Positions 1-64,000 of a stretch of DNA of 64,000 bases are shown here, one piece after another (the stretch's first letter is position 1; the number at the start of each line of letters is the position of its first letter). Location: the NCBI GenBank assembly GCA_051294905.1, contig CM119372.1:17610001-17674000 (forward strand). The letters are read 5' to 3'. Both the position numbers and the translations under genes were made by a program. Below the pieces are notes generated by a model. The model worked only from the letters and a program-made list of their open reading frames with translations. It made no database searches and was not told the origin of the DNA. Source of the stretch: Botryllus schlosseri. Its lineage: Eukaryota.

Positions 1-2809
1 GCCGGAGCTGGAACTGCTGTGACCATAACATTTATTTAAACAGTTCAACTGTTTCAGCACGATGGCGATCGACTCGATAGCATCTATAGTATTTTAGCGA
101 TTTAATACTTAACAGTCATGTGGCATTGTATTTGAGGTTTTGTGAATCTCATTATCGTCGAGAAAACATTTAGGAAAATATTTTCTGCGAAATGGATTTG
201 TCGACGAAGTAGCAAACTCGAAACAATAAACCAATTTTTGTCAGACTCGATCAATATTGACGCGATTCCGCGAGGGCAATGTTTATTTAAATCCGCTGCC
301 CGAGTAGTCGGAATACCGATTGCACAATGATGTATCCAGGTCACGGCAGTGAGTTTATGGCGCAATGTTCGATTGATGCACACAATTGCACAATGCACAT
401 CCGCCACCAATAACATCTTCATGAGCGATCCGATATGCTGACGTCGCCATATACAGTAAAAGTGCTTGCTAAGTCAGATCGACCAAAGCGCGGTGTAAAT
501 GTAAAACAAATGCTGTATATCACAACAAAATCAACCGCGGAGAGAATCAGAAACTACAACGCCATGAGAATCCCACCAAACACGAACATTTGGCGTGATT
601 AGCTGTCGCCGTTGACAAAAAAGCCCAGAAAAAGAGCCGAAAAGAAAGCACTCACAAGCAATGGAAAGTACTAGTAGAAGGGACGTGGCTTCAAAAAAAG
701 ATCAACATCGAAAAAAAGAACCGTGAGATCGGGCACTCTAGGCCGAGATGGATGTTAGAGTAAAGGATCGCTACTGATGCGTGTCGTTCGACATCCTCCT
801 ATCTGTTCGTTACATCGCATTGTGTCATATCGCATTGTACATTGTGTGTAAGTTGTTCAGATGAAAATTATATCCCAACGATTATTGATACTAGCTATCT
901 GCAGTCTGTACGCATCAGCGATCGAGCAACGACCGTCGTTTACATCGATTATTTCACCACAGTTAGTGCAGTACACCACTCAACTGGCCACCTAATCCCC
1001 AAGTGTTCCGAGAAACAGTGCGCATTGCTCAAGATGAAATATATCGACGAAGACAAGTGGGAGGAACAAAACCTAGTTTTGCCAACCCATTTCTGACAAT
1101 TGGAATGTCGTTACGTCGTGGTATTTGTGGCCTCATAAAGTTTGCAGATCAACATCAGCCGAAAATATTCGGGTCAATTTCAATATGAATATACTATCCA
1201 ATTGTATACTGAAGTTCTGCACCTCCAAGAATCTCTTCAGATAAACATCTGAAACGCAGTCGTTCAATGAAATAATGTGAGCACTGCACAACTGTTCATG
1301 AGCCAATCACGAATTAAGCAGCTACATTCTGTATATCGTACACGCAAAGAAAATGCTTTACTGCACATTGCTCATAAATGCATTAGAATTGCACTCAGAC
1401 CGAAGCGAGCGTGCTTAGGAAACTGATTTTTATTGATTACGAAACAATAGATCTATGACAAATGCGATCCTGTTCTATTACGTCGAACCAACTAACCTTA
1501 TTCAATCTGTCCCCTGTAAAATCGAATGTATCCATGATGACTCGACTGCAATAACGAAGAGAACGCTTGTTCCAGCCAGGTTCTCGGCATATAGAGATTA
1601 CAAACAGCAATGTAGATTATTTTCGACTCACATGAACACCTCGCAGGGTTCAAAATCAGACCAATTTTATGAGAGATGCGTTCGTTTTTCGATCCGTCAG
1701 TGGGCGCTGACCTTTTTACAATGTTGCTCTCATCTCGTTTTCATGACAGACGGAGTCAGAGTCATTTTATTGAAATTTTCATCTGATCAAAATAGCAAAA
1801 GATTGAGATGGACAGACTGTTATTTCAATGGACAATTCGCAGAGGTATATCAGTGATATCACCTCACAATTCACATAGTAGCCTACATCTGATCACCTGA
1901 TCCAAAGACTGACTTACAGGCATTCTGCAATTGTGCAATGTGCAATGTGCATGTTATGTGGGGGTGGGCCATGGAGTCATCACAAAAATGCCTGATTTGT
2001 TTTGGACTGGAGGCTGGAGACTAGAAGTCAGTGTCGTCAGCTAATGGGAACCAGGCGCGTGAATTGCTCAATCTACGGCCGTGTGTGAAAATTCGGCGAC
2101 AGAGCATGCGATTCATATTACGGTGTACGGATGATGTGTACGGATTACAGAATAATATAAAATCCCAATCACTGACAAAGTTCGTTATTATCTGGAATAT
2201 TTGGTTTCAGACGAAATTCTGTATGGTATTAACTCATTTTAAACTCTTTACCTAGTTGTCAAGCCTATACAGCCTACCTGTCACTGTGATTAATAACGGT
2301 TCTAGCCACCATCGCTTTGTTCACTGTGGTTTTAGGGCTTTAGTTATCCCAACAGATCGTGATTAAACATTTTCGACTTTAATTTATTTACTTCATGTTT
2401 TTTTTCTTCGCGAAATCGCGCGAATTGGTCTACTCTAGTACTGCTATGAGCTATCGTTGTCATTTCGGGTTATTTAACATGGGCGAGTTCTAGTAGCAGA
2501 GTTTCCACACTTTGACGCGGGCCCATTTCAATCTTCTGAATTCCAAACAAGTTTGTCTGGTCTAAAGTCATAAGTACTGTTCATTTTCCACTTAACACTG
2601 CACAATATTTCATCGCGCTATGGAATTTTCATTCGATAATTGCACTATAGGCCAACAAAGACCCTTCCGTCAATCAGCTCAGCAACTGTAAAAATGTATA
2701 GAGTTTAGTGAAGTCTCTCAAACGCTGTCAATAACAAGCGGCCCCGGGAAAATATCCATGGGAGGGGGGCATTTGTGCCCGAGTAAGCTAACGCCCAGTT
2801 TGGATGAAG

Positions 2810-3140
2810 ACTAGGACGATGTTTTTTGACATGTCCGTATCCGAACTGAAGCAAGACTGCGTGAGTGCGTGGGCATTGGATCTTATATCAAGAAGCACAA
2901 GATGAAAAATTGTGATGTAGACAACATTGTCAGAATGAACAACGCGCTGTGTTACCAGCAGTGTACGCACCGCACAAGTGGTACAACTTCAATGTTGCCA
3001 GCTAGCCAACAACTGCTGCCGTTAAACGTTATTTTCCCATTCTTGGCAACTACTTAGTAAGGACAGACTACAGACAATTTCTACCCGAGAATGTAGGAAA
3101 GTATCTTTCGTTGTACTACAACAAATTTTCAATATTTCTA
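2810..3140 (+). mobile_element. Internal fragment of the same hAT derivative
   Basis: Sequence match to 34790-35060 (GSYIKK..KNCDV; CTACCCGAGAATGTAGGAAAG). Confidence 0.7.
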
Positions 3141-3382
3141 ATGCGTGGAGACGCCTGGTATCACCACACAATAATAAACTGCATTCGATAGCCTACATTT
3201 CATATTGCCGTCATAAATTCGATTTTTTTCTTTGAATTTTTGTGTTGTGATTCTTTCAAGCAAAGATTTTTGATATGCGACTCGCGCATGAAGCAGGTAT
3301 GCCCACCCCTGAAAGTAATCGTTATGCGACCTGATTAATAACCATAAACAGAATATATCCTTAAACCACCTACACAACGTAG

Positions 3383-4010
3383 CAGTAGTCCCCAACCTTT
3401 TTCGTCATGTGGACTCCTTGGCCGATATTTGAACTAAAATCCCCCCCTAATGAAAAAGTTGCCCGTGACTAAAAAATGGTGCTTTTTAACGCACAACCAG
3501 TTGTTGACTGAGCAATAAATGGCCAAATATATTTAGATATGTTTGAACTATGTCGAATGCGGACCGCAGAACACTTCGGTAAAGTACAGCTAAATTGGAC
3601 CTGTTTTTACAGGTCGGGTAGCCACTGACGAAAAATAAATCACCAAGTTCGCTTGCCATGGCCTTGAGTCGAATCGATGAATTTGGTATGTTTTTAACGT
3701 TAGCTCATATGTTGGCTTACAAAGGTAAACATTTTGACCAGCGGCCTTGTGATGAATTCGGATTGACTTTTTCCTGCTTAGTACCAATTTGGTCGAGAGG
3801 CTGTCACGGGTCCGACCAACTCGTCTCGCGAGCCTCACTTTATCAGGGGGTGTGATATCCACAGAAGGCATTTAAACATACATCTATAACTTAAAATCCG
3901 CCAAAGAAAAATCTAAAAACCTTGTGATCCCCGTGTATCTTTCGATACAATCCCAAAGCCAGATTTTCCCTAAAAATTTCAAAATCCCCCCCCCCGGTTG
4001 GGAACCACTG
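3383..4010. mobile_element. hAT/Charlie-type MITE
   Basis: CAGTAGTCCCCAACC...GGTTGGGAACCACTG inverted ends; TSD degenerate. Confidence 0.7.
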
Positions 4011-4946
4011 ACGTAAGGTGTTGGATTATTTCAGCAACTTCTGTTATTACTAATACAACGTAAGAAATACTAATATACTCAAGAAATGTCACAAGACATC
4101 ATTGCCACTGCCACACGACTCGTCAAAATATGACGTATTTGCAGACTCCGATCATAGCCCCGCAAAAAAAGCATTTTGACCGTCACTCAGCATAAACGAT
4201 GATTTACGTCAGTCAGTTTTCGCGGTGCAGCTGCTGATTTAACATCAGATGTCCGGTATCCACCCTATGTATACAGATGACACGGGCTGATTTAACAATC
4301 CAAGCAATTCAACATTTTAATAAGTAAAAGTAATAAATAAGTAATACTACTCCTGTAATTTATATATAACTACAGATTTATTGTTAACTTGATATTTTTG
4401 AAGCGTTCCTTCCTTCTTGAATTGCAACTTCTATTCCATCATTATTCGGATAAGTAATATTGCAATCAATATTTAATTGAAGGCCAAACAAACTTAACGA
4501 GGCTGTTAATTTTAGGCCTACTAAATCGTTACCTGCTTTATAGCTTGGGTAAATCTATAAAAACATTATTGAGCATGTACAGCACTCTAGATTTAAGACT
4601 TTAAATGCAGTGAATTTAGATTTTATTACTCTTGTGTTTGTTGTTGGCTCAGGTCCTTGTATTCTAAGATATTGGTACAACTCCGGTGTTATCGTATACG
4701 AAAAAACGATCAACATGTAATCGTATATCAACGACAAATATTTTGACGTATTTTTCTAGCGCCAAGCCTCTAATAAAATAAGTATTTGTCGTAACATAGT
4801 ATATATACGTCTGTTTTACTGAAGTATCATCAAGTTCAACAAGAGAGTTGATTGCGCTATATTATATAGAACTAATACAGTCGTCCGTTTGTGGATTTTT
4901 GAAGCGCGCCGATATCCATATCCGCAATCATTGGACAAACGCAGTA

Positions 4947-7900
4947 ATGCATAAACTATTGTTGGTATTGTGCACGGGTTACTTCATGCAGTCTGGATTT
5001 TCAAATCCTGTCGGCTTCCTTTCAGAGGTGAGTACATAATTTATATATAATATTCGGGTAAACCTCCAATGAACATAATTATGTCGTATTTGAGCAGACT
5101 CTCTGAGGTACAGAACTTCAATATACATTTCAATTGATATATTAATATCGATATAAACCCGAATATTTTCGGCTGACACTCGTCGGGGGAAATTATTAGC
5201 AACTGGCTCAAAATTCCAAAGAACGTTGTATATAAACGGTGCACCAAGCGGGGAGATGTGGTACCGATGAGTCCCAGGGACCGAAAATACTTTAAAAATT
5301 ATCTATGATGATCCCATGATCACAGTACGCGACTTTGTCTACAATAGCATGCTGGCAGAATCTTTCCTCACATGCAAAAAACTTCGACCTGCGTGAGTTA
5401 TGGAGTCTGTGACAAATGATTTACGTTTTAGGGGGTGCAAAGTAAATTTGAATCGACATATACATTTTTCTATATTACCTTCCAGACTAACAAACCCGCA
5501 ATAATTTTTGATGTGAATTATAGGGCATGTATTAGGGTATATAATGCCACATATTTTTTGAATAAATACCATCTTCGAGTGGGCTATTTTAAATCCAATT
5601 ACAATATTTATAGGGTGGGGGACGTATGGTACCATAGCCGAATCCAGCAAAATAGTTGGATCAACTAATCACTAACAACAGTAACACGCCTACATATATA
5701 GAGGCTTTAAATCATAGTTACCAGTGGTATTTTATCGCTATTGCGAGGTATTTGAAAGTCAAAATGTCGATTTTTTAAGTTTAGGCGGAAATCAAAACGT
5801 GATGTTATCCCAGCATTTGAGTTGATATAATCTATTTTATTCTTGTAGGTGTCGACGAAACATTCCTCATTGGCATGTTGTAGCTTAGATTGTGGCACAC
5901 AACAAAACAAGTTGAAAAATTTGAGTTTTGAGCGTATGTCTCATAGGTCCCATGGTCGTGTGCCATTGGACCCACCGGGTGGGGACCGATGATACGTTCG
6001 AGCCACAAATTTTAAACGTTTATAAATATTTTTGAAAAGGAGGATATGTAAATGCCCGCGATCGTTAGAGCTTGCATCAAGGTGTTGAGACAGCAGAATA
6101 TCCGCTATTCTCGGCTGAAGATTTGAGGGCCAGATATCATTTTGCAATTTTTTACCCATCGGTACCACATCCTCTATACATGTGACGTCAAATTTGATTA
6201 TACAGCTGTCGATATACAAAAATAAATTTGAATAATTTTTCAACTTCGACTTGCTAAAGATTAATATTCCTGACGAGTGGCAACCGAAAAAATTTGGGTT
6301 CATTTCAATATGAATATATTATTCAATTGTATGAGCTATATTACTGTTTTCTAGGTTCCGAAGAAAGATCCTCTGATTGTAGGTAAGTTTATGTGACATA
6401 AACACACACAGCGCATATTTAGCCTAAGAATCTAAGATATATGCAATAAATTGACTTCTACTTCAGCAACATGAATTTTTTCTCATCGATTAGGGGTGTT
6501 CAATCTTTTTGACAAACGGGCCCGTTATAAATAGAAATAAATATGTTATACATGAGGGTATTTTGGGCCATTTCTTGGCGATTCGAGCTCAGCTCAACTG
6601 TATTAAACCATACTAACTTGGGAATCCCTATTGCGGGCCTCACATCATACAAAATGACATCTCTTCGCCGGAAACATTTTTCTCTGCGGGCTACATGGTA
6701 CACTCTCTCGGATTAGGATATTTGGCCTATACTGCGAAAGGCAGAACATATGCTGTTACAGCATGGGTCGCCAACTCAAAACGGGTCGCGGGCCACTTTT
6801 CAAATTTCGCAGCGGCCGCTAGCCGCATGAATTCAATATAGGTATAAACTAGGCAACCATCGTTTTGAAACTCTACGTCAGTACAACGCCGTGCTACTTA
6901 ATTTAGGCAATGGGCGTAGTGACCACAAAAGAAGTAATATTTTATCAAAGGAATACAAATACAACAAAAAATCATTATCATTAATTTCATTTTATTTTGA
7001 AGTCTGAACTGTGCACGATACTGGAAACGCTTTTCAGTGAATAAGGTCTCGATATTGGGGCTAGCGAGATACGTTACTAGCAGAAAGACCATCTCCACGT
7101 AAAGCTTGATCTTGTGGGCAAGCCCTAAGCCAGCGGTTCTCAAACATTTTTAGACCCCAGATGTAAATCGCGCGGAGCGCGAAAAATTTTTCAGTTGACC
7201 GCAGCCCGCTTCAGATACTTTCACGCCCCCACAAGAGGGGCGCACCCCCCAGTGAACCGCTGCCGTATGCCGTTTTATAGGCGTCTCGATCTTGGCAGTG
7301 TTTTGGCCATTGCACGTCAAGGCAATATGCCCAGCCCATTCATTTCAGCAGATTATTCTTCCTCGATGGAATGCTGTTGCCATCTCCAAAGCCGTTTTAG
7401 CTGGTGACGAATAGTGATGTTGGGCACAGGAGAATAGCTTATTTCGAAACAACAACAACAACAACAACAACAATAATACTTGAAACTGCATTTCAAAAAG
7501 GTTTTCTCAGCTTTCTTCTGAAATCTCAAATCACGTCGCGGGCCGCAAAATATGACCACGCGGGCCGCGTGTTGGTGACCCCGTGTTACAGTGTTACAAG
7601 AACAGTTACTTTCGGATCAGATTATAGTTGTACATTGGCATCTATATATTGTGTCAACACATCATCTATTAGTATATAATAATGTATGGCCTGCCCGTCT
7701 TTGCAAATCTTTTCATGACCAGCTATACAAAAAATGTTAATAATACTTTTATACCAAAAATTCTTCCAGCAAAGTCATTTGAAGAGATTCTGGCCATCAA
7801 TGAAGAAAGGGGAGACTTGTTCGAAGGAGATATTGTTATCAGTCATCAAAGAAACGCCATTGCTGACAAAACGACCAGGTATAGCAAGCCTATCTTATCT

Positions 7901-10900
7901 CAAAACCATGCTATACAAATTAATTTCAGAACTCTAGACCTCTATACGGCCTCACAAACAAACAGCCCTGCTTTCTGGCATGTGTGAGCTAGAGTCTACA
8001 GTGGCACGTTATACAGTTCTATATGAGAACGAGAGAGAGGGAGAGAGAGGGGGAGAGAGGAAGGGAAGGAGAGAAAGAGAGAGAGAGAGAGAAATAGAGA
8101 GAGAGAAAGAGAGAGGGGGGCACATAGTTGATAGATAAAAGCGTTATGAAGTATAGTCTCCTTTTGTTATATTCCTATAGCCTACATTTCGCAAACTGAA
8201 AGGAAATGACGTTTGGAAAGGACGTTACGCATTAGTGTGCTTGATGTTTTTGCACCGACTCATGAAATACATACACACGATTTTTGCATATGCCGCTAGA
8301 CAAGGAAGGTGCAAATATATAGCCTAGTAAGACTTTCTAAGTCTTGCACTACCCTCCATGCTTTCCCGGTAATGCTGAGCACCAAGCGGGAATAAGTCTT
8401 TGGTCTGACCCGGCCGGGTATTGAACCCACGACCTACCGATCAAGAAGCCGGACGCTTCACCATTGCGCTATCTTGCCAGCTAACTGAAAAATTCGAATG
8501 CGAGAAATTATTGAAATTTCCTATTACCAGTACGGGTCTGGAACTATATATAAGTCATAGCCATACAGTTGCCGATAGCATTCGCAAGGTATCAATAATT
8601 GAAATTCTTAGAAACACTATCCCGTTATGAAAGACGTCATCGAAAGTATCCAGACGCACCTGGATCCCAGCTAACGATATTCACTCTATAGATTCGCACT
8701 TAGACGATTATTGAACCATCACGCTTTAGGTGGGGGTCAACAGTACCTTACCTACTGACCGGAGAATACAGCCACCAGAAGAAAGCAACAATTATCGCTG
8801 CGTTAAATGAGCTCGAAATTCGGACGTGTTTTCAATTTATCGAAAGAACAACCGAAGTTGACTACCTCATCTTTGAAGTAAAAAACGGGTAAACCGACGA
8901 CTTTTGTTCATCTCGGTATAGCTTCGAATTCGAGCGAATGATCCATTTACCCCGGATAGTGATACGAATGTGGGGTACACACTATTTCAGATGCTTTTCA
9001 AATGTCGGGAGAGCTGGAGGAAGACAGACTGTCTCTATTGGTAACGGCTGCGAAAATCATAGGACGGTAATCCACGAAATGCTTCATGCCCTTGGTTTCT
9101 GGCATGAGCAATCCAGGTAAATAGCAATCATATCAATCAAATAGTTTTATCGGTCACTGGCGAGCAATAGAGCTAATAAACTTTACATTACAATCACTGT
9201 CCTCGGGGTCAGAGGCAATATAATCGAGGTTCCTTCAGTTTGTTTAGCGTATAGTTCTAAAAGGTGAATATCCGGTCAAGATCTTTTGTCGAACTTTTTA
9301 GCCGGAATCCATGGCGTTGGGCCAGGTCTGCCGATTTCGTAATGAAACATAGTAAAGTCAACGTAACCAATCGTACCAGCGGGCCTATATAATAATTTAG
9401 GCCTGTACTGCATATCAAAACGTTTGCTGTAAAACACGTTTATTTACACATCATGAGTGGACTTGCTATGTGACCAAAAGCATTATTGCGCTCGAGACTC
9501 GTTTCTGATCCGAGGTGGATGCTAGACCTCATTTGTTTTCAAACGTGCATGAGGCCATATCTGCATTGAGCGGCAATTGCACTTTCGTAACAAAAATCGC
9601 GCCGGTGGGAATAGAGATATATATGGTCCAGAATAGACGAAGATAGCACAATAGGCAACTAGTCAAAATGAAAAAAGAAATCCACACTATAGGTATCTAT
9701 CGCCTAGCCTTAATTGATACTACAGGCCTAGTACATAGTAGCCTATGTCAATTGCGCCGAAAAGAACTATGGGGCGCGATTTACCACAAACTTTCCGAAT
9801 TATTCCCGCTCTTCCCTTATACTTTCAGAACCGATCGGGACGACTACGTGTCAATCGTTTGGGATGTAATTTCGGAAGGACACGAATCAAATTTCAACAA
9901 GTACGAGAGTGATCAAGTGAGGAAATCATCTTCATCTGCATCACCTGGACATCGTGGTAAAATATTATATGTCTACTCCATATCAATATAGTTGGATACG
10001 CAAGGAGCGCCGTACGACTACGACTCCATCATGCACTATCACGACACAGCTTTCAGCAAAAACGGTAGCAAAACGATCATTGCGCCAGACGACAAGACAG
10101 AAACGATGGGGAAAATTGACGCTATGTCTAAAATCGACGTGGATGAATTAAATTTACTTTATCAATGCGAAGGTAAGTCTTTGTAGTTTGTATATTAGGG
10201 CTCTTCAAAAATGACTTTTTTTCTCAAATCGTGCTAGCTACTTGATAAAATTGTTAGGTTACCTAATTTAAGCCTACACACAAAATTTGTTTCAATTCCA
10301 GCCAGCAACCGCTTTGCTACAGGAGAAGAAAGTTTCTATTTATTATATAAAAATAAATAATAAAAAATTTGAAAATTTTCTGTTCACCCCATGAAAGTGT
10401 TAGGTTGTCTATAGAAACGATGCTCACCAAATTTGGTTCAATTCCAACCAGTGGAAGCGGGGTTATTGCCGTCGAAAAATTTGGATTTGAATAAAATAGC
10501 ATTTGCGGTGACCGATTATTTGTTTATTTATTATAGTTGTGCTCAACGTAAATCCAAATTTTTCGACGGCAATAGCTCCGCCGCTTCCACAGGTCGGAAT
10601 TGAACCAAATTTGGCGAGCATCGTTTCTATAGACAGCCTAACACTTTCATGGGGTGAACAGAAAATTTTCAAATTTTTTATTATTTATTTTTATATAATA
10701 AACAGAAACTTACTTCTCCTGTATAGCAAAGCGGTTAGTCGGTTACTAGCTGGAATTGAACCAAATTTTGTGTGTAGGCTTAAATTAGGTAACCTAACAA
10801 TTTTATCAAGTAGCCAGTACGATTTGAGAAAAAAATTCATTTTTGAAGAGCCCTATTGTATATATTTATTGAGCCCTACGTATGTCAAAGTGAACCTTCT

Positions 10901-13900
10901 TGCGATGACATACGGACGCACGCGACTTTTTTGGCCGAATGCAGAAGAACCAGGTGTACATTACAGACGTTTTAATTAAATTATGTTACATGGGTAGATT
11001 GCATAAAACCTAATATATCGTTTCTCAGTCGATATCGACGGCAGCGGATATACACAGTGGAGCGACTGGGGTCTTTGCGATCAGAATTGTAACAAGGTGA
11101 GACAGCGGTTTTGTGATGGTGATCAATGCTCAATGTGGGGCGCTATTGAGACAGAGACAACGACTTGCGATGCGTCATCTTGTGAAGGTAGGAGTCTTAA
11201 CAGTCGATAGCCAACCTCAACCGTAAATAGGCCCTACATTTGATGGCGCAACTATGCAACGTATATTAAACTGTTTCCCCGCGTTACGTTCGTTCAATGA
11301 CGTTGGTATCATGCAGGACTAGCAGTTAGTGCCAATAATTATTTCCTCATTCGCCTTTCTTTGCATTTAAACCATGTGTTCTTTGATCTAATCGCCTTTG
11401 TGTCTCTGCCCGTATCGAACTCTTCTGTGTTAAAGTAATTCTGCTGCATGTACTGTACACTGTATAGAGGGTTGAATATCTTGAATTCTTATTTGAAGAT
11501 CGTCGTAAGTGTTATTGTTCTACAAAGAAAGACCATATAAAAAACGTAACAATCCCGGCCTCAGGTCGCAATTTTATTTTTCACAGCGGGTGTGGATCCG
11601 GATTGTGGCTTAGCCACAGTGACAGGCAACTTAGGATTTGCGACGTCACCACTATACCCCTACCCTTACAAATCTAATGCTGATTGCACGCAAACGATTC
11701 ACACACCGGCCGGTACCAGAATTCGATTGGAGTTTCAAGATATGGATATTGAGGATTACAACGGGGAATGTCATTACGACTTTTTACATGTACGCAGAGT
11801 CGCATTCTAAATATAACGCGTTTTGAACACACCTGTTTGAAACAGGTCTTAATTTATTTGAAACAAGATTCTTTAACAACTAATCATTCTTTTTCAAAAT
11901 CGTAATGATTATGTCTAAATTGCTGCACTAATGGCCTGTGAAAAGCGAGTGGAACAATCTAGACATAGTTCAGTGGTTCCCAACCGGGGTGCCACGTGGA
12001 ATGCCCAATGGTGCCACGAGATCATGAGGTATGACATCTCTCTATACTTTGTTAAGCTTGCACCCGTAAGATACGGATTTATTCATATCAAACCCTGTCA
12101 CACTGGGGTGCATGTGATTGGTTATAGAAACAGTGACGCCAAAGCATTACAACGTTACATTCTCCAAAAGGCACCGGGACACGGGTTAACTTGATCTATA
12201 GCAGTGTTTCTTAACCTCTACTAACCTGGTGAACTCTAATACGGATCGGCAAGCCGTCAGGAAACCCCAAATGATCGCTGAGTCAAAAAAAGAACATCGA
12301 CCACATTACTATACAATGTCAGAGCACAAAATGAACTGTTCAGTGTTCATAAACAACGGTGTTAAAAGAACAAAAATTATTAGAACATGATTTGCACACA
12401 AAATAAAAATATTGCAATGGATATTTACTGCAAATCAGAAAATCACGGTGACATCTGCTCGTGAGTCGGATGTGTGTCTTGACCTCCGCCGAACCCATGA
12501 GACCGGCTCATCGAACCCCTGCGGCTCATATGAATCCCGATTGAACCACTGATCTATAGTAATACACATTGTTATGACACCATCGCCAGCGCATTATTTT
12601 GCTGCGCTGTGATTGGTCGGAAGAATGACGATTTTCATAATACAACGAGATCTTGGGGTGTTTTGATGCCCTAGAAATTATATCTACATTTTCCGAGCAA
12701 TGGCTAATCAAGCTATTTGCTTCACTTTGAGGCCATTATAATGGCCTGTAGGCCTATAAAGTACCAATAATCTTTTCGTGGGATGATGAAATACAGATCG
12801 TGGCAAAACACACTAGATGCACGGTAATATTTCCAAAAGACGGTTCTAACAATAGTGGATTTTTAGGTGTACGACGGTCCCACCGACTCTTCGACAAAGA
12901 TCGGCACCTATTGTGGTTCAAGCATGCCTTCCACTATATACACAAGTACCAACTCGGTTACCATTAAATTTACGAGCGATTATTCCGTTGTGCGAAATGG
13001 ATTTTACGCGAATTACTACGCTGTCCGTAAGTGAGAGTAAAATTTACATGCAGCGAGCAAGACGGCAACACTGATTTTTGTTTACAATTTCATCAATAGT
13101 GTACGCGGACAGCTTGCACGTATGTGCCTTCGAGCACGACGTTGATTATTGTGGATGGTCGACAGACGGGTCTGTGGAATTGTCCTTTCAACCACTTCAA
13201 GGCGCGACTGCGTCGCTTGATACCGGACCTTCATCAGATCATACGTTTGGAGATAATCAAAATGGTGAGCAATAAGTTATGAAACAACCTGAATGCCCCC
13301 TCCTCTTGTGAGAGGGAGAGCGTGAGACGTGGTGTCACAATATATTTTATGGAACAATGGTAGCGGTGCAATTGCATAATGCAACTATTTTGTCAAGGTC
13401 AATATTTATATCTTGAATCATCATCTCCCGCTATGTTCGGCCAGCGTGCAAGAATTATCAGCCCCTTGTTCTACGCAATTGGCGACACCAAGTACTGTTT
13501 CAGTATCTGGTACCATATGTACGGCGTAAACACCGGCTCACTATCAGTATATGAGGTAAGATATATGCAATATGCATTTAACGGATGTTCATCCGAAGGC
13601 GAGTCGAGACTCGAGACACATTGTGTTTGCATTGAACAGGTTTACGATGATGTTATCAGCTCGTCGTCACTGATTACAATTACGGGAGATAAAGGAAATC
13701 AATGGAATCGGTTGGCTGTGTCGATTTCGAGTTCGACGCCATTCAAGGTATGCTATACACACTTTACACAGGTTAAACTCACATTCCGCGAAATGTTTGA
13801 ATGTAAACGAATTTAGATTGCTGTTGAGGCTACCCGGGGAAATGGATACAGAGGCGACATCGGCATTGATGACGCTTATTTGGACTTAGGAGAATGTACA

Positions 13901-13903
13901 TAA
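4947..13903 (+). CDS. Secreted astacin-family (M12A) zinc metalloprotease: signal peptide, propeptide, astacin, TSP1, CUB, MAM; 13 exons
   Basis: Phase-consistent GT-AG exons read by eye: 4947-5027 ([19 protein letters not shown], signal-like), 6355-6382, 7770-7878 (LFEGDI Asp-switch, RNA activation site), 8730-8888, 8991-9116 ([15 protein letters not shown] zinc motif), 9829-9916, 9992-10172 (SIMHY Met-turn), 11029-11187 (WSDWGLC..RQRFC, TSP1), 11587-11789 and 12867-13026 (CUB), 13100-13264, 13398-13555, 13640-13747, 13817-13903 (MAM, GDIGIDD, stop TAA). Counting the 28-nt microexon the list has 14 segments. Confidence 0.92.
5251..6174. mobile_element. TIR element of uncertain superfamily (astacin intron 1)
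   Basis: GATGTGGTACCGATG at ~5255 and CATCGGTACCACATC at ~6157-6171 are inverted repeats; no clear TSD. Confidence 0.5.
6762..7585. mobile_element. Degenerate hAT-type MITE with a nested smaller MITE (~7131-7262)
   Basis: CATGGGTCGCCAAC..CGCGGGCC / GCGGGCCGCGTGTTGGTGACCCC ends flanked by TGTTACAG; inner CAGCGGTTCTCAAAC..GAACCGCTG. Confidence 0.6.
8030..8120. repeat. GA-rich microsatellite
   Basis: Imperfect (GA)n tract. Confidence 0.9.
8320..8475 (-). mobile_element. tRNA-derived SINE of a second family (astacin intron)
   Basis: TAGCGCAATGG A box and GGTTCAATACC B box, followed by ACCAAAGAC..GCTTGGTGCTCAGCATTA body; no acceptor stem, so not a tRNA. Ends approximate. Confidence 0.65.
10196..10855. 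mobile_element. Fully palindromic (foldback) MITE, 660 bp, 8-bp TSD
   Basis: TAGGGCTCTTCAAAAATG...CATTTTTGAAGAGCCCTA, arms ~300 bp; TSD TTGTATAT at 10188-10195 and 10856-10863. Confidence 0.92.
12202..12551. mobile_element. hAT-type MITE
   Basis: CAGTG...CACTG ends; perfect 8-bp TSD ATCTATAG. Confidence 0.85.
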
Positions 13904-14394
13904 ACTGTATTTATGCATCACCCAAAATGTTATGTTGCCTTTGCCTTATTAATTACCAACAATACTTAGCATTTTACATAGAATAGCCTATTATAAAAAT
14001 GTTACATGTTACAAATATATATATCTATTGTGAATCAAGTACATCGTGATATGATATGAGAACTTTACTTTGTCCGGAGAGCGGATTGTTTTTAAGGCAC
14101 TGAATAGGCCTATAATAACTACACCTCATCATCATCATTTTTTAAAAATATTTATCAAATCAATGCACCACAAGATTGCGAGATCATGAAAAGATAGGAA
14201 GATGCCGAAACGACTTGGAGTATAGTCATTTCCTCAAACATCCAGCTATGCCCACATCTTGTAAATAGGAGGCCTGCACACAGTGTACACTGGATTTAAG
14301 AAAGGATAACATAAAAGTAAGCGACAAAATATGAATGCTGCATGTGTCGGTAGGCGAGGCCCATAAGTCAGATTGTGGTCCGGTAATGTCGAGA

Positions 14395-15267
14395 ACGTGA
14401 GGTTCACGTTCGCGTTCTGTGGGTGAACCTCAGAAATTTAGAGGTTCACGCTCACACCTTGCTCGGTTTTGCACAGTGAACCTTTGTCTTATATTACAAT
14501 TTTCACTTTATTATAACATCTTTGATTGAAATTTATTGCGTTACAACTGCAGGTCACTCTATGCATGGCGCTGGCACGATAAAAAATCAACACTAAACGA
14601 GCATACACCTTGTCAATCCCAAGAAATTTACTTGCCATGTTGCAAAGGTTTGCACGAAATATTCATCTTTACGGTTGTGAATATTCAGTGACTCTCTGCT
14701 GTGTGCTTGATCCGCAATCTCATAACATCAAGAACGAAATACAATACAAGTAGGTAGGTAGGTAGTCAGCGAATGATGCTTATTCAACCAATCATGAAAT
14801 TGATATAAAGTATACGTCGTTGTCTAATGTAGAAAATCAAACAGGCGTACGGGATTCATCTGCTTAATATCAATGTCGCAATAGTCGACGTCGAATACAT
14901 TGTCCATTGTCCATGTCTGGCCTCGATCGTTAAGGCGTATAAGCTTACATTCCCTTGCAAGCCCACGACGAAATTGTTGGCAAAGCAACGGAACATATTG
15001 ATTTCATGGGATTATTATAGCATTTCATTGCTTCAGTTGATACATTTTGTGACGTTTGAAAAGTTAGCATGTGGCTTACTTCGGTATTGAGGCATGATGT
15101 GACGTATTGTGTACAATATACATTAATATATCACTTCACTGACATGTAGGGTTTGAATTTAGCAATATGACGTCACGTGACGTCATGAGGTTCGCGTTCA
15201 CACAGAACCTTTCAAAAAGGTTCGCGTTCACACGAATCTGAACCTTTCAGGGTTTGCACCATCCCTA
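14395..15267. mobile_element. hAT-type non-autonomous element with GGTTCGCGTTCAC/GAACC subterminal repeats, left end damaged
   Basis: Repeat clusters at 14400-14485 and 15188-15260, right terminus CATCCCTA; related remnant at ~19065-19132. Confidence 0.55.
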
Positions 15268-15746
15268 TAGTTGCTAGGCCATGGTAGTAACCCGCATCGA
15301 ACAATGTAGTTCATATTTGGCAACTCCTGATGACAAATTCTATTGTTTGCCTTTCATCTTTTTTGATGTCATCATCATTTTATATGTGCGTTCGCGAATA
15401 GAATAATCCATTCTGGGGTGGATCACTGAAATCATTCGATTTTGATACTAAGAATTTTCTGAATTTCTCATGATGTATGCAGTCATATTTCCAGTGTAGA
15501 AATGCGTCGTCAAGGTAGCGGTAACAACGCCATAAATTATGCACCACAGTGAGAAAATAGCGACTCGAGTTTCTTACACCTGTAACCGACTACTCCCTTA
15601 TGTTTCTCGTGCGAAAGCATAGTTGTAGCAGCATTTTCAGGCTCAACACAATAACGCAAGTATTGCGAAGCGAATAGTAGAATGTGAAATCAGTATTTTA
15701 CAGTTGTTCAGGTGTAGGCACATACGACGATTTAGGCTAATTGAAA

Positions 15747-18700
15747 ATGACAGAAACTAGCAGTAGTAGCTCAGTGTATCGACGATTCCCGTTCCGAAAG
15801 AAACGTCCAGCAAGCGCAAGTACTAAATCCAACGAGTCGAACCAGAATATTAGCAAGAAGATATCTCATAGTAACTTGGAGTCCAATGCGGAAGATTTGC
15901 TGGAACCGTTTCAGGAATTAGTAGACGAAATCAATTGGGACAGTCTCGATGGTATGAGCTGGGAAGTTTGTGATGTGTCTTTTGTTGAATTTTACTTATA
16001 TTCCATAAAAGTTGTAAGACATAAAAGAGGAAAAATACCACTCATGTAATCCGATCATGCATTTACAATGATGATGTTGTAATAGCCAAACCCACTGCAA
16101 GGGTGAAGTCACTTCCATATTACCGACCTTATCTTGCATACGCTACGGCTATATCCTATAACTCTCTGTCGGTAATTAATTGAAAAACAACCACGGCATA
16201 AACGATCAAGAAGACAGATCGATGGCCTACTCCATGTGTAGCACTCAGTCGAAGTATGGTGTTCATCGTACACTCAATATATGTCTCAATTTCATTGAAA
16301 CAAAGGTCTCCGGAACACCCATATTATATAACACTTCCGTTTCCTTCAAGTTTATGAGAAAGCGTGCGGTCATGGCTGTGTTCATGCCAATTACCAAATT
16401 ACTTTATTGTTTAATTAACTGAGGTTGACAGTATACCAGGTCGATTCATGTGTAGGGCTGGGCAAAATCGAGTACCTGAGTGCTTCGATTCTGAATCACG
16501 TATTATGCTTCGGGTCGAATCGAGTAATCGAGTATCACTCATTATAACGTCATATTTGAAGAGCTTCTTGGAGGTACAGAACTTCAATATACAATTGAAT
16601 AGTATATTCATATTGAAACGAACCCGAATATTTTCGGCTGACACTCGCCAGGGGTAATCGTCAGCAACTAGTAGAGAATTGGAAAGAACATTGTAGGCCT
16701 ATAATATATCAACAATCGTATCACAAAATATGACGTCACCAGCATGAAATTTCGAATGAGAGAGCATTCAATGTACTATTTTTAGGTGGTACACGAACTC
16801 CTTTTGTTGACAGAGTTTTGGTTGGTGTATTTTGATAAAAGTCGACTCCAAGGCACACAAATGGAATTGTGAGCGGCCCCTACCAACGATTCGAAATGAC
16901 GTCATAGCAGAATACGATATGTCCAAGTTCAAATACGTACCTTTAATGCCACCACACAGAATATAATGCCTGTTATGCGTTACATCAAAGATACTGTATA
17001 ATTTTTTCGACTACACCGATTTTTGCACTTCGTGACAATGTTGCATGATGATAATGACTTCGTAAATGTGTTATTTTCAGTAGCGTTCGTGACTTTGTAG
17101 TGTACAGGTTTCAGGGCCTTCACAGGGGAAAATAGAACCGAAACCACAATTCTCGTCGATAAATTAACTTGCAATGGCGAGGAGCGTATAATTTCAGTAC
17201 TCGAAAAATCGTCTTTTACTACTCGACTCGATTTTTTACTACTTACTCGATTCAGATTCGAGTACTCGAATCATTGTGCCAAGCCCTACTTATGTGTAGG
17301 CCTATGGCAACTGTTGAAGGCAGATGTTGCGATATAGCTGACGATAAGATCCAGTTGATTGTCTATGGGCATTTTCCGCATGCTTTCGTCAGTATAGCCT
17401 ACTACAGCAGCAGGGTGCCGCTGAATTTTAGTAAATTTTGCAACTTCTGTATTCAACGTAAGTTAGGCTAACCGAAGTAACGGAATTTTATGTTACAGCG
17501 GATATTGTTTGTCATTCGGCAATTACATTTCTGCGAAATGTTATATCACTGGTGAACAATCAATCAATCGATCAATCAGGTTTATTAATATTTTCATCGT
17601 TTCAAAACATCACAAGACTGCGATACAATGAAAAGATAGCAAGGTGTCGAAACAACTTGGAGTAGCCATTCGGATCAGACACCCACCTTAGCCATGCACA
17701 CTGAATGAAAAGTAATGCAGAGAATATAAGACGCAAGCGACAATATGGGGTGGCCTGTGGCGAAGGGCGAGGTCGATGCTACATCGTGGTCCGGTAATCC
17801 TGAAGACTGGCTAGTATTGATTTAGAAGAAATTGCAGTAGTTCCCAACCTTTTTTGACTCATCGCCCCCTTTTCAAGCTCAACGCCGATCATCGCCCCCC
17901 AGATTTTGCGAACCGAAAAATCGGTATACAATCTGTAATCTTCGGCGGGTTGACTAAAAAAAAAAAGGTCAACTTTTCGGCTCGTTGTCGAATTTTGCAC
18001 TTTTGCAACGAAATTTCCGTGGGTTGACTAAAAAAAAGGTCATTCCAACGACTTGACTCCAATATAGCCGTTTTAACGGGTCATCGCCCCCCTATCGCCC
18101 CCTTCGCTATTTCGCCCCCTTTGTCCATTTTCGCCCCCCTATCGCCCCCTTCGTCATTTTCGCCCCCCTAGGCAGTCAAATCGCTCCCTGGGGGACGATA
18201 TCGCCCACGTTGGGAACCACTGATTTAGAGTCTAAACTCGAATTTGTTCAACGCCAAAAATCATTCAACTTCAAATCTGATTCAGGCAGCGCCTTTCCGA
18301 TGCAAGACGTCAGTGTCGACAAGCCAATTGCTTCTGAAGCTGTCGCATTTGTCATTCGAGCTTCCCGCAGAGGGGTGGTTCCTTTGTGCGCCGAGGTCGC
18401 CAATTTGCTGAAAGAAAATTCAAGGTGGGTACCTTATATCTCACGAATAGTGATTTTGTGTTACTAGTTCGTCGGAGGACTTTTTCCATTAGGTTTGCTT
18501 TACTTCAATACAAATGCTCATGCTCAGCTCTTGGCTGGACGAATACTTCATTTTGTTCAAATGATCGACACCTTCCTTATACAAAAGATTGGAAGAAACT
18601 GTGAATGAACAAAGCACCAGACTAGAGCATCTAACCGAGGAAATTGAATTCTTGCGCGACAAAGTAAGCGGCCCTCGTCCGACCACACGAGAATGCGGTC

Positions 18701-21700
18701 TGCAGACGATACAAGAAAGTGATTGTCAGACTATGACAGTCGAGGACTCATTTGTACAAACTGATGTAAGTTGAAGACAATTGTGAGTGCTTAGGCGCAC
18801 GCGACGAAATATAGTTACCTTAGCTAGGCGATGTAAATATAATATTTACAACCAGAATAGCACGATATATCAAGAAAAGTTCTTATGAACCACTACGATT
18901 TCCGACGATACAATAAGGTTTATCTCAATTCGCTGTGTAATTTCCTTCCTTTCTGTACCCTGATGTAGCGATTCTATAGTGGCAGGATGTTAAAAGTCAA
19001 GGAATTTTAATAAAAATTGTTGGGATAACAGTAAAATCCTGATATTTCACAAACAGCTGTCAGGGTAGAACGCGAACCCCTGCATTACTGCACTACGAAT
19101 ACGAATGTGAACCGAACCTTCGCAACATCCTTATATCATATACTTCTGCTTCCATTCAGACACTAATTCAACCATTAAATTCGTAAATTAAATTCGTTTC
19201 GTAAGTTTTCGACAGCATCGATTGCAAATATCTCAAACGACATCAGAGATAACGTTAAACTCCAATCTTACGACGACTCGAGTGAAGTCCTACTTCGAAA
19301 CTACAATCAGCAGCTTCGCCTGATAATTGATAAGCACTCTCCACCGATCACGAAATCAATTGTCTTGCGCTGCTCACCCTGGTTTAGCAATGACATCAGG
19401 ACCGCGAAAAGACTGCGGAGAAAACTTGAACGTAAGTGGAGAGCTTCTAAACTAGTCGTACATAGACAGATGTACCAAGAACAATGCACTCGGGTGATCA
19501 GAATGATAGTCAAAGCAAAATCTAGCTACTACAACAACTTGATAATGGAATGCAAGGATAACAAGAAGAAACTTTTCAGCGTAACGAAGAACCTCCTCGC
19601 AGAATCGAGCTCGGTCAAACTACCATCGAATCATCCATCGTCACTAAGTCTGGCAAACTCATTTAACACGTTTTTCTGTGACAAGGTGGGCTCTATCAGA
19701 CAATTTTTGCTTGCTCAGCAAGGCAACCGACACCGATCAGAAGGACAAACAAACGATGAAAATTTCAACGGTGCCGGTCTGGATAATCTATCGCCTACTA
19801 ATGTTGACGAGATTAAAGAGCTCATATCTGGTACACGAACAAAGACATGCGATCTTGATCCTATACCAACTTGGATTCTCAAGGAATGTTTCTCCGACTT
19901 GGCGATTCTGGTCGTCGAAATCATAAATCGGTCGCTGTTAGACGGCGTGGTACCGCAATGCTTTAAGCGAGCTGTGGTGACCCCACTCCTGAAGAAGAAC
20001 ACTCTGGACCCCGATCTGATGCAAAACTATCGACCGATATCGCAGCTTCCGCATCTCTCAAAGCTTCTGGAAAAGGTTGTCGCCAAACGTATTGTGGACC
20101 ATGTGACCGAGTACGATCTTCACGACATGAATCAGTCGGCATATCGTGCCGGACACTCGACTGAAACAGCAACGTTACGCGTCCACAATGACATTGCTTC
20201 TGCCCTCGACAACGGAAACATGGTCGCTCTGATCATGCTGGATCTCTCCGCTGCCTTCAATGTAATCGACCACGTTCTATTGGTGGAACGGCTCCATCAT
20301 GTATTCGGAATCTCCGGCGTGGCATTAGAATGGGTAAAATCTTATTTGAAAGATTGAATGCAGTGCGTATCTGTGGGCGGTGTCCGTTCGTCAGAGATTC
20401 AAATCGAATCAGGCGTACCACAGGGTTCTGTTCTCGGCCCATTGCTCTACCTCATGTACACGAAGCCAGTCGGAGATATTTGCCGTCGCCATGGTTTCTT
20501 CCACCATTGCTACGCGGATGATACACAGGTCTACGGTCTTATGAGAAATAGCAATGAATGGGAGAGCGTGTCATCCAAGTTACAGCGATGTCTTATTGAT
20601 ATTGAGCTCTGGATGACACAAAATCTTCTCAAGTTAAACAAAGAGAAAACTGAACTCATCATTTTTACGCCAACCAGACGCCCCATCGACCACAATCAAT
20701 TCACCATCAGATTCGGACCAGACACCATCCAAGGCAAGACCTGTGTACGTAACCTAGGTATTCACTTTGACGGCATGCTCTCAATGGAAAAACATATCGA
20801 CTATACATCAAAGATCTGTTTCATGTATATCCACAAGATCAGTCGAATCAGGAACTACCTATCTGAGGATGCATGCAAAGCCATAATACTGTCGCTGGTG
20901 ATATCACGGCTTGACTATGGAAATGCTCTGCTTTACGGGGTAAACCAAAATTGCATCGACAAGCTACAAAAGATCCAAAACATCGCTGCTCGTTTGATAA
21001 CTCGGTCAAGGAAGCGTGATCACGTAACACCGATTCTTAGATCCCTTCATTGGTTACCCGTGAAATTTAGGTCTGAATACAAGCTTCTTCTGTACGTCTT
21101 CAAATGCATGGAGGGAAGTGCACCAGCGTATCTTCGTGAGCTAGTGACAATGTATAATCCCGGAAGAGCGCTACGTTCTCAGTCGCAAAAGCTCTTGTCC
21201 GTTCCAAGAGTCAGAACATCGACCTATACGGCGAGAGAATCTTTTCTTCCTCGGCCGCCATTCTGTGGAACAATCTTCCAATTTCTATCAGACTATGTGA
21301 CTCGCTATATGTTTTCAAACGCAAAATCAAGACCGTTTTATTCACACGAGCGTTCGAGCTAGAGTAGTGTTCATTCCGCCCTACAACTATGCGCTTCGTC
21401 TTTTATACATATCCTTTACTTTTATATTTTATTGCCTTTTATGTACAGCGCCCTAGTGTAGTAATGATATATTGTTATATTCGGCGCTCTATAAATTATT
21501 ATATTATTATTAGTATTATTATAAATTCAACCAGCAATTGCACCCAGACTTAAGATTACGATGTTTACCGTGAGACGAAGCTGTTTACAAGTATTATGGG
21601 TTTATCGGTGGTGCGAGCGTGCATCGGACAACACAGGCTCGCCGCGTGGTATTAATAGTACCTGGTCGCTCGCCCAATAAATACACTAATAATGCTTGTA

Positions 21701-24700
21701 TTCGTCTCATGGTGACAAATATCCGATATTGAATAAGAAAGAGAGAAAGAATCTTTATTCGTATACATTAGATATAGACATTACACTACAAAAATGTAAC
21801 AGTGAAATGCGACATGCAAGGTAGACGGGAGGCTCGATATGACAAAGTCTTCAGAGCCGAGCCACCCAGGACAGGAGCCATTTTCACAGTCGATAGCTCA
21901 TAAATAAAAATAAAATAAAATAAACTAACGATCGAAAAGAAAAACAAGACACAGTATCATAGACCAATTCGAAATACAATGCAAATACAATTTAGCGGTA
22001 GTTAGAGATAAGAGAATGAAAACATTGCTCTTTAAGATCACAAGAGTCTAAATTACGGAGATAAGTTACGAATGTTACACAACCACATTATAGTTTCGTT
22101 GCAACAGATGATCCGAATATCTTGCATAAGGGAAGAAGACATTCAGCTTCTGAAGTTAAACATTTCAACTGAAGAATTGCGGTCAGGCCGATATCGCGAA
22201 GACCATGATCACGAGGTTGGCATCGTATGGAATAGTGCAAGTTAATGAGTGTAGTATGATGGCTCATGTTGAACAATATGCTGGTGTGTTTGCTGAATTC
22301 TATAAATGCGAATTTATGACCTATGACTAGTCTAGATTGGTTAAATCACTTCATTTTTGACAGCCATGTAGGATGAAATTTGTTGGAGTTACATCAAGCT
22401 GTGGTGGAGATGTAATTCTAACTTGCTCCTGTTCCCATCTCGCAAGCACGTCGACTCAAAGCCCGGTTACTATTTCTATCGGCGTTAACACGGTTAGCGA
22501 AGAATGGTAAGCGACCTAATATATTTGATGTCGATATAAAGCTACACGACCTAAGATCGTATAGTAATTAACGATCATATTTGATAACGAAATCTTCGAA
22601 ATATAAAAGTGAATGCTGTGACCAGGATTCGAACCTGGGTTATCACGGCCACAGCGTGAGGTACTAACCACTATACGATCACAGCGCTTTCGTAGCAGAG
22701 GATGGTTTCGATCCATCGACCTCTGGGTTATGAGCCCAGCACGCTTCCGCTGCGCCACTCTGCTGACACTGTAAACGCCTTCCTTACATTCAGTTCCAAT
22801 CAGTACTACACGTCGTGTAACTAATAATGGATGAATATCCCTGTAACTAATTTCGTAGCCTATTCTGTCAGATAAACGCGATTATCACGCCCTTGACAAA
22901 ACGTGATAAGATGTGTTAAATTTAGTTGAGCCTCCTGTCTCATAAAAACGAAAAACGCATTCCCTGTAGTCAGTTAATACATTTAATTCAGGATTGTTGA
23001 ATACAATTTAATGGTACTCGCCGACGCTGAATAGATTTCTTCCTTATCCCATAAGTAACAACTCTACTTTTGACCCATCGACACGCCCGTGATATGTTGG
23101 TCTATGCAGCATGGATTCGACGTTGGGATATTTTGAGCACATGAGCCTCGAGAAATGCCATAGAGACCTCAAGCAAGAGCATGAAAATCTCACCTCAAAG
23201 TACGAAGACATCGGCAAAATCAAAGAAGAATTTGGCGTTGAGCTGAAATCCGCGAAAGAAGAAATTGTCGCGTTGCAAAAGACGATTCAAGATTTCCAAG
23301 TAAGAACACAGGAAACGATTTTCCATCATGATCACCGAATACCCCTGGACTGGATATGTCGTCTCATTTGCCGACAAAAAATGAGGGTATCCAACCAAAA
23401 GTTCGGATACTTCTGTGTATGCGGTATGGGCGCTGTCAGGGTAATGCTTCTGAATTTTCTGGAATCGAGATGCGATATAAAACACATCGCCATTCCCGAT
23501 GTACAGGAGTCAACCTAACTAGGCAGAGTCGGAATCGCAATTTCAATCCAAAGTCGGAGTTGTCACATAGGAGCCACAGCACTTCAATTTTCAATTGAAT
23601 TCTTCAGACTCACCTCTGGGTGTGCGTGAGTATATGGAATACTTCGTCAGAACTTCATACGGTCAATATTTTCCCAATCGTATGAGATATTGTCACCAGA
23701 GTCACACCAGCAAACTCGATCGTTCCTTGATGGCGCCATCGTAATAGTTTGCAATATATATGCAAAAACTACAAAGTATAAATAGTCTCAATGAAGTAAA
23801 CTTATTGGCATAACTGTTCATTATTAGAATAAAGAGTACGAAAAGGAGCTCGAAGAAGATATGCTCAGAAGACATGAAAACTACAGCGTTGACGTTCAGG
23901 ACACGAATGAATCTCTGGGAGAGTGGGACTGTACTATCCAGCGCGTGGTGAATAGTGCATTGGGCCCAAAACGAGGGAAAAGTCTTTTGCCGATTTTGGC
24001 ACCAAAAGGTGGTAAAAGGTATTACATGTATATTGCATAATCTCGTTACACGTGCTTCGGTGCTTCAGATAATGCTGTGGTCCTCGATCTATGGTATACG
24101 CGTGCCACTATAGTGAGATGTCGGTATTTCTCTCACTACCGTTAATTCTGTTAACATACGCTGGCATTTCGCTAAACTGCATCGTCAATTTCTTTCTGCC
24201 TGGCGAGTGTACTAGCATGACGAAGTTTGTTACGTTATTATTACGCAGCAATTGATTCCTGCGATCTATAGTGCATATTTGTTCAAAATGGTCCAAGCAC
24301 TGCTACTAAGGGGGGGGGGGGGGGCTATTAGGTGCCATGACATACCCAGGCTTATCCAGTTTAGGCTAACATGCGACGCCGTAAAGTGAGGTGTGCAAAC
24401 CTGCCAATACTACCTGAACTCAAAACACCGGCTCTATAAACGTTGGCGCAAATGATCACAGCATATGCTGACGGAATCCCTCAATCTCTATAATATTCTG
24501 GCGCCGCAATTGCTGTGAATGAGACCAAAAACTCGGCTACCAATAATATAATTAATGTAATTACATGAGCTTATACAATATGGTTCCGCAAATGTGATGT
24601 AGTTTGGTGTTGTTATTATTATTGTTGTTTTTGTTTATTATTTCCTTTTATCAGATCGACCTCATACCCGGGACCCATCGTGGGTTGCAAATGTCAGATG

Positions 24701-26033
24701 TGTACGGCGTTCTTCCGCAGCAGCGGTCTTCTAGGGTTTGCCTGCAGTCCTTACATCACCGATGTTGTCGGAAAGAATCCCGTCCTGCGTGACTTGAAGA
24801 AATTGGTCTGGCTTCAAAAGTAATTTATACCGTGATATTATTGCTTTTTTGTGAGAATACAATACAGATTTTCAGTTCCAAGCTTCAGATCAAGCCGAAC
24901 GACCAGGTCATGACGCGGAGTAACCGAGTCGGAACCGTACGATACGTGGGCCACCTCGATGGAGTTGGGAACCAGAGCGTTGTATACGTTGGGTTAGAAC
25001 TGGAGTATCAAGGTAACAGAAGAGTGCATCATAGGCATAGTTACGAAGTCCCAGTTGAAATTGGCTGAGATCATGAGAGTCATAAAACTCAATACAGTTC
25101 CGTATACGATACGTAGTACAATCAGTGATATAAATCTACTTTGAAATGGAACTGGAAGGAGATGTATCTAATCACTGCTATGATTGTTTCATCTAGCAAT
25201 TATAGCTAATTTGATTTCAAGTTTGGCTTTTACTCTCCAAGAGACATCATTTGTAACAGCACAAAATCAGTGATATTATGCTACTGTAATATCTTTTCTG
25301 CGACTCTTGCAGACGGCCGTCACGATGGATATCACAACGGAAAGCGATACTTCGTGTGTCGTCATAAGCACGGCATATTCATTCCTTTGGAAGACGTGCT
25401 ATGCATTCTGGATGGAAAATTACAGGTCGGCATAATGCAATGAAATTGCTTCAACAACGGTTGCGTTGGAAAGCCCAGACAACTAGAACTCTCGCTTCGG
25501 TGATAATTATATAGGTATAGTTTTACGACGGCATGCATTCAAATCGCGAGGGAGCACTGATCAATTTCCATTACGCCCAAGATAATGCCACAGCCACATA
25601 CTTTCCGCGTACATTCACTGCATTCAACCTAATCACCCCACAATATTAGCTATGCCCGTGGTTGCAGTAGGCCATTCTTATCGGACCCTATTACCAATTC
25701 GCTCGAATTCACGATTCTGTATTTTGACTTCGATTCAATGTGATAATACACTGTTACATAATTATCCAAACCTCACTCTCCTAAGCTACAATATTGCGGA
25801 CTCTCCAACCATCTTTTGCTGTTAAGACACGCACTTCGGTCAACGATGTACATTCTGCTAGTTCACTAGTAAAAAGAAACAAAAGTACCGGCTTGGCAAG
25901 CGCGAAGAAACTCACCAGTCATCGGAGCGGTGCGAGCTATATTTCCGCGGCATTCTCAACTTCAAGCTCGGCATCTACAACTGGCAGTGTCATATCTCGA
26001 ACCAGCTCATCATACCGCAATGACCAGTCCTAG
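15747..26033 (+). CDS. Multi-exon coiled-coil protein with a C-terminal CAP-Gly domain (model partly unresolved)
   Basis: Exons 15747-15951, 18286-18424, 18588-18765, possibly 18861-18917, a LINE-split candidate (19160-19174 + 21534-21610), 23110-23299, 23828-24018, 24655-24819, 24876-25012 (GTVRYVGHLDG..YVGLEL), 25313-25425 (DGRHDGYHNGKRYFVC..HGIFIP, a variant of the CAP-Gly GKNDG motif). The last exon is probably the Ser-rich ORF ~25786-26033, but its phase is not resolved. Confidence 0.75.
16453..17288 (+). mobile_element. hAT-type MITE family TAGGGCTGGGC (long copy)
   Basis: TAGGGCTGGGC..GCCAAGCCCTA; ACTCG subterminal repeats; imperfect 8-bp TSD TTCATGTG/CTTATGTG. Confidence 0.85.
17835..18222. 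mobile_element. hAT/Charlie-type MITE with TCGCCCCC repeats
   Basis: CAGTAGTTCCCAACC...GTTGGGAACCACTG; many TCGCCCCC subterminal motifs. Confidence 0.78.
19175..21523 (+). mobile_element. 5'-truncated L2/CR1-group LINE (reverse transcriptase), frameshifted
   Basis: ORFs 19365-20357 and 20358-21362 give NYRPIS, QSAYRAGHSTETA, LDLSAAF, GVPQGSVLGP, YADDTQ, LHWLPV. (TAT)n tail at ~21495-21523. Candidate TSD AATTCAACCA at 19165-19174 and 21524-21533. Confidence 0.93.
21745..22440 (-). mobile_element. Degenerate 3' end of a second non-LTR retrotransposon (CR1/L2/Crack-like)
   Basis: Minus strand ends in AATAAA plus a CT-rich tail (~21735-21760); a broken coding remnant (LHYSIR..) resembles LINE ORF2 C-termini. 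Boundaries approximate. Confidence 0.4.
22614..22685 (-). tRNA. tRNA-His (GTG)
   Basis: GCTGTGATCGTATAGTGGTTAGTACCTCACGCTGTGGCCGTGATAACCCAGGTTCGAATCCTGGTCACAGCA forms a full cloverleaf; T4 terminator at 22605-22608. Confidence 0.95.
22693..22764 (-). tRNA. Initiator tRNA-Met (CAT)
   Basis: Reverse complement AGCAGAGTGGCGCAGCGGAAGCGTGCTGGGCTCATAACCCAGAGGTCGATGGATCGAAACCATCCTCTGCTA: A1-U72 pair, three G-C pairs in the anticodon stem, GATCG T-loop diagnostic of eukaryotic tRNAi. Confidence 0.97.
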
Positions 26034-26565
26034 ATTTCGTCATCGCTGCAGGTTGCATCACTAATGTAGCCGAACGGAGGGAGGGCGAAGGACGCCGTTG
26101 CCCGCCAAATTTTCGAACTGTCCACAATGACGCCATATACATAGGCGTAGTCAGGGGCAAAGGGGCCATGCTCCCCTCCCAATTTTTGTAAATTAACATA
26201 AGGTGAAGCGTTATTAAGCATAAATATTCAACTTCAATTTGTTTGATGTATAGTGTGATATCTGGTATGTGTCAGTAGATTTTTTAATCGTTGCGCACCT
26301 TTCTCCCGATGAATATAAATTAAAAAATAAGGCTAAATAAAAATACGCATGATGTACAGAATTGAATCTAACTGTGTTCTGCGGGACTATTAGGCAAAAG
26401 CCCCTCGGCAAGGGCTTTGAAGCAGCCGTAAATGTTGAATTGCTCCGGCTCCGGAGCTTTCTTCTATCATACATTAGCTCCGGCTCTAGCTCCGGAGCCG
26501 CATTATTATCACTGCTCCGGCTCCAGCTCCGGCTATGAAAACTATTGAATGGGTATGTATATATC

Positions 26566-27287
26566 AAGGTTGGCCAACCCGTGATCCGCGGGCCAGATGT
26601 GGCCCGCGAGAAGGTTTTGAGTGGCGCGCGAAGTAATTTCTCAGTATATTATCGAAATCCTGTTATATTATCGAAAATGAATTGCCCAGATTGTGAACTT
26701 GCAAGGCCAACCAAAAATATGATTAGTCTGGCAGCGACAAAGGGTACGTTGATGATGGCAATATCAGTTCCGACCCATTGGCAGATCAAGGGTTCAGTCA
26801 CATTTTAGTAAATCGTCGTACATTACAATAAAATAAAATGGTAGTAAAATTTTTCTCCACGCTTTGCGTGATTAATTGTCACACGATTTCTTGCTCGGTA
26901 GCCTACCCCCATCCGAAAATGAAAAAAACGCCTTATTTAGCCGATTGAGTCTAACTCTATTCGCAATTACGAGAGAAAGTCTTTTCGCGTTTGCGCTCGC
27001 AGAAAGATCGTCGACGATGAAATGTAGGCACCAAATGATTATCATAAAATGTCACATATAAGCGGAAACTTTCGATATCGATATGTCTATGCCGAATTGT
27101 TCTGTCCTTGCATACTGAGCCCATCGGGCGTTATACAGTAGACCCTCAATATACTCAAGTAATAATATTATTGACCTATAGTTCATTTATAAACTTAGAA
27201 AATTTTACGCGCTTGATGCGGCTAGTGGACAGCGCACTCGTTCGTCAATTGCATGTAGCCCTTTAGCCGAAAAGGATGGCACCCCTG
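26566..27287. mobile_element. Degenerate hAT-type MITE, preceded by a GCTCCG-repeat remnant at ~26410-26545
   Basis: CAAGGTTGGCCAACC..GCGGGCCAGATGTGGCCCGCG left end; GGATGGCACCCCTG right end. Confidence 0.5.
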
Positions 27288-27655
27288 GTCCATAATGATT
27301 ACTAATCTATCGGTAGGTTAGTTATCTATAGTAATCTAGAGTCTGTCAGCCGTCAGTAACATCGGATGCAGCAACAAAGACATTGGTGCCGCCGTGTCGG
27401 CCTGTGACGTCATAATGAATACTTGTCAATTGCCGATAACATCATAGACATACAGTTGCACTAGAACGCACTTTACTCAATGCCATTGCTGTACGTGTAC
27501 ACGGCATTAAAATTCTGATGCGGCGTTTTAACACTGGTACTGTACTCGTTAACATTTAGCCATACAGCTGAATTCAATCTTTAAATGTACGATTATTATT
27601 CGACCGTTACTGCAGTAATTTGAACAAGTGATTTGTGGTACAGAACTTCAGAATA

Positions 27656-28240
27656 ACGCGAAACAATAACTTCATATTGTTAATTTATTCGCTAAAAGCT
27701 TTTCGACTAACTCTCATCAGTAGCGAACGTTAGTGATGGGGTGAATCAAATTCGAAATGTAAGAACTATTTTGTCTGTATGACGTAATAATAACAAAAAC
27801 AAACAACTAGTAGACGGGCTAGATACGGTAGTAACGGTACAAAACAAACGTTAACGAGTACATATTCGGTTACAAATAACCGAAAACACAACACATAACA
27901 TTAATGAAATATTCCAAGAGTGTAGAGGCGTTCCTTCTGGCGACAGAGAATCGGCTTTCGTAGCTTTATGATCGTAGATTCCAGGACCTTTAAATGAAAA
28001 AGAGAACGGCCACGAGCGAGTATAGAAAATTGACTGTCATTGTAATGATCAGCACATTCTGGATGGGATAAGAGATGCTGTCCAATAGCCGAATTACAAG
28101 CAGTAACTTGATCATAATCACGCAGTGTGTCAACAGACTGCGATGAAGGAGTTGGAGAAACATTATTTATTCTAATTTGCCGTGGGACATGCTGGCGAAT
28201 TCTTTGCTGCAAGCGCTGAGACGTGCGCTGAGACGTGTTC
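27656..28240 (-). mobile_element. Penelope-like element 3' fragment (GIY-YIG endonuclease C-terminus plus 3' repeat)
   Basis: [40 protein letters not shown] matches the C-terminal pattern of PLE GIY-YIG domains; near-identical copy at 61831-62247; hammerhead core in the 3' part. Confidence 0.82.
27688..27727 (-). ncRNA. Minimal type I hammerhead ribozyme motif
   Basis: TTCGCTA-CTGATGA-GAGTTAGTC-GAAA-AGCT-TT-TAGCGAA: 7-bp stem I, intact CUGAUGA and GAAA core, very short stem II, palindromic AAGCTT stem III. Confidence 0.72.
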
Positions 28241-29888
28241 TTACTGCAGTAAGAACAATATGGGCGGATATCACGATCTGATCAATAGAAATCCGATTTG
28301 TACCAAATAGCCAATGGTTTGTAGTTAGATATTGGAGCACTCGTTTCCAGTCCATCCGGTGTCGATCATGTTTATCGGAATATAATATTTTTCCGTTGAA
28401 ACGAATCGAATAATCGAATTAAACACTGCGCCATGCAGATTGCGCCGTGCCCGTAACGAAACTATGCACATTTACAAGTCACAGTGCGCGATAATTCGGG
28501 AATACTAGAGTATCCAGCAGACATCAAGAATGAATACACGAAACAGATGATTGCAAATTGGAAATCGCGTATCAAATCAGTTTGTCTCCAACATGAAATA
28601 CCATCGGGTTCTGACATCGCATTGAGCAGCTGGCACGCGACAATTGTTTGCTGAGTGTAAGGGCGTTTTGAGCTACTCTTCTGCCATCCCTATTTACGCT
28701 CGAAAATCCTTATTGGAGTGAATGACAATCATGCGCAGTAATGAATTACAAGTCGCATGCACAGCTGCATACACAATAACACTGTCCAATTTCGTGGCCC
28801 GATTGAAAAACTATCACGTAAGAACGAGTATTTGCTTATCCGATTCAGAGCAACGATGAGATGGAATTTCTCGGCGCGTGCTCGTCATATCGACATGCGC
28901 AACGAATTCACGTTTTTATTCTCTGTCCCATTTCGCGTAATACATAGTGATCATTATTTGCGAACCGTGCAATTGGCCAGCAATGTCGCGTTGATGATTA
29001 AATTGCGGGTATTCCGAATACCCACAATATTCACAGGCATATCTAGCATACCGAGGTTCGGCGCTCATGTATGAAAATTGAACATTGAACATATGACTGC
29101 TCTGCTGTTAAATCCCCAGCAACGTGGTTAGTCGGAAAAGGTAGCGCCAAAGAGGCAAATTTACTTCATTTCGCGAAGGCCTGCTGTTGAATTATGTGAA
29201 ATGGAATAACACCATGCTTCAACAAAGCGATTATATGACAATTGACCCGCCTGACTCTCACCCTCGGGAAACTCGTGAATAGTCTTACCGTATGACATGA
29301 AGATACAGCTCTCTGAAGAAACCGCTTTTATCAGCCCTACCGGTATATCTGATGATGATAACTAGGGCGATTTTTTACCTAAAAAACGGAAGATTTTGAC
29401 CTGAAATAACTAAATTTTGACTTTTTTTTACCTAAAAAAAATGAATTCTGACCAAATTTTGACCTCACGTATGCAAATTAGGTGTTTTTGCACATAATGT
29501 TAAAATTGTACTACTTATCTTCATTTCTGGCTGGAACTGTCTGTCTTTACGAAGTAGTTTGGCCTGAAAAAACGTTTTTGGCTCAAAAACTGACAAATTT
29601 TTACATGAAAAAACTAGTATTTTAACTGAAGAGTTCCAGTAGTTACATCACGTATTATGGTAGAAATAATTAAAATTTGTTGTAGTACAACGAAAGATAC
29701 TTTCTACATTCTCGGGTAGAAAGTGTCTGTCCTTACTGAGTAGCTTGCCAAGAATGGAGAAAGAACGTTCAACAGCAGCAATGCTATCTACATCACAATT
29801 TTTCAGCTTGCGCTTCTTGATATAAAAACCATGCAATGCCCAAGCAGTCTTGCTTCAGATAGGATATTGCGGTACGTCGACCATAAAA

Positions 29889-31040
29889 CAGGGGCGGGCA
29901 ACATACGGCACGCGGGCCGAATCCGGCCGCGATTTTGTCCTGCCCGCGGACAGTTTCCCGTCTTACATGATAATGTGACCGCGGCCCCAGTCTGCCGAGA
30001 TTCCCCACTACTTTCTTAAACGTCAAATTTTAGTCACTGTATGTCATTATATACGTGTGTGCGAAGCGTGCGAGTGCAGAGCTTACGCGTAAGTTCGTCG
30101 AAGCGAGAAGACTTGAATCAATATCGGCATTTACCATGTACTCAACCCTAATGAATTGATATCTTGGTAAATTTGGGGTACCGGGCTTATCGAACGCCTT
30201 GGAATCTTAACTAAGGATTGCGCCATGGTGTGGACACAAGCACGCACGCGGCTCAGTGAAATTGGTCTGCGTCACACTTTCCATTTGGCTAAATGCAATT
30301 TGATGGTGATTTTTGACCGGCTTGCCGAGCATTAAATTTGATAAAACTGGTATCAATCGAAAGCTACCGCGGTACTGATTGCGAAAATATAAATTTTATT
30401 CTGCTCGCGGCAAAGGAACCCCCCAAAATCGGCCCCGAATGTTACATTGTAACGGAGATTGGTGTTGTGACGCAACCATGCCGTCTGAGCATCTCAAGCG
30501 CAAGTGCGCACGAGAGTTGCGCAACAATGCCCAATACGCTTCCGGTTTGCGCTGCTCTCACTTGCTCCCAGACGGCATCGTTGCGTCACAATACCAAATT
30601 CCGTTACAATGCAACATTCGAGGCTGATTTTGGGGGGTTCCAGGGCCACGAGCAGAATAAAATTTACATTTGCACAATCAGTACCGCGGTAGCTTTCGAT
30701 TGATACCGGTGTTATCAAATTTCGCGCTCGGCAAGCCGGTCACTATAGGACGCTATGATTACACCGTGTGTTAAATGTTAATTGATCAGAGAGAAGCAAA
30801 CATGGCGGGGCCTGTATGACAATGCTGTTCTCAAATCCAGATTGTCTTCGTTATTACCGACGAGAAATGGCTTTGAAGTGACATTGCTGTCGTTAAAATA
30901 CATTCAATAAATACGATTTATTCTGTGTATATGTGTATAAAAGGGCGAATAATGTATCGATTCAGCAATCCGGCCCGTCAAGTAGGCCTACTCAATTTTC
31001 CTATATCCGGCCCGCCGACTGAAGAAGTTGCCCGCCCCTG
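29889..31040. mobile_element. Nested hAT-type MITE
   Basis: TIR CAGGGGCGGGCAAC/GTTGCCCGCCCCTG; perfect TSD CCATAAAA. Confidence 0.92.
30314..30742. mobile_element. Palindromic MITE, innermost nested element
   Basis: TGACCGGCTTGCCGAGC...GCTCGGCAAGCCGGTCA with ~175-bp imperfect inverted arms. Confidence 0.85.
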
Positions 31041-31799
31041 CCATAAAACCATTTCAATCTATTTGTTTCATCTGACCGTTTATGATTCACAATGAGCAGA
31101 CAATGGGCCGTTTACAACCGTAGGCCTATAAAGCTACAAGCTGTAAAATATCAAATGATAAGTTCACCGACAGTGCAAAATCTACAATACAAACGAAATG
31201 CAGAGGTCAAACATTTTTTGACTTTGTAAACAATTTTGACAAATTTTGACCTAACGCCACAATTTTGACAAAATTTTAACAAATTCTGACATGTCAAAAA
31301 ATCGCCCTAATGATAACGTATATGCAATACGCAAGTAACAATACTATTGACCAATTTCATTCATTACCTTTCAAAAATTTTCGCGTTTTGCGTGGAAGTT
31401 ATGCCACGTCCTTGGCCATATGAACTCGTTACGTCACAATGAGTCATTTTCGTCGCGTCTGGTAAAAATATCGCCTCCCACCCGGTCACACGTACAATGT
31501 TCAGACGCGGCGCCACTCGTGCATAGATTTATTCTTTGTTAACCTATATTCCCACTTCATGATGACGTTATACACTCGTATTAGTGAAAAAGTGAGAATT
31601 CCGCGAGCGGTGTCGCGTCTGAACTCTGAATATTGCACGTGTGACCCCGCCCTTTACTTTTCACCGCTTCGCTTACGTCACGCATCCTGGATAGAAATGC
31701 TGGGTACTGGGTATGCAGTATCGATACGACAGAACCGCAGAAAGATGCTAGAATTAGAATGATTAAAATTAAATGTCATTGTTTGTTACATGTTGTGAG

Positions 31800-32322
31800 T
31801 AGGACTGGGCAAAATCGAGTACCTGAGTGATTCGATTCTGAATCAAGTATTATGCGTCGATTCGAGTATCACTCGTTGTGACGTAGGCCTAATAGCGGTA
31901 TGTAAGATGTCCACCGTCCATGTTCAAATATGTATCTTTCATGCTGCTACAAAGAATACAATGCCTGTTCTCCATCACATTTATGATACTTTGGGATTTT
32001 TTCGACCATACCGATTTCATCGCACTTTGTGACATGTTGTCGGTTGATCATGACATCAGAAATATGGTATTTCCAGTAACGTTAGTAGCTTTGTACTATG
32101 TGTTTCGTATGCTGCGCTACCACGGCCAATCAAGGTTTCAAGGCTTCCAGATGCAGTGGAAACAAAATATCAAAACTATGATTCTCATTGATCAATTCAC
32201 ATTCAGTGGCGAGGAGCGTAAATTTTCAGTACTCGAAAAATCGTGTTTTACTATTCGACTCGAATCATTAGAATTGATACTTGATTCAGAATCGAGTACT
32301 CGAATCATTCTGCCCAGCTCTG
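31800..32322 (+). mobile_element. hAT-type MITE family TAGGGCTGGGC
   Basis: Homologous to 16453 and 51407 copies; TSD GTTGTGAG/GTTGCGAG. Confidence 0.85.
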
Positions 32323-32669
32323 GTTGCGAGTCATTATGACTGCTTCGTGCTCTTGCTTGAGGTCTCTATGATATTTCTCAAGGCTCGTGTGCTCAAAATA
32401 TCCCAACGTCGAATCCATACTGTTTTTATAGGAAGTTGTGTTAAGTACCTGCGCAAATTCCCAAATCGGAACAGTCTGATGCAAAACTGCATATTACGAT
32501 GGAAATCTGTTGATAAATTTGCTCTCCGTTACTCTCACAATTAAATATAATTGGACGGTGACCAATGAACAATGCACATTGATTATAATGCGACAACCGA
32601 CAGTCATCTAGCTCTAGCATTCAAGTTGAAATACAAGCAATTTTTTCTAACTGATATACTAGTCTGCCT

Positions 32670-32930
32670 ACAGGATTAGCGGACCACGACCTAACATATC
32701 GATCTCGCCTTCCGCCACATGCCACCTCATTTTGTCGCTTGCCTTTTACATTCTCATCTTTACTTTTCATTCAGTGTGCATGTGCATTGTGCATGCCTCT
32801 TCTCTACTTCGCCTAGGCCAAGGTGGGTGTCTGATTTCAAAGACTGCTCCAAGTCGTTTCGACACCTTCCTATCTTTTCATTGTATCGCAGTTTTGTGGT
32901 GTTTTAAAATGATGAAAATAATAATTAAAA
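32670..32930 (+). repeat. Interspersed retroposon-like 3'-end repeat; other copies at ~14125-14390 (-), ~17558-17800 (-), ~52855-52945 (-)
   Basis: Shared core CTCCAAGTCGTTTCGACACCTTCCTATCTTTTCATTGTATCGCA; copies end in an A-rich signal plus (TGAT)n or (ATG)n microsatellite tails. Confidence 0.65.
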
Positions 32931-32978
32931 ATGACACCAACCAATTGTATATATTATATAGTTAGGGGGATATATATC

Positions 32979-34242
32979 CAGAGGTGGTCAAAGTAGTCAA
33001 GAAAGCTACTCAAGTAGAAGTAGAAGTAGCGACGAAAAAAATCCACTCAAGTACGAGTAGAAGTACTGCTTCCATGAACCACCTAAAACTACTTGAAGTA
33101 GAAGCAGAATTGACTGACTTTAAATCTACTCAAGTAAGTAAGTACGGTAGTTGTGAAAACATCACATGGCTTGTCAAAAGGTGCAAATTGAGCTATGCGA
33201 AAGGTGTCGAGCTTGATTCATATTGATACATACCAGGAGGTATCCACTTTTCGACAGTATAAGCATTCGTCCGCATCATGGAATGAAAATGATAGTATTG
33301 ATATGGAAATGCGATACTAATCCTCTGTTTTCTCGAACAGCACGTTTTAGAAAATATCATAGTATGACGCCCTCCCCATATTATAAGGCTCGTAGTTTAG
33401 TCGAATAGCGATACAGAGCAGTTGTATCGGATACGGTGTAAGCACTTTGCGCGATTAGTAAACGTTAATAAAAATATGGTGGACCGTGAAAATGTCATAT
33501 TGTGTAGCTTTATTTCCGGAAATTAAAGGCATTTCTACACTTGCTTTTATACTTCAACATGTATGTTATCCAGACAAGAGAGTTGATATTAATCAGAAGT
33601 CAAAGTATATAATACTGGGAATTGAAAGTGAAATGCACATACCGGTACTACTTCTAAAAGCGGAACATATATTTAATGTCTTTAGTCCAGAAAGTTTCAA
33701 AGGATGGTATACTAATACTAGTAATACAGCTCAAAAACTGAAAAAAGTCAGAGTCCACCTACCAGATTAGGTTAGGACACGCTATGAACATCAGTTTCAA
33801 ACGTTAAGATGAACCATATATACTGCGAGGAATTATTTCATATGGGCGAAGGGCGACAATGTGGTGTGAACGGAACCACGCCATCCCGCTACCTAAATTA
33901 TATTCATCTATACTTTTGTGAAATGATACTGGTTACTCTGTATCCACTGCGCGCGAAGCGCGACGAAAATTCTGGGCTTTATTCAACTTTTATGAAAATT
34001 AAATGTTGATACTCCGTTAAAACAGCCCCTAAATTCCTCAGGCTATCTTCCTGATTGGAAGATTGAACTACTTCTACTTGACAAACTGAAAATAGCGGAA
34101 AGTAGGTAAGTACATCACAAAATATTACGAAGTACAAGTAGAAGCAGCGAAAATCAGGTCTACTTGAGTAAGTACCAGAAGTAGAGGAAAATTACTTGAG
34201 TACTTCGAAAAAGTAGAAGTACTTCGTTACTGACCACCTCTG
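32979..34242 (+). mobile_element. ~1.3-kb hAT-type non-autonomous element, family CAGAGGTGGTCA, copy 1
   Basis: 12-bp TIR, AAGTAG subterminal repeats, perfect TSD TATATATC. Confidence 0.93.
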
Positions 34243-34303
34243 TATATATCCCTGCTTAGTTTCACGAGTTGAATTACTGGAAGGGGCTTGCACACCGAGC
34301 GTC

Positions 34304-34375
34304 AGCAGAGTGGCGCAGCGGAAGCGTGCTGGGCTCATAACCCAGAGGTCGATGGATCGAAACCATCCTCTGCTA
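34304..34375 (+). tRNA. Initiator tRNA-Met (CAT)
   Basis: Same 72-nt sequence as 22693-22764. Confidence 0.97.
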
Positions 34376-34382
34376 CAGAGGC

Positions 34383-34454
34383 GCTGTGATCGTATAGTGG
34401 TTAGTACCTCACGTTGTGGCCGTGATAACCCAGGTTCGAATCCTGGTCACAGCA
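34383..34454 (+). tRNA. tRNA-His (GTG)
   Basis: Cloverleaf with anticodon loop TTGTGGC; differs from the other copy only at loop position 32; T5 run follows at ~34459-34463. Confidence 0.95.
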
Positions 34455-34496
34455 GTACTTTTTATATAACGATATATCGTTGCCAAATATAATCAC

Positions 34497-35323
34497 TAGG
34501 GCGATTATTTTTTGACCTAAAAAAGTTCATTTTTTGACCTTAAAAATCTTGATTTTGACCTAAGGTATGCAAATTAGGTGTTTTCCCACATAATGTCAGA
34601 ATAGTACTAAATATCTTCATTTCTGGTTGGAACCGTATGTCCTTACGAAGTAGTTTGGCCTGAAAAAAAAACTTTTTTTGCCTCAAAAACTGACAAATTT
34701 TTACATGAAAAACTTCATTTTAACGAAATCTGGCCCTATGAAGAATTCCAGTTGTTACATGACGCATTATGGTAGGAATAATTTTTAAAAAAATTGTAGT
34801 ACAACGAAAGATGCTTTCCTACATTCTCGAGTAGAAAGTGTTTGTCCTTACTAAGTAACCTGTCAAAAATGGAGAAAGAACGTTCAACAGCAGCAGTTGT
34901 CGGCTGACAACACTGAAGTTGTGTGTACACTGCTGATGACAAACCGTGTTGCTTCCGGCAATGGTTTCTACATCACAATTTTTCATAATGCGCTTCTTGA
35001 TATAAGAACCATGCAATGCCTACGCAGTCTTCTTTAGTTGGGATATTGCGGCCCGTTGAGCATAACACCATGTCAACCTATTTGTTTCATTTGACCGTTT
35101 ATGATTCACAATAACCAGACGATGGGCAGTCTACAACGACAGGCCTGTAAAGTAAGCTACAAACTGTAAAATGTCAAATGACAGGGCAAAATCTACGATA
35201 CAAACGAAATGCAGGTTGCAAAAAAGTTTTAACTTTGTACAAAATTTGACATTTTTTGACCTAACGCTACAATTTTGAACCTAATTTTGACTTTTTCTCG
35301 ACATGTCAAAAAAAATCACCTTA
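34497..35323 (-). mobile_element. Uninterrupted copy of the TAGGGCGAT hAT derivative
   Basis: Colinear with 29363-31309 minus the nested inserts; PTTAAVERSFS remnant; TSD ATAATCAC/ATGATCAC. Confidence 0.88.
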
Positions 35324-35536
35324 ATGATCACTAATTACTGTACGACAGGGGTTCTTAGAGTATGGGTCGCGACGGCACCAGAGCAATATTTTTTCAGGCA
35401 TGTAATATTTGTTGAATTCCTTGCAACGAAAAAAGTTTATCGCGCCTCGCGCGATTTCCTGTGGATAGTTTTTACATGTCCGAGGGCATTATAGTCAATA
35501 AGCGATGTTACCAGATATCCTGCCATACCTGAGTAT

Positions 35537-36814
35537 CAGAGGTGGTCAGTAACGAAGTACTTATACTTTTTCGAAGTACTCAAGTAGTTTGCCTCTACTT
35601 CTGGCACTTACTCAAGTAGATCGAATTTTCGCTACTTCTAGTTCGTAATATTCTGTGATCTACTCACTTACTTTTCGCTATTTTCAGTTTGTCAAGTAGA
35701 AATAGTATAATCATCCAATTCGAAAGAGAGATTGAGGAATTTCGGGGCTGTTTTCATGGAGTACTAACATATAATTTTCATAAAAGTTAAGTAAAGCCCA
35801 GAATTTTCATCGCGCTTCGCGCAAAGTAGATATGGAGTGACAAGTATGTTTTCACGAAAGTATTGGAGAAGAGGCTACAATTTACGTAGCGGTAGCGTGG
35901 CTCGCTTTACTCCCACCGTATTGTCGTCCATATGAAATAGTTCATCACAGTAAATATGGCCCATCATAACGTTTAAAACTAGTAGTTTCACAATCTAGCA
36001 TTTACCACAATCATATCGTGATCTAGCAGCCCAGCATGGCGTGTCCTAATCTGGAGAAGTGGTATCTGACTTTTTGAGCGTCAGACCTATTTTAGCAGAC
36101 CACTGTTGAAGCTATCTGGACAAGAGACATGGAACACATTTTCTTCTTTTAATTCACAGTATCATTAGTTTGAGTTCTAATGAGTTTCAGTTCCTTTGTC
36201 TGGATCTGCATGGGGAACTTACATGTTGAAGTTTAAAAGCTAGTGTAATAATGCCTCCATTTTCCGAAAATATAATTTCACTGTAGTATGGCATTTTACG
36301 ATCCGTCATATTTTTTATTACCGTATACTGATCTCGCAAAGTCTTAACACCGTATCCGATACAGCTTCTTGGTATTGCTCTTCGATTAAACTATGGACCT
36401 TATAATATGGGGGAGGGCGCCGAGGACGTTTTCTAAGACGTGGTGTTTGGGTAAACAAAGATTAGCGTCCATAGCGATTTCCATAGCGATACTATGATTT
36501 GCATCCCATGATGCAGACGAATGCTTATGCTCTCGAAAATTGATACCTCATGTGATGCATCAATATGCTCAAGCTCTCTGAACCCTCCGTATAGCTCAAT
36601 TTGCAACTTTTGACAGTACATGCGAACGTATTATGACCGTTTTCAAAACTACTTACTTACTTGAGTAGATTTTATGCCAGGAAATTCTACTTCTACTTCA
36701 AGCAGTTTTAGGTTGCTTTTGAAAAAAGTACTTCTACTTGTACTTGAGTAGATTTTCGCGCCGCTACTTCTACTTCTACTTGAGTAGCCTTCTTGACTAC
36801 TTTGACTACCTCTG
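35537..36814 (-). mobile_element. Family CAGAGGTGGTCA, copy 2
   Basis: Inverted orientation; perfect TSD CTGAGTAT. Confidence 0.93.
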
Positions 36815-37880
36815 CTGAGTATACAGGGCCGGTGGGGGACTGTGAGACACAGGTATTTCGAGGTCAACCCTTTTCGCGCCGGAAGACGCGATGTCACTAA
36901 AAGTAAGATTTGGGTCGCGGTCTAAAACGTTTTACAGCTACTCCTTTAAGCTTACTGAACTGCTATGAACTTTCAAGTTAACAATTAGTTGGTTTGTGCG
37001 GACACTATTCAATGCTATGATTCCAATAGAAGGGCCTAGGGTATACGTCCTACTCTATACTGCAGTGCAGTGATTTTCAACCTTTTTTAGCACAATCCGC
37101 AATTGTTTTGTCAACTAAATTTCATCCGCACAAACTAACCGACAATTGCTGTACAAAACGTAAGTTCTTAACAATATTTGTTCACATGTGCAGCAAGTAA
37201 AGGCTACTGGTTTAGGCCATCAAATGTATCAATAAAACAATTTTTCCTCTCGTTTTGATTTCAACCATAGCGCAATAAAACCCTTTTTGGTCAAATAAGT
37301 TGATGGGTTTTGTACTAGACCGCCTAGTGCTTGGAAGGCTTGGTCTTCATAAGAACCATCCCGCACTATTATCCAATATATACAGTGTGTTTCCGAGAGT
37401 GAAAAATTCTTGCTGGCAGAAATCGTTTTAAGAGTACGACGCGAAGGTCCCGGAGGCTTCAGTTCGTCGAAGCGGTGGAAAACTCACAAGTTTGTTTTGA
37501 TGCTTCTGCCTGAGGGCTTGGAAAATAAGTTCCAAAACTATCAAGGCAAGTAGGCACATCAGAGATCGCTACCTTGTGATACGCTGCTCCAACTTGTGTT
37601 CTGCTGTGTTCAATAACATTTAAGCACTTGTTCTTAAACATTTCAGACCGCAGCCAAATTTTAGTTTTCGTGGCATCTCGAGACCCAACCCTCACACATA
37701 AAAAAGAATGCATTGATAAAATTAGGATAGGAGGCCTACTGCGATTTTTCGGGCATGTATGACACAGAGAACGCGCACACAATGTGTACGCAACACAACT
37801 CTACGAAACATGTCTGAGGCACGCGATTCCAAATTGGGGTGAATTATATTCCTCTGGGCGTCGCATTTGTACTCACTAGC

Positions 37881-39152
37881 CAGAGGTGGTCAAAGTAGTC
37901 AAGAAAGCTACTCAAGTAGAAGTAGAAGTAGCGATGAAAAAATACACTCAAGTACAAGTAGAAGTACTTCTTTCATAAGCCACCTAAAACTACTTGAAGT
38001 AGAAGTAGAATTTACTGACTTTTAATCTACTCAAGTAAGTAAGTAGTTTTGAAAGCAGTCCTAATTCGTTCGCATGGACTGTCAAAAGCTGCAAATTGAG
38101 CTATGCGGAAGGTGCAGAGATTCGTATTGATGCATCCTGAGAGGTATCAATTTTCGACAGAATAAGCATTCTTTCGTATAATGGGATGCAAATTATAGTA
38201 TTGATATGGAAATGCGATACTAACCCTTTGTTTACTAGAAGACCCCGTTTTAGAGAATATCATGACACGGCGCCCTCCCCCATATTGTAAGGCCCCAAGT
38301 TTAGGCGAGAGCAATACGGAGAAGTTGTATCGGATACGGTTTCAACACTTTGCGCGATTAGTATACGTTAATAACAAATATTGTGGATCGAAAAATTTAT
38401 ATTTAGGGTAGCTTTATTTTTGGAAAATAGAGGCATTACTACACTTGCTTTTATGCTTCAACATGTATGTTCTGCATACAAAAGAACTGAAAGTAATTAG
38501 AACTCAAAGTATGATACTCGATCGGAATTGAAAGTGAAATACAAATACTACTTCTAAAAAGCGTAAAATAAATTTCATGTTTTTTGTCCATAAAGCTTCA
38601 AAGGTGCTCTGCTAAAACAGGTGTAACGTTAAAAATATCCGGATTTTCCAGATTAGCAGGACATGACATGGGCTGCTAGATTACGATATGATAGGTAATT
38701 GCTAGATTCCGAATCGGTAGTTTCAAACGTTATGGTGGGCCATATTTACTGTGATGAAATATTTGATATGGGCGACAGTGCGGTGTGAGCGGAACCAAGC
38801 AATCCGGTACCTAAATTATAGTCACTGATACTTTCGTGAAACATATTTGTCACTCCATAGCTACTGTGCGCGAAACGCAACAAAATTTCTGGGCTTTACT
38901 TGACTTTTATCAATATGAAATGTTGGTACTCGGTGAAAACAACCCCGTAATTCCTCAGGCTATCTTTCGTATTAGGGATTAAACTACTTCTACTTGACAA
39001 ACTGAAAATAGCGAAAAGTAAGTAAGTAGATCCCAAAATATTACGAAGTAGAAGTAGAGAAAATCAGATCTACTTGAGTAAGTACCAGAAGTAGAGGAAA
39101 ACTACTTGATTACTTCCAAAAAGTAGAAGTACTTCGTTACTGACCACCTCTG
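37881..39152 (+). mobile_element. Family CAGAGGTGGTCA, copy 3
   Basis: Both TIRs intact; near-TSD CTCACTAGC/CTCACTAC. Confidence 0.9.
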
Positions 39153-39175
39153 CTCACTACTCACTACTTGTAATC

Positions 39176-40146
39176 CAGTGTTGGGATGACTCGAGTCATG
39201 ACTTGACTCGAGTCAGACTCGAGTCACCTTTTTCGTATGACTTGACTTGACTCGAGTCACTTTGCAAAAATGACTTGACTTGACTTGACTCGGCGCATCA
39301 AAAGTGTGGATTGACTCGTGACTCGGAGCAAAATTCACGAGTCAATTTCAAGTCATCAAGTAATCGGTGTCGATAAAAATCACTGTATCTTCCATATGTT
39401 CGGATTGTTCGCGAAACGCTGGTGTAACCCGTGAGAGCGACAAATCACTCAATGATCGTGTGTTTCACTGAGCCACCATTGTCTTACATGAATAAAATGA
39501 CCACACACGTAGTAATTGAAGCGTACAGCTTAGGTTGTCGTAAACTAGTAGTGAGGTATTTAGCATAATATTCATTTTCTGTTTTCTGTTCTTATACCTT
39601 AACCAAACATCTTGTTTCATTGAAATTGAATTCGAATATAGTTTATATACTCCTCAACCATTGGTGTAGGCTCGAATGGTATCATATCAACGTGTAAATG
39701 AGTAATGTATTGCATCTTATCAATTCGTTTTTCAAGTTTGGCTGGTAACTATAAACTGAGGCTATGCAATTACTTACGTAGTTGAACAGTTCTACGTATA
39801 TGCCTATGTGAGCGATACAGTGCCTTCTTGCGTCTATATTTAACTTTATATTCGTTCATCGGTTCAGAATCAATGACCACATCAATCTGTTAATCAGACA
39901 GCTAGCAAAATTCAATGACGTAATCATGCCTCATACTTCGAAAAGGCGATTTGACTTGAATTGTGACTTGACTCGTGACTTGACTTGACTTGACTCGACT
40001 TGACTCGAGTCACCTCCAAAAATCGAGTGACTTGACTTGACTCGAGTCACCTTCGAAAATCGATTGACTTGACTTGACTCGAGTCAAAATGTGCAATGAC
40101 TCGAAATGACTCGTGACTCGAAGGTAGTGACTTGATCCCAACACTG
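39176..40146. mobile_element. hAT-type element with TGACT/GACTCGAGTC subterminal arrays
   Basis: TIR CAGTGTTGGGAT/ATCCCAACACTG; perfect TSD TTGTAATC. Confidence 0.93.
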
Positions 40147-40282
40147 TTGTAATCACCGCAAGTCATACAAGGTTTCGAGTCACAAGTCAATCTCACTTTT
40201 ATAGTTTTGACTCGAGTCACTTTCAATTCACCGCTGAGTCAAAACCTAGTCCAAGTCAGTGAATAGAGGGTCGAGTCCTAGT

Positions 40283-41612
40283 CAGAGGTGGTCAAAGTAG
40301 TCAAGAAAGCTACTCAAGTAGAAGTAGCGACGAAAAAATTACTCAAGTACGAGTAGAAGTAATTCTTCCATAAGCAACCTAAAACGACTTGAAGTAGAAT
40401 TGACCCACTTTAAACCTACTCAAGTAAGTAAGTAGTTTTGAAAACAGTCTTAATTCGTTCGCATGGACTGTCAAAAGCTGTAAATTGAGCTATACGGAGG
40501 GTTCAGAGAGCTTGAGCATATTGATGCATCACATGAGGTATCAATTTTCGAGAGCATAAGCATTCGTCTGCATCATGGGATGCAAATCATAGTATCGCTA
40601 TGGAAATCGCTATGGACGATAATTTTTGTTTACCCAAACACCACGTCTTAGAAAACGTCCTCGGCGCCCTCCCCCATATTATAAGGTCCATAGTTTAGTA
40701 GAAGAGCAATACCAAGAAGCTATATCGGATACGGTGTTAAGACTTTGCGAGATCAGTATACGGTAATAAAAAATATGACGGATCGTAAAAATGCCATACT
40801 ACAGTGAAATTATATTTTCGGAAAATGGAGGCATTATTACACTAGCTTTTATACTTCAACATGTATGTTATCCAGACAAAATAACTGATTTTAATTATAA
40901 CCCAAAGTATATGATACTGGAAATTGAAAATGAAACATAAATACTACTTCTAAAAGCGGAACACGTTTTTCATGCCTTTGGTCTAGAAAGTTTCAATGGT
41001 GGTATGCTAAATCAGCTCTAAAACTAACAAAAAATGTTACAGTCCACTTTGCCAGGTTAGTACGCGCCATGGACAATTGGACATGCTAGATTACGATATG
41101 ACAAGTAAATGCTACATTGCGAAACATCAGTTTCAAACGTTTGGATGATCCATATATACCGTCATGAATTATTTCATATGGGCGAAGGGGGGACAATGTG
41201 GTGTGAATGCAGGGATATCTAGATATCTGATTCTAGATATCCCTGTGTGAACGGAACCACGCCAACCCGCTACCTAAATTATATTCATCGATACTTCCGT
41301 GAAATCATACTGGTAACTCCGTATTCACTGCGCGCGAAGCGCGACGAAAATTCTGGGCTTTACTCAATTCTTATGAAAATGTTGATTCTCCGTGAAAACA
41401 GCCCCGAAATTCCTCAGGCTGTCTTCCTGATTGAAAGATTGAACTACTTCTACTTGACAAACTGAAAATAGCGAGAAGTAAGTAAGTAGATCACAAAATA
41501 TTACGAAGTAGAAGTAGCGAAAATCAGATCTACTTGAGTAAGTACCAAAAGTAGAGGATAAATACTTGAGTACTTCGAAAAAGTAGAAGTACTTCGTTAC
41601 TGACCACCTCTG
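40283..41612 (+). mobile_element. Family CAGAGGTGGTCA, copy 4 (mosaic, no matching TSD)
   Basis: Both TIRs intact; flanks GTCCTAGT vs AATATGAC do not match. Confidence 0.9.
41210..41245. mobile_element. 36-bp micro-MITE
   Basis: CAGGGATATCTAGA-TATCTGAT-TCTAGATATCCCTG; 8-bp TSD TGTGAATG/TGTGAACG; absent from the paralogous site at ~33865. Confidence 0.8.
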
Positions 41613-42031
41613 AATATGACAAGGTTCAAATATGTAGGCCTACCTCTTATGTCACCGCAAAAATACGATGTCTGTTATCCATCACATTAAAGATATACTT
41701 TGGTAGTTTTCGCAATACCGATTTCATTGAGCTAAGTGAAAATGTTGTGGAATGATCGGGACTTCGTAAATGTGTTATTTCTAGTAAAGGTCTTAGCTTT
41801 TTACTATGTTTTGTGAGCTATGATGCGGCCTATCAAGGTTTCAAAGCTACCATGCACATTGCACAGTGGAGAATAGTATCGTGACTTTAATTCCCGTTGA
41901 TGAATTACACTCAGTGGCGAAAAGTGTATGATTTCAGTCCCCGAAAAATCGTCTTTCACTACTCGACTCGGATCATTACAATTAATACTCGATTTAGATT
42001 CGAGTACTAGAATCATTGTGCCCAGTCGTAG
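41613..42031 (+). mobile_element. Left-truncated copy of the TAGGGCTGGGC MITE family
   Basis: Matches the interior and right end (..AATCATTGTGCCCAGTCGTA) of 51407-51923; left end absent. Confidence 0.75.
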
Positions 42032-42541
42032 TCGCATGCTAAGTGTTGCCACTTGCCATGGATGTTCCACCATTCACCGTCCTTCCAGTTTCCACGTGCG
42101 GAAGTGTCTTGATGCGCTAGAGAGAGAGAGAGAGAGTCTTTATTTTCATCGAACCAAAATACATAACGTAATGAGCAGCATGATCGTATGCCACAAACTG
42201 ATTATTACTAAACTTCCACCCAACGATGTGTCGCAAGTTGACAGGATACTACCATGTCGCGGAATGATCAGGCAACTATTGCTGGTTTCGTTCCTTTCGA
42301 GATGTTTCCGTACATTTCAGCGGGCTACTTACACTGACTACGCGAGGCCACCGAAACATATAATGTTGAAGAGTATCATTCGTAACTGCATGTATACTCC
42401 CACTATAAATCGGTTGAAGTTACGCCGGTTGAGTCACTGTAACCACGTATGAGAATGTTTTAATTTGTTTTTATATTGCGGAATGGAGTCACTCCTAGGT
42501 CGTTATGGTATATTACTCAATAGAGCGATAGTTTTAATGCG

Positions 42542-43660
42542 ATGCGAGGTATAGTAAAAGCAGTTCCAGGGAGCTACACTCCATCTGACAATATGAGTTC
42601 GACATCTCTCGTAAGACATGTTACGACTGAAGAAACGCAATCAGACACCGAAAATAGCAAGATAACCGAGAGCGTAACTGCGAATGCGAATGCTAGTTTT
42701 AACCACTATTCGGCCGCGTGGACTGATGCCGTACTTATGGTATTTGAAACTATAAATGTTGTTATTATCGTACTCACTTTATGGCTACTACTCAGTTTGA
42801 TTGCATATGGCTTTAAAACGAGGCGCTTTGCGAAAAGCCCGCAATCCTCAAGTCTCAGCAACGGAAAGAAATATCTGTCTTGCGTCTTCGCGGTTACGTG
42901 CCTTCTTCCGAGATTGATCGTGACCGAGATCATGCACGTACTCCATCGCCAGGGTAGCAACGACTGCGAAAAACTCGGCGATATTGCAAAGCTATGTAAT
43001 GCGATCAGCTTCTATGGCATATACACGTTTCTATGGTATCGCCAAAGGGTGATCTTCAGTCATCCGTTTGTCAAAGACAAGGTCAGTCAACTGATGAACT
43101 ACCTCAGTAAAGCATATGTGGTTTTTCTAACTGCTCTAGTGATAGCGCTTATGTTGACAATGACGTTGCGCGAAACATATGACGAGAGTTCTTCTGCGTG
43201 CTATGAAAGCCGACCTCCATTGACTGGATACATCTTCGTCGCATCATTGTTTGTCACTCAAGTACTGATGCTGTGCCTTATTATATACCCAGCAACACGA
43301 GTAACGATTCAAGCGAGTGAAATGGAAGAGGGAAACGACAGTAGTGTGGCATCCATTCCGAGACGTCACTCGCTCTGTTGGGATTATGGTTTTTTTCGAT
43401 CAGGTTTGGTAACAAGCCCAGTGGAAATGTCAATAAAGAGAGCGGTATTTAGCAGCGTGGTAATTGTGGCCACGGACATTCTAGCTGTTGTCGTAGAAAC
43501 GACTTTACCAACGAAAGCGCCTGTCGTTATCAGGCAAACTGTCGTAGACATAAGTTCATGCATCGATATCTTCTGTGTCGTGACGACATTTGGTTTTTCG
43601 TTGAAGGTTTTCACATTGTTTTTACCTTCATGTAACAGCGGAGGTAAAACAAAGAACTGA
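42542..43660 (+). CDS. Intronless seven-transmembrane GPCR-like protein, 372 aa
   Basis: Ser/Thr-rich N-terminus with N-glycosylation sequons (NMS, NAS), about seven hydrophobic segments, Cys at the top of TM3 (DCEK) and in ECL2 (SACY). FLWYRQ sits where class A receptors have DRY. Confidence 0.8.
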   Translation: MRGIVKAVPGSYTPSDNMSSTSLVRHVTTEETQSDTENSKITESVTANANASFNHYSAAWTDAVLMVFETINVVIIVLTLWLLLSLIAYGFKTRRFAKSPQSSSLSNGKKYLSCVFAVTCLLPRLIVTEIMHVLHRQGSNDCEKLGDIAKLCNAISFYGIYTFLWYRQRVIFSHPFVKDKVSQLMNYLSKAYVVFLTALVIALMLTMTLRETYDESSSACYESRPPLTGYIFVASLFVTQVLMLCLIIYPATRVTIQASEMEEGNDSSVASIPRRHSLCWDYGFFRSGLVTSPVEMSIKRAVFSSVVIVATDILAVVVETTLPTKAPVVIRQTVVDISSCIDIFCVVTTFGFSLKVFTLFLPSCNSGGKTKN

Positions 43661-44227
43661 GAGCTCAAATATGGTCATAATCAAGTTCAAGCATGACCGG
43701 AACATGGGGTAACTGTTGGCACTTTTTCGTGGGTTGTATTTATATATTGTTGTGCTTATTAATTCTTCACTTTATTATTTGCGTTCGTAATCCATCAATT
43801 ATTTGCAATTATACGCCTTCTCGCGCAGGCTGTTCTCGTCGCTATAAAAAGTGTTGGCGAACGACCAGCAGTTGTGTATTTGCAGCGAGACGACGTATAA
43901 TTAATTGTTCATTCGGTTGGTTCTATGTTGCAGTTGCATTAATTCTGTAACCTTCGTGTCTGCTAGCGTTCTGTGACTTGGAATATCTCTTCTACCGTTG
44001 TTCTCTGATTTGGAACTTGGCCATTTTCTTGAAGTCGTGGGAAAACTTTGAATTACAGAGATTAGTATACAGAAGGTATCCCGTGAGACACTCTTCTGCG
44101 CCTAGAATTCGGTATCGGAAGCATGAATTGGATAGCTGTAACCAAATTTCTTCGACCAACTTCCCAGTATCGAGCTGTTTGATCCTTCAACGTCTCATAG
44201 TGACATTGCTGAGTGCTGACTCTAGTC

Positions 44228-44836
44228 CAGGGGTGTCAAACATACGGCCCGCCAGACGATTTCATCGGACCCGCGAAGCAAATCTGAGTAGATTGAAAAA
44301 TTGTTATGTTTTACAGCACATTTGTAACAAATGATGAGATGTTTTGCAGAAAATACTTTCATGTTCATAGGCCTCTTTTATAACCACCGGACTACGGCGC
44401 AGTGGTTTCACTCTAGTTATCACTTGTAACAAGTCGGTGAAATTGATATCCAATTTCAAGAAGGCAAAAAGTGCACATGAAGTTCAGAGTTTTATACAAA
44501 TATGGACCAAAAAGTAGTTATTCACAGAAGCGATAACGCCAATGCGGAACCGTTATATGCAGTTTACATGGAAATATATAGTTGCACAGACACGCCACTG
44601 TTTAGCAGTTCTTAACTGTATTCAACCGGACAATCATCGTATTTTGCCAATTTCGTTGTTCACGAATGAAGGTGTTGCGACTCGGTACTTTAAAAACCCT
44701 ATGATCTGTGTATTATCTCTATATGCTTAAGTGAAAAGCAAGAGGTAACAATTTGGAATCGGTTGACTGGTCCGGTCCTCATGCGATTTGAAGGCTTGAA
44801 TCCGGCCCGCGACGCAATTTAAGTTTGACACCCCTG
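44228..44836. mobile_element. hAT/Charlie-type MITE
   Basis: TIR CAGGGGTGTCAAAC/GTTTGACACCCCTG; imperfect TSD CTCTAGTC/CTCTCGTT. Confidence 0.85.
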
Positions 44837-45531
44837 CTCTCGTTCCTATCATTATCGCAATATTAAAGATACGAAGTCATCGGGCATTGTTTGCGAACCG
44901 TGTGCTGTTCAAACTGCACAAGTGCACATGCACATCGAATGTTGAGGATTTCCAAGAAACTTTTCTTTCCTCGTTACGACAAATTTTCGTTATAGCACAG
45001 CACCAAATTATAAAATCAATTCGCCAAATTATTCAGGAAGCACATGTCGAAATAGTTGTTGAATTGTGGTAGCCCAGTTGACTTTCAATCACTGTATTCA
45101 ATGGATCAATGAAGATCGAGTCACAAACGATAATTGGTAGGCCCACAGAAGAATTGTCATGGTAAAATAGATCGCATGAATGCATCTTGTCGCGATACCC
45201 ATGCAAACGGCAATCGCCGAAATGATATCTTCAACGATATAATTTATAGCCAGTTTTTTCAAGCATTTGGATGTTGATTTAGAGCGCGTTGTTGCTGAAC
45301 ATCTGCTTGGGAAAATGAAAAAGTGCTGCAAGACAAGACATTCGCAAAGCCAGAATCTACCACGAAACCACATATATATTTCGATCAATATAAGGCGTAT
45401 AAGTCGTGCGGTGTCAAATTGCATATTGAAAGCTTATACACTACGCCGATCACGTGCACAGAAACAAAATAAAGCTGAGTCGATCAGGATTATAACGGGT
45501 GGGAAATAATTCGAAAATGACAAGGTATGGT

Positions 45532-45811
45532 TTGTTTGTTTTGGGGTATTCATGGTGTTTGTCGACTACTATGGTCATTTACACCAGGCCGATATTCTTC
45601 TTATTTTCCGTAACTGCCGACTTATAGCACGGCCCACCTTAAGGCTTTTGTAAGACACCGCTGACGCGGATGAGGTGGCGAGGAGGAGCCTACAGCCTAG
45701 GTAAACCTCCAACACTTAGGTATCGGAATTCGGAAGTCGACCTCGGTCGGACTCGAACCCGCGTCCATTGGTGTTGCAGCCGCGGATTATACCACTGCGC
45801 TATCTCGCCAA
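45532..45811 (-). mobile_element. Full-length tRNA-derived SINE
   Basis: Head GGCGAGATAGCGCAGTGG (A box)..GGTTCGAGTCC (B box), (AAAC)n tail, 13-bp TSD GACAAGGTATGGT at 45519-45531 and 45812-45824. Confidence 0.88.
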
Positions 45812-46009
45812 GACAAGGTATGGTAATTTTAGTTTACTTGCGAAACCCATATATAACACTGATCCACGTTTAAAGCAAAGTTATAGTAATATAGTGTCTT
45901 GATTGAGAAAGCTCTTTTAATTTTCATTGTTCCAATAGTTTCTTGCATCATAATAGTATCGTATCAACGAAGTGGCTGCTACGATGTTTGCACCTCCAAA
46001 CGTCCGCTT

Positions 46010-47788
46010 TCATGGAAGTTTATTATAAACCTCTGTCATGACGAAGTGGTGACATTCCGAGCTCTTTGTCACTAGAATTTCGCTTCTAACGGTGTCTTTG
46101 AGAAATTTCGTTGTGAGTCGCTCGAAGTTAATGATTTTCAGAAGTGAAAGCATATGACGCCTTCTTAGATCCGGATCATACCTCACCCATTTCATCACAG
46201 CTATCCAGGTGGCTTCGCCATGGACGTTTCGCTTACGCAGTATTTTTCCCAGCAGCTGAAGTTCTTCGAAAGTGATATTTGCGAATTCCGGGTGCTCGAT
46301 TACTTTCAAGAAATTAGTTACGAAAAACGATACCAATTCCTTGTCGACTCTCGCGAAAGCTGTGTTTTTATACTTTCGCGATAAATACTTGAGAGTAAAG
46401 CATGTGTCGACGGTGGTGTTCCAGATAATGTGTCTGGGATCTTTAAACACGACGTCCGAAATGTATTTCACAGAGTCCGCAGACGACCGTACCGCTTTCA
46501 CTTTCAGAATTGAGCAAATAACAAATTTTGGCGAAAAGTCCTCCATATGTAATACTTTCAAAACATCCAGGAAATCCGCTTCGCGGTCTTTGTCAGCCTG
46601 CAGCCAGGTCAGCGCGGTGTCCCACATGTCCGATTCCTCCAAGAGTGAGCAATCGCATGTGTTAAAGAACAGGCAGAATTCGTCAAGTCTCCACGATTCT
46701 ATTTCCGGCCTCGTTTTTATTTGCTTCAAGTGGGCTGACATGAATCCAACTACTGTTTTCAAATATCTATCGTAGAATTCCGTACAGAAAGTCGTCACTA
46801 TGCTGAAGATGTTTAGACAATTCCGAATGTTCAAGCTTGCCTTCACTTCTCCGATATTGGTCAGCACTTTTGCTGCAATAAATTCCTTGACCGATGTATT
46901 TTCAGATACCATTACTTCGTTCCAAACGGTTGTAGATAGGAAATTGATGGTAAAACGCGTAACTTTAATGAATCTTAACAGCTCCAAAAACTCTGTGACC
47001 CTTTGCGAGGGATCGTGCGATACCCAGCTGACCACACCCTTCCATAAGAGAGAATCTTTGGGTTTGAGTTCACGCTTATCAATTTGGACTTTCGTCATGG
47101 GGGATTTGCAGCTTTTAGCAGAGCCTATCAGGGACCTGGACTTACTTGAAAGAAAAATTCTCGGGGTGTGGGTCGCCGAACGCAGCTCACGAGCCGGCGC
47201 GGAACTGCCACGCTGTGTGCTCCGCCACATTTTCAAAAAATATTTCATATCCTGTTTTTGCAACTCCTTGAAAGTGTCCGTTTCGACTACTTCATCCATT
47301 TTATCAACAATAAACCGGTCCACCGTTTCTCTGAATTTCCTGTTTTCGAAGATCACTACCATGTTCCGTATGTTCAGGCAATTTGATGGAGTTAAATTGT
47401 TTCTGATGAAATCGTAACATAGATCCATTAAGGCTTCAATCCGAAACAGATCAGCTGCATTCAAAATCGATTCCATATTTGAAATCGAAATGTCGGCTTC
47501 GCCGGAGTACATGAACCGAATGCATTGTTCCATAGCGTCTGGTGACACCCCGTTGATATATATTACACCTTGATCAATACCCTCTGCTAAAATGGATCGG
47601 AAGTACTCCGAGCACGCCGCAAGGACGGCTTTATGAGCCGGAAATGATGACTTGCCGATGTTGATCAAAAAGTCGCAGACAATGTTCGACTTTAGGAGAT
47701 CCTCCAGGTTCGACATCATTTGCAGGCTGTGTGTGATCTTACATTCTTCTTCTTTTTGCAGCATGATTAATACCCACCAACTAATCAC
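46010..47788 (-). CDS. BTB/POZ protein with tandem BACK-like repeats and no Kelch repeats, single coding exon (true start probably the ATG at 47764 or ~47719)
   Basis: CDFLINIGKSSFPAHKAVLAACSEYFRS..FMYSG..AADLFRI (BTB). The NCL..F..L / W..V..W...D...R / L..I pattern recurs three times. The ORF ends without GG..Y..W Kelch motifs. Confidence 0.85.
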   Translation of the reverse strand: MISWWVLIMLQKEEECKITHSLQMMSNLEDLLKSNIVCDFLINIGKSSFPAHKAVLAACSEYFRSILAEGIDQGVIYINGVSPDAMEQCIRFMYSGEADISISNMESILNAADLFRIEALMDLCYDFIRNNLTPSNCLNIRNMVVIFENRKFRETVDRFIVDKMDEVVETDTFKELQKQDMKYFLKMWRSTQRGSSAPARELRSATHTPRIFLSSKSRSLIGSAKSCKSPMTKVQIDKRELKPKDSLLWKGVVSWVSHDPSQRVTEFLELLRFIKVTRFTINFLSTTVWNEVMVSENTSVKEFIAAKVLTNIGEVKASLNIRNCLNIFSIVTTFCTEFYDRYLKTVVGFMSAHLKQIKTRPEIESWRLDEFCLFFNTCDCSLLEESDMWDTALTWLQADKDREADFLDVLKVLHMEDFSPKFVICSILKVKAVRSSADSVKYISDVVFKDPRHIIWNTTVDTCFTLKYLSRKYKNTAFARVDKELVSFFVTNFLKVIEHPEFANITFEELQLLGKILRKRNVHGEATWIAVMKWVRYDPDLRRRHMLSLLKIINFERLTTKFLKDTVRSEILVTKSSECHHFVMTEVYNKLP

Positions 47789-48341
47789 TTATTATCCTTG
47801 TACGACTTGATATCTCCGACAGACGCACGTTCTTATCTTATCGATTACCTGCAATAGGGGACGTAGTCACGTTAGTTACTGCATGTGTTTAGAAATGCAT
47901 GGGGTACCTTGGTCATAGATAATACATATCAACACTGCATCTGGACCCTCATACAATGTACTCAATCTTTTGGCAAGCTTCGTGTGTTCTGCGGATCTTG
48001 AAATCCATTCTGTCTGGTAGCATCAAATATCATATTACGCTATAGTGCCTCCCATCAATTGAAAACGGACATTAGGCTTTTGTAACATTGTTTACAGCGA
48101 GTTCTTACATGTGATTACTTGTTGTTTTTGTTTAGCGTAAACTCAATTTGGCAAAATGAATTAGGCGTATTGTTCACCACAATCGTGTTCAACACAGAGG
48201 AATATGATGCGCTATTATTCAGACTCCAGTGTGACCAAACATTGTTGTAATATGTTGCGATCGTACTTTACCATTATTATTACAAATTACTGCGTCCAGC
48301 TATGGCAGCTAACCAGCTTATCATGAAGTTATCTGTGCTAA

Positions 48342-48700
48342 TTAGGATTACCATATTTTGGAAATCTGAAAAGAGGACACGTTTTGAAAATTTTCAGACT
48401 TACAATACTGAAGTAAAATCCTGAAAAAATGGTAAATTTTTTCCGACTTTGTGGCCGGTTGACTAAAAAAGGTCATCTTTCCGGCTCAAATCCCGAATTA
48501 CCGGCTTTCTATGAGATTTTCCGTTGGCTCACGTCCCGAATAACTTGTCGGTCCGTTACTTGACCACTGATTTCCTATATCTCACTCCAATTTCTACGTA
48601 CATTTAACCAAAATTCTCAAAAAAGAGGACGTTTAGGCGTCCTCCGAGGACACTTTCAAAAAAGTAAAAAAAGAGGACAAGAGGTCGTATGGTAACCCTA
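48342..48700. mobile_element. hAT-type MITE with GAGGAC subterminal repeats
   Basis: TAGGATTACCATAT...TATGGTAACCCTA. Confidence 0.7.
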
Positions 48701-48913
48701 TGGTTACACATTTGTCAATATTTTATACCAGTGTTCAAAATCCTAATCAGTTGCTCTTTTTAGTTTCTACCCGCTCAAGACACCAGAGGTTTTCAAAGTA
48801 TAGTCTTTGTTGATACTAAAGTAGAGCTGACGTCGTGAATTTCTATTCAAGTAAAAGTAGAAGTATAGATTTCTGAGTTATGTATAAAATTAAGTAGACT
48901 ATTGTCTAGGACT

Positions 48914-50466
48914 CAGGGGTTCTCAACTTCCCTGGTATAACGGGCCGCATTTTAACAGCAGAAGACGCTGCGGGCCGCAGAAAAAATATTTACATGTATT
49001 TGTGGGCTAATGTTAAATTTAGGCTAATGTAACCTATTTACCAGTCGTATACGGCCATGTAGTACGTTTTTATGCATTCTAAAGCATTAATGGACAGCGT
49101 TCGTAAGTTTGCAGCTGCTGCTTGTTGTAAGACTATGTATCTTCTTGCGGCGCAAGTAAATCACTTCATGGAGCGTGCATTGCATTCGATACCAAGTCGG
49201 TATATTCAACTTCAAACCCTTCCACCAGAGAACCGAACTCTTTGTTTCAATGCGTGAGAGAGCAAGTATAAAATTACGGTTTGCGTTACGGAGGCCATTA
49301 TCACATTGAGCTCTGAGTGATATGTGAAGAAGTCTGGTGATCGGGGCCATTTCTGAGCAAACCAATCGGCCCTTTTTCTTTCCTTCCAAGCCTGGGGCCC
49401 TGCATCATTAATTACAGTAGTCAGCTTAGTCAAGTTGATATTTTTGCTGGTCCCCTCCCCAGGTTTGCCCAGCCTGCATTTACTCTGCATATACGTCCAC
49501 TCTGATAAAATTCAACCAGATAATTAATTATGCAATATCGGTGGATTCGTCCGAGGCTGCGTTAAGTAGTCTACGCGGCAACGTGTTTCAGAACAAGCTA
49601 TAAAATACCGACGGACATTGATGTTTCTCGTCTGGTCACGATTGAATCAGACGACTGTATCTTCGCGATTCGTCGGGTGATGTTGTCCATGCTACTAAGT
49701 TCCGGAAACAGCAGATATTCGCACAGAATGTTGAGGTTTTATTGAAATAACACCTTCTTTAGCAGATTTCTTGGGTTTAGCGATATTCCAATCAATTTTG
49801 AACGATGCGTCTGCAACGTCATCGGCAATCTCAACAACCGTTTGCACTGAGTCTAACACTCTTTAAAAGTGTAGGCCTACTACGTTGCGGAATTCTCTTG
49901 AACTAGAGTCAAGTCGAATACCGATTCAAATCAATACCAATCTTAAGTCGAGCATAAATCAAGAAACGAGAACACATTAAAGCAGTGGTTCTCAAACTAT
50001 TTTAGACACGCCCCCGTTTTTGATAGGTAAAATTTAGTACCCCCTTATCGTCATATAACAAAATGCAACCAGAATGCTAGCAACACAAACGGCTAGTTCG
50101 ATAGGAAGGAAGGTTATGGCTGTTGATGAGAGAATTCTCAAATATGAAATTCTGACTATACACCGAGAAATAACTAGGAAACGGAGATAAATTGCGCAGA
50201 GCACAATTTTTTTAGTTCAGTTGACCGCATCTTCGCCCACCCCCCCCCCCCCAGATGCTTTCAGGCCCCAAAGGCAGCGCATCCTCCAGTTTGAGAACCA
50301 CTGCTTTCAAGAATGAGTAATCAAATGAAAGAGAGACGGTGCGATAAAAGAGCTAAGTATCTAAATTAATTTGTAAAAATACCGTGTCAGAGGTAACTGC
50401 GTTTATAATGAAAGATGTCGCGGGCCGCAAAATAATCGTCTGCGGGCCGCGGGCTGAGAATCCCTG
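48914..50466. mobile_element. hAT/Charlie-type element with a nested MITE (49983-50303)
   Basis: CAGGGGTTCTCAAC..GCGGGCCGC / GCGGGCCGC..GCTGAGAATCCCTG, flanks GTCTAGG on both sides; inner CAGTGGTTCTCAAAC/GTTTGAGAACCACTG. Confidence 0.8.
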
Positions 50467-50660
50467 GTCTAGGTCTAGTTTGCTTAAAATCAGAAAACTA
50501 TGAACAAGAAGTATAAGTATAGTCAGACGACGAATACGTAAGCTTTAATATCTCTGAGTAGGTACTGGAAATAGGAACAACCTATTTGAGTAGAAGTAAA
50601 AGCACTTATCGTTACTGACCACATTTGCAAGTCATATAACGTACAATGCGATAAACGCGG

Positions 50661-52376
50661 GCGGTAACATACTAATACCGAGAATGCTATTACCGAGAAT
50701 GAATATAACCGAGAATGCATATTACCGAGAATGGTGATTACCGAGAAAGACAGGACCGAGAATGGACATTACCGAGAAAGACTCGACCGAGAATGGACAT
50801 TACCGAGAACGAGATCTATTCTTGAAATTTGACACCGAATGTAATGCTTCGGTAATCTCAACAGCGGGATCCAAATTCCTTGAATGTGAACTTCCTGTCA
50901 CTGATTGTGTCACCGTCCGTGACACTAGAAAAATAAAGTGTAACACATAACGGAGATGGAGCTTGCGTCATCGAGAATAGTACTGACTTAACACGCTCTT
51001 CTGCTTGTGGATAATAGTATGACTCCTTCCCGTCAGCTCTACGGTCTTGACCAGGAAACAGGCAGGATTTAGCTCCGCTGTCGTACGCTAGATACGACAA
51101 CCATTCGAATGGAGAAGACGTCTTTGTCTATCTGGGAGACGGAACTTGCTTTATGTCTCGCTAATTACTGAAACCGAGTTACGACAACATCCGCGTATCT
51201 TGTTACAACGCACTTGCACGTATTAACGAATGCGTGCGGATATACATAATCCAGTGATATTATAATATGGTCCAGTGTCATACTGGTTTTACACCTCGCA
51301 CCTCGTTTTACACAGATCGCAGGTTACGACGAAGTATACATGTAAAAGCAAAGAAGCAGGAGATCTCATCGACCTCGTCGGTACCAGCAGTCATACTAGT
51401 CAGAATTAGGGCTGGGCAAAATCGAGTTCCTGAGTGATTCAATTCTGAATCACGTAATATGCTTCGAGTCGAGTCGAGTAATCGAGTATCACTCATTGTG
51501 ATGTCATAACAGAATGCAATATGTCAAAGTTTAAATATTTATTTTCTATGCGACCACAGAGACTATAATGCCTGTTGTTCATCACGTTAAAGATACCTTA
51601 GTATTTTTTCGACCTTACCGATTTCATTGCACTTTGTGACAATGTTGTTGGATGATCATGATTCTGGAAATGTGCTATTTCCAGTAACGTTCGTAGCTTT
51701 GTATTTCACGTTTCGTATGCTACCATACGGCCAATCAAGGTTTCAAGGCTTCAACAATTAAAATTAGTATCGAAACTGTAATTCTCGTTAATAATATAGC
51801 TTTCAGTAGCCAGGAGGGTATAATTTCAGTACTCGAAAGAATAGTCTTTTACTACTCGACTCGAATCATTAAAATTAATACTCGATTCAGATTCGAGTAC
51901 TCGAATCATTGTGCCCAGCCCTAGTCAGAATCCGATTTCACATAATAATCAATAATCATGTATCCAAGGCGGAATCTGTTACCGTGATAAATTTTGAGAT
52001 CATTTACTTCGCTTGGAAGAGTCGCCTCTAACGTCTGCCGGGCGTTTTTATTTTATTACTGATCGTCCCGCTCAAATATTCGTGCAAATGAATTAAGCTC
52101 ACATCATATTAGCGCAACAATGGCGTAGGCCGTAGGGAAACAATACCTGACAGCACTGGCCTGTGGCCATGCGTCGCATTATCGGGAGTGATCTGAATTT
52201 CATCGTTTTAAATACCGTTGGATGTTTTTATCATTTTCTCGGTAATGTCCATTCTCGGTCGTGCCTTTCTCGGTAATGTTCATTCTCGGTATTGCACATG
52301 TAGCCTACGCACATTATTGGTAATGTCCATTCTCGGCCGTGTCCATCTCGGTAATAGCATCCTCGGTATTGACCGG
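50661..52376. mobile_element. Element with modular inverted arms built from ACCGAGAATG repeats (Foldback/MULE-like), degenerate
   Basis: About ten ACCGAGAA units at 50675-50810 and inverted TTCTCGGT units at 52236-52372; no TSD found. Confidence 0.65.
51407..51923 (+). mobile_element. hAT-type MITE family TAGGGCTGGGC, nested in a larger element
   Basis: Perfect TIR TAGGGCTGGGCA/TGCCCAGCCCTA; perfect TSD GTCAGAAT. Confidence 0.92.
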
Positions 52377-54369
52377 ACTTGAAATATTGCGACAAAATAA
52401 GCTGCAGGCTACCACCCCCTCAAAATCGCCTAGGAATGTGAAAGTCAGCATTGTTAGCCTGCGTACACGTAGGCTACAACCACAGCGCAGATCAACAATG
52501 ACCAGGTGAGGTATAGATGGATTTGCCTCACCTACTATTAGCTAACAATTCGACAATCCCAGCGCAGCTTTACAATGCGCTATATCGACTTTGCAAACCG
52601 ACGGTGCATTATGAATTGTGTAGATGCGACGGCCAACCTATGTAGTGCAGAACAGATACATTCCCTTTCTGATATATCTGTCATGTACTGTACAATTGTA
52701 CATTCTATCCATACGTGTACCTTAAATTGTGGACATGTCGTATCTTCTTGTGTACGCTGCTTGCGAAGAGTGCTAATGTGGTTACAAGAAACAAGTCGCT
52801 AACTGAATCTGCTATCTACTATTCAGTTCGGTCCATTAGCAATTTTTATGAGTTCAATACACCGCAAAATTTGCGATGCAATAAAAATATAGGAAGGTGT
52901 CGAAACGACTTGGAGTAGTCTTTGGAATCAGACGCCCACCTCGGTATATAATATATTCGTAAACCTGTCTCTAAATGGTCAGCTCCCCACCAGTCACCAA
53001 CCATGAATCTCACTGGTATGCGGCATACGCTTAGGCCCACGTGATACCTAGGAATTTTTGCACAAGACGACATATTTTTTACGTTAAAGCAAGTATTACA
53101 ACAAGCAGCACCCGGCAACTTAACTTTGATACTGGGATGACTTTCCCGCTCAAAACATGCAATTTCCGGGTATCGCAATGCAAGTTTTCTTCGTCGTTTT
53201 TGTATCGTTTGGTGTTCGCATTTTCACAAAATATGTACTGGAATAGGACTCTACGAAGTAGGCAACCGCAACGTACGTACATCTGCTAGGAATCATAGAA
53301 TTTGGTCATCACGGTAAAGACACAGACAGCTGCTTCCTCAACAACACCAGTCTGCCCACGCTTTCCACGCAAATCTCAGATACGTATTGAATCGTTTATT
53401 GTCAAGCCGTAATCGAAGACGGTTCGCCTCTGTAAATCTACCATAGAAACAGTATGTGGAGACGGCACAGATAAAATCTTTAGTCAGACTTTAAGAGCAG
53501 TACAAAATAATCCCTTCCCCATTTAGGACAAAATATCAGGCTAAAAACTAGTCAGAACATGTCCAACCCTAAGCAAATGTACGGCTACTGAAAAGCGGGA
53601 AAATGAAATGCCTTATAGTCGGTGCGCTCGCGACAAGGAAAAATGACGTGCTTCGAAGGCGAATGTCACCACTGGTGTCAATTGCAGACTTTTTGCACCA
53701 ATCAATTTAAGGTTAACATACGAAAAATACCTTCAACGATTAGTGGTAGGAACACAGGAATGGTCATGGTGATAATTAGATATACACAACAGTACTGTAA
53801 CTTCAGACATAACATACGTTCAGTTAATCCGTCATGCATACAGAGCAAATACAGAGATCTATTCGTAACTATGTCGCCACCTAGTGAACAAATGAATAAA
53901 CTAGTCGGTCTTCTGCGCTCACTGTTAACGCGGTCTGTTGTGCTGCCAAATTCAAACAGGCACAAACAGATTTACACGAATAAAACGCTATACGATCCAC
54001 AGACGAAAATAAAGGGCAGGGATTTCAACATCCAGTAACAACACAACACGCTCGCCGCGTAAGACTCGCTAAAAAGTACAAAGACAAAATAATCCCAATA
54101 TATTAATGACGATATTGTGATCACACATATGTTTTTGACTAGATAATCTACGGTAGATTAGATAGCGCATAGTGACTGATATCGATGTAGTAGAACCTTC
54201 TTCTCGGAAGGGTACTCGTTAGAAGAGCTCATTGAATGAACATGCAGCGTAGTGGGCCACCGAGAGCTAATAAGCACAATGAAAAAAGGGATATTGCAAA
54301 CCATAACACGTATCGCGTAATCAAGAACGCGTCGGCGCGTTCAAAAGTTAAAATCGTAAAACTCGCAAT

Positions 54370-57300
54370 TTATAATCGAAACCGGTTCTCTTCCGAAGAC
54401 TCGCTTTCGGCGTCTTCGTTATCGGCCGCGTTCGGCACGACCGGAGCCCTTACGTAATCCGGAGCTTTCTTTCCGTTTACCACGTCCTTGTCGATGCAGA
54501 CGCCGATGATGTCGCTACCCGGGACTTCAAACATGGCGTCGAGCAGTAGCTTTTCCTGTGTGAAAAATGCACGACTACGTGATGGCAGACTCGCACAACT
54601 AGACAATTCCAGCTGTCTATTAGACTAATTGAAGTGAAAGTTCCAATCTAATTTGAGAAATGTTCCATGCTCCCATTTTGGTTCATATCTAATTTCCAGT
54701 TTTCTTGAAAATGCTACTGCTATACGAGAACTGTATAGTGCGAAACGAGCCAAGTTTGGTGTACACACAACTCTAATCCAGAGGTGGTCAACATTTTCGG
54801 TATTCGCGGCCACATTTCGATTACTCACGTAGCCTAAGGCCCCATTCCAGGGCATAGCCGTTATAAACTAACTGGATGCCAAATACCCTTGTTAAACTGC
54901 CCATGTCCGTTTCCGGTGAACTCCGGACTAATCTACTTTTTGATATCGACGTACTATATGCACCGAAATCGCGAGTGGTCATGTTATGAATAGCCACTGG
55001 GACACAATATGATCGCGATTTTTTCAGATTCACGAATGAATTTCGTCATTGATATTAGTAGTTTAACCGGTAGTGTTATAAATGATGATGCAGCTGCGGG
55101 TGGGCCAATTGTCTTCAGTAGCATGCTGTTACTTCTTGACCTCCCATCACCATTGTACATATAGTAAAATATATATTGGAATTGCCCAAACATAGCACAA
55201 ACAAATTTCATTCGTGAGGAGCACATCTCACACGATTCCAAGTTGATATTTGTATATGTGGCTTGGGGCGCACCATATTTCTCGGCCCTGTGGATATAAG
55301 GCTGTATCAGCTGTACCAGCTGTATCAACTGTATCAGCTGTATCACTCTGTGGATATAAAGCTGTATTATCCTGTGGATATAAAGTTGTATCAGCTGTAT
55401 CACCCTGTGGATATAAAGCTGTATCAGCTGTATCACCCTGTGGATATAAAGCTGTATCAGCTATCAGCTGTAACACGGCTCTATCAGCTGTATCACTCTA
55501 CCTGTATGGAATCGGTGTCTTGTGTTCAAACAATTCTTGATTTTTTTATTATTTTTTTTAATTACTTTAACTTTGAGAATCATTGCTGCTCCCATATTAT
55601 AGAAAAACCATACCGAGATTCACCCAGGTATCACTCTGCAATTAGTATCAGGTCTACAGAGGTGGTCAAAGTAGTCACCGTCGCTACTCAAGTAGAAGTA
55701 GAAGTAGCGCCGGAATTTCTACTCAAGTAGAAGTAGAAGTGGGGATTCACAAGTAAGTAAGTAAGTAGGTATTCTACGCATATTTTTGCCTACAAAACTG
55801 AAAACTGCCTAGTAGAATTAGAAGTAGTCTAAAATCATAACTACTTTAAAAGTAGTCTGAGTAGGCAAAATCTACTTGAAGTACCTCAAAAAGTAGAAGT
55901 ACTTCGTTACTGACCACCTCTGCAGGTCTATACTATGTTTGGGTTGCGCGAAATAGTCTAGTAGGCTGTCACATATTTAGTGAGTCAGCTCTTCTCGCCT
56001 ACACGCGCGAAGAAAGAGAAATTTCTATATTTCATGATTGAGTCGGTCAATATATGATCGGGAATTGCATATAGATTGCTATCAATTTTTTTAACGTCTC
56101 TCTGCTCACGTAATCTAATTTAGGCTACCGGCCGGTAGAGCTGAGTGAGGTGTGTTTGAAAAGGTAGGACTCCTCGAATAATAACAAAACAGCACTTCGT
56201 CAGGCTCCCCAAAAACCTTGAATCTTGGGCTCTTATAGGGTGATAAACCGTCCCCCATCACGTTGTTCGCTTTTGCCACGAAATTATTGTTGTAATGTTT
56301 AGTGAGCCAGCGTGAAGCGCAAAAATTTTCAATAATTCATGATAAAATCGGCTTATAAGATCGGGATACAGCTGATACAGCTGTGATACAGCTGATACAG
56401 CTTTATATCCACAGGGTGATACAGCTGATACAGCTTTATATCCACAGGGTGATACAGCTTTATATCCACAGCGTGATACAGTTTTATATCCACAGAGTGA
56501 TACAGCTGATACAGCTTTATATCCACAGGGTGATACAGCTGATACAGCTTTATATCCACAGGGTGATACAGCTGATACAGCTGATACAGCTTTATATCCA
56601 CAGGGCCATATTTCTCTGCTGTTCGTATCTGTACTGTGGGGCTCAGATTGCAAAGGGCGCTACTATATTAAAATCAAAAAATAAAGTCACATTGAATTGG
56701 GGGTCAATCCGGAAATTAAATTTGCATGTAGACGGCGGCCAACTCACCAGCATGGATCGCAATCCTCTGGCGCCGGTTTTCCTCTCAAGGGCCATGTTCG
56801 CTATGGCTTCGAGTGCGCACGGTGTGATGGCCAAATCCGCTTTGTCCATATGAAAAAGCGACTGTAAAACGAATTGTGGTAATGAAAGACGTAGTAGTGG
56901 CAAAGAGAAACAACAATTACACAAGAATTCGTCTCATAGTAGAGGTTGTGGTACAAGCCTATCAAGTAGCAAAAGGAAACAAAATACTGACCAAGGAAAC
57001 TATGCCAGATCGTCGAATAAATTCTGAATGCAGTGACTTATTTACTTGTTTACTTGTTATTAACTAGTAGAGATTTGGAAATAACATAGCATATCGACAA
57101 TCGTATCACCAAATATGAAACAGTATCGGCAACGTTAATTTTGTTATGGACACAACGGAAAGTATCATTAACCTGAAGGTCCAATTGTCGTTCTGGGGTA
57201 TCATAACTCTATCTTCTCCTTTAATATATTGTTTTGCGCTTCTAAGGTTGTTTCAACAGGTTTTTGTTCGTGAATGATACGTCAGCGTACCTTAGGGCTA

Positions 57301-60300
57301 GCTCACTAGTCCAAGCTAACCTAACCCAAGCAAAACCCAAAATTAACCAGAGCTGCAACCAAGGCCAAACCTAACCGTAAGCATTCGTCAGCAAAATATA
57401 CATACGAAGCACACAAACCTGAAACTGCTGCACGATAGCGTTCTTCGGTTCTGTCAATATAAGCATGAGATGTTCTGCGGTAAGACTATGAAGCGCAACG
57501 GTGATTGGCAATCGACCGACAAATTCCGGAATCATCCCAAACTCGATTAGGTCCCTGCGGAAACGATAAATATCTCAATCAAAAATGGTACAGCTTGCAA
57601 TTTTGAAAGCAGCCACCTTTGATAAACCGTTAAAAGCATGCACGACACTTACATGAATCTACTTTTTAACTATTTACTCAACTACTCTACAGACGTTCCA
57701 TTGTCTATTTCCACAAGAGGTAGTCTTGACATGTCTTGGGAAATAGCCGCGTACGGTCAAAGATTGTTTTCGCGACACAACACGATTGCAAAACATTGCA
57801 ATGTCAACTCTTATATTCATGTTCCCTATATTCAAACCTCGCTTCCGTCGCGTGCAATAAAGCATCTCTCTCCAAGTTCTCTTGCACGGTCGTCGCCGCT
57901 TTACTTTCAAAGCCGAGACCGAATGATTCGACATCAGTCGTATTTGACGTCGTCTCGCTGTCTCTCTGTTTGAAGCCCAACGACTGCAAGATAGGACGTG
58001 AGGTTAGGATGATGTTGGGTTAAAACCGGAAAACCGTTATGCAGAGACACCGTATATAAATTAACACTTGGCGTGCCTAGTTCTTTGGCGATTTCCCGCA
58101 CAGATTTTAGTCGTACGTAAACCGAAATGCAAAACAAAAGAAGAGGGATGGATATGTATTGGCGATGTCATAATATGCTTGGCAGTGTGACGATTTACTA
58201 TCGTCAAGGGTCGGGCTGGGCTAAGTCAGAGGGCGGGTATGGTTTGGTTCAGCAGATTTTGCATGAGTGAAATCAGGGGGCTAGGGTTGGGATCTGTAAT
58301 ATATTAGGGGTTAGGCTGGGCCATACCGCCGCTGTGTGAGTGAGCACTTTAAATTCATGTCCATTAATTAATTATAGGAAAAAACATCAAATTTTAAATC
58401 GACTTAAAAGCTTTTTTCTGCATGATGTCGGAATATAGAGTTCACGTTCTACTTCATATTGTACGAAACTGTTTAAAAGTAGCCTACAACTCGCTACAGA
58501 GACTTTTAAAATAGACTTTGTTAAATTCTGACAGTGCAATTAAACGACAATTGGCAGTATATGGAAAACATCAAGTATTTCTTTCCAACCACAGTTAACC
58601 ATCACAATCAAGTCAATGAGCTTTGCGAGCTTCGCCTTGTAGAAACTTCAATGGAACCGCGTATAAACATCTGATATCAAAACGGCAGCATGGAATGAAG
58701 TTTTCGATATTACCTTTGAATTGAATAAATTCGTTTTAGGGTGAATATTGAAGGTTCCCCGGTCCGCAAGCTCAAAAAGGTTGAGAAACCCTAATCTAAC
58801 GAGTACGCTGAGGTGGTCAAAGTAGTGCATCGTTGGTAGAAATAATGGTAATGTACATTTCCGCTCAAGTTATAATAGTATTTGAAAAAGTAAGTAATCT
58901 AGGACTAGTTTGCATAAAAACTGAAAAGCGTCACATAGTACTTGTATTCTTAAAACATAACCACTCAAGTAAGTAATGCAAGTTGGCATAAACCTGTTAG
59001 AGAACTCAAAAAAACTTTAGGTAGACCACTTCATTACTGACCACTTCTGCAAGCACCATTATGAAAGCGGCGATCAAACGGCAGTACCTTCACGTTTTTC
59101 CTCTTCCCGATAATCTTTTCCACGCCGTTGAACGCGCCGGACGCCACAAAAAGAATATTGGTGGTGTCGACGGCCACCGTTTCCCCTCTCAACTTTCTCG
59201 AATTACGCTCCGGCACGTTCACGACCGTGCCTTCCAGCATCTTCAGCAGGCCCTGCAAAAAAGAAAGCGCAAAGTCACGAAACGCGTCTCCACATAACAG
59301 GCAGATCGCGTCACCTGCTGCACCCCTTCGCCGCCTACGTCGCGAAGCTGGTGTACGCCGGGCACGCAGCTGATCTTGTCCACTTCATCGAGAAAAACGA
59401 TGCCTGAAATCCACATGAGCTCAGTGACGAAGTACATCTACTTTTTACGAGTACTCGAGCGGTTATGTTATGATTACTTGTAGCAGAAGTCTCCGCGATG
59501 GAATCAAAACAGCTTGCGTCCATTTTTCAAAATTTGAGATAGCCATGATTTTGTAAATCTTTCCCTGCCATATCGGCCATGTTTATGTTTATCCCAATGA
59601 TTGAAAGTCAAATATGGCCGATATATTGCCGAAATAAAATGAAACTTTACAAAGAGTTAATTTTCCCAAATATGTAAAATTTACCTAAGCTACTTTGATT
59701 GCAGAGCGACGAAGTGGTCCGTAATGCTAATGAAGTACTTCTACTTTTTAGTAGCACTAAAATAGTTTTCTCGCATTACTCACTCGAGTGGTTACGTTTC
59801 CACACTACTTCCGCTTTTTACAATTTTGATTTTGAAAATTAGAAAGTAACAGAGGAAAAATTTGCATCGCTTTTATTGGTGCAGTAGTCAGAAAAATTAC
59901 CCCTGCATCACGGTGACTAAATATATTTGGAAAATGCAGTAGTCATTTTGCGTTAGTCGCATCTCGCAATTTCGAAAGTGTACGATTACCTGCTAAAAGT
60001 GTTCGACCCCATGACTATTGCCTACTTTTTGAAACTACTTACAAGTACTTTTCAGACCTTCCATTTTCTAATGCCCCTTGAAGTTGTTTTGACATGTCTT
60101 GAAAATCACTATTCGACTTGCAATTAAGCAGACATTTACGGCGTTACTTCACAATTTACGACGTTTCTTCTACTTCGACTTGACTAGCAACAGAGAATAC
60201 CATCTATCACAGAGGTGGCCATCGTTTTCGGCGAAAAGGACCACATTAGATTTACGAACCATTGCGCGGGACACTTGAATGTTGACGACATTTTATTAGT

Positions 60301-63300
60301 CGTCCGAAAAGAGCGAACCGGATCAGGTATCGGTGAAAACAAGACTTATCTTAATACCGATCAAAATTGATACCTATTACGTCATGAAAACTCAGCGTGC
60401 TTTTATGTTCTAGCCACGCGAAGAGCGAAAATTCTGCTAAGATAATGAATGAATTCATTCAATAATATTGTTGCTTGAATATATTCCGGGTTGCCTCTGC
60501 ACACCGCTAGGTTGATTTGGCCAGGACAGGATTATTAGACGCTTGGACATATCAATATTGAAGATTTTAGCGAACATGCGTCCATCATTTTGTGTCAAGG
60601 TTTCATCGTCGACGATCTTTCTACGCGTGCACATGCGAAGTCGTATGTTGGACGACACGTTCTTTCATAATTGCAAATATAGTTAGACTCAACTCTGGAG
60701 AGGGTACCAATACTAAAAGCAAGAAACCGAGTGACAATAAATCGTGTGAAATTCTAAGAAAAATTTCAAGTCGAATAAATCTGCCGCGAAATATTCTAAT
60801 TTATGGTCGTGCACGCTGATCTACGACCTAAATCGTCGCTGACTAAGCTAATACGTCGAACTGATATATCTTAGCCATCAACATCCCAAATTTCACGGTC
60901 AGGTTAATCAAATTTTTGGTTGGCCTTACAATATCACAATAAATTACACGGGTAATAATTTTTTGATAATATGAATAATTTCGAAAATTACCTCGCAGGC
61001 CACACGGGTTGACTGCGCCTGATTTATTACCAGCTCCAGTTGGTCATCAAAACGCAGTTGCGAACACTAGAAATCGCCTTCGGCCCATTAAGGTCAATAT
61101 ATGCAAGGCGACAAAATCTCTGAAACGGCGATCAAAATGAAATTAACCTTGTTGTCCGCGCTCCACGCTGCCGTTGGCGTCGTGCAGAAGTTTGCCGATC
61201 ACCGATTCGATATCTTCCCCGACGTAGCCCGCTTGTGTTAGCGTCGTGCAGTCGCAAATTGCAAACGGGACGTCTAAACAGCGCGCCAATGTCTGCGCGA
61301 GCAGAGTCTTTCCTGAAACAATACTCGTACTGTACTGGCGGGAACGGAACACGAGCAAAAAGTATTCAAAACCACGACAGTGATATTCAAAGGGTTGCAA
61401 ATTTTAGCGAAAGTACACGAAATCGATCGAAAATTCCAGTGTACACTCTCACACAGGAATGACCAGGATCGGAGTACTTCTACTTTTTCCAAGTACTACT
61501 TTCTCAAGTGGTTACATTTTTAGGCTAATACTTTTACTTCTACTTGAACAGTTTTTTAGGAAAATCTACTCACTTTCAACAATTTGGATTTAATTTAACA
61601 ATTTAGTTCAGTATCAGTTTGCATCACTTCTGTGAGAGAAGTTGACGTAAAAACCGCGTGAAACAGCTTTTGTATCACATTCACAGAAACTTTTTAATGT
61701 CTATTTGAACATTGTTCCTCCTTTCAGTGTCATTAGTCAGTTTGCATTCACAAAGTGACAAAGACACATATTGCAAATTCGGAAGCAGCCTTCTCTGATC
61801 AACTTGAAAAGCATGCGACCCATCAAACAAATCTCTTATCCCATCCAGAATGTGCTGATCATTACAATGACAGTCAATTTTCTATACTTGCTCGTGGCCG
61901 TTCTCTTTTTCATTTAAAGGTCCTGGAATCTACGATCATAAAGCTACGAAAGCCGATTCTCTGTCGCCAGAAGGAACGCCTCTACACTCTTGGAATATTT
62001 CATTAATGTTATGTGTTTTCGGTTATTTATAACCGAATATGTACTCGTTAACGTTTGTTTTGTACAGTTACTACCGTATCTTGCCCGTCTACTAGTTGTT
62101 TGTTTTTGTTATTATTACGTCATACAGACAAAATAGTTCTTACATTTCGAATTTGATTCACCCTATCACTGACATTTCGCTACTGATGCGGGTCAGTCGA
62201 AAAGCTTTTAGCGAATAAATTACCAATATGAAGTTATTGTTTGGCGTAAATCTACTTTTGAAACTAACCACTTGGGTACATGTCCGGCCTTTCATTTTCT
62301 ACTTGAAGTAATTTTCAGCTGTCTGGGAAATCATTACTTGTACTTGTCTATATATTTACAGCATTACTTCTACTTCTAGACGAGTAACAACGCTGACTAT
62401 ACATTGACACCCTATGACTGTACAGCGCACGCAACATTATCAAAAGACCTAGTTTGAAAAAGTCAAATACATACTAAAATACGAACCTGAACCAGTAGGT
62501 CCGAGAAGGAGTATATTGCTCTTTTCCAAAACGATTTTTTGCTCGGAATCGTTCCCGATCGCTTCCGCGATTCCTTTCGGTTTCATCCTGCCCCCAGCGC
62601 GGGGCCTGTTATCGCTAAACAGTTCATCGTGTACCGAACCCGTGTTTGGAGCTTTACCGAGGCTGTTGCCGGGTATAATACCGGTCATGTGCAGGATGTC
62701 TGGAATGCCGCAAAGAGATGAGAAAATAGCACAGAAATGTGAGCAGTATCGAAATTGGGACATGCAGAGAAACGGGAGGAGAAACGTCACTTATCGATAT
62801 ATTTGAACACCTCTAGGTCAACAACAGGCAAGAAAATGGTACCAACGCATTTTTGAAAGCCTAGTTCAAGATTAGGAGAGCAAAGTTCACCGCTTGTAAT
62901 TCCTTTATGATGCTGTTTTGATACATGGTACAGCACAGAAACTCGTGTTGCCCTGAAGACATATTCACTCACCAGCCCTGACACATGTGTCATCACAATT
63001 AATCCATAAGGAGTCGAATTGTTTTTAAAGCCTACTAGCCTGATCCGTGATCCCCTCAAATTACTCATTACTGGAAAAATGCATATCCTTAATGATAACC
63101 GAAAATGAATTCACAAAACAGAATAAAAACATTCATTGGTTTGCAAACACGAATAGGCACATCATCTCAATACGCACTTGCATCATGGACAAAATAGAAT
63201 GAACAATAATGTGGACTACATTGCTTGCTTGTATCATAACAACATCAGCAGCACCATACAAGAGCTATGAATGTCATTCATGGCTTGAAATTTGTGTCAA

Positions 63301-63790
63301 GTGCCACAACCTAATCTAAGGTGTTAACATTGAATGGCCTACGATCCGAAACATGTTGATCAATGTCAAATGTCACAAACACAGACCAGGTCTACTGTAA
63401 GTTGTAAACATTGAACAGCCTACAGTCAAACAAAGTTTGCAGTTATAGTCCATTGATCCCCCGAAAGAGTCACAACCAGCTACTTCAACCACAACACAAT
63501 CAACAAAACATCGCAAATATCGATCTGAAATTATCAACCAAAACTGGTGGAATGTCAGTGTGACGCCAGTGGCTGGTCTGTTTAACACAATAACTTGGTC
63601 AAAGTACAATACAAACACACTCACCACTTGATGTGTAGCGCTGCGAGTGTCCTTCTTGGCCGTGAGAATGAGTTAATTTTGATGAGGTAGCGTTGTTGAA
63701 AATTCTTTTATAGTGGTTATATACAGCGACGGAAAGGACTTTTTTTGCGTGACTTTGACCAATTACATATCTGTCGAGATACTCGAGAAT
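54370..63790 (-). CDS. CLPX: Mitochondrial ATP-dependent Clp protease ATP-binding subunit ClpX, 3' nine exons (5' part outside the window)
   Basis: Exons 63625-63790 ([26 protein letters not shown]), 62487-62699 ([13 protein letters not shown]), 61148-61312 ([21 protein letters not shown]), 59315-59403 ([20 protein letters not shown]), 59088-59252, 57838-57983, 57419-57554 ([11 protein letters not shown]), 56748-56861 (TGARGLRS), 54370-54555 (LLDAMFEVP). All GT-AG with compatible phases. Confidence 0.96.
55284..56607. mobile_element. Foldback/MULE-like element with minisatellite TIRs and 9-bp TSD (last CLPX intron)
   Basis: GGCCCTGTGGATATAA../..TTATATCCACAGGGCC; arms built from 24-42-bp units of CCCTGTGGATATAAAG(CTGTATCAG)n; TSD ATATTTCTC at 55275-55283 and 56608-56616. 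Confidence 0.9.
55657..55922 (+). mobile_element. Short (266-bp) member of the CAGAGGTGGTCA family nested in the Foldback element
   Basis: Both TIRs present; perfect TSD CAGGTCTA. Confidence 0.9.
61831..62247 (+). mobile_element. Second, shorter Penelope-like 3' fragment, in a CLPX intron
   Basis: Reverse-complement match to ~27656-28075 with few substitutions; same peptide [27 protein letters not shown]. Confidence 0.82.
62176..62215 (+). ncRNA. Variant hammerhead motif with a core substitution (CTGATGC), probably impaired
   Basis: TTCGCTA-CTGATGC-GGGTCAGTC-GAAA-AGCT-TT-TAGCGAA; homolog of 27688-27727. Confidence 0.55.
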
Positions 63791-64000
63791 CTGTGAAATA
63801 TTAACGTCCAGTAAGATTTCGTTGATTTTGGTAAAAATACGTTGTCAAACATTAACAAGATTTTAAAACAATATCAAAATGGAATGGAACAAAAGCCCGG
63901 CCTTTTTCCACAAAAGAAACTTATATATTGTAAAGTCGATACAAAACAAACAGCTGCATTGACAGGCTATTGTCGTTGCAATACGTGTAACTGAAGTCAA

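Follow-up and report, generated by a model that had tools for sequence, protein, structure and literature searches.

Anatomy of the tRNA gene pair

The window analyzed here is a stretch of 64,000 nucleotides (C2:17610001-17674000) from an assembly of 495.5 Mb in 219 contigs. It contains an initiator tRNA-Met (iMet) gene that is followed on the same strand by a tRNA-His (GTG) gene, with a spacer of seven nucleotides between them (hereafter dimer A; Table 1). Both genes were called by ARAGORN, and both scored well above the gathering score of the Rfam tRNA family RF00005 (29 bits). No run of four or more T residues (T4) was found across the 151 nt of the two genes and the spacer (34304-34454). 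The earliest such run is the T5 run behind tRNA-His, which is presumed to be the Pol III terminator. The genes, the spacer and the position of the oligo-T run only behind tRNA-His agree exactly with the original prediction.

The Met gene of dimer A carries the anticodon CAT, an A1:U72 pair and, at the bottom of the anticodon stem, three G:C pairs (GGG/CCC); its T loop has A54 and A60. These features are the marks of eukaryotic cytoplasmic initiators, and on this basis we take the gene to be one of them. A distinct elongator-type Met (eMet) gene is also present in the genome. The tRNA-His gene has the discriminator A73 and a C at position -1. In dimer A only, the spacer is predicted to pair with the 3' acceptor strand of iMet in a 6-bp hairpin. 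Since the spacer of dimer B (see below) and other spacers show no such pairing, the hairpin is probably incidental. When the 168-nt putative precursor was folded at minimum free energy (z = -1.59), no double cloverleaf resulted, as is usual for naked tRNA sequences.

A second iMet-His copy, which was absent from the original prediction, lies 11.5 kb from dimer A in the inverted orientation (hereafter dimer B; Table 1). Alignment of the two tRNA-His genes showed that their single difference is a C for T at anticodon-loop position 32 in dimer B; this C32 variant is also encoded by some of the copies on C8 described below. The base at -1 is C, as in dimer A. The two dimers are 94% identical over 175 gap-free nt, and the similarity of their flanks is patchy. 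Dimers A and B are therefore the products of an old local inverted duplication.

Table 1. Features of the two tRNA dimers and of their surroundings in the window
Feature	Position	Strand	Basis and remarks
Initiator tRNA-Met (CAT), upstream (leader) member of dimer A	34304..34375	+	ARAGORN; Rfam RF00005, 62.8 bits
Spacer of dimer A, CAGAGGC (7 nt)	34376..34382	+	Read from the sequence; T-run absent
tRNA-His (GTG), downstream member of dimer A	34383..34454	+	ARAGORN; Rfam RF00005, 61.7 bits
T5 run, presumed Pol III terminator of dimer A	34459..34463	+	Sequence; 5 nt behind tRNA-His
Spacer/acceptor hairpin of dimer A	34368..34381		Predicted fold
Initiator tRNA-Met, dimer B	22693..22764	-	ARAGORN, Rfam; 0 mismatches to dimer A
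Spacer of dimer B, CGAAAGC (7 nt)	22686..22692	-	Sequence
tRNA-His (GTG), dimer B	22614..22685	-	ARAGORN, Rfam; one difference from dimer A
T4 run, dimer B	22605..22608	-	Sequence; 6 nt behind tRNA-His
Inverted arms enclosing dimer A	32979..34242 and 35537..36814		About 1.26 kb; 76-92% complementary in pieces
Second repeat family, direct copies	34552..35247 and 29456..31236		82-91% identical
Two adjoining open frames with reverse-transcriptase halves	19179..21362	+	LINE-like element, frame broken
BTB/BACK protein gene, single frame	46010..47788	-	592 aa

The surroundings of the two dimers are rich in repeats. Dimer A is enclosed by two long inverted arms, the left of which stops 62 nt 5' of iMet. 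The arm repeat is very abundant in the genome: a first look gave 3076 candidates, and among the 40 that were scored the copy of the window itself matched at 100% and the other 39 at 93-95%. Dimer A may be part of a single foldback-type element, or the two arms may be separate insertions on either side of it. A second repeat family begins about 100 nt behind dimer A, and a broken LINE-like element lies near dimer B. The window also carries a single-frame BTB/BACK protein gene (Table 1). Elsewhere in the genome, a GT2 exon scored above the Pfam cellulose-synthase cut-off (26.3-28 bits), which makes it likely that the animal is a tunicate.

Recurrence and conservation of the pair

A DNA search of the genome with the 151-nt iMet-His unit recovered 25 full-length copies on five chromosomes: two on C2, three on C3, 17 on C8, two on C11 and one on C15. 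The copies on C8 form in part a tandem array with a period of about 2.1 kb. The spacer is 5 nt long in 22 of the 25 units, 6 nt in one and 7 nt in the two window copies; ten distinct spacer sequences occur among the units, with the length held to 5-7 nt. T4 was not found inside the unit at any of the 25 loci. Behind tRNA-His, a T4-T6 run begins after 4-8 nt in 23 units, both window copies included, and no T4 was found in the 40 nt behind tRNA-His in the other two. Since the same genes occur in the same order, 5-7 nt apart, at 25 places, the arrangement is far beyond chance. The architecture from which a dicistronic unit had been predicted is therefore real, recurrent and conserved, while its transcription as one precursor is a matter of analogy, to which we return below.

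Among eight representative loci, the mean pairwise identity was 0.98 for iMet and 0.99 for tRNA-His, and that of the 60-nt flanks was 0.54-0.58, close to what unrelated sequences score with this aligner. The loci on the five chromosomes fall into at least six flank families. From this contrast between the gene bodies and the flanks, both genes and the short terminator-free junction have persisted while the surrounding DNA diverged, and selection or homogenization acts on both tRNA halves and not on the flanks.

The multiplicity of the pair, its spread over five chromosomes and the fact that the similarity between locus families starts and stops at the unit are what would be expected if the pair were the head of a tRNA-derived SINE or of some other retroposed family of Pol III transcripts. 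The original prediction had named a high-copy degenerate SINE as the finding that would overturn it. The present data contradict this explanation, which we regard as hardly tenable. The copy number is only 25, and both halves are full cloverleaf genes of about 62 bits. In addition, no common body or tail follows the T-run: homology ends at the gene borders, and the 60 nt downstream of the unit are at the background level (0.58). Within families, namely the C2 copies A and B, the C3 copies and the C8 array, the flanks are shared, so that these copies arose by duplication at the DNA level.

The two halves of the unit have not decayed equally. Relative to the window copy, the 25 dimers carry 65 differences in tRNA-His and 14 in iMet; an exact match to the window copy was found for iMet in 15 of 25 dimers and for tRNA-His in six. 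The decay of tRNA-His is found mostly in the 17-copy C8 array, where 2-nt insertions and a 7-nt deletion occur and a single copy carries 15 differences. Judging from these decayed halves, some of the C8 units would function at most as iMet genes, with tRNA-His as a dead passenger. An intact iMet gene with a ruined tRNA-His gene is common on C8, and the converse, a ruined iMet gene with an intact tRNA-His gene, was found in none of the 25 units. This asymmetry fits a leader that is indispensable and a trailer that is not; it fits simple redundancy of tRNA-His genes equally well.

The defects in the C8 array raise the question of whether the window copies themselves might be silent or in decay, as duplicates in a region rich in transposons, with the working members elsewhere and the layout devoid of present function. 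The position of dimer A between the arms of a high-copy repeat, and of dimer B close to LINE reverse-transcriptase frames, would be in keeping with such a fate. The iMet gene, however, is perfect (0 mismatches) in both window copies, the two tRNA-His genes differ at loop position 32 only, and the T-run 5-6 nt behind tRNA-His is kept in both. Moreover, the eight dimers outside C8 are clean, with three differences in iMet and four in tRNA-His in total, despite flanks at the background level. We therefore consider it quite improbable that the window copies are decaying duplicates.

Initiator and histidine tRNA genes in and outside the pairs

An exact-pattern census found 49 iMet genes in the genome at three or fewer mismatches, 34 of which are exact. 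Twenty-five of the 49 head a tRNA-His gene, 16 head an eMet gene and eight are solo (seven on C14 and one on C6), so that 41 of 49 initiator genes reside in dimers. Fourteen of the iMet-eMet units are complete dimers with spacers of 5-6 nt; two more have a 12-nt gap and a truncated eMet gene. An iMet-eMet array at C15:16979372-17008887 comprises 13 units, arranged as head-to-head pairs with a T4 behind the second gene, and one more unit is located at C4:20237192. Six of the solo iMet genes on C14 were read, and five of them have a run of four or more T residues within 14 nt of the 3' end. Because these solo genes have their own terminator, the absence of a terminator behind iMet appears to be specific to the dimers.

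In the search for tRNA-His genes, 61 candidates were found, and among the 40 that were scored, 23 are in dimers and 17 are elsewhere. At least 17 matches to tRNA-His thus occur without iMet: 14 on C1 and one each on C14, C10 and C6. ARAGORN assigned His (GTG) to 14 of these 17, and no tRNA was found directly upstream of any of the 14. The genes at C1:22.34-22.50 Mb and those on C10 and C6 share a conserved upstream element of about 90 nt, the last part of which, right before position +1, consists of a 6-bp hairpin and a hexamer of fixed sequence. Several members of the lone tRNA-His array are degenerate, and ARAGORN labels them Asn, Arg, Pyl or '???'. The possibility that the lone tRNA-His genes are dimers with a decayed iMet gene was considered and rejected: a relaxed cmscan (E up to 10) found no tRNA-like match upstream of these genes, and local alignment of the upstream element with iMet was no better than that of shuffled sequences (mean z of 0.45 at 16 loci).

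According to the original prediction, the pair would couple the supply of the initiator tRNA to that of tRNA-His. The census lends no support to this idea. The supply of tRNA-His does not depend solely on the dimers, since at least 17 of the 40 scored matches occur without iMet, and iMet in turn heads 16 iMet-eMet units and is solo at eight places. In addition, unrelated pairs are built in the same way, as described in the next section.

Other short-spacer tRNA pairs

Two generic junction patterns, each consisting of a B-box consensus, 19-28 nt and an A-box consensus, were searched against the genome, with the reversed pattern as the control. Pattern 1 gave 23 matches, against none in the reversed control, and 17 of these were of one form by eye. 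All seven matches of this form that were fetched proved to be Ser(GCT)-Ala dimers by ARAGORN, in which the Ala anticodon is CGC and in one case TGC. Counted from the tRNA ends the gap is 2-4 nt (the ARAGORN calls lie 1-2 nt apart), and a T-run follows the Ala gene. There are at least 17 such junctions; the fetched dimers are on C5, C6, C8 and C9.

Pattern 2 gave 65 matches, against one in the reversed control, and 64 were of one form. All ten that were fetched proved to be Ile(AAT)-Phe(GAA) dimers by ARAGORN, with a gap of 5-9 nt counted from the tRNA ends (the ARAGORN calls lie 4-8 nt apart). Within a few nucleotides behind the Phe gene there is a run of three to eight T residues, which is T4 or longer in seven of the ten. 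At least 64 Ile-Phe junctions are present. The fetched dimers are on C1, C2, C4, C5, C8, C9, C11, C12, C13 and C14, and a large tandem array lies at C12 26.00-26.16 Mb. Three matches outside the main forms of the two patterns were also fetched, and none of them is a tRNA dimer.

The genome contains 66 Phe(GAA) genes, 58 of which coincide with an Ile-Phe junction of pattern 2. Three of the remaining eight were read: one is truly solo, one lies behind a degenerate Ile gene (C1:8063706) and one behind a truncated Ile relic (C9:19381713), the Phe gene being intact in the latter two. Since tRNA-Phe is indispensable and 58 of the 66 Phe genes are located at Ile-Phe junctions, the downstream members of dimers of this type must, on this gene count, be expressed.

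The iMet-His pair thus belongs to a class of tRNA dimers with short spacers that is found throughout the genome. The class comprises four pair types (iMet-His, iMet-eMet, Ser(GCT)-Ala and Ile(AAT)-Phe) with a total of at least 120 units, and it houses most of the initiator and Phe genes of the animal. Given the iMet-eMet units, the lone tRNA-His genes, and the Ser-Ala and Ile-Phe pairs, the pairing appears to be a general feature of how genes are arranged in this genome rather than a device specific to iMet and tRNA-His.

It is worth noting that close spacing of tRNA genes in this genome does not by itself imply a dimer. The notion that all close tRNA genes here are dimers was rejected on the basis of a sample of 30 loci, in which ARAGORN made 64 calls, most of them Lys-TTT and Ala-TGC, and the nearest neighbors are 81 nt apart. 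Among the distinct non-paired combinations of gene and trailer that were sampled, 40 of 43 have their own T4 within 60 nt. A dense array at C3:34.488-34.508 Mb contains at least 45 tRNA-Lys(TTT) genes on the same strand. The gaps in this array alternate between 81-88 and 125 nt, and nearly all of the genes have their own T4 about 22-24 nt behind the gene.

Probable transcription and processing of the pairs

Pol III requires a T-run for termination, and in the iMet-His unit there is none before the end of tRNA-His. The spacer of 5-7 nt leaves no room for TFIIIB to serve the tRNA-His gene outside the body of iMet. The A/T content upstream of iMet, on the other hand, reaches its peak of 0.75 at -30 to -21, compared with 0.35 at -10 to -1 (eight loci). 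In the fungal dimers that have been studied, the A and B boxes of the upstream gene drive both products (PMC2566860). The features of a dimeric tRNA gene of the yeast type, namely a short spacer, a terminator only behind the second gene and recurrence within the genome, were all found here. On these grounds, each iMet-His pair is probably one Pol III transcription unit led by iMet.

In such a unit, TFIIIC would bind to the A and B boxes within the leading iMet gene, and TFIIIB would sit about 30 nt 5' of that gene, where the DNA is richer in A/T. Pol III would start a few bases 5' of iMet, pass through the 5-7-nt spacer, which has no T-run, and stop at the T4-T6 run 4-8 nt behind tRNA-His. In the resulting dimeric precursor, RNase P would generate the 5' ends of both tRNAs by cleavage, and the 3' ends would be formed by tRNase Z, by a 3' exonuclease or by both, with CCA being added afterwards. 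Our models for joint transcription, for its dependence on the promoter of the upstream gene and for the manner of processing are the Ser-Met dimer of S. pombe and the Arg-Asp dimer of S. cerevisiae.

One further step would concern tRNA-His only. Over the 25 units, the templated base at -1 of tRNA-His is G, C or T. Because this base varies, we propose that G-1 would be added by Thg1. A profile search of the genome found a Thg1 gene on C6 (PF04446, 131.5 bits). With the GTG anticodon, A73, a G-1 that is not consistently templated and a Thg1 gene in the genome, the tRNA-His of the dimers has the features expected of a substrate for Thg1 maturation. The C at -1 in both window copies is likewise consistent with the Thg1-type addition that was proposed originally.

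There is another possible interpretation of the layout. The two genes may merely adjoin each other and be started independently, in which case TFIIIC would bind to the boxes of tRNA-His, TFIIIB would be placed over the body of iMet and Pol III would start within iMet, while transcripts from the iMet gene would simply read through tRNA-His as a long trailer. The A and B boxes of each tRNA-His gene are indeed intact, and tRNA-His of dimer A is 100% identical to lone tRNA-His genes on C1, C10 and C14, so that it possesses the same internal promoter. The intact Phe genes behind the degenerate Ile gene at C1:8063706 and the truncated one at C9:19381713 would also be compatible with autonomy of the downstream gene. 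In the iMet-His unit, however, Pol III would have to start, and TFIIIB to bind, within a G+C-rich gene that is occupied by TFIIIC, and a penalty in vivo is described for TFIIIB placed over an upstream gene rich in G+C (PMC2566860). The same paper describes the downstream gene of the S. pombe dimer as not independently initiated. Independent starts would also leave two regularities unexplained: the constancy of the 5-7-nt spacer across old loci with diverged flanks, and the absence of a terminator behind iMet in 25 of 25 units, as against its presence behind five of six solo iMet genes. We therefore regard independent starts as unlikely and favor a single transcription unit led by iMet.

Comparison with known dicistronic genes and implications

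The textbook account of animal tRNA genes makes each of them a strictly single-gene Pol III unit, and it treats dimeric tRNA genes as a fungal curiosity. In the open-access literature that was searched, dimeric tRNA genes are described from fungi only, and heterologous units from plants and Yarrowia. For tunicates, as for other animals, this literature yielded nothing on nuclear tRNA-tRNA dimers; older or closed papers may exist.

The closest known counterpart is the Ser-Met dimer of S. pombe. Its expression depends on the A and B boxes of the upstream gene and proceeds through a dimeric precursor (PMC2566860), and an involvement of RNase MRP is reported (PMC4234475). The S. pombe unit resembles the iMet-His pair in having two complete genes about 7 nt apart, a terminator only behind the second gene, and an initiator as one of the partners. 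The roles, however, are exchanged: the initiator is the downstream, dependent gene in S. pombe and the upstream leader here. Furthermore, S. pombe is a fungus with few such loci, whereas the present genome is of the animal type and has 25 iMet-His and 16 iMet-eMet loci. Co-transcription has been demonstrated in S. pombe; here it is proposed by analogy.

The tRNA-Arg/tRNA-Asp dimer of S. cerevisiae and the tandem tRNA genes of hemiascomycetes are also similar, with short spacers, a terminator behind the second gene and pair types that recur at different loci and in different genomes; the hemiascomycete spacers go down to 3 nt, and there are, for example, 17 such tandems in Debaryomyces hansenii (PMC2566860). 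In the S. cerevisiae dimer, the 3' exonuclease Rex1 is reported to help trim the upstream member (PMC2615624). The present dimers differ from these in their pair types (iMet-His, iMet-eMet, Ser-Ala and Ile-Phe), in their number of at least 120 units and in their non-fungal host.

Heterologous dicistronic Pol III genes are known as tRNA-snoRNA genes in plants and as tRNA-5S rRNA and tRNA-RUF70 genes in Yarrowia lipolytica. In these genes a leader tRNA provides the promoter for a downstream RNA across a gap of 4-7 nt with one terminator (PMC2566860), a layout that the present units share and a mode of expression that they would share. They differ in that the downstream partner here is another tRNA, with an internal promoter of its own. 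In Yarrowia, 48 of 108 5S genes, about half of the family, are supplied through leader tRNA genes (PMC2566860); in the present genome, the share that resides in dimers is 41 of 49 for iMet and at least 58 of 66 for Phe.

The iMet-His pair is thus a known kind of gene, in pair types for which we found no earlier report from an animal. Within its own genome the single locus is ordinary, and the notable part is the genome-wide habit of pairing. As to the wider reading, that in this ascidian-type lineage dicistronic Pol III genes would be a principal means of encoding several tRNAs, with the upstream gene as the shared promoter, the case for and the case against it seem to us evenly balanced. If it is true, entire isoacceptor families would, for the first time in a metazoan, be made as a rule from dimeric pre-tRNAs, and an initiator tRNA would for the first time be seen to serve as the leader instead of the trailer.

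Such loci would be misjudged by tRNA gene annotation and by expression predictors built on the assumption that every tRNA gene has a promoter and a terminator of its own. If the pairs are co-transcribed, they would provide a natural system in Metazoa for studying how RNase P, tRNase Z and 3' exonucleases act on spacers of 2-8 nt. They would also offer one for the dosage linkage of paired tRNAs and for the origin and spread of such units. The animal itself would then rely on the cleavage of dimeric precursors for basic components of its translation.
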